Virus record (IMG/VR): IMGVR_UViG_3300033485_000052
Span: 1-34,688 of that record
Source: a virus
Taxonomy: Duplodnaviria; Caudoviricetes
DNA length: 34,688 nucleotides
Strand: one strand, 5' to 3'
Notes under the pieces: model-generated
Told to the model about the DNA's origin: nothing
Databases searched by the model: none
Seen by the model: the letters and a program-made list of their open reading frames with translations, nothing else
Part shown: piece after piece, positions 1-34,688 of the stretch
Layout: every line of letters begins with the position of its first letter
How positions within the stretch are numbered: position 1 is the first letter of the stretch
Position numbers and translations under genes: made by a program

Positions 1-127
1 CTGTCCCCTTTGGGATAGATTTAACTTTTGATATTAAATATCTGATTGATAACATCGGATAAATTTCATGTAGCTTTTTAACTGTAATTTTTTGTGGCAA
101 ACTCATCTTTTTACTCCCCAAAAATAA
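1..127. repeat. Terminal direct repeat, copy 1 (circular assembly overlap)
   Basis: Bases 1-127 are identical to 34562-34688. A small ORF (34557-34667) lies in the repeat and continues the gene series across the junction. Confidence 0.95.
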
Positions 128-296
128 AGGATAAAATAGATGCAAATAATCCCATAGATATGCACATAATAAAAAATGGAATTACTGGGTCAGTAGAAAT
201 AAGGCTACCAATATACACGCCAAATAATGACGATACTGAAAAACCGATAAATAATAACCATGATGTTAAAATTCCTTTTCTAAATTCACTCATCAT
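111..296 (-). CDS. Small two-TM membrane protein
   Basis: 61-aa ORF with two hydrophobic stretches; its start overlaps the stop of the upstream ORF. Confidence 0.7.
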   Translation of the reverse strand: MMSEFRKGILTSWLLFIGFSVSSLFGVYIGSLISTDPVIPFFIMCISMGLFASILSFIFGE

Positions 297-547
297 TACC
301 CCCTTACGTCTAGTTTATAGACTGCGTTTGCCTGTAACTCAGCAATCATACGTTCAGCTTTTAGCGAATCGATTTTAATGGCGAAACGTTGATTTTGTAA
401 TTCAAGCTCACGTATTTTTGATTGCATTACTCTTTCAGTATTTACTGCCTCCGTGATTCTTTTTTGAAGCCATTTAGCATTGACTAGGATTTGGTCGCTG
501 TCTTTGAAATAGTCGCATAAGAACTGCGATAGTGATTTTGTTTTCAT
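296..547 (-). CDS. Hypothetical coiled-coil protein
   Basis: 83-aa ORF with an ATGA overlap to the upstream gene and a heptad-like C-terminal half. Confidence 0.7.
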   Translation of the reverse strand: MKTKSLSQFLCDYFKDSDQILVNAKWLQKRITEAVNTERVMQSKIRELELQNQRFAIKIDSLKAERMIAELQANAVYKLDVRG

Positions 548-759
548 TGTCCTATCCTTGCACAGTAGCCACCTACGTTCTGTAAAGTTTCAGGCTTTCC
601 ATTTTCTTGAATAGCCTCATCCCATACCCATGCCATACAGCCACCACAAATACACTTTTTATTTTCAGTGTTATACATAAATCCACTATTCCAATCTTGA
701 ATTTCAGTTGAAACAATAAACGGACAAACTTTTTCTTTTGCTTCTGATGTTTTCATCAA
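544..759 (-). CDS. Small Cys-rich, probable Zn-binding phage protein
   Basis: Pattern CPF...CICGGCMAWVW...GYC; translationally coupled to its neighbours. Confidence 0.7.
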   Translation of the reverse strand: MMKTSEAKEKVCPFIVSTEIQDWNSGFMYNTENKKCICGGCMAWVWDEAIQENGKPETLQNVGGYCARIGQ

Positions 760-818
760 AATATCCTTTCCGCTATTTCAGCGAACCAATTTTCGAGCTG
801 TTGTAGTTTTTGTTTCAT
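756..818 (-). CDS. 20-aa micro-ORF MKQKLQQLENWFAEIAERIF
   Basis: Strong SD GGAGGTG at 824-830; stop overlaps the start of the next gene. Below the ORF-track cutoff. Confidence 0.55.
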   Translation of the reverse strand: MKQKLQQLENWFAEIAERIF

Positions 819-845
819 CTTTTCACCTCCGTTTTTAGGGCTATT

Positions 846-907
846 AAACCCTTAGCGAAGCCTATCGAATGTCACCGTTTGAATAACATAGACTTCACTA
901 AAAGTTT
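846..907 (-). ncRNA. 20-bp RNA stem-loop directly 3' of the tRNA (RNase III-like processing stem)
   Basis: AAACUUUUAGUGAAGUCUAU pairs with AUAGGCUUCGCUAAGGGUUU; all four non-Watson-Crick positions are G-U on the minus strand. Confidence 0.7.
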
Positions 908-983
908 TGGCATATACCCTAGGAATTGAACCTAGCACAGTCGGATTTGGAGTCCAACTCGTCACCTTGAAACATAGGTATAT
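908..983 (-). tRNA. trnW: tRNA-Trp (anticodon CCA)
   Basis: Acceptor ATATACC/GGTATAT, discriminator G, encoded CCA; anticodon arm TTGGA-CTCCAAA-TCCGA; T arm CTAGG-TTCAATT-CCTAG; GG in the D loop; 76 nt. Confidence 0.93.
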
Positions 984-991
984 AAATTAAA

Positions 992-1114
992 AGCTTTATG
1001 GTGGAACGCATACGGTGGCTGACTCTGGTAGCTAACCCGTCCTAAGCAGTTTGTTCGCTCAAAGAGTTTCCATGCTGACCATCCAAGCTATTTTATGCGC
1101 TCCATACTAAAGCT
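992..1114 (-). ncRNA. Candidate structured ncRNA with a long closing stem and tRNA-like ACCA end
   Basis: Closing helices AGCUUUA/UAAAGCU and UGGAGCGCAUA/UAUGCGUUCCA; GC-richer than the flanks; no ORF in the track. Confidence 0.5.
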
Positions 1115-1189
1115 ATAAACATGGTTTATTTTACGACCATATTTTTATTTGTCCCTATCGTAATCTTTGGGATGATAAATCAAATAACT

Positions 1190-1247
1190 TGCAAGGCGTT
1201 CCCCCGTATCTTGGAACCGATGAGTCAGTGCGCTGTATTCCCTTGCA
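1190..1247 (-). ncRNA. Candidate three-way-junction RNA at the transcript 5' end
   Basis: UGCAAGG/CCUUGCA closing stem with internal CAG/CUG and GUUCC/GGAAC hairpins, starting about 7 nt after the TATAAT at 1255-1260. Confidence 0.4.
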
Positions 1248-1254
1248 TGAGAAA

Positions 1255-1287
1255 ATTATACACTTGTTAAGCTTAATTAAGTATAAA
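1255..1287 (-). promoter_or_regulatory. Promoter with conserved upstream palindromic element, copy 1 (drives the tRNA/ncRNA cluster)
   Basis: TTTATACTTAATTAAGCT-TAACAAGTG-TATAAT. Confidence 0.75.
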
Positions 1288-1300
1288 AGACTTTTATTAT

Positions 1301-1723
1301 TTAGTCTTTATCGTTCCATAAATCTCTTGAAGGAAAAGATGGAATTTTAATACCCTTCTTTTCGCCAAAAATTACCGTGATCGTGTCGATTAGTGTATCG
1401 AATTCCTTCCTTTTGAGCTTCGTTGTGCTGTCGATATTAAAGAGCTGTTTTATTAGCCCTTTTATGATTTGTTCCTTCACTAACTGCATTGTCCACATAA
1501 TATCGTTATTAAATAGTCCAGTCATATAGAGATTATTTTCGTTTAGCGTATCGGCTATTTTTTGCGCCCAAAGGTGTAAGCTTGAGTTCTGCTTAACGGT
1601 TCGCATATCCATGTTTTTAACATCGACTTGGTATACTGCATCAGATAGCTTCGATAACTGCTCGTAATCTTCATCAGAGTATGGGATTAATTGCCCACGC
1701 TCTTTTTTAAATGTGATTTTCAC
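1301..1723 (-). CDS. NinB/Orf-like recombination mediator
   Basis: RTxxQNxxLHLW and STTKLxxxEF motifs; adjacent to a Sak4-like ATPase. Confidence 0.65.
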   Translation of the reverse strand: MKITFKKERGQLIPYSDEDYEQLSKLSDAVYQVDVKNMDMRTVKQNSSLHLWAQKIADTLNENNLYMTGLFNNDIMWTMQLVKEQIIKGLIKQLFNIDSTTKLKRKEFDTLIDTITVIFGEKKGIKIPSFPSRDLWNDKD

Positions 1724-2775
1724 TATTCAGCTTTTGTAATATGTTGTTCAGTATCAAAATAATCTGTCATAAGCTCAAATTTCTCTTTTAGCTGTGACGA
1801 CCGCATACTCTCTACTTTTGTCCATGATCGTGTTTCAAAGAATTTTTCTAATAATTCCGCTTTTGCTTTTGAATCTTCTGCCGATCTTGATGGATAATAT
1901 TTAAGCATTAGCCCTTGTATTTCTTCACATTGGATCTCTCTTGATCGTTTCTCTTGACCGAAAGTATCATCCCCGATCTCTCCTCCAAAAGTGTTTCCTT
2001 CTTTTGGGCGAATATCTAAATGCTTACCTCCGATATTTAAAAAGTCGAAGTGAGGTTTAAATGTTTCAAAGCTTGGCATATAGAAGATTTGGCCGTTTAG
2101 CGTATCGGTTCGATCTTTCTCAACAATAGCTTTAATAATAAGTCGGTTACTCCCACTATCAAACTCTTTCATCATCTCAATAAGTAAAGATGGCTCATAA
2201 CCTAGCTCTTTTTCTGTACTCATCTTAGTGCCATTTGTAACGAGTTCTTTTTTACCAGATGAGTTTTCTTGATAGTCATAGATTTGAGCCATACGACCAC
2301 AGATAATAACGTGCATAGGGCTTGTCAAATACATATCTGTAAACATCTGCCATGTGTCTTTAATAAAACGCCAGTCTTGGAATTCAAGGGCATATCTAGC
2401 ACGTCTATTATTCTTCTTGTTACGCTCATTCAATTCACTTAAATAATCGCTTTGGAGTTGTTTCCAAATATGACTGATAGAATCTACAATCACAACATCA
2501 ATCTTTTCTTGAACACATTCGTGCATAAATGCCATTAGATATTTAAAGTCACGGCTAATATCTGAAACAAATAACTCAACACCTGAATCATCAAAAGTCT
2601 TGATAAGATAATCAGATCCACCCTCTGTATCAAAGAACGCTACTCTTTTCCCTGCGTAGCTCGATAGCCCGATAGCCATTTTTGATGCTGTTGTAGTTTT
2701 GCCACTACCCGCATCACCATATAACCCAATTTTTGCAAACGCTTGTCTATTGCTTGGTTTTTTTAATAAATTCAT
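1723..2775 (-). CDS. AAA_24 / Sak4-like ATPase (phage single-strand annealing recombinase family)
   Basis: Walker A GDAGSGKT, FFDTEGG, Walker B VVIVDSISH, and KDRT near the C-terminal end of the domain. Confidence 0.8.
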   Translation of the reverse strand: MNLLKKPSNRQAFAKIGLYGDAGSGKTTTASKMAIGLSSYAGKRVAFFDTEGGSDYLIKTFDDSGVELFVSDISRDFKYLMAFMHECVQEKIDVVIVDSISHIWKQLQSDYLSELNERNKKNNRRARYALEFQDWRFIKDTWQMFTDMYLTSPMHVIICGRMAQIYDYQENSSGKKELVTNGTKMSTEKELGYEPSLLIEMMKEFDSGSNRLIIKAIVEKDRTDTLNGQIFYMPSFETFKPHFDFLNIGGKHLDIRPKEGNTFGGEIGDDTFGQEKRSREIQCEEIQGLMLKYYPSRSAEDSKAKAELLEKFFETRSWTKVESMRSSQLKEKFELMTDYFDTEQHITKAE

Positions 2776-2996
2776 ACATAATCCTTCACATCAATATCAA
2801 AATCAATCATCTCGCCAGTTTCTTGGCACTCAATTTGTACAACGATAGTATCATCATAGTTGCCGTCTTCGATAGCCTCTTTGATTTGTCGCACGATCTC
2901 AGGCTCATCGCTTTTTTGTAACTCGTAGAACTCCATGCGGATACCACGATTGCCATCAATATCGCTTCCGTAGTTTTTCTCAATTATTCTAATCAT
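2772..2996 (-). CDS. Acidic hypothetical protein
   Basis: ORF track gives 2772-3011. The SD GGAGGTG at 3003-3009 favours the ATG at 2996. Confidence 0.65.
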   Translation of the reverse strand: MIRIIEKNYGSDIDGNRGIRMEFYELQKSDEPEIVRQIKEAIEDGNYDDTIVVQIECQETGEMIDFDIDVKDYV

Positions 2997-3022
2997 CTTC
3001 TTCACCTCCATTGGTATTTAAA

Positions 3023-3055
3023 ATAGTAACATTGTTTAGCTTAATTAAGTATAAA
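3023..3055 (-). promoter_or_regulatory. Promoter with conserved upstream palindromic element, copy 2 (drives the recombination operon)
   Basis: TTTATACTTAATTAAGCT-AAACAATGT-TACTAT (extended -10 TGn). Confidence 0.75.
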
Positions 3056-3067
3056 GTGTGTTATGTT

Positions 3068-3394
3068 TTATTTGATATAAATACTTAAATCAATATACAT
3101 CCCAGCCCCAAGCATAATTTGATAAGCAGTCCTACCCCTTGGTTTTTTTTCAAGGGTATTTAGTGCATGATCTTTCCATGATTTGTTTAATTTAATGGTA
3201 TCCATTATTGCAAATAATAATGTTTCTTCATCTGAAATATCATCAACCCACGGGACCGCTATTAAATCAAAATCTCTTCTTAAACTTCCATGGACCGCAA
3301 TAGCATATCCGTGTTGTTTTGCCACATCTCTTATTGCTGGTAATAACTCTGTATAAATCTGGATTAATAATACGTGCATATCTTTCATCCTCAC
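3068..3394 (-). CDS. Minimal nucleotidyltransferase-fold (Pol beta superfamily) protein
   Basis: AIAVHGSLRRDFDLIA matches hGS...DxD; a third Asp lies in YIDLS. Confidence 0.6.
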   Translation of the reverse strand: MRMKDMHVLLIQIYTELLPAIRDVAKQHGYAIAVHGSLRRDFDLIAVPWVDDISDEETLLFAIMDTIKLNKSWKDHALNTLEKKPRGRTAYQIMLGAGMYIDLSIYIK

Positions 3395-3993
3395 CCTCTC
3401 TTCACAATATTGTTTGCTAACTGAATTACGTCTTGGTTGGCTATCACATCGTCTGTGACTGTTTTGTTTTCAATAGCTATACCTTGAGTCACTTTTTTAA
3501 TAAAGATTGATTCTAGACGTTCACATAGGGCATCCTTGCCACTTATTGCTCTCTGTAACTGCACACAATGCAATGGACTGCCAATTGTCGATAGCGCCTT
3601 TACTTCTTTTTCTACAAAATAATTGACGTTTACATCGTCCGTACTTTTAATATGTTCCCATTTAAGCTTATCTTTGTACGGATGGTTCATGATAGATACA
3701 TCAAAGTTTTTTACCTTCTGCGCTAGGCGTTCAGCCAAACTTCCCATTTGTTCAATGCGTGATCGGTTCATTATTTCCACTTCAATAGCTTTATACCGCT
3801 TAGTGAGCGTGAGGAACTTTTGATAAGCCGTTAGAAATTTAATATCATCGAGGTTAAAACCGTTTTTTAGGTATCGGACGTATTCAGCATGGTTTTGTAT
3901 TTCGCCTATATCCTGCTCCATGTCCATAATTGCAATAGTACTTTTCATTTCTAGCCCAAAGATTTGAGCTATGTAGTCTATTAGGTCTTTCAT
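3391..3993 (-). CDS. Hypothetical protein in the replication operon (possible helicase loader/P-like)
   Basis: 200-aa ORF coupled downstream of the initiator; function from position only. Confidence 0.55.
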   Translation of the reverse strand: MKDLIDYIAQIFGLEMKSTIAIMDMEQDIGEIQNHAEYVRYLKNGFNLDDIKFLTAYQKFLTLTKRYKAIEVEIMNRSRIEQMGSLAERLAQKVKNFDVSIMNHPYKDKLKWEHIKSTDDVNVNYFVEKEVKALSTIGSPLHCVQLQRAISGKDALCERLESIFIKKVTQGIAIENKTVTDDVIANQDVIQLANNIVKRG

Positions 3994-4178
3994 TCAGCCC
4001 TACCTATCGCAACGGTGCTTATTTCACTTTCCATAATTTTAGTTACCCCATCGTCTCCACCTGCAATGGCTGGAATGAGTTGTATTAAAAGTTGTTGTTG
4101 CTGTTTTGTTAAAATAACTTGACGAAGTTTTTCATCGCCTTCAATTTCCACTAGAATAAATGCTGTTGTAATTTTCAT
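3990..4178 (-). CDS. Hypothetical protein
   Basis: 62-aa ORF with ATGA overlaps on both sides. Confidence 0.65.
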   Translation of the reverse strand: MKITTAFILVEIEGDEKLRQVILTKQQQQLLIQLIPAIAGGDDGVTKIMESEISTVAIGRAE

Positions 4179-4879
4179 ACTATCTCCCCATTAATAAAAT
4201 CTTGCTTTCCAGCTTGTTGTCGCTTCATCTCTTGGACACGTTCGTAAGTTTCCATTGTTACGTCCATTTTGCTTTTAGGTGGTTCATACTTCTTGCCAGT
4301 ACGTAAAGCGAATAACCCAGCATACCCTCCAGCGATTGAAGCGTTTATAACTTCGGTTGTGTCCATTCCTAAACGGTTAAACTCTTCAAGCTGTTTAAAT
4401 TGCTTTTTAATTGTCGTAGGAGTTAGAGGATTTTTCTTTTCTTTACGATGCTGTACCCATTCAGCCCAAACGTCAGAAGAAATACAAGAAGGTAAAAATT
4501 GCGTTTCATGCGTCTTTGTTTTATTATTTGTTTTATTAGTCTGTATATTCTCTTTAGTCTCTTGCTGTTTTAGTAAGGGGGTATTACTATTTTGATAAGG
4601 GGGTATTACTAAATTAGTAAGGGTTACTATTCTAGTATGGTTACGTGAACCGTTCTCTATTTTAATATCAATATAGCCCATTTCTTTGAGGTGATTTAGG
4701 TTACGTGATACGTTCTCTTTAGTTATTCCGATAAGTTCAGCAAAGTGGTTATTTGAAGCAAAGCATCCACTTTCTAAACTGCAAAGCTGTTCAATTTCAG
4801 CCAACATGAATTTTTGTGATTGGTTTAGGTTTGTATCGTGCATAATTTCTATGCTCACGGTTATAAACTTTGTTGCCAT
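4175..4879 (-). CDS. Phage replication initiator (N-terminal winged HTH, lambda O-like organisation)
   Basis: GCFASNNHFAELIGITKENVSRNLNHLKEMGYI HTH; low-complexity linker carrying iterons; C-terminal WAEWVQHRKEKKNPLT...SIAGGYAGLF domain. Confidence 0.85.
   Translation of the reverse strand: MATKFITVSIEIMHDTNLNQSQKFMLAEIEQLCSLESGCFASNNHFAELIGITKENVSRNLNHLKEMGYIDIKIENGSRNHTRIVTLTNLVIPPYQNSNTPLLKQQETKENIQTNKTNNKTKTHETQFLPSCISSDVWAEWVQHRKEKKNPLTPTTIKKQFKQLEEFNRLGMDTTEVINASIAGGYAGLFALRTGKKYEPPKSKMDVTMETYERVQEMKRQQAGKQDFINGEIV
4510..4638. other. Putative replication origin: four iterons plus an AT-rich tract
   Basis: Quasi-palindromic 15-mers TTGCTGTTTTAGTAA (4562), TTACTATTTTGATAA (4584), TTACTAAATTAGTAA (4606), TTACTATTCTAGTAT (4624), spaced 22/22/18, next to an AT-rich stretch at about 4510-4560 inside the initiator gene. 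Confidence 0.75.
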
Positions 4880-5050
4880 GTATTGCTTTCGGTATGATTA
4901 TTAAAGAGGTGTAAAGTGGCTACCAACCCATTTCACGCAGTTAAAAAACTAAACTCTTAACGCCTAGCAAGTAAGCGTGGATTGGTAGCCGTTAAGGTTT
5001 TAGTAACAAGCTAAACGTGCAAGCAGTGGTTTAGCGTATGTGTAATTATA
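4880..5050 (-). promoter_or_regulatory. Promoter and ~160-nt structured 5' leader of the replication initiator
   Basis: TATAAT at 5045-5050; hairpin 5010-5035; overlapping helices 4990-5004/4948-4962 and 4978-4990/4918-4930. Confidence 0.6.
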
Positions 5051-5060
5051 GCGAATTAAT

Positions 5061-5156
5061 CTATTTTTTTACATTAATTAAAATATGCAACGGTATAGTG
5101 ACGAAAAGTGCTGGTAAAAAGAAAATAACTGCGATAATATGTAATATCCACATCAT
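5061..5156 (-). CDS. 31-aa hydrophobic peptide MMWILHIIAVIFFLPALFVTIPLHILINVKK
   Basis: SD AAGGAG upstream; almost wholly hydrophobic with a KK tail. Below the ORF-track cutoff. Confidence 0.6.
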   Translation of the reverse strand: MMWILHIIAVIFFLPALFVTIPLHILINVKK

Positions 5157-5212
5157 AATAAGCTCCTTATACCAAATCAATAAGCGTAATATTATCTACC
5201 ATACTTTTTGCT

Positions 5213-5830
5213 TCATACATTTTTAGCTCCTTTAGCTTTCATAATTCCGATTTCAATCGCCATATTTGGGTCTTTAACAATATCGCAAGCAAAAGAAATA
5301 TACTCATGCATCTTATTTCTTAATTTTAATTGGCTTTCAGTTGCGCTCTCCCAATCTTTAACATCACATTCAAGGCGTATTAATCTTGCAACTTTTGGCA
5401 TATTTGTATGGAATAGAGCCTTGTTTTTTGCATACATAAATAAAGCACCACTCATCATTTTATAGCTATCACCGCTATCATTACGATATTCTAGTAAATG
5501 ATCTTGTAGCCATTCATAAACTTGTATTTTTAGCTTAGGGTCAAGCCATAGCGCAATATCTAGGAATAAAAGAGGATGTACCCAAATATGATTACCCTTT
5601 CCTCGTCCATCTGTCTTAACATTACCGTACTTTTTTGATAACTCATCCATAAATTCTTTATTTTTAGAATTTACAAAATAATTATGGAGCTTAACAAATG
5701 GTAATTCATTCATCACCCGGTATTTATTACCCACTCTCTCCAAGTCAGTAGCAGATAAAAAACCGCTTTTGCTTTTTTGTGATATTTCAGAACCGAATAT
5801 CTCACGTTTCATAATAACCTCTGTAACCAT
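5213..5830 (-). CDS. KilA-N domain DNA-binding protein
   Basis: GFLSATDL...GRGKGNHIWVHPLLFLDIALWLDPKLKIQVYEW is a KilA-N signature. Confidence 0.85.
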   Translation of the reverse strand: MVTEVIMKREIFGSEISQKSKSGFLSATDLERVGNKYRVMNELPFVKLHNYFVNSKNKEFMDELSKKYGNVKTDGRGKGNHIWVHPLLFLDIALWLDPKLKIQVYEWLQDHLLEYRNDSGDSYKMMSGALFMYAKNKALFHTNMPKVARLIRLECDVKDWESATESQLKLRNKMHEYISFACDIVKDPNMAIEIGIMKAKGAKNV

Positions 5831-5860
5831 TTATGCCCCTTTAAAATAAGCTGTAAATGA

Positions 5861-5895
5861 ATTATATATATATCTTAATTAAGATAAGCTTAAAA
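5861..5895 (-). promoter_or_regulatory. kilA-N promoter with a perfect 16-bp palindrome
   Basis: TATAAT at 5861-5866; TATCTTAATTAAGATA at 5871-5886 shares the CTTAATTAAG core with three other promoters. Confidence 0.55.
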
Positions 5896-5977
5896 TATAT
5901 TATTTGATTAGTTTAATTTATGATTATTATGGTGAATCCAAATTTGGTTTTGCCTATTGCAATAAAAATATTGATTT

Positions 5978-6008
5978 AAAACGACGCTCTTTTATAAGAG
6001 GTTGTCGA
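5978..6008 (-). terminator. Intrinsic terminator ending the candidate sRNA
   Basis: CGACAACCUCUU-AUAA-AAGAGCGUCG followed by UUUU. Confidence 0.6.
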
Positions 6009-6064
6009 AAGTATCGCCCTGAGATGAAGCAGGACGATTAGGAGGAGGTGAATATATGAGGTGT
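5978..6064 (-). ncRNA. Candidate trans-acting sRNA with anti-SD motifs
   Basis: Extended -10 TGTTACTAT at 6070-6078; 5' tract GACACCUCAUAUAUUCACCUCCUCCU; 9-bp hairpin; terminator. Confidence 0.6.
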
Positions 6065-6105
6065 CCTAGATAGTAACAGGTAATTTTAATACATGATAGC
6101 TTATA

Positions 6106-6348
6106 TTAAGCTTGTAATACTTCTTTTGCTTGTTTAACGTGATCTTGGCTTACTTCGTTAGCTTCGCTTTCCGTGATCGCTTCTAAGAGTGTTAGTGCTA
6201 GTTTTTTAGGGATACCGTTTGGAGCTTTTTTAAGTGCCTTGATTGATATTGAAGCGATACCTTTTAATAGCGGTACTGCTAGATATTGAAGGGCTAGGGT
6301 TGCGTATATGTTCATTAAACATCCTTTTAGATTATACATCCATTTCAT
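6106..6348 (-). CDS. Small protein with hydrophobic N-terminus (possible lysis accessory); probable start at the internal MNIY ATG
   Basis: ORF; SD AAGGA precedes the internal ATG; lies downstream of the endolysin. Confidence 0.55.
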   Translation of the reverse strand: MKWMYNLKGCLMNIYATLALQYLAVPLLKGIASISIKALKKAPNGIPKKLALTLLEAITESEANEVSQDHVKQAKEVLQA

Positions 6349-6407
6349 TATAACTTAAGTTTCATTCCATTATAATATTGATATTATAGTATAAAAAAGG
6401 CGATTAA

Positions 6408-7025
6408 ATGAAATTTATAAAAGACTTAGGGATGATGTTCCCAACTGAAAAAAGCAAGAGAAAACATAGATATTCATTATATCAATGTCATTGTGGCAAA
6501 GAGTTCAAAGTCCTTGAAAATGCCGTTAAAACAGGAACAACAAAATCATGTGGGTGTTCTCCATATGCTCCACTTGGAGGTTTTAGTAAACATAGGCTTT
6601 ATGGCACATGGAGGCAAATAATACAAAGATGTGAAAATAAAAATCATGATAGATATTCATCATATGGTGGACGTGGTATCAAGGTTTGCGATAGATGGAA
6701 AGATATTAAAAACTTCATTAAAGATATGTATCCAACTTTTAAAGAAGGATTAACAATTGACCGAAAAGATAACGACGGTAACTATGAGCCTTTAAATTGT
6801 CGATGGGCTGATGATAGTATTCAAACACAGAATATCAAAGTTATAAAATCAAATAATACAAGTGGCTATAAAGGTGTTCATTATTGTCATAGAACTGGTA
6901 AGTGGATAGCTAGAATTACAAATTATGGTAAAAGAACTTATATAGGTCTATACAATACTCCTGAGATTGCGTATAAAGCATACTGTAATTATATAGATAC
7001 TAATAATTTAGAGCATAGCCATTAG
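6408..7025 (+). CDS. HNH-AP2 homing-type endonuclease
   Basis: CHCG...KSCGC N-terminus; YGGRGIKVCDRW; LTIDRKDNDGNYEPLNCRWA HNH; NNTSGYKGV...KWIARI...YIGLY AP2 domain; SD AAGG. Confidence 0.9.
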   Translation: MKFIKDLGMMFPTEKSKRKHRYSLYQCHCGKEFKVLENAVKTGTTKSCGCSPYAPLGGFSKHRLYGTWRQIIQRCENKNHDRYSSYGGRGIKVCDRWKDIKNFIKDMYPTFKEGLTIDRKDNDGNYEPLNCRWADDSIQTQNIKVIKSNNTSGYKGVHYCHRTGKWIARITNYGKRTYIGLYNTPEIAYKAYCNYIDTNNLEHSH

Positions 7026-7480
7026 GCTATTCTTGTATAGCTAGACCCATCATCAGTTGTATAAAATTCCGTAGGCTCTGAAGCTATGTTTTTAGTCTGT
7101 ATATGAAACCAAAGTTTGCCTTTTACCCCTTCAAAGATTACTTTTCTTACACTTGGTAATTTACCATCTTTATATGCTTTTATCAGCACTTGCATAGCTA
7201 CTTTTAAATCCATACCTTTTGGCAGAAAATCACAACATAATCCATCTTTGTGCTTGCTAGTGGGAGAACCTTTTACCGCAGTATTTAGGGTAGTATTACG
7301 ATAACCGCTAGAAATAATAAGTGGTGTCCCAAGCACTGCTCTAATTTCTTCAAGACTCTCCGCAGTATGTTTTAATTGTTTGATAACATTTTGAGCATCT
7401 ATCATGTTTTGTGGCACTAAATTAGGATGATTGCTTGAATTTGTAAGTTCTTCAAGTGTAAAATGCTCACTTAATTTCAT
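7022..7480 (-). CDS. Endolysin, peptidase M15 (Peptidase_M15_3-like)
   Basis: LSEHFTLEEL N-terminus, ISSGYR...LN..VKG...SKHKDGLCCD, WFHI. Confidence 0.85.
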   Translation of the reverse strand: MKLSEHFTLEELTNSSNHPNLVPQNMIDAQNVIKQLKHTAESLEEIRAVLGTPLIISSGYRNTTLNTAVKGSPTSKHKDGLCCDFLPKGMDLKVAMQVLIKAYKDGKLPSVRKVIFEGVKGKLWFHIQTKNIASEPTEFYTTDDGSSYTRIA

Positions 7481-7539
7481 TACATACGCCCCTCGGTAAA
7501 CTTACTATTGCCAGATTTTCTTACGATTTTAATGTGCAT
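7480..7539 (-). pseudogene. 19-aa remnant resembling the N-terminus of a DUF5675-type endolysin
   Basis: MHIKIVRKSGNSKFTEGRM with SD AAGGA; stops at the M15 start (TAATG). The family resemblance is from recalled pattern only. Confidence 0.35.
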
Positions 7540-7595
7540 TATTTTTCCTTCATATTAATTTAACAAGCCCCTCCAAAGAGAAGCCTATAACTTAA

Positions 7596-7643
7596 TTACT
7601 TTTTAGGGCGTACACCGCCGCCGTTAGTTCGTCCTTTCGCCAT
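7596..7643 (-). CDS. 15-aa basic micro-ORF MAKGRTNGGGVRPKK
   Basis: Strong SD GGAGGT; overlaps the 3' end of 7624-7899. Confidence 0.35.
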   Translation of the reverse strand: MAKGRTNGGGVRPKK

Positions 7644-7899
7644 TGTCTACCTCCTTTGTAAGATAAAAAACTAAGCCGACCGTAAAAATACATTGGTCAA
7701 TAATTGCAAGAATCTCATAATAATACAAATCCATATCTAAAAAGAACTTATGCAAAAACCATGTTTCAATGATTAGATATATCATTGACCATAAAAACAT
7801 ATACTTGTATTTTTTAATATGCTCTGAAAATATAATTACCGCCCATAGCTTTATGCCAAATAGCACAATATGGAAAGTTAATAATAATGATTCTATCAT
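7624..7899 (-). CDS. Three-TM membrane protein, candidate holin
   Basis: Three hydrophobic segments and a charged C-tail, upstream of the endolysin. Confidence 0.5.
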   Translation of the reverse strand: MIESLLLTFHIVLFGIKLWAVIIFSEHIKKYKYMFLWSMIYLIIETWFLHKFFLDMDLYYYEILAIIDQCIFTVGLVFYLTKEVDNGERTN

Positions 7900-8285
7900 T
7901 TTTCGTTAATCTCCCTGCTTTGAAGTACGGCCACTTGCATTTTTAAATCAACGATAGTAGATGATAGCCAAAGTATTGAAGCGATAATTACAATTCCTGA
8001 TATAGCCCAAAATGCTTTTACCATCATGCTTACCCCTTGGGCTTTACCGTTTATCGTTGCAAATGTTTCATTTAGTGAATTTATGGCAGTAGTAAGCTTC
8101 TCGATTTGTTCATCCGTTCTATTTGCGGCTTCTTTCTCGTGAATGCGATGTGTTTCTATTGTAGCCATGTTTTCACTCAACTTCTGTACTTTATCGGATA
8201 ACCCTCCAATTAGACCTCTTGTCGCCGCTATGCTTTGATTAACAAGGGCTTCTAGTCTTTTTATTTCCGATAAAGTATCACTCAT
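7896..8285 (-). CDS. Coiled-coil protein with C-terminal TM (holin/XhlA-like lysis protein)
   Basis: Long coiled coil followed by FWAISGIVIIASILWL; promoter-like TGTATAAT at 8312-8319. Confidence 0.55.
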   Translation of the reverse strand: MSDTLSEIKRLEALVNQSIAATRGLIGGLSDKVQKLSENMATIETHRIHEKEAANRTDEQIEKLTTAINSLNETFATINGKAQGVSMMVKAFWAISGIVIIASILWLSSTIVDLKMQVAVLQSREINEK

Positions 8286-8319
8286 TTTAACGCCTTACTT
8301 TTTGATTTTATATTATACA

Positions 8320-8409
8320 TTAATCCGTACTGAATGCAATGAACATCCAAAACACCATGGCAAACATTCCTACCGTTTTAATTAGGCTAATGGTGCTTGG
8401 GTCGATCAT
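8320..8409 (-). CDS. 29-aa single-TM micro-protein MIDPSTISLIKTVGMFAMVFWMFIAFSTD
   Basis: ATGA overlap with the DUF1353 stop; fills the gap exactly. Confidence 0.45.
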   Translation of the reverse strand: MIDPSTISLIKTVGMFAMVFWMFIAFSTD

Positions 8410-8810
8410 GTCGGCTCAATCATAACGAGGTCACGATAGCCCGAAACATCAAGGCGTTCACGGTATGCAGTTTCACCACCAGCACGTACAGCGTAATACA
8501 TAGCCCTAGCTTTCATCTTAGGCACGTCACAACTCAATAACGCCTCGTAGAATATATAATCACACATTCGTCTATCGAAGAGCTGTGTGCGATATAAAGC
8601 GTCATGGATGAACCCAGCCATTGTATCTTCATCTCCAAATGGTGCCCCAACAATTGACCATAGTGCTTCGGGCTTAGATAGCCCATCACATACAAAGCCT
8701 TTAAAAAGTGTGATTGTATATTTAGAATTCTGATACACCAATGGGGCAATGAGTTTGTATTTTTGTTTACCTACAAGCTCAACCCGTAATGGTGTAAGGA
8801 ATTTTGGCAT
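8406..8810 (-). CDS. DUF1353 family protein
   Basis: GFVCDGLSKP...AGFIHDALY...CDYIFYEAL...MYYAVRAGG motif set. Confidence 0.85.
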   Translation of the reverse strand: MPKFLTPLRVELVGKQKYKLIAPLVYQNSKYTITLFKGFVCDGLSKPEALWSIVGAPFGDEDTMAGFIHDALYRTQLFDRRMCDYIFYEALLSCDVPKMKARAMYYAVRAGGETAYRERLDVSGYRDLVMIEPT

Positions 8811-9193
8811 TAGAATAGCACTCCGTCTAATACCGCTTGGAATTCTGCATCCGTCGGAATAGTTGTTGCCGTAGATTGATAATCACGTACAGCTTTCCAT
8901 ACTTTGTCGGCATAATCAATAAACTGATTAGCAATAGCATTATGGTTAGATGATAGATTGATAGCGTATTTTGTGAAAGCGTCAATGTCTTTAAATGCTA
9001 ATCCATTGGCGACGTTATACGCTTGTACTTTGCCCTCGATATATTGTGTGGTTACGTCTGTAAAGTGTTGTATTGTTTGAGCCATAATTCTAGGAGTTTC
9101 CCACGCTGTAATCTCGGACGCAGTAGCTCTACGGTCGCCTACTTCCATATCACCGACATATAAATTCACCCCATCATTAGTAAAGTATTCCAT
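8810..9193 (-). CDS. Tail-fibre assembly/chaperone-like protein
   Basis: Directly follows the tail fibre; has an A..F..YADKVW...IPT..EF pattern. Confidence 0.55.
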   Translation of the reverse strand: MEYFTNDGVNLYVGDMEVGDRRATASEITAWETPRIMAQTIQHFTDVTTQYIEGKVQAYNVANGLAFKDIDAFTKYAINLSSNHNAIANQFIDYADKVWKAVRDYQSTATTIPTDAEFQAVLDGVLF

Positions 9194-10458
9194 TAATAAC
9201 TCCTTTTGCAGGTAATAAATTGCTTCCAGTTTGCCGCTACAAGGTTGGCAATATTACCAGTTGTGGCATGAGTGGCTTGTATGCCTGTGGATGTTGAGCC
9301 TGTAATTGTTTTGGCTACTTTATTTCCGCTTGACCAAATAAACTGCCCCGGGGAATTGGCGGCACTTGATAGCGACCAACCAAAAACTATATCACCTATT
9401 GAGTAGCCAAATTCAGCAGTAGTATTAACAAAAAATGCTTCCGCTTTATATTGTGAAGAGCCAATGTTATGGTTGAAGCTTGTAATAGTTGAGGGGGCTG
9501 GTATTGCGGTATCAGCACTTCTATATAGACCATTGAGGGCATAGTTTACAACGCTTGTCACTGCCGAACCACTTGTAACGGCTTCACCGATGAATGTCAT
9601 GTACACTTGTGGGGCTGTCGTTCCATTCCCTAGGTATGCTTTCATTTCTCCGATGTTAAAGGTGAATTGACCGTTTGTAACTGCTGGAGTGCCTCCGAAT
9701 TGATAAATAGGAGCAAGAGTTGTTGAGCCTTTAGTTCCTGCGCTATTTACATAAACATAATTAGTTGAACTTGCCGCTACCAATAGTGTGGTATCCGCTG
9801 AAATTGTTACGAGTTTATCATTGCTTACTGCGCCACCAGCACAATGAATTACTATTGGTGTGGTAGTTGCGGCGATTGGCAAATTCAAATCAACTGATGT
9901 GGTTAAAAAGTTTGGGAAACCGCTTGTATCTACTGAGCCTGATTGTACGGTTTGACGAACACCTGAAATAGATGCTCCAGCTATTGGAAAATATAAAGTG
10001 TCAAAGTATGTTTTTAACGTAGCTTTTACATTAATCCAAGAAAGCTTTTTAAGAACATTAGATGCCGCGCTATCAACAATACCAAATAGGTCTGCATCTA
10101 CTGGAGTAGTTTTAGCAGTAGCGGCATTAATATTATATGGAATTGCAGCAGCTACAAAGGCCGTAGTGGCTGCTTTTGTAGAGCTATCTCCATCTGTTGG
10201 GGTTGGCACTACTGGGCTAGAAGTAAATGTTTTAACATCTGCTATTGTTTCAGCCCCCGACTTATGGACTACATCGTTAGCAACCCATTCTTGCCAATAT
10301 ACAGTTCCTCCTAGAATAGGAGTCTGCCCAGTATTTGCAATTAAACAAGCGTATGTTCCGCCTAAATATGTTACGGTATCATTAGTCTTGTAAGCAGTGG
10401 CGATATCCCATACCCCTTTATTTACAAAACCGACACGACCTAGATTTAATGTTGGCAT
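9193..10458 (-). CDS. Tail fibre / receptor-binding protein
   Basis: N-terminal LNLGRV docking motif; CBM5/12-like WDIATAYKTNDTVTYLGGTYAC; fibre repeat KTFTSSPVVPTP...ATTAFV; Thr/Gly/Ser-rich beta C-terminus. Confidence 0.8.
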   Translation of the reverse strand: MPTLNLGRVGFVNKGVWDIATAYKTNDTVTYLGGTYACLIANTGQTPILGGTVYWQEWVANDVVHKSGAETIADVKTFTSSPVVPTPTDGDSSTKAATTAFVAAAIPYNINAATAKTTPVDADLFGIVDSAASNVLKKLSWINVKATLKTYFDTLYFPIAGASISGVRQTVQSGSVDTSGFPNFLTTSVDLNLPIAATTTPIVIHCAGGAVSNDKLVTISADTTLLVAASSTNYVYVNSAGTKGSTTLAPIYQFGGTPAVTNGQFTFNIGEMKAYLGNGTTAPQVYMTFIGEAVTSGSAVTSVVNYALNGLYRSADTAIPAPSTITSFNHNIGSSQYKAEAFFVNTTAEFGYSIGDIVFGWSLSSAANSPGQFIWSSGNKVAKTITGSTSTGIQATHATTGNIANLVAANWKQFITCKRSY

Positions 10459-10467
10459 TATTACCCC

Positions 10468-11067
10468 TTAATATGTAATTATAAATTCACCATCTACGAG
10501 AGATGGAAGTGATGTTGCGCCACTAGTATATGATACTATTAGATCACCATCTGACAAAGAAAAATTAGCCCAGTCCATATTTGCATAAGCAGCAGATATT
10601 AAAGAAGAGCTAAGGGCAGACGAGGCAGAAGCAGCAGCATTTGTTTCCGAAGTGGAGGCATTACTTGCAGCATTAACGGAAGTTATAGCAGAAGCAGCAG
10701 CATTTGCAGCGTCAATAGCAACTTGTTGAGATACTGGCCCTACTGTAACATCATCTAAAACATAATCAGATGAAAGCCTAGAATAAATTAATACCCCATT
10801 CTTATCTTTTACAGTAATAGAGTATGCCCCACTTGCAAAGTCTGTATAGATACGAGAAGGAGAGCCATTACGTATAGGGTATCCAGATGATGTACGTATA
10901 GGCTGCAATGCTGGTTGGGTTAGGGCATTATCCCAATATACAGTTCTTGGATTCGTTTCTGGGTTAAGATTATTTGCCCCTATATATACCTTACCGTCCT
11001 CAAGAGGAAGGCCATCAGCCCCATAGAATGATAATATAGGCTGACTGATAGTTTGATACCCTGCCAT
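10468..11067 (-). CDS. Tail adaptor with a P22 tailspike-like head-binding domain
   Basis: FYGADGLPLEDGKVYIG...NP...QPIRTSSGYP...YSITVKDKNG; Ala/Ser linker; short C-terminal DGDLIVSY/DGEFIITY repeat; no catalytic domain. Confidence 0.75.
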   Translation of the reverse strand: MAGYQTISQPILSFYGADGLPLEDGKVYIGANNLNPETNPRTVYWDNALTQPALQPIRTSSGYPIRNGSPSRIYTDFASGAYSITVKDKNGVLIYSRLSSDYVLDDVTVGPVSQQVAIDAANAAASAITSVNAASNASTSETNAAASASSALSSSLISAAYANMDWANFSLSDGDLIVSYTSGATSLPSLVDGEFIITY

Positions 11068-12959
11068 TATTTAGCCTCCTTCTTAGTTTCTAGTTTTCCA
11101 AGAGCTTTAGCAACTCTTGCTTTTATTGTTTTATCTTTGATATTATTTAGTAATAGTCTTAGACTACTCATAATAGGAGCAGGTACTCCAATAGTTCCAG
11201 ATACTGCCATATCCATAGCCGCTAATATTGTTGCTGCTGTGTTGCTATAATTCACCGAGTTAGGTGGTGAAGTAAAGGCATCCTTCGCAACATCATTAAT
11301 AACTCTCATTTGGTCAGCACCTTTTTGACCTAATACTAAATCAAGCTTTTTGTTTTTATCAAGAGTTTTAATCACTCTGTCTAATTGCGCTGGAGATATT
11401 ATAGCATTTCCAGCCTCGTCCCTTGATATGCCTTTAGTGGCTTCTTCTTTGATGTATCGAACAGTAGCACCTTTTAATTCGTTCCATGCTTGTATACCAT
11501 CTCCACCGCCTTTTTGTAGTAAATCTCTCAATCGTGTAGCATCTTCTAGCGAACTGTTAAGGATAGCTTTATTAAATACATTCTCTGCTGCTATTACTCT
11601 ATCGTCCGACCCTTTTTTAAGACCGATAATATTTTTAACTAAACTTGTATTTTGATAATCTTTAGCTAGTTGAGTACGTGCTTGTCTTGCTTTTTGATAT
11701 AAAGCTCCACCAATACCATCTGTCCCCTCATCAATAGCCCCCTTCATAATTGCCGATTGTCTTATATTGGTAGGCTCAAAGTTGGTAGCGTCATTTATTG
11801 ATCGTCTTAATATGCCCACTGTTTTCAGTGGCACTGGTTGCGCAATTAGATTTCCAGCTTCATCTTCTATCGCTGCACCTAACGATATGGCTTTTTGTTT
11901 AGCAGCTTTTAAAACATTTGCAACTTCTGCCTCTGGTGCTGACTCATTAAGATGTTTTATAAATGAGTCTAACGCAACTGGGGCTTCCATTTCCCCTGCT
12001 TTTTCTGCTTCTTTATAGAGTGCATTTACTTTATTTTTATCATTCTTAAACATCTTCTGAATAGTGCCGCTTACAATACTACCAGCATCTAAATGGCTTT
12101 GTGTTTCAGATCCAGTTGCTTCAAGGAATGAATCAAAGTTCTTAGAAGTAGCAGCACGTTGTTCTGCAAATCTTTCACGAAGCGGTGCGCCAAGTTCAGG
12201 CTGTTTTGCTGTTTCTCTCTCAAACTGTTGTTGTGCAAAATCTCGTGTCTTTTGCCCTTCTGTAAGATTAATAGGGGTAGGTAGTGATTCTGCCTTAGCT
12301 GCTCTTGTTTCTGCTAACAGCGATTGTTCCGGTGTCATTTTAGCTATTTGCTCAGGCGTAATCTTTGCCGTTACTTTTTTAACTAATGGAGTAACTGTTT
12401 TGGTTGCTTGTTCAATCATTGGTGCGACAACTTGCCCTGCTTTTTGTGCTATTGCTGGTACTGCTGTTTTTACAGCTTGTGAAGCTACTCCTAACTCTGC
12501 TGTCATTGGTGCGACTGCCGCTAAAGCTGATAAAGGTTCTGCTACCGCCTGGGTCATAGACATACCAGCTTCTGTACGCGGAGAATAGGTAAACTGCTGC
12601 GCCCCTTGTTGTGCTGATTGTGCAACTGCTTGTGCGGCTTGTTGTGTTCCAAAGTTGCCAGTTAGTATTTGGTCTGCTAATCCTCTTAGAGTTCCTACAA
12701 TATGACCTGCTGCCCCCCCAGTTGCCCCAGTTGCTAAAGCTAATCCAGTTTCACCTGCTCCTACTATTCTTTCTCCGATTGTTGGCTCTACTTTTTTAGG
12801 TAGTGTTTCGGCTACATGGCGTACGCCTTGCTCGTCTGGTATTATTTCTCCCCCAGCTCTAGCACGTTGTATAACTGCTGCAAGTTGTCTAGCAGCTTCC
12901 ATATCTCCTGCTTTATGGGCATTAAATAGTGCAGTTTCAAGCTGTTTTAGAGTTGCCAT
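11067..12959 (-). CDS. DNA ejection (internal virion) protein, P22 gp16-position
   Basis: 630 aa, Ala/Gln-rich and helical; third of three ejection genes. Confidence 0.7.
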   Translation of the reverse strand: MATLKQLETALFNAHKAGDMEAARQLAAVIQRARAGGEIIPDEQGVRHVAETLPKKVEPTIGERIVGAGETGLALATGATGGAAGHIVGTLRGLADQILTGNFGTQQAAQAVAQSAQQGAQQFTYSPRTEAGMSMTQAVAEPLSALAAVAPMTAELGVASQAVKTAVPAIAQKAGQVVAPMIEQATKTVTPLVKKVTAKITPEQIAKMTPEQSLLAETRAAKAESLPTPINLTEGQKTRDFAQQQFERETAKQPELGAPLRERFAEQRAATSKNFDSFLEATGSETQSHLDAGSIVSGTIQKMFKNDKNKVNALYKEAEKAGEMEAPVALDSFIKHLNESAPEAEVANVLKAAKQKAISLGAAIEDEAGNLIAQPVPLKTVGILRRSINDATNFEPTNIRQSAIMKGAIDEGTDGIGGALYQKARQARTQLAKDYQNTSLVKNIIGLKKGSDDRVIAAENVFNKAILNSSLEDATRLRDLLQKGGGDGIQAWNELKGATVRYIKEEATKGISRDEAGNAIISPAQLDRVIKTLDKNKKLDLVLGQKGADQMRVINDVAKDAFTSPPNSVNYSNTAATILAAMDMAVSGTIGVPAPIMSSLRLLLNNIKDKTIKARVAKALGKLETKKEAK

Positions 12960-12961
12960 TA

Positions 12962-14260
12962 TTAACCACCATACTTTTTAAGAAGTGCATTTATATTTTT
13001 TGGTGAAGTTGTAGCTTCTGGAGTATTTGGAACGGTGTCAGGAACTCCGTATTTAGCAGCAACGTTTTTTCGTGCTTTCATAATAAGACGTTGTGCTTCT
13101 CTAACATTCTTTAATAGACGTTCTGGTGATTGTCTAAGGCTTAAATTTTGTAGTGATGTAGAAAGTTTTAACCCCTCTGCATCTGATAAAGCACCAGTTC
13201 CTTTCATATTTGGAATTTGTGCCATAAATGCTTGAGAACCTAGAGTCGTTACTAATTCCTCAAAATCTGCTGTGTCTGAACTAAAGGTAGGCATTCTTGA
13301 AGATACTGGACCAGTCGCAGAACTAACAACTCCTTTTGGTGTTTTTAATATTCTATCAGCAGTATTTAAAAAATTATCCATAGACGATCTAGCAGTATCA
13401 ACCGTTGCTGTTCTCTCTCTTACAGTATCATCACGCTTTTGATACATTTCTTGTAGCTTTAATCCTAGCTCTTGCCGCTTAAGACTATTCCCTTCTCTAT
13501 TAGTAGCGGCATTCATAGCTGCAATTTTAGAGTTCATCTTATTTATTTCAATATCATTTTGTATTTTCTTAATATCCCAACCTTTCTTTTCTAACTCAAT
13601 CGCTGCATCTGATTCAGCAAAATTTGCTTTTACTGCTGCTGTTGCTGCATCTGAACCCGCTTTTTGTGTAGCAATTGCTTCTTGCGCTTGTTTCTCTGGG
13701 AATAGTGCCTGCTCTCTTCTTTCTTTTCCAGCTGTTCCGATAGCATCTTGATAGTCTTTAAACTCTTTTTGCCCCATCATATTAGAGAGCATAAACCCTG
13801 CGATACCAGTTGCAGTATTTGGGTCTTTTTCGATAGTTGTTTTAATCTGCTTAAGTTTAGAAGCGTCTTGTCCTGAGTTTTCAAGTGCTGCTATATTCTC
13901 GTCAATAATGCCATTTGCTATATCTGTTTTTCCGTTTAATAGAGCTGTATATACCTGCCCTGTTGTTTGCATCTCTGCTGCTTTTTTAGGAGCTTCTAGC
14001 ATATCAAAGCTTTGTTTAAATGCCTCTCTTTGTGTAGGGTACTTTGTAGATAACATAGCAAAAGATTGAGGGGTTGGATTGTCAAACGCTGATTTTAAAT
14101 CAGTAGCATATTGTTCTTTAGCTATTGCTGCTTGTTCTTCCGCTTGTCTTGATGATCTCATATTTCTAATAGCTTGGCTTGTTTGTAAAGCACTTAGAAT
14201 ATCATTTCCAAGATTCTGTTGAGGCATAGCCCCTAAATAGTTAATCGGTTCTAGTGGCAT
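12962..14260 (-). CDS. DNA ejection protein, P22 gp20-like
   Basis: PINY N-terminus; C-terminal AFMAQIPNMKGTGALSDAEG motif; synteny. Confidence 0.75.
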   Translation of the reverse strand: MPLEPINYLGAMPQQNLGNDILSALQTSQAIRNMRSSRQAEEQAAIAKEQYATDLKSAFDNPTPQSFAMLSTKYPTQREAFKQSFDMLEAPKKAAEMQTTGQVYTALLNGKTDIANGIIDENIAALENSGQDASKLKQIKTTIEKDPNTATGIAGFMLSNMMGQKEFKDYQDAIGTAGKERREQALFPEKQAQEAIATQKAGSDAATAAVKANFAESDAAIELEKKGWDIKKIQNDIEINKMNSKIAAMNAATNREGNSLKRQELGLKLQEMYQKRDDTVRERTATVDTARSSMDNFLNTADRILKTPKGVVSSATGPVSSRMPTFSSDTADFEELVTTLGSQAFMAQIPNMKGTGALSDAEGLKLSTSLQNLSLRQSPERLLKNVREAQRLIMKARKNVAAKYGVPDTVPNTPEATTSPKNINALLKKYGG

Positions 14261-14269
14261 AATTATCCT

Positions 14270-14893
14270 TTAAAAAAATGCTGATGCAATACCAGCGCCT
14301 TGCAATACATTCCCGAATGTTCTTTGGGCTGTACTTCCTTGTGCTAATTGACCACCTGCAATAGCCGCCCCTTGTTGCCCAAATAGGTTTCCGACATTGT
14401 TTGCCATTGATTGCCCTGCTGCCGCTTGGTTTCCTGCTGCCGCTTGACCCATTTGTGTTAATCCACCTAATCGTCCATATTGCTGATTGATTAGGTCAGA
14501 TAATATCTGTGGGCGATACTGCGCCAATGCTGATTGTACATTTCCGCCTCTTAGCCCACCAGTTGCAGAAGCGTTTTGGAGTAGTGCGTTTTCGCCTTGT
14601 CTAACCATTTCAAGATATTGTGGTGATTGCTCTAGCCCAGTAATCGCTTGTTGTTGCGCTCCTGCTCCACTTAGTCCTAATAAGGCTTGTTGCCCTGATA
14701 GTGCAGTAGTCCCAGCTCCAACATAAGGGGCCATTAGCTCTACAATCTTATCGAACTGTCTACGTTGTTCTTCAACCCCTTGCTGTGCTGCTGCTGCTTG
14801 TGTCTGCCCGGCTTCCGCTGCTGCTTCTCCAGCTTGTTTTGCCCCAGTAATACCGCCTATTGTATCACCAATAAAATCGCCAACTGCGCTCAT
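14270..14893 (-). CDS. DNA ejection protein, P22 gp7-like
   Basis: Gly/Ala/Gln-rich; LLQNASATGGLRGGNVQSAL motif. Confidence 0.8.
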   Translation of the reverse strand: MSAVGDFIGDTIGGITGAKQAGEAAAEAGQTQAAAAQQGVEEQRRQFDKIVELMAPYVGAGTTALSGQQALLGLSGAGAQQQAITGLEQSPQYLEMVRQGENALLQNASATGGLRGGNVQSALAQYRPQILSDLINQQYGRLGGLTQMGQAAAGNQAAAGQSMANNVGNLFGQQGAAIAGGQLAQGSTAQRTFGNVLQGAGIASAFF

Positions 14894-15354
14894 TTATATT
14901 CCTTCCATTGTAATTTTGTTATTCCGAAAATGTGCATATCTACTAAAATACCTTTTTTAATAATAGCATCTTTTTTAATTCCCTCTTTGACAAACCCTAT
15001 TTTTTGTAGATAGTTCATAGTAGAATGGAGATCTCCTTGAACTGGCGCAGTAATTCTAGTAATATCATTTTCTTCAAATACTTTATCAATTACCATTTTT
15101 CCAATATCATGCGAGTATGGAATAGATTTTTTAGTCAATAAAGAGTGCATTTCTATCTCATATTGGTTATATCTAATACAAAGGATAAGACCTAAGAAAA
15201 TATCTTTGTACCATGCTGATATATATTTGGCTAGTGGATGCTCTATTGGGGAAGGAGTGCATGAATCATAGCTAATACATGAGATAATATAATCATCTTC
15301 ATATATGCTATTAATCATTTCATCGGATACATTATCTAATAAATAAAGCTCCAT
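14890..15354 (-). CDS. GNAT-fold acetyltransferase-like protein (DUF2824-like)
   Basis: EMHSLL...RITAPV...NYLQKIGFVKEGIKKDA...DMHIFGIT; precedes the ejection genes. Confidence 0.75.
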   Translation of the reverse strand: MELYLLDNVSDEMINSIYEDDYIISCISYDSCTPSPIEHPLAKYISAWYKDIFLGLILCIRYNQYEIEMHSLLTKKSIPYSHDIGKMVIDKVFEENDITRITAPVQGDLHSTMNYLQKIGFVKEGIKKDAIIKKGILVDMHIFGITKLQWKEYK

Positions 15355-15419
15355 AGCGACTCCTTTTTATAGAGCCGCTGGATGCCCGATTATCTCAGCT
15401 TTTTGATTGCAATATTATA
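15355..15419 (-). promoter_or_regulatory. Promoter plus riboswitch-like 5' leader
   Basis: TATAAT at 15414-15419; GCUG/CAGC and GGGC/GCUC pseudoknot versus an AGCGGCUC/GAGUCGCU hairpin covering the SD. Confidence 0.55.
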
Positions 15420-15426
15420 GCGTATA

Positions 15427-16230
15427 TTATAATGACTCTAAATGACCTTGTGCTTTCAATCTAAAATCAACCAGCCCACTTATGTTATCTTGGATTAATA
15501 TTTCCATATAATCTCCTAGCGAAGCTTCAAGTTTTATAGTAACCCCTATTTCAGAAAATGACCCTGAGCCAATAGTGCCATAAGCACCACCTCCGCCAGA
15601 CCTAGTAACAAAAGATAGATTTGCAAAATCTAAATATATATCTGAATTATTTTGCCATACATCAAACGTGTTAAATGTTCCATCCGCTCCATTATATTTA
15701 CGTAGAACGCATCCGTTAGTAAGTGATGTAATATTGCCAAATAAACCCATATCCCCAGCAGTAGCATGTATCATGCTTAACATAATTCTTTCTATATGCC
15801 ATACTAGTCCATCACTAGGTACTACTTTATAACTTATCGGTGCCGCCATTGTGCCTATTGTTGGGGCCATATTAATATTAACTTTTTCAAATATTGAACC
15901 AATAGCTCTAGGATTACCGAGCGGTCTATTAATATATATTACATTTCCAATAATATTAATTATCTTTGTATAGGTTATATCTGCTGAAGCATGGCCTCCT
16001 ATTTGAATATCATTACCTATTGCAAAACCTACTGCCGATACAACTGTAACTGATGTTGCTCCTATTATTGAGGCTACTGATAATGTTGTTGATACCCCTG
16101 TATGCGTATGAAAATAATCATTAATAGGATAAAAATGTACCCCTGCGTTATGGACGTTTAGCGCACCATTAAGAGAACCTATTGGAACATTATTTGCATC
16201 GAGTAGTTTAACCCCACGTAATTCACTCAT
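15427..16230 (-). CDS. Beta-rich virion/tail accessory protein
   Basis: 267-aa ORF in the tail module; Gly/Ile/Ser-rich. Confidence 0.6.
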   Translation of the reverse strand: MSELRGVKLLDANNVPIGSLNGALNVHNAGVHFYPINDYFHTHTGVSTTLSVASIIGATSVTVVSAVGFAIGNDIQIGGHASADITYTKIINIIGNVIYINRPLGNPRAIGSIFEKVNINMAPTIGTMAAPISYKVVPSDGLVWHIERIMLSMIHATAGDMGLFGNITSLTNGCVLRKYNGADGTFNTFDVWQNNSDIYLDFANLSFVTRSGGGGAYGTIGSGSFSEIGVTIKLEASLGDYMEILIQDNISGLVDFRLKAQGHLESL

Positions 16231-16239
16231 TATTTACCC

Positions 16240-16773
16240 CTAATTTGCAAGTTGCCAATTTGTACCATCCGAAATAAAGTTTAAAACCTCATTTTCATAG
16301 AGTAATGTTTGAGAAATAGAACCACATATTAAATCTGACCCACTTCTAGTTATAGTTACACTATTTGCAGATATGTCTTTTTTTGTAATTCCGATAATAA
16401 ATGATGTAGCGGTATTAGCTAATGGTAATGTAATTGTAATAGCTCCTGACGTTGCGTCAGCTATGATTGAGTAATTACCTACCAATGCAGTATAGTTTGT
16501 CGTTATAGTGACTATACGCTGTGCTAGTTCATATATTTTTTGGTCTAAAATAGTATCGGCATTGAATAAGTCAGTAGCTACATTTATATAATGTGCTAAT
16601 GTTGAAACTATATAAGTACCATCAGAAGAGTTTAGCCCAGCAGACTCAATAATATTAGTTACAAGTTGCTCAATTGAGCTACTACTACCAAATAGTTTTT
16701 CAAATTGAACTATTGATTCATGATCTGGGAGAAACTTTTTAAGTTGCTCTCTGCTAGGTACTTTTAAGGACAT
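16240..16773 (-). CDS. Tail needle-position protein with a T4 gp9/gp10-like C-terminal beta domain
   Basis: Follows the gp10-like gene; TITLP...VTI...SDGTNW motif. Confidence 0.6.
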   Translation of the reverse strand: MSLKVPSREQLKKFLPDHESIVQFEKLFGSSSSIEQLVTNIIESAGLNSSDGTYIVSTLAHYINVATDLFNADTILDQKIYELAQRIVTITTNYTALVGNYSIIADATSGAITITLPLANTATSFIIGITKKDISANSVTITRSGSDLICGSISQTLLYENEVLNFISDGTNWQLAN

Positions 16774-18173
16774 TATACGCTCAACGGCTCAATACGAGCC
16801 TCTAATCTTGCAATAGATAAATGTGCTTCACTTGTTCCCCTAAAGCGTTGCATACGGATATTGGACATACTGCCTTGACCAAACCATACTATGCGCTTAT
16901 TTCTATCGCCTTGCTGCCCTATTGTAATAAACTTTTCATTGCTCCATACCATCCCATCGGTAGAATATTGGGTACATATTGTTGGGTTCTTTCCTAAATC
17001 TACCCTACCTGTAAGGCTAACTAATTCCAGCTCATGGAATATTGCCCCTCTGCTTTCGTTGTAGATAATAGACGTTCCAAATTCCCATCCATTTACGTTC
17101 CCATAATGGGATGATATAGTATCATCAAAATATCCATGTGATGTGCTTGTAGGGTCTCCGCATAGCCATTTATCGTAACACCAAATAATGTTCTTAGCTC
17201 TAAATTGACCCTTGCCAACTATGCTAGTTGTCAAAGTAAACCATATTTTCTGCCCTACTTCAATAGATGTATTATGGTCATACGCTAAGGTTTGATCTGG
17301 CAACTGCACTAAAAGGTATTGGTTACCTTTATTCATTACAACTTCAAGAACAACATCTGCTAATTGTGCCTCTGTATATTCAAGTAATATGCTGTCAATC
17401 TCATCTGTTGCTATTCTCGTTGCTGTTGCATTAGCACCGATATAAATAGATGGGGTTTCATTTCTAGCACTTCCAAGAAAAGCTATCATATCTGATATTA
17501 TACAAGCCCCTCTAGTTCCCATAATCCCTTTTTGTATTTGTGCGCCACTAATACGAGCGAATGGAAAGTTAGCCCCGCCTACGTTATCAAATACCTCGAT
17601 TGTGTATCTATTAAGGGCGTAAACTTCATTGCGTACTTTTATAAGGCCTTTTACTGGGTCTGGGTCTGCCTCTGAGCTACCATATTTTAATGGGTTAATG
17701 CTCATAGGGTCGTTAAGCTCTGTTACGACTAGATTAGTCCCATCGGTAGACATAAAATATCCATCTACCCATACAATATCAACACAAGTTCCAAGGTCTG
17801 GGTCTGTTACTATCTCAAATACTGTTCCATTCCAATAATATAATCTGCCGCCAGAGCAAATAGCTAAACGGTCAAAAGAGTAATCAAGCGTTACATCTCC
17901 ACCAGCTCCAACGTCCCCTATCTCAGTATAAACTCCGCTACTGTCAATGCTTAGTAATTTAGTGCCCATCACCCGATAGCATACGCCATTCCAATTAATA
18001 GCACCTCTATCAATGCCAGTGCCAACACCAAACTCAACGATACCATAAGCAGGGCGTAGATACCCCTTAGATATGCCTTGATCTTTCGGAATAGGGATAA
18101 GGTTACGTGGGTATGATGTTCTAAAATCGGGAGAGTTATCTGAATAAATCCCAGACAAGATAGGTATTTGCAT
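16773..18173 (-). CDS. Packaged DNA stabilisation / tail hub protein, P22 gp10-like
   Basis: DRGAINWNGVCYRVMGTKL; YGSSEADPDPV; size and synteny. Confidence 0.85.
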   Translation of the reverse strand: MQIPILSGIYSDNSPDFRTSYPRNLIPIPKDQGISKGYLRPAYGIVEFGVGTGIDRGAINWNGVCYRVMGTKLLSIDSSGVYTEIGDVGAGGDVTLDYSFDRLAICSGGRLYYWNGTVFEIVTDPDLGTCVDIVWVDGYFMSTDGTNLVVTELNDPMSINPLKYGSSEADPDPVKGLIKVRNEVYALNRYTIEVFDNVGGANFPFARISGAQIQKGIMGTRGACIISDMIAFLGSARNETPSIYIGANATATRIATDEIDSILLEYTEAQLADVVLEVVMNKGNQYLLVQLPDQTLAYDHNTSIEVGQKIWFTLTTSIVGKGQFRAKNIIWCYDKWLCGDPTSTSHGYFDDTISSHYGNVNGWEFGTSIIYNESRGAIFHELELVSLTGRVDLGKNPTICTQYSTDGMVWSNEKFITIGQQGDRNKRIVWFGQGSMSNIRMQRFRGTSEAHLSIARLEARIEPLSV

Positions 18174-18190
18174 TTACTAACCTTTATATT

Positions 18191-18643
18191 TTAGGAAATT
18201 CTATACCATATAGACATTACAGCATCAAACTTGATTGTAAAATATCCATTTTGAGCTAATGCGGATGGGATACCTAGTGATGTTGCCCCATTTGTATTAA
18301 CAGTAAGTGCTGTTACAGCTTGTGTAGTAAATACGGTAATTTCTTGCTTATCAACAATACTTGCAAGGGCAGGAAGAATGATTGTTCCGTTTGCGAATAC
18401 TGCCGTTGGAGATAAGATAAGCCATACACTTCTATTGCTATCGGTTACTTGCACACTAAATGCAGTTACTGTTGGAGAATAGTATTGTGTAATCTTTTCA
18501 CTTGATGTTACCGTAGGCACTAATAGACCTTGCAGTGTAGTAAGTGATATTTTACGTGAGTCGCCATTATTAGTAGACCAAATAGGGATTAAATCGCTAA
18601 GTGATGGGGCCGTGTCTGTACTTAGTTGCTGGATTGTAGACAT
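18191..18643 (-). CDS. Virion structural protein (between gp4-like and gp10-like genes)
   Basis: 150-aa beta-rich ORF; synteny. Confidence 0.65.
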   Translation of the reverse strand: MSTIQQLSTDTAPSLSDLIPIWSTNNGDSRKISLTTLQGLLVPTVTSSEKITQYYSPTVTAFSVQVTDSNRSVWLILSPTAVFANGTIILPALASIVDKQEITVFTTQAVTALTVNTNGATSLGIPSALAQNGYFTIKFDAVMSIWYRIS

Positions 18644-18653
18644 TTTTTATCCT

Positions 18654-19124
18654 TTAATATAGTGTTAATTCCCCATCTTGACCAACAATAATCGGGTCAG
18701 TTGATGGGCTTAAGTATGGACTATCTGGTGTTTTGTATCCTGCCCCTGCTGGGATACTATTATTAAACTGCGCTTGTAATGGCATTGTAGCTATGGAAAG
18801 CAAACTCTGATAAGCTTGATATGCGTTTTGTTTAGTTTCCATAGATACAGTCTTGCCTCTAGACGCAGCAATGCGAATAGCTAAATTAAGATATATGGCT
18901 TCATTTGCTGAATCTGGCACGGTTGTTTCATCGTCTAGGTTCGATAGTTCTGGACTTGATGGCAATGGATAGCTAAGGCGTAGCTTTGAGCTCCATGTAG
19001 CCATCATAGCATCTAATTTGAGTAATGCAGAATCTAATTGTTCTGGCTGTAAATCATACGTATATGAGGCCAACCCTAACTCTTCAAATGCTGATAATAC
19101 AAACTGTCGCTTAGTCCAAGACAT
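18654..19124 (-). CDS. Head-to-tail adaptor, P22 gp4-like
   Basis: TKRQFVLSAFEELG...LDAMMATW...NLAIRIA...PAGAG motifs. Confidence 0.85.
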   Translation of the reverse strand: MSWTKRQFVLSAFEELGLASYTYDLQPEQLDSALLKLDAMMATWSSKLRLSYPLPSSPELSNLDDETTVPDSANEAIYLNLAIRIAASRGKTVSMETKQNAYQAYQSLLSIATMPLQAQFNNSIPAGAGYKTPDSPYLSPSTDPIIVGQDGELTLY

Positions 19125-19125
19125 G

Positions 19126-19419
19126 TTATTCCCCTAGTTTTTCATTGATTTTAGCTAAAAGGTTTTTATTGCTCATTCTGCCATCAAACTTAATCTCAAG
19201 CTCTTTTGCTTTATGCTCTAGCTCTTCTCGTGTTACTTCTCCATCATCATCGGAGTCCACTTTTTTAGCATCGGTTGTTGTGAGATACCAGCCCTCTTTT
19301 AATTTGTCTGATATTTCTTTCTCATCGACAATAGTGTAGTCATAAGTTGAGCCTTCAATCTCGATATGTTTACCAAGCTTATAAAGCATTGTTGGAGTTT
19401 CCATAGTTACTTCATTCAT
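19126..19419 (-). CDS. Head-region protein with C-terminal HeH/Rho_N-like motif
   Basis: PTMLYK...GWY...TREELEHKAKELEIKFDGRMSNKNL. Confidence 0.7.
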   Translation of the reverse strand: MNEVTMETPTMLYKLGKHIEIEGSTYDYTIVDEKEISDKLKEGWYLTTTDAKKVDSDDDGEVTREELEHKAKELEIKFDGRMSNKNLLAKINEKLGE

Positions 19420-19559
19420 TTTTTCTTAGCCTTTTCTTTTGCTTTTTTTGCAACACTCATAGCAATTGCAACCGCTTGTTTTTGTGGTTTACCTGATGCT
19501 ATTTCAGCTTTTATATTCTTGCTTACTGTTTTAGGGCTGTACCCTTTTTTAAGTGGCAT
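19416..19559 (-). CDS. 47-aa basic protein MPLKKGYSPKTVSKNIKAEIASGKPQKQAVAIAMSVAKKAKEKAKKK
   Basis: Coupled on both sides; PLKKG...NI..E...G.P.KQAVAIA is a recurrent small phage head-region pattern. Confidence 0.8.
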   Translation of the reverse strand: MPLKKGYSPKTVSKNIKAEIASGKPQKQAVAIAMSVAKKAKEKAKKK

Positions 19560-19642
19560 TATTTACCCTTTTTCTTTTTTGGTTTCATAACTGCAATAAC
19601 AACTGCAACTTTTCCTTTTCCCTTACCATTTTTACATGCCAT
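19559..19642 (-). CDS. 27-aa basic micro-protein MACKNGKGKGKVAVVIAVMKPKKKKGK
   Basis: SD AAGGGG; TAATG coupling to the next ORF. Confidence 0.55.
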   Translation of the reverse strand: MACKNGKGKGKVAVVIAVMKPKKKKGK

Positions 19643-19669
19643 ATTATACCCCTTTTTTAGATGTAGTAA

Positions 19670-20029
19670 TTATTCTTGTTCCTGTTGATGTATTAGCCCA
19701 CTTCTTGAGTCTTTATTTTTCCATACAGACTTATAGTTTTTGCTAAACCATTCAGCCTCTTTTGGGTCATCAAATTTTATATAATCTCCCTTTTTCATTG
19801 CTCTTTCAAATGCCTTATCGCCATAATCTTTTAGCTGATTATTACTATATTGTACCGTAGGGAATACAACATATTTACCATCTGCCTCACCCCATGCCAT
19901 TTTATGAGTAGCATAATTATTTTTACCCAAATCTAGTTCAGGGTATGCTTCTGGGTTTAAAACCCTACGCACAAAATTTTTATCAGTATTACTTTGCAGT
20001 ATAGATAAAGCTTTTTCGTAATCATCCAT
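19670..20029 (-). CDS. Hypothetical protein
   Basis: 119-aa ORF with SD GGAG, downstream of a terminator-like hairpin. Confidence 0.7.
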   Translation of the reverse strand: MDDYEKALSILQSNTDKNFVRRVLNPEAYPELDLGKNNYATHKMAWGEADGKYVVFPTVQYSNNQLKDYGDKAFERAMKKGDYIKFDDPKEAEWFSKNYKSVWKNKDSRSGLIHQQEQE

Positions 20030-20078
20030 AGTATTAACTCCATTTTTTAATCACTGTTATGCACTTCAATAAATGCAC

Positions 20079-20105
20079 AAAAGTAACCAAGAGCCGAAGC
20101 CCTTG
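20079..20105 (-). terminator. Terminator-like hairpin after the coat/decoration genes
   Basis: CAAGGGC-UUCG-GCUCUUG followed by GUUACUUUU. Confidence 0.6.
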
Positions 20106-20110
20106 ATAAG

Positions 20111-20881
20111 TTATGCAATGTCGCCTACGTTAGTCCATAGGATAGTAACAGTACCAGTGAATGTGCCAGTTCCAGCCGTGTGAGTTGCATCGTCTGCAAC
20201 AACTAAGTTAAGATAAACATCTTTAGCAGTAGCAGTACCATTGAGTAATGCCATTGCTGCCGAAGTTGCCCCAACTGCTGCGACTGCTGCCGAAGCTGTG
20301 CCATTTGCAACGGATGCCATAATATCAGCTTCTGTTGATGTTAGTGTACTTCCAGTTGTAGCTGCTACCGTTCCAAGCGCAATGTTGCTTGTATATGCAG
20401 CAATGATAGTCCCAGTAGTTCCAAGAGTTAAATCTCCATCAACAACACAACCAACAACTGCGATTGCGCCCTCTGGTAGATCATAAATCTTACCAGCTCC
20501 ACCGTATTGAGCCACACCAGCATCATCAGCGATTGTAATTGGTGTTGCTGTAAGCGTAAGAACAGTTTTATTGATAACACCATCTGAATACTCAGAAACA
20601 GAAACGGTTGATCCGTTCTTAGTGCCTACATTTGTTAAAGTTCCGTAATTGTAATTCGCCTCTGACGCACCAGCATCAATACGGATTGGGGTATTTACAG
20701 AAAATGCGCTAGATACATATTGAACACCAGCAGTTGTTACGGCTAATACATTCCAAGAGCTAGGATGGTTTGGGTATCCTACTTGCTGATAAATTGTACA
20801 AGCAGTATCGCTTCTAACTTCTAAGCGGCCACCAGCATTAATAGTAAACTCTGCTCTTCCATTTGGATAGACTTTTGCCAT
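20111..20881 (-). CDS. Capsid decoration / minor head protein
   Basis: Immediately after the coat gene; Ala/Thr/Gly-rich with two apparent beta domains. Confidence 0.6.
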   Translation of the reverse strand: MAKVYPNGRAEFTINAGGRLEVRSDTACTIYQQVGYPNHPSSWNVLAVTTAGVQYVSSAFSVNTPIRIDAGASEANYNYGTLTNVGTKNGSTVSVSEYSDGVINKTVLTLTATPITIADDAGVAQYGGAGKIYDLPEGAIAVVGCVVDGDLTLGTTGTIIAAYTSNIALGTVAATTGSTLTSTEADIMASVANGTASAAVAAVGATSAAMALLNGTATAKDVYLNLVVADDATHTAGTGTFTGTVTILWTNVGDIA

Positions 20882-20904
20882 AATGATTCCTTTATTATTT
20901 TGTT

Positions 20905-20922
20905 ACTACTCCGAAGAGTAGT
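20905..20922 (-). other. cUUCGg tetraloop hairpin right after the coat stop (mRNA stabiliser; no U tract)
   Basis: ACUACUC-UUCG-GAGUAGU. Confidence 0.6.
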
Positions 20923-22191
20923 TTATGCTTGACCGAAGAGGATAATACCAGACATTTCAGGTTGCTTATTAACAACCCCAAACAATGTATCCCAACGATA
21001 CTTAGTTTTCATTGTGTTAATATCATAGAACTTCTGCATAACGATTTCAATACCATTATCGGTTGTAGCTCTCATTACCGCAGTACCGGCATCAGTTGGA
21101 ACAGCATAACGACCAGGAAGAATTTCCATAGAATCTTTCTGCCAAAATGGATTAACACTTGCGGTAGTTGTATTCAACCAAACAATAGCAGCTCCATTTG
21201 CAGGGGTGGCGGTAACGTTCTTGTATGCTAGTTCAGCATCTGTTGCACCTTGACCAGAAATAATTGGAGGGCTGATTGTAACAACACCAGTTCCACCTGC
21301 TCCACTTACGATAGCAGTAACACGGAAAGTTTTAAGTTGTCCAGTATCACCTTTGGTGATGTGGTGAACAGCATTAACCCCTGCGATTGTAAACGCATCT
21401 CCAACTTTTACAGTACCAGAAGTAACTGCGATAGAAAGGTTTTGGTAACGGTTATCTACATTTGATACTTCACCAGTTGTTGCAGTGCTTGTAGCTGCTG
21501 GAGTGTAATACTGATTTGCAGCAGCGATGGTAACAGTTGTTCCAAGTGCAGCGGTCAAGCTATTTGCATAGTCAAGCTTAAATGACTCAAAAGAAGCGAT
21601 CTGCCCAATATATGCTTTTTCATAAGCAGTCAAAGGCTTACCAGTCATTGTAGAACGGTTTGCTAAGTCTTTAGCCATACCATTATAGTCACGAGTTGAA
21701 AGCGCAAGGAAACGATCATAAGAGTTCACCCCTTGTTCATTCATAATTGCTTCGATTTGAGCAACATCATCAAAACCAACAGCAGCAGCAGTACGTTTAA
21801 CAACAAGAGTTCCTTGATTAGCAGCAACAGTCATAAGAGCAACGTTCACGTCACTAGCAAGTTTCTGTGCAGCAGCCATACCAAGACGACCCTCTTGCAA
21901 CATATCACGAAGCTCTTTAGCATCGAGTACAGCGGTTGAGTGCTTACTAAAACCAAGAGAAGCAGGAACAGACAATTGAACAGCATCATCAAAGTTAGAT
22001 GTAGCATCCATGCCATCATGTGATTGCGCAATGTAAGGCTGTGGTCGCCAAATTGTATCCCCTGAGCGCTCCATTGAAGTGCCATCTGTATTATACTTTG
22101 AAACATTATTTGAAAGCACTAGCGCATCATTGAATCCCTCTAAGACATTCTCAAATGCAACTCTTTCTTCTTTACTAAAAGCATTAGCCAT
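20923..22191 (-). CDS. Major capsid protein, P22 gp5 coat family
   Basis: MANAFSKEERVAFE...IWRPQPYIA...GDAFTIAGV..VHHITK...YRWDTLFGV..PEMSG. Confidence 0.92.
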   Translation of the reverse strand: MANAFSKEERVAFENVLEGFNDALVLSNNVSKYNTDGTSMERSGDTIWRPQPYIAQSHDGMDATSNFDDAVQLSVPASLGFSKHSTAVLDAKELRDMLQEGRLGMAAAQKLASDVNVALMTVAANQGTLVVKRTAAAVGFDDVAQIEAIMNEQGVNSYDRFLALSTRDYNGMAKDLANRSTMTGKPLTAYEKAYIGQIASFESFKLDYANSLTAALGTTVTIAAANQYYTPAATSTATTGEVSNVDNRYQNLSIAVTSGTVKVGDAFTIAGVNAVHHITKGDTGQLKTFRVTAIVSGAGGTGVVTISPPIISGQGATDAELAYKNVTATPANGAAIVWLNTTTASVNPFWQKDSMEILPGRYAVPTDAGTAVMRATTDNGIEIVMQKFYDINTMKTKYRWDTLFGVVNKQPEMSGIILFGQA

Positions 22192-22203
22192 AGTTTATCC
22201 TTT

Positions 22204-23088
22204 TTAATTAGATCGTTTTTGTTTTTTATAAGCGTGAATCTTAGTGTAATCACCAGTTTTCTCTGCCTCATTACGCAAACGCTCAAGTGTTGAGTCTACT
22301 GTTCCAGACATTTTAGCTGTTCCAGTGACCGCCTTCTCTGGTGGTGGTGGTGCTTTTCGGTTTGTCACTTTTAAAGTTCCTTCCAATTTAGCAACTGCAA
22401 ATGCAAATTTTACTGGATCAGTGATAGCTGCTAATTCTTTTGCTTTTTTAGGATTTTTACCCAACGCATAAACAACGATAGCAGGGTTATCAGTTCCTTG
22501 TAATACAATGCCTTGCTGTGTTTGTGATAATGTTTCGCTTACTACATCTTCAGCAAATTCATAGTCACGCACTTTTAATTCTGTTTTGGCTTTTTCATAA
22601 GATTGCAGCGTATTTTGCCATTGCTCTTGCTGCTTCTCTTGTTCGGCTTTCTGTATAGCAACAGTATCATCGACTTTTCGCTTGTTCTCATACCACTTTG
22701 ATAATTCAGACTCAAATACTTCCGCATCATAATCATAATCTTCTAAAGATGGTTTTTTACCAAGCTCAATAGGCTTAGAAACTGCCGATACTTCTCGTTG
22801 CTGTTTAAGCTCACGATTTTCACGTTGCACATCCCGAAAGTCTTTACGCAGTTTGCGTACCCATTCAGGGGCCTTAGACTGTTCTTCTTCTTGAGGCGGT
22901 GTTTCCCCATCGATACTAATAATAATTTCATCTTCTTCGGCTTCTTCTTCTGATTCATTTTCAGATTGCTCTGTAATCTCTTCTTCTGTTTCTACCTCTT
23001 CGATTTCGTCATCAATAATATCTTCTACTACCATTTCGTCTGCCAATGTATACTCCATTTCTGGGAAAGTGTCGTGATAATCACGCAA
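22204..23088 (-). CDS. Scaffolding protein (true start probably the TTG near 23046)
   Basis: Acidic N-terminus; APEWVRKLRK; DPVKFAFAVAKLE; C-terminal LERLR.EAEKTGDYTK..YK coat-binding helix; upstream TATAAT at 23094-23099. Confidence 0.85.
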   Translation of the reverse strand: MRDYHDTFPEMEYTLADEMVVEDIIDDEIEEVETEEEITEQSENESEEEAEEDEIIISIDGETPPQEEEQSKAPEWVRKLRKDFRDVQRENRELKQQREVSAVSKPIELGKKPSLEDYDYDAEVFESELSKWYENKRKVDDTVAIQKAEQEKQQEQWQNTLQSYEKAKTELKVRDYEFAEDVVSETLSQTQQGIVLQGTDNPAIVVYALGKNPKKAKELAAITDPVKFAFAVAKLEGTLKVTNRKAPPPPEKAVTGTAKMSGTVDSTLERLRNEAEKTGDYTKIHAYKKQKRSN

Positions 23089-23157
23089 CTAAAATTATAA
23101 CGTAGGTCAAAGAAGTGTATTTGACAAGATATATTTATTAATTTACAGCTTGATTAA

Positions 23158-23538
23158 TTATTTTATATTACCCATAAGCTTAATAATTTCTTCATATAAA
23201 TAAGCTGTAATATATGGCACTATTTCATCTGTTGGAACTACATTGTGTCCAACAAAGTCACAAAACATTAAGGCAGTATGTGTTGATTCGTGTACGATAG
23301 TAGATAACTTATCGTTAAAAATTCCTATGATAAAAATATCGTCAGTTTCTTTACTTTCTGCATCTTCAAGCGTTGAACGCATTACGCATCCACCTCCTCC
23401 GTATTCAGGAGCATGACCTCTCCATTCTATTACTTTATTAAAATCTTCACGGTTGAAAAATACTAAAACCTCACTATGAAATATATCTAATGCAATAGAG
23501 GAATTTTTGCAAAGATTGTTTATTTCTTTTTGGGTCAT
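23158..23538 (-). CDS. HExxH metallopeptidase-like protein
   Basis: TIVHESTHTA followed by DEIVPY; lies between portal and scaffold. Confidence 0.6.
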   Translation of the reverse strand: MTQKEINNLCKNSSIALDIFHSEVLVFFNREDFNKVIEWRGHAPEYGGGGCVMRSTLEDAESKETDDIFIIGIFNDKLSTIVHESTHTALMFCDFVGHNVVPTDEIVPYITAYLYEEIIKLMGNIK

Positions 23539-25673
23539 TGTGCTAAATTATTATTGATATTGTCTTGAGGGGCTACTTGTTGAGGCATATTACCAAAGAT
23601 ATTTTTTAGAGTTTCCATAGCTGCTAAAGCTTGTTCTCTTTCTGATTGGTCTATTCCAGAATATATCTCGATTGTCTTAGCTTGTGACTGTTCTGCATCG
23701 GCTAATATCTTAATGGTATTAGCATTTGCTTGTTTAGCTTTTGCATCTTCGTTATCAGCTGCTTTTCTAAAGTATTCCTCTTGAGCATTTGGAGGAGTAT
23801 TTTGAGCTTCTTGCATTAACTCTTGGGCTTCTGTTTCGGATGGCTTAACTACGCCCATTTTTATCAGCTTACGTCTAAAATAGTTTTGAACGTCTTTAAC
23901 TCCTTCGCCCTCTATATTCATCATTGACATAGCACTAAGCACCTGTTGCGTTTCAGGGTCTGTTGTTACTTGCATCATTCCAGTAAGTGCTGAAACGGTT
24001 GCTGCTTTCTTAGATGATGAAGATGGCCCAACGTCTACTGCTACGTCAAACCTAGCATTGCTTAGATCGTTTTCATAGACTACTTCACCATTTTCTCCCA
24101 TCATAGGCTTGATAAGTTCGGTAGATTCAGATTCCCCATTATCGTTAATCATTTTCATTTTACGCCCAGATTCAACCATTACATCTTTTGCCATTGACAA
24201 CCAAACTTCACCGCTTCTCTTCATAGCTTTAGCCATATTGGAAACATATATAAATGTTTGCATATCTAAACGCTGTTGAATCATCTCTACGGCTTTACCA
24301 CTAATATTAGATACTATTTGTTCTCCGCCTTGCTGATTTCCCAATATCTCTTTCATATCTTGTTCTGTAAGTTGTAGAAGTGCCGCCATAGCTGGAGGGA
24401 TATTTGGCGCACGAGTATAAGCTATTGGACCACTGGCTGTAATGTTACCATTCATGTCTGTAATTGGGTTGATTAATAGATATGGAAAGTTCTTAATATT
24501 ATCATCACTCCACATTTGAGTATGACCGCTAATTTGTTCAGGAGTAAGGATAGGCTTCTCTATGCTTGATAGTGCGCTAATCTCCCCAAGCTTAGACAGT
24601 TGCATATTCTTAATACGTTGAGCATCTTTAGCAAGTCTAACGTGCCCCATGCAACGCTCTATATTATCAACGAACCAACGCTTACCATAAACAGGGATAA
24701 TTGGTATTTTATTACCTGCAATATATCCGCAGTCTTCTAGTATCTTGCTACCAGATAGAATATACTTATGGCACTTTTTGCGTTTTACTTTGCGCTTACG
24801 TTCTAATTTTGTACCAATAGAAGCTAAATAGTCAATCAATGGAACTTCGTTAGATTCGTCTTTATCGTCTTCTAATTCATCTTTAGTATATTTTTCTTCT
24901 TTACCATCGAGTGACTTAAATATATAAAGTTCTTCCTCGACTGTTTCAATCACATAGTATTCAGCGATATAAATAATATCAGGAGAATACCAGTCAAATT
25001 GTCTTTGCTCCACTTGTTTACTTACTGACGACATATCCTCTTCATCGCCATATTCATGCTCAAAAGCTTCTTTAGTCATAGAGGAAAGGACATAACAATA
25101 TCTTGCATCTGATTTATCTTGACGTTTAGCATTTAGATCAAAGAATACAGAGGAGTCTGCGTCATAGATAGGTTCGATACAGATACGCTGATGGTCGTTA
25201 TCCTCGTCCTCATCGTCTTCATATACTGCTCTTAATCTCCACGCTCCAAAGCCACCGCCAACAGCTTCCTCAAACGCATTATCATAAGCTTCTTCGGCAT
25301 TGCTATCTTGCTCATCGGCTCTATAAAGTCCATCACAAACATCAGCAAGTTTATCATTTGCTGTTCCATCTTTACTAACAAAATCAACGGTAATACGATT
25401 GTTACGATATTCGTTAATAATTCTAATAATTGATAGGTGTATCTTATTCACTTCAAATTTTGGTTTGTTCTCAAATTGTTCTGCTAGTTCGCCTTCCCAC
25501 TGCGCCCCAGCAATAGAGTAAAATCTACGATCTGTTAAACACTGCAATCTCTCTTCTCTCAATGCAGTTTGTATATCATCAAATGCAGTTATAGCTTCGT
25601 AGTGAATCTCAGATAATGATTCGTCTAATTCGTCTAATTCTTCTTTGCTTTCTTCTATCTCTTTATCTTTCAC
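23535..25673 (-). CDS. Portal protein, P22 gp1-like
   Basis: DRRFYSIAGAQW, EAVGGGFGAWR, IPIIPVYG.R...G.VRLAKDAQR; 712 aa. Confidence 0.92.
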   Translation of the reverse strand: MKDKEIEESKEELDELDESLSEIHYEAITAFDDIQTALREERLQCLTDRRFYSIAGAQWEGELAEQFENKPKFEVNKIHLSIIRIINEYRNNRITVDFVSKDGTANDKLADVCDGLYRADEQDSNAEEAYDNAFEEAVGGGFGAWRLRAVYEDDEDEDNDHQRICIEPIYDADSSVFFDLNAKRQDKSDARYCYVLSSMTKEAFEHEYGDEEDMSSVSKQVEQRQFDWYSPDIIYIAEYYVIETVEEELYIFKSLDGKEEKYTKDELEDDKDESNEVPLIDYLASIGTKLERKRKVKRKKCHKYILSGSKILEDCGYIAGNKIPIIPVYGKRWFVDNIERCMGHVRLAKDAQRIKNMQLSKLGEISALSSIEKPILTPEQISGHTQMWSDDNIKNFPYLLINPITDMNGNITASGPIAYTRAPNIPPAMAALLQLTEQDMKEILGNQQGGEQIVSNISGKAVEMIQQRLDMQTFIYVSNMAKAMKRSGEVWLSMAKDVMVESGRKMKMINDNGESESTELIKPMMGENGEVVYENDLSNARFDVAVDVGPSSSSKKAATVSALTGMMQVTTDPETQQVLSAMSMMNIEGEGVKDVQNYFRRKLIKMGVVKPSETEAQELMQEAQNTPPNAQEEYFRKAADNEDAKAKQANANTIKILADAEQSQAKTIEIYSGIDQSEREQALAAMETLKNIFGNMPQQVAPQDNINNNLAQ

Positions 25674-34232: not shown

Positions 34233-34477
34233 CTTATTGCCTCACATTTAGTAGGTTCATCCCATCGGTTAGTAATGAGTGATTCAATATATGGTCCATC
34301 TTTCTGCATCTGCCAGTGGTGCATAAGAAATCCAGTTTCGTGACAGTAATATTGCTCACGATCTACCGATTGTGCATTTAGTTTCCCAACGTCTTTATTT
34401 ATACCGATGCCAAGGTCTGGGTAAATAGCCACTACGAATAATATTAATAATATAAAAAATGCTAGTAAATACTTCAT
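34229..34477 (-). CDS. Small protein with an N-terminal TM/signal anchor
   Basis: MKYLLAFFILLILFVVAIYP; two Cys in the soluble part. Confidence 0.65.
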   Translation of the reverse strand: MKYLLAFFILLILFVVAIYPDLGIGINKDVGKLNAQSVDREQYYCHETGFLMHHWQMQKDGPYIESLITNRWDEPTKCEAIR

Positions 34478-34560
34478 TTTTCACCCTCCAAGTATGTGTA
34501 AATATAAATCAAAGCGATAACTACGATCACCGCACTAGCTATTGTGTTTTCCATGTTCAT
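34474..34560 (-). CDS. 28-aa single-TM micro-protein MNMENTIASAVIVVIALIYIYTYLEGEK
   Basis: ATGA overlaps at both ends. Confidence 0.5.
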   Translation of the reverse strand: MNMENTIASAVIVVIALIYIYTYLEGEK

Positions 34561-34667
34561 GCTGTCCCCTTTGGGATAGATTTAACTTTTGATATTAAAT
34601 ATCTGATTGATAACATCGGATAAATTTCATGTAGCTTTTTAACTGTAATTTTTTGTGGCAAACTCAT
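34557..34667 (-). CDS. 36-aa micro-ORF MSLPQKITVKKLHEIYPMLSIRYLISKVKSIPKGTA
   Basis: SD GGGGAG; ATGA overlap; links the two ends of the circle. Confidence 0.5.
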   Translation of the reverse strand: MSLPQKITVKKLHEIYPMLSIRYLISKVKSIPKGTA

Positions 34668-34688
34668 CTTTTTACTCCCCAAAAATAA
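34562..34688. repeat. Terminal direct repeat, copy 2
   Basis: Identical to 1-127. Confidence 0.95.

What the first reader, a model, noticed from the sequence alone, without database searches (positions are those of the whole stretch)
5978..6078. Self-contained phage sRNA candidate with two anti-Shine-Dalgarno motifs complementary to the RBS of early-operon lead genes
Seen (minus strand): an extended -10 (TGTTACTAT, 6070-6078, identical to the one at 3023-3031), then a C/U-rich 5' tract GACACCUCAUAUAUUCACCUCCUCCU, a 9-bp hairpin (AUCGUCCUG/CAGGGCGAU) and an intrinsic terminator, about 87 nt in all. UCACCUCCU matches the 16S rRNA anti-SD. Seen: the first ORF after each shared-motif promoter has a GAGGUG-type RBS: GGAGGUGAA at 822-830 and 3001-3009 (9-nt perfect complements) and GAGGUG near 31645. 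GAGGUGA near 28300 follows another TATAAT. Most structural genes use AAGG(A/G). Established: C/U-rich sRNAs such as RepG (H. pylori) and CJnc190 (C. jejuni) repress G-rich leaders. Inference: this RNA may silence early phage operons or host mRNAs in a phage with no recognisable repressor. Caveats: any anti-SD will match strong SDs by chance, and the opposite strand reads as perfect SD plus a 5-codon ORF (MRCPR).
Basis: partly seen in the sequence, partly recalled or inferred. Interest (0 to 1): 0.8.

Follow-up and report, generated by a model that had tools for sequence, protein, structure and literature searches.

The report
Phage RNA silencing early operon starts
A group of small freshwater phages keeps a conserved, folded, predicted 100-base RNA gene whose open stretch mirrors the ribosome-binding site and start codon of the first gene of their early operons, so it likely switches those operons off by base-pairing, though no expression data exist yet.

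Summary
It is present in 7 of 8 related phage records that carry the upstream gene, while both flanking genes are swapped. The named -10 box is not conserved. The conserved one is TAAAAT (6088-6083), giving a predicted RNA of about 100 nt (6077-5978, minus strand), not 87. The 9-bp hairpin has double-sided changes at 4 pairs, and its 11 G-U versus 0 A-C cells fix the strand. The nearly invariant seed, CAU(C/A)UAUUCACCUCCU, covers the Shine-Dalgarno site and also the start codon. Its four best targets among 56 window genes are the four operon-lead genes. Of 16 lead genes behind the shared promoter, 15 start with AGAUG, against 3 of 53 other genes. A relative with a 94%-identical capsid lacks the RNA, the promoter motif and these sites. 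Best reading (0.6): a trans-acting repressor that shuts early operons down with a delay. Against: no RNA data, host only inferred, a bare 16S tail finds 3 of the 4 targets, and few independent lineages. This scan noted similar anti-SD phage RNAs before on other DNA (unchecked notes).

The parts
6083..6103 (-). predicted promoter of the RNA: TAAGC (6103-6099), 10 nt, TAAAAT (6088-6083)
   Evidence: TAAAAT and TAAGC invariant in 8 of 8; same spacing as early promoters at 31687, 3043, 1275
5978..6077 (-). predicted RNA, about 100 nt (start inferred 6 nt behind the -10)
   Evidence: alignment A4; fold; homology ends sharply at 5977/5978
6063..6077 (-). variable 5' end; short hairpin in relatives (two unrelated sequences, both paired), one pair broken in the window
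   Evidence: 7 of the first 20 alignment columns invariant
6043..6058 (-). seed CAUAUAUUCACCUCCU (CAUCUA... in all 7 relatives): anti-start codon plus anti-Shine-Dalgarno, single-stranded
   Evidence: 16 of 17 columns invariant vs 34 of 70 third codon positions of the adjacent gene; mean unpaired probability 0.93-1.00 in the 6 copies folded
6013..6038 (-). 9-bp hairpin with invariant UCAUC in the loop (a second anti-AUG word)
   Evidence: 72 of 72 cells paired, 3 pairs changed on both sides; a fourth pair (6032/6019, C-G to A-U) in contigs of X2 and X3; 11 G-U vs 0 A-C cells
5978..6007 (-). 3' hairpin plus 4-5 U, terminator-like
   Evidence: 29 of 30 columns invariant, so no covariation; tRNA follows directly in L100
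6106..6315 (-). 69-aa last gene of the late/lysis block, directly upstream in every carrier
   Evidence: no PHROG or Pfam family
816..830 (-). predicted target: GGAGGUGAAAAGAUG of a 20-aa lead ORF (818-756) whose stop overlaps the next start
   Evidence: -19.5 kcal/mol, rank 2 of 56; ORF 100% identical in G001-G003; TGATG overlap
2994..3009 (-). predicted target: GGAGGUGAAGAAGAUG, lead gene of the recombination operon (Sak4-like, NinB)
   Evidence: -19.4, rank 3 of 56; same cassette ahead of different genes in G001, G002, G003, L100, L102
31636..31650 (-). predicted target: GAGGUGGAUGAGAUG, YopX lead gene
   Evidence: -20.5, rank 1 of 56; YopX by Pfam
28293..28306 (-). predicted target: GAGGUGAUUGUAUG, 120-aa gene ahead of the terminase genes
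   Evidence: -19.1 with the window's seed, -14.5 with the relatives' base; the 80%-identical homolog in RNA-less G005 has a -10-like box 6 nt before its start and no such site
3023..3049 (-). shared early promoter CTTAATTAAGC-10 nt-TAnnnT (other copies at 31693, 1281; a variant at 5883 before KilA-N)
   Evidence: 4, 3, 3, 3 copies in window and G001-G003, 0 in G004 and G005

Best explanation
This conserved, folded element is likely a stand-alone small RNA that is predicted to pair over the Shine-Dalgarno site and start codon of the first gene of the phage's own early operons and would thereby shut those operons down. Shown: the element, its conserved boundaries, the minus-strand structure, the open seed, the complementarity, and its co-occurrence with the early promoter/RBS cassette. 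Inferred: host sigma-70 RNA polymerase makes it from the TAAGC-10-TAAAAT promoter, and late transcripts running out of the lysis block add to it. It would build up with time and form a 13-15 bp duplex that excludes the 30S subunit. The next gene's start overlaps the lead gene's stop (756, 2775/2772, 31276/31273), so blocking one site would silence the genes behind it. The KilA-N/replication operon and the structural genes, which use AAGG-type sites, are predicted to escape. The net effect would be a delayed early shut-off in a phage with no recognisable repressor or integrase.
For: 7 of 8 non-self records with the 69-aa gene keep the RNA while lysin and downstream genes differ. Seed 16 of 17 columns invariant vs 34 of 70 third positions. 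Hairpin covariation score reached by 0 of 500 shuffles and by no slid control; 11 G-U vs 0 A-C cells. The top 4 of 56 window genes, with opening costs, are the four lead genes, 3.3 kcal/mol ahead of the fifth. AGAUG starts in 14 of 16 lead genes by an automatic rule, 15 of 16 after correcting one by eye, vs 3 of 53 other genes. The relatives' six bases next to the anti-SD core rank 19 of 4096 possible hexamers. Shuffling the 5' part while keeping the core: 6 of 300 (window) and 2 of 300 (relatives' base) do as well. G005 (complete; capsid 94%, portal 90% identical) and G004 have no RNA match, no promoter palindrome and no GAGGTG-N1-6-AGATG site. G001-G003 share the RNA and cassette but gave no hit to the window's capsid or portal. 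The promoter-plus-RBS pattern hit 4 records among 2.9 million viral contigs, and 3 carry the RNA. Precedent: CJnc190 pairs a C/U-rich loop with RBS and start codon in a bacterium lacking Hfq (PMC8687705, passages).
Against: No transcript or repression data. A bare 16S tail already ranks 818, 2996 and 28295 on top, so most of the pairing is generic. The window's own hexamer ranks only 2686 of 4096 and loses 3.6-5.2 kcal/mol on three targets. The strongest duplex in the window (-25.5) lies inside a late gene at about 23400-23380, and similar non-lead sites occur in relatives. RNA-less G005 also has a lead gene with GGAGGAAAAGAUG (-14.6), and 7 of its 59 ATG starts are AGATG. The 15 lead sites fall into only 4-5 cassette types, probably paralogous. 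Three of the four double changes sit in two related sequences (L099, L100) and may be one event; 33 of 500 shuffles reach 3 such pairs. By the printed contig names most carriers come from one assembly. One target (28295) precedes the terminase genes, which fits a pure early shut-off poorly. The host is not identified.
Confidence: 0.6

Rival explanations
1. The RNA acts as the phage's immunity or dormancy factor. Made from its own promoter in a carrier cell, it silences early operons of the resident and of incoming related phages, in place of a protein repressor, as CI RNA does for P4.
For: No CI-like repressor or integrase among 62 window ORFs or 36 non-structural ORFs of complete G003. Targets are shared by phages with different capsids. 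One target precedes the terminase block. Antirepressor-type genes lie just downstream in most carriers.
Against: No evidence of lysogeny or plasmid state; two genome-contig scans found no prophage. The replication/KilA-N operon is not a predicted target (-6.5 to -11 kcal/mol). Seed and targets hardly vary, whereas c4 immunity separates P1 from P7 (PMC12197685, passage). RNA-less G005 also lacks integrase and CI among 41 ORFs scanned.
Confidence: 0.15
2. It is only the structured 3' end of the late operon (terminator and stabiliser that insulates the next operon); the seed is a leftover inverted copy of a lead-gene leader with no pairing role.
For: It starts 29 nt after the last late gene and always follows that gene. 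The 3' hairpin is the most conserved part. The complementarity could come from common origin.
Against: A terminator does not need an invariant unpaired seed, an own promoter with conserved spacing, or a covarying second hairpin. Relatives with the same lysis-block genes but another early module lack it. A tRNA follows the U-run directly in L100.
Confidence: 0.12
3. Its main targets are host mRNAs with strong GGAGGUG sites, or it soaks up a host RNA-binding protein through the repeated ACCUC and UCAUC words.
For: CACCUC copy number varies from 1 to 3 and UCAUC recurs in the hairpin loop. Redundant C/U sites mark multi-target host regulators such as LhrC and NfeR1 (PMC4132741 and 10.1101/2025.11.14.688489, abstracts).
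Against: It does not explain why the phage's own lead genes, and almost no others, carry the matching site. No host genome was available to test.
Confidence: 0.1
4. The plus strand is the functional one: a strong SD driving a 5-codon peptide.
For: AGGAGGUGAAUAUAUG is a perfect initiation site, and a 5-7 codon frame is kept in 8 of 8.
Against: The peptide is MRCPR in 4, MSCPR in 2, MMLPLIG and MRLPLIG in 1 each. No TAAGC/T-TAnnnT or TGnTAnAAT promoter within about 300 nt upstream on that strand in 0 of 8. G-U pairs favour the minus strand 11 to 0.
Confidence: 0.03

Closest known systems
CJnc190 (Campylobacter jejuni) and RepG (Helicobacter pylori); PMC8687705, passages seen
   Same: C/U-rich single-stranded site predicted to pair with a G-rich RBS and start codon; similar size; a probably related host group, where C. 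jejuni lacks Hfq and ProQ
   Different: Chromosomal RNAs with host targets and the seed in a hairpin loop; CJnc190 is cut by RNase III and has an antisense partner. Here: phage-encoded, seed in an open linker, several of the phage's own operons as targets, no Rfam match.
c4 RNA of P1/P7 and sar RNA of P22 (PMC12197685, parts 1-2 of 6 and passages); CI RNA of P4 (PMC4825925, passage)
   Same: Phage RNA that represses phage genes by pairing, c4 and sar at the ribosome-binding region; lies next to antirepressor-type genes
   Different: Those act on one antirepressor mRNA or their own leader. This one pairs poorly with the KilA-N and rep leaders and is predicted to hit 3-4 distant operons through a shared initiation site.
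Cuckoo/NfeR1 anti-SD RNAs of alphaproteobacteria (PMC4615179 and 10.1101/2025.11.14.688489, abstracts) and LhrC of Listeria (PMC4132741, abstract)
   Same: Redundant C/U-rich anti-SD words that reach many mRNAs
   Different: Cuckoo RNAs have 2-4 hairpins each with CCUCCUCCC in the loop; here the word is CACCUCC, outside the loops, with an anti-AUG extension.
SviR of the Vibrio phage satellite PLE (10.1101/2022.04.08.487710, abstract, outline and introduction)
   Same: Trans-acting RNA of a phage-related element that regulates several operons of its own genome
   Different: Satellite-encoded, also aimed at the helper phage; no shared sequence tested.
T4 RegB endoribonuclease (recalled; lead from scan note e1-6078167; no paper read)
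   Same: Turns early genes off through their Shine-Dalgarno sequences
   Different: A protein nuclease, not a pairing RNA.

Membership tests
Any Rfam 15 family | match at gathering score | tested here: not met
   0 hits in the window; no hit over the element at E<=10 or in L099/L100 at E<=1
CJnc190/RepG-type sRNA | C/U-rich unpaired site complementary to a G-rich RBS | tested here: met
   unpaired probability 0.93-1.00; duplexes -19 to -20.5 kcal/mol; prediction only
CJnc190/RepG-type sRNA | seed displayed in a hairpin loop | tested here: inconclusive
   open linker in 4 of 6 folds; 20-nt loop closed by a 5-6 bp helix in the window and G002; not in the consensus structure
CJnc190/RepG-type sRNA | repression of translation shown by compensatory mutation | not testable with these tools
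   no expression or binding data
CJnc190 | RNase III processing and overlapping antisense RNA | tested here: inconclusive
   no plus-strand promoter motif in 0 of 8; processing not testable
Cuckoo RNA | 2-4 adjacent hairpins, each loop with CCUCCUCCC | tested here: not met
   loops are CUUCAUCU and AUAA; definition from PMC4615179 abstract
c4 / sar antisense RNA | pairs with the antirepressor mRNA | tested here: not met
   seed vs KilA-N leader -6.5, vs rep leader -11.2 kcal/mol; ant-type starts absent from the top lists in relatives
P4 CI RNA | processed from the leader of the operon it terminates, with target sites on both sides | tested here: not met
   own promoter-like site, and a separate promoter-like site for the downstream operon; no strong nearby complement; processing itself not testable
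Intrinsic terminator | G+C-rich stem followed by a long U-tract | tested here: inconclusive
   9-bp interrupted stem and 4-5 U; not listed by the scan; tRNA directly behind it in L100

The most novel reading that the evidence does not exclude
One 100-nt RNA is the master repressor of a repressor-less phage group: the phage has tagged the first gene of each early operon with a common initiation signature, and the RNA reads that tag to impose dormancy and cross-immunity on phages with unrelated capsids.
Probability: 0.15. Interest if true: 0.85.

Novelty: new variant of a known kind. Interest (0 to 1): 0.6.

Why it matters
The phage RNAs in the review parts I read act on one phage mRNA or on host genes. 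An RNA that controls several of a phage's own operons through a shared RBS-plus-start signature would be a regulon-level timing switch without a protein. The family offers a natural control (same capsid, no RNA, no signature) and short, defined duplexes that can be tested in vitro without knowing the host. Unchecked notes of this scan describe the same logic in unrelated phages; if any case is confirmed, it may be a common and overlooked mode of phage gene control.

Tried and rejected
Rfam: nothing. Sequencing runs: no RNA holder listed, which says nothing on expression; one search used DNA contigs only. Host: two genome-contig scans found no relative; plasmid and phage searches gave nothing or only distant hits; ESM Atlas gave no host taxon. 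Campylobacterota is inferred only from AAGG(A)-type RBSs and TAnnnT promoters without TTGACA, matching PMC3847290 (passages). KilA-N scan: no viral relatives. Endolysin scan: 80 loci at 31-50% identity; 30 of them were searched with the RNA model and none matched (50 sources, 6 matches = window, 4 known carriers and one at E 0.57). L003 and 8 of 10 hits are chance pattern matches. L127/G008 matches the promoter-RBS pattern but is an unrelated provirus without the RNA. L105 has the 69-aa gene at 58% but no RNA in the 13.6 kb held; the rest of its record could not be searched. Literature: searches (0 papers) listed no phage RNA of this kind or from this host group; most subscription papers, including the original c4, CI and RepG papers, are outside the library. 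No supplements were read; the review's Table S1 of 38 uncharacterised phage sRNAs could bear on novelty.

Full report
Setting. The window is a complete 34,688-bp virus record with direct terminal repeats, 36.6% G+C, with P22-like portal, capsid, head-closure and ejection genes. Nearly all genes lie on the minus strand. No integrase or CI-like repressor was found among 62 ORFs or 42 non-structural ORFs. The element sits between the last gene of the late/lysis block (69 aa, stop at 6106) and a KilA-N gene (5830). The host is not identified. AAGG(A)-type ribosome sites and TAnnnT promoters without TTGACA fit Campylobacterota as described in PMC3847290 (passages); this is inference.

Observation. 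The minus strand folds far better than shuffles (z -3.46) and the plus strand does not (z -1.28). The consensus scan listed neither the promoter nor the terminator here. Rfam has no match.

Relatives. Scans with the 69-aa protein gave 4 viral loci and 8 metagenome loci. After dropping the window's own record and three duplicates, 8 distinct records remain. Seven (L084-L087, L099, L100, L102) carry the element directly behind that gene; the most distant (L105, 58%) does not in the part held. The flanks are swapped. The window's lysin has no hit in G001 or G002 and 47% identity in G003. The downstream gene is KilA-N, Rha-like, Ant or other. Homology stops at 5977/5978, also in contigs of the runs laid. 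By the printed names most carriers come from one assembly, so they are not independent samples.

Boundaries. TAAAAT (6088-6083) is invariant and lies 10 nt behind TAAGC, as in the early promoters at 31687, 3043 and 1275. A start near G6077 gives 100 nt (99-107 in the copies folded). The early promoters hold the palindrome CTTAATTAAG; the RNA's promoter has one extra base in its middle in 8 of 8, so it may be regulated differently (inference).

Structure and strand. The 9-bp hairpin is paired in 72 of 72 cells: 3 pairs change on both sides, 4 on one side, 2 never. The covariation score beats 500 of 500 shuffles and all slid controls, but the count of double-changed pairs is reached by 33 of 500, and those changes sit in two related sequences. 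Run contigs add a fourth, independent double change at 6032/6019. Eleven cells are G-U and none A-C, which points to the minus strand. The loop keeps UCAUC in 8 of 8. The 3' hairpin is almost invariant (29 of 30 columns) and so carries no covariation; a tRNA follows it by 3-4 nt in L100, so it may be read through. The plus-strand peptide is not conserved and has no promoter motif.

Seed. Columns covering UCAU(C/A)UAUUCACCUCCU are invariant at 16 of 17 positions, against 34 of 70 third codon positions in the adjacent gene, and are unpaired. The one variable base is C in all 7 relatives and in all run contigs covering it; the window has A. The first CACCUC is intact in only 4 of 8, and three relatives have an extra copy further 3'.

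Targets. With opening costs, the four best of 56 curated window starts are 31638, 818, 2996 and 28295 (-17.1 to -12.8; fifth -9.5; median -2.0), the only four with GAGGUG. Three follow the shared promoter; 28295 follows a separate TATAAT. Across six records, 16 promoters carry the palindrome. An automatic rule found AGAUG at the lead start in 14; one miss was a spurious ORF in a long leader whose real lead also has AGAUG; the other is the window's KilA-N promoter, a true exception. Among other window genes AGAUG occurs in 3 of 53. AGAUG is the complement of the seed's CAUCU, at the right distance from the anti-SD core. The relatives' hexamer ranks 19 of 4096, and 4 of 64 among those starting with CAU; the window's ranks 2686. 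Shuffling the 5' part gives 6 of 300 (window) and 2 of 300 (relatives' base) as good. The window's A weakens three targets by 3.6-5.2 kcal/mol but strengthens 28295 by 4.6; this is a single case and could be chance.

Against. A bare 16S tail (motif recalled) already puts 818, 2996 and 28295 first. The best duplex in the window lies inside a late gene near 23390, and chance-like sites of equal strength occur in relatives. The lead sites belong to 4-5 cassette types that probably share ancestry. RNA-less G005 has a lead gene with GGAGGAAAAGAUG, so strong sites with AGAUG can exist without the RNA.

Co-occurrence. G005 is complete, shares capsid (94%) and portal (90%) with the window, but has a divergent early region, no model match, no palindrome and no GAGGTG-N1-6-AGATG site; G004 (87% complete) likewise lacks all three. 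G001-G003 share the RNA, the palindrome (3 each) and the 20-aa ORF (100%) but gave no hit to the window's capsid or portal. The 28295 homolog in G005 looks leaderless. The promoter-plus-RBS pattern hit 4 records in all of IMG/VR, 3 of them carriers. The RNA therefore travels with the early control module, not with the virion genes.

Mechanism. Most likely (0.6) the RNA blocks initiation at lead genes, with polarity through overlapping stop/start codons, as a delayed early shut-off fed by its own promoter and by late read-through. Shown: anatomy, conservation, strand, complementarity, co-occurrence. Inferred: transcription, pairing, repression, polarity, timing. Rivals: immunity or dormancy factor (0.15), mere late-operon 3' end (0.12), host targets or protein sponge (0.10), plus-strand peptide (0.03).

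Relation to known systems. It would work like CJnc190/RepG, NfeR1 and LhrC (C/U-rich pairing at initiation sites) and like c4, sar and CI in being a phage RNA against phage genes. It fails the membership tests for cuckoo, c4/sar and CI, and matches no Rfam family. Paper searches listed no such RNA; the library lacks most subscription papers. This scan holds at least 8 unchecked notes of similar anti-SD RNAs in other phage genomes, none on look-alike DNA; they are not support. Verdict: real, a new RNA family of a known working kind, function untested; interest 0.6.

Noticed in passing
window 5000-4880 (-); L084 10375-10503 and 11300-11435; L085 10375-10503; L087 10381-10508: A structured leader ahead of rep and Rha/Ant genes: a 13-bp outer stem with many double-sided changes (10 of 21 predicted pairs), near-invariant UAAGAGUUU inside and CCUCU after it, which could pair in an alternative fold. 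Possible cis-acting switch; no significant Rfam match.
   Followed up: partly
window 1255-830 (-): A 430-nt untranslated leader behind the promoter at 1281, holding a weak tRNA-Trp(CCA) at 983-908 (ARAGORN; 21.8 bits, under Rfam's cut-off). Its 5' part is shared with RNA-less G005; G001 and G003 have different long leaders.
   Followed up: partly
window 818-756 (-): 20-aa ORF identical in G001-G003, stop overlapping the next start; lead gene in the window and G003, internal in G001 and G002. No Pfam family.
   Followed up: partly
L100 570-646, L102 about 7650-7727: tRNA with an enlarged anticodon loop inserted directly behind the RNA's U-run (Rfam 31.6 bits in L100; missed by ARAGORN).
   Followed up: partly
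window 31693, 5883, 3049, 1281: Perfect palindrome CTTAATTAAG in all early promoters, 14 bp long before KilA-N; present in carriers, absent from G004/G005. Could be an operator for an unidentified phage protein or only a promoter element.
   Followed up: partly
window 6408-7025 (+): HNH/AP2 endonuclease, the only clear plus-strand gene, inserted between lysin and the 69-aa gene; absent at that place in L084-L087.
   Followed up: no
window about 23400-23380 (-): GGAGGAGGUGGAUG inside a late gene (a Gly run), the strongest seed match in the window, ahead of an in-frame ATG.
   Followed up: no
window 7693-7592 region; G004 5349, G005 31399, L102 6798: A 15-16 codon Gly/Arg-rich ORF with a strong GGAGG site between the 91-aa gene and the lysin in several relatives.
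   Followed up: no

What the first reader, a model, noticed from the sequence alone, without database searches (positions are those of the whole stretch)
15355..15419. Riboswitch-like pseudoknot versus SD-sequestering hairpin upstream of the GNAT and DNA-ejection operon
Seen: TATAAT (15414-15419) then a ~52-nt leader, GC-rich for this genome, ending AAAAAGCUGAGAUAAUCGGGCAUCCAGCGGCUCUAUAAAAAGGAGUCGCU-AUG. Fold 1 is an H-type pseudoknot, P1 GCUG/CAGC and P2 GGGC/GCUC, which leaves AAGGAG free. Fold 2 is an 8-bp hairpin AGCGGCUC/GAGUCGCU that buries the SD up to the start codon. The folds share nucleotides and are mutually exclusive. Established: this is the logic of small translational pseudoknot riboswitches (preQ1, SAM-II and guanidine-III classes), but I cannot match it to any of their consensus sequences. 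Inference: an undescribed ligand- or protein-responsive switch setting the dose of the acetyltransferase and the coupled low-copy ejection proteins.
Basis: partly seen in the sequence, partly recalled or inferred. Interest (0 to 1): 0.78.

Follow-up and report, generated by a model that had tools for sequence, protein, structure and literature searches.

The report
Phage pseudoknot switch for ejection genes
A tiny predicted RNA knot, conserved in over a hundred uncultured bacterial-virus sequences and matching no catalogued RNA family, sits in front of the genes for the viruses' DNA-injection proteins and likely acts as a switch that keeps them untranslated until a partner, probably a virus assembly protein, binds it.

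Summary
The 27-31 nt pseudoknot recurs in P22-like podophage contigs: 132 distinct copies examined, about 810 stored IMG/VR stretches estimated, 44 of 46 loci picked by gp10 rather than by motif. Six of nine pairs show double compensatory changes. A canonical sigma70 promoter usually places its first base at predicted +1. Removing its bases from competition cuts the computed cost of opening the ribosome site from 10.1 to 4.6 kcal/mol (n=129). No Rfam hit. No 5'-UTR copy was found in the 401 and 151 bacterial genomes sampled. Best reading: a default-OFF translational switch for low-copy procapsid parts, turned on by a virion-assembly protein (scaffold is the lead; inferred). A metabolite or a kinetic timer remain open. 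No RNA data or experiment exists.

The parts
15437..15442 (-). -35-like hexamer TTTAGA (4 of 6), 17 nt before the -10
   Evidence: in the wider family the -35 matches TTGACA at 5-6 of 6 in 58 of 86 copies vs 6 of 524 control positions
15414..15419 (-). -10 hexamer TATAAT; predicted start about 15407 (inferred)
   Evidence: kept in 8 of 8 close leaders, TGn-extended in 4
15394..15399 (-). P1 5' strand GCUG, bulged A5, G6
15384..15387 (-). P2 5' strand GGGC
   Evidence: GAAC in 4 close relatives with GUUC partner
15377..15381 (-). P1 3' strand C-CAGC (also 5' arm of the SD hairpin)
15372..15376 (-). one-base linker G and P2 3' strand GCUC (also 5' arm of the SD hairpin)
15355..15379 (-). SD-sequestering hairpin, 9 bp, loop AUAAAAA
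   Evidence: 2 of 7 counted pairs with double changes, 48 of 49 cells paired
15360..15365 (-). Shine-Dalgarno AAGGAG
   Evidence: last four bases under 5% unpaired at 37 C in the nested ensemble
14890..15354 (-). first gene: GNAT-fold, P22 gp14/DUF2824-like, 154 aa; stop overlaps gp7 start (ATGA)
14270..14893 (-). gp7-like ejection protein
   Evidence: PF25688 E 6e-15
12962..14260 (-). gp20-like ejection protein
   Evidence: phrog_2534 E 5e-36
11067..12959 (-). 630-aa gene, gp16-like by position only
   Evidence: no Pfam or PHROG hit; inference from gene order

Best explanation
This is a conserved, covarying RNA pseudoknot family at the predicted 5' end of a sigma70-type transcript for the ejection-protein operon (and in some genomes the portal gene) of P22-like podophages, and it likely works as a default-OFF translational switch that a phage virion-assembly protein, most plausibly free scaffolding protein, would turn on by stabilising the pseudoknot. 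Shown: conservation, covariation of both stems, promoter consensus, gene association, mutual exclusion of the two folds. Computed: the SD-burying nested fold is the equilibrium state and the pseudoknot frees the ribosome site. Inferred: a host-polymerase promoter would fire before capsid assembly, so translation of these low-copy, membrane-active proteins needs gating; portal and ejection proteins are both loaded into the procapsid through scaffold, so free scaffold would be a fitting signal. The identity of the binder is not shown.
For: Pairs: 97.7% of 603 cells paired, 6 of 9 pairs with double changes, 0 of 500 shuffles reach it, slid controls 17-58% (67 diverse copies). P2 third pair A.C in 1 of 88 true-pattern copies vs 14 of 89 in a control pattern (p 6e-4); G-U wobbles on this strand point to RNA. 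A5 nearly fixed: with A5 changed, 0 of 89 distinct hits lead to a known downstream family and one is real by context. -10 hexamer ends exactly 6 nt before P1 in 86 of 132. Ribosome-site opening cost 10.07 free, 4.56 with pseudoknot bases blocked, 7.39 with them shuffled; drop of 2 kcal or more in 118 of 129; window 10.6 to 3.1. Crude energy model puts the pseudoknot above the nested fold in 129 of 129. gp7 is the first gene or lies within 1.3 kb after it in 92 of 92 testable copies. Portal plus ejection copies in 3 of 22 motif-bearing virus records (G006, G009, G419). Only virion-core proteins are shared by all 17 motif-bearing genomes, scaffold at 39-77% identity to the window's. Scaffold is essential for adding portal and ejection proteins in P22 (PMC5529062, passage); P22 scaffold autoregulation seen only as two reference titles there.
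Against: No binding, probing, reporter or RNA data. Nothing in scaffold or any other core protein separates 17 motif-bearing from 7 motif-free genomes. P22, RSK1, VSN-002, the PfAn1 region and four uncultured relatives lack the motif yet have the same operon, so it is dispensable in the group. Anti-SD pairing is largely generic: swapped halves pair almost as well (-6.92 native vs -6.67 +/- 0.13), and only 49 of 127 minimum-energy folds pair 4 or more core bases with the SD region; L002/L003 break one hairpin pair. Protein-activated pseudoknot leaders are rarer than repressive ones (own knowledge). The near-fixed unpaired bases fit a small-molecule pocket as well. The pseudoknot penalty used is crude, and copies are related, so counts overstate independent events.
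Confidence: 0.4

Rival explanations
1. Orphan riboswitch: a host metabolite or ion binds the 27-31 nt pseudoknot and turns on translation, tying virion completion to host state.
For: Size, fixed 3-nt and 1-nt linkers, near-fixed bulged A5, G6-C and junction C-G across genomes of 37-68% GC; modular placement with or without a 5' hairpin; ON-switch logic.
Against: No 5'-UTR copy in bacteria sampled: 7 of 401 genomes matched the pattern (control 2), all 7 inside ORFs; 2 of 151 matched the model, all 3 hits inside ORFs (only 36 candidates per genome scored). First genes (GNAT, cupin/SET, 2OG oxygenase, phrog_21390, gp7, portal) share no substrate.
Confidence: 0.22
2. Ligand-free kinetic timer: P1/P2 form first during transcription and leave a short window for ribosome loading before refolding into the SD hairpin, giving a low fixed dose, as in the Levivirus maturation-gene leader.
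For: P1 is the minimum-energy fold of every prefix until the SD is made, then the hairpin takes over; motif starts at predicted +1; targets are low-copy virion parts; precedent in PMC4615214 (passages).
Against: A timer needs pairing, not fixed bases, yet A5, C2-G, G6-C and the P2 junction C-G hardly vary; copies with an extra 5' hairpin keep the same core.
Confidence: 0.18
3. The pseudoknot has its own job (5'-end protection, an abundant short transcript acting in trans, or a signal that brings the mRNA to the forming portal vertex) and SD masking is secondary.
For: Strong, genome-unique promoter is odd for low-copy genes; the predicted 5' base sits at the P1/P2 junction (geometric inference); a portal/mRNA interaction has been proposed, with little evidence, for P22 (PMC5529062 passage); anti-SD co-adaptation is weak.
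Against: Always 17-40 nt from a start codon with an SD; three-way compensatory change in the window's clade keeps both folds; no terminator-like site after it in the window.
Confidence: 0.12
4. Static SD hairpin or thermometer plus a DNA-level operator or second extended -10 (TGAGATAAT) that only looks like a pseudoknot.
For: TGAGATAAT is invariant in the 8 close leaders.
Against: That hexamer is not kept in the wider family; L1 varies in length; wobble asymmetry and covariation are RNA signatures; SD stays paired from 10 to 55 C in the model.
Confidence: 0.05
5. GNAT-specific sensor (acetyl-CoA, CoA, polyamine).
For: All 8 close and 8 distant GNAT loci carry it.
Against: 102 of 132 copies do not precede a GNAT gene; sisters on the gp10 tree swap the gene and keep the leader.
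Confidence: 0.03

Closest known systems
Small translational pseudoknot riboswitches (preQ1-I, SAM-II/V, guanidine-III, NAD+-II)
   Same: About 30 nt, two-stem pseudoknot next to the SD, fixed loop bases.
   Different: No Rfam match; predicted ON rather than SD-occluding OFF logic; short linker is L3 (1 nt), not L2; found only in phages in the samples searched. Class features recalled.
Protein-bound phage or ribosomal translational operators (T4 gene 32 pseudoknot, MS2/R17 bulged-A operator, E. coli rpsO S15 leader)
   Same: Pseudoknot or bulged-A stem beside the ribosome site; rpsO also alternates between hairpin and pseudoknot (recalled).
   Different: Those repress on binding; here the pseudoknot is predicted to free the site; the regulated first gene is interchangeable, so it is not simple autoregulation by that gene.
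Levivirus (MS2) maturation-gene 5' UTR kinetic switch (PMC4615214, passages)
   Same: Metastable fold frees the SD of a low-copy virion protein needed for genome delivery; final fold buries it.
   Different: dsDNA phage, own sigma70 promoter, pseudoknot with fixed bases, a quarter of the size.
GP20-a / GP20-b and six GP20 leaders of Fremin 2023 (PMC10690425, section read)
   Same: Candidate cis-regulatory RNAs directly upstream of phage genes.
   Different: 63-107 nt class, no Rfam match to RF02991/RF03003; no DUF2824 or P22-portal entry in the searchable tables; the alignment files could not be searched.

Membership tests
Any Rfam 15 family | covariance-model score at gathering threshold | tested here: not met
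   window, 20 family loci at E<=1, a typical copy at E<=10: no hit on the motif
Metabolite riboswitch (general) | conserved, covarying structure with fixed unpaired bases in a 5' UTR | tested here: met
Metabolite riboswitch (general) | expression platform with mutually exclusive fold | tested here: met
   computed only; weaker
Metabolite riboswitch (general) | downstream genes share a metabolite; copies in cellular genomes | tested here: not met
   401 and 151 genomes sampled
Metabolite riboswitch (general) | direct, protein-free ligand binding | not testable with these tools
   needs in-line probing
preQ1-I / SAM-II / guanidine-III / NAD+-II | class consensus and classical H-type stacking | tested here: not met
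   no Rfam match; linkers here are 3 nt (L2) and 1 nt (L3)
Protein-bound translational operator | a cognate protein encoded by every carrier | tested here: inconclusive
   only core virion proteins are shared by 17 of 17 carriers, and they are also in non-carriers
Protein-bound translational operator | binding changes translation | not testable with these tools
   needs gel shift and reporter
Kinetic (Levivirus-type) leader | permissive fold forms first, inhibitory fold is more stable | tested here: met
   prefix folding, crude energies; refolding rate not testable
RNA thermometer | SD melts over the physiological range | tested here: not met
   last four SD bases stay 88% or more paired from 10 to 55 C in the model
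HDV-like or other small ribozyme; xrRNA | double pseudoknot or catalytic core; exonuclease resistance | not tested
   no Rfam match; core is 27-31 nt, smaller than these classes as recalled; activity not testable here

The most novel reading that the evidence does not exclude
A phage-only riboswitch class, among the smallest known, whose ligand pocket is built around the transcript's own first nucleotide and which lets podophages license synthesis of portal and DNA-ejection proteins by sensing a host small molecule.
Probability: 0.22. Interest if true: 0.92.

Novelty: new variant of a known kind. Interest (0 to 1): 0.74.

Why it matters
How tailed phages make a dozen or so portal and ejection subunits beside hundreds of coat subunits, and at the right time, is poorly understood. 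This 50-nt leader gives a directly testable handle: it is small enough to synthesise, probe and crystallise, comes with natural compensatory variants, and marks two procapsid components at once. If a protein turns it on, it is a rare activating operator linking assembly state to translation; if a metabolite does, it is a new riboswitch class confined to phages.

Tried and rejected
Window-specific patterns: 104 viral hits held only the 4 close relatives and 74 genome-contig hits showed no convincing copy by eye (L181 scored E 0.33); they were too narrow, since the loop GAUAAU is clade-specific. BLAST of the region, the GNAT and two typical leaders against cultured phages found only MW202867. 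The broad GNAT alignment was too variable for a locus scan. Gene-content comparison found no accessory protein exclusive to carriers. The careful gp10 tree did not finish; the quick tree was used only to show gene swaps among sisters, not to count independent changes. L515/G010 (E 8e-5, before an unrelated gene) and a weak opposite-strand hit in G429 are left unassigned. Rejected: GNAT-specific ligand, thermometer, DNA operator or second promoter, known riboswitch classes. Ten literature searches listed no paper on this motif; the supplement of PMC5737381 and the alignment files of PMC10690425 could not be read, so an unnamed catalogue entry there is not excluded.

Full report
Observation. The element lies on the minus strand of a 34.7-kb P22-like podophage genome (portal, coat, gp10 and gp7 by Pfam), in the 72-nt gap before a 154-aa GNAT-fold gene whose stop overlaps the gp7 start. 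The leader folds at -16.1 kcal/mol (z -3.29), the strongest of 46 leaders compared in the genome. Rfam gives no match.

Close relatives. Seven further leaders from GNAT homologues at 67-94% identity keep TATAAT and P1. Four of them change P2 from GGGC/GCUC to GAAC/GUUC and change the SD side in step, so one substitution is compensated in both folds. P2 is paired in 28 of 28 cells and the hairpin in 48 of 49, with two double changes. This is one clade split, so on its own it is thin.

The family. Eighty loci picked by gp10 similarity removed that limit. All 8 with a distant GNAT carry the same pseudoknot with compensated P1 variants. Of the 46 loci that reach gp7, 44 carry it and L251 and L268 do not. 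A pattern scan of IMG/VR stopped at 120 loci and estimated about 810 stored stretches; the A1-U variant adds about 150; these are stretches, not genomes. Consensus: R-C-Y-G, bulged A, G, a loop of variable length, (G)-R-G-C, N-N-C, C-R-G-Y, R, G-C-Y-(C), then 17-40 nt to a start codon. In 67 diverse copies 97.7% of cells pair and 6 of 9 pairs have double changes, 0 of 500 shuffles. Many bases were fixed by my patterns, so invariance was checked separately: with A5 changed, about 220 stretches match, but 0 of 89 distinct hits lead to a known downstream family and one is real by context. That set is also a control for P2: A.C at the free pair occurs in 14 of 89 controls and 1 of 88 true-pattern copies.

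Promoter. A -10-like hexamer ends exactly 6 nt before P1 in 86 of 132 distinct copies, and 58 of those 86 have a -35 at 5-6 of 6 to TTGACA against 6 of 524 control positions. The extended -10 consensus occurs once per genome in 5 of 5 carriers checked and not in one non-carrier. So the purine that opens P1 is the predicted +1 in most copies. The window's clade has 13-14 nt between them, and others insert a short hairpin. No start site is mapped, and no RNA run was listed.

What it regulates. The 132 copies (from loci L001-L005, L110-L121, L196-L204, L239-L441; the chance-dominated sets L006-L109, L122-L195 and L205-L238 were left out) precede: phrog_21390 46, cupin-like with or without SET 39, gp14/GNAT 30, gp7 5, P22-like portal 4, DUF6445/2OG oxygenase 3, singletons 3, no ORF 2. 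In 92 copies with enough sequence, gp7 follows within 1.3 kb in 89 and is itself the first gene in the other 3. Sisters on a quick gp10 tree swap the first gene and keep the leader (L248/L265, L287/L310, L252/L259). Of 25 virus records searched whole, 22 carry it (3 were chosen as negatives), and G006, G009 and G419 have two copies, one before portal and one before the ejection operon. P22, RSK1, VSN-002 and the PfAn1 region lack it; in P22 gene 14 abuts gene 26 with no gap. In bacteria, 7 of 401 genomes of one order matched the pattern (reverse control 2) and 2 of 151 of the phylum matched the model; all 10 hits lie inside ORFs. These are samples, with only 36 candidates scored per genome.

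Switch logic. The computed cost of opening the ribosome site is 10.07 kcal/mol free, 4.56 with pseudoknot bases blocked and 7.39 with them shuffled (n=129; native above shuffled in 105; window 10.6 to 3.1). A crude pseudoknot energy lies above the nested fold in 129 of 129. P1 is the best fold of each prefix until the SD appears. Against a finely co-adapted switch: halves swapped between genomes pair nearly as well (-6.92 vs -6.67), though better than with other SDs (-5.49), and only 49 of 127 best folds pair four or more core bases with the SD region. With a 1-nt L3 the stems cannot stack in the classical way; L1 would span both stems and the first base would sit at the junction (geometric inference).

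Mechanism. A host-polymerase promoter in front of low-copy virion genes, an equilibrium fold that hides the SD, and an alternative fold with fixed bases together suggest a default-OFF, ligand-ON switch. The two positions, portal and ejection operon, share one thing: in P22, scaffold is essential for adding both to the procapsid (PMC5529062, passage; scaffold autoregulation seen only as reference titles). The only proteins common to all 17 carrier genomes are virion-core proteins, conserved well enough to read a fixed RNA, but nothing in them separates carriers from the 7 non-carriers. I put a virion-assembly protein at 0.40, a metabolite or ion at 0.22, a ligand-free timer like the Levivirus maturation leader (PMC4615214, passages) at 0.18, a primary role other than SD control at 0.12, a static or DNA element at 0.05 and a GNAT-specific sensor at 0.03.

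Comparison and novelty. It works like a small translational pseudoknot riboswitch or operator but belongs to no Rfam family. Papers seen: PMC5737381 passages (supplement unreadable); PMC10690425 one part of five and four supplementary files, with no DUF2824 or P22-portal entry (alignments unreadable); PMC8954989 passages. Ten searches listed no description. Two earlier scan notes describe pseudoknot leaders before virion genes in other phage genomes; sequence look-ups found no look-alike, so whether either is this family is open. Verdict: real, widespread, apparently undescribed; new variant of a known kind; interest 0.74.

Noticed in passing
slot before gp7 in L242-L441 (window 14890-15354): The position of P22 gene 14 is a swap slot for small enzyme-like genes: GNAT, cupin with or without SET, 2OG-Fe(II) oxygenase DUF6445, and phrog_21390 with a DDxxD-like motif (weak prenyl-synthase leads, score 0.77). 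They may be alternative modifiers of ejection proteins (inference).
   Followed up: partly
L573 (G006) and L241 (PfAn1): A roughly 200-aa gene plus a GNAT-like gene precede gp7; the G006 copy of the motif has U in place of the bulged A.
   Followed up: partly
L430:3-293 and L412:356-643: The motif follows a terminase-like gene but precedes an HNH endonuclease or an unknown gene, perhaps inserted between leader and portal.
   Followed up: no
L343, L366, L389, L406, L419, L356, L433: High-GC carriers insert a GC-rich hairpin (often GACCGG...CCGG) between the -10 and the pseudoknot.
   Followed up: partly
window 23093-23101 and 5044-5052 (minus strand): Other -10 sites of the same CG(C/T)TATAAT type, one just before the scaffold gene and kept in G424.
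   Followed up: no
window, many genes: AAAGGA-type SDs and TATAAT without a good -35 resemble Campylobacterota signals (recalled); host not tested.
   Followed up: no
L515:1498-1556: Weak copy (E 8e-5) before a 245-aa ORF lying opposite a head-morphogenesis-like gene of a different phage type; real or chance undecided.
   Followed up: partly
window 6408-7025 (+): The only substantial plus-strand gene, with an AP2 domain, probably a homing endonuclease.
   Followed up: no
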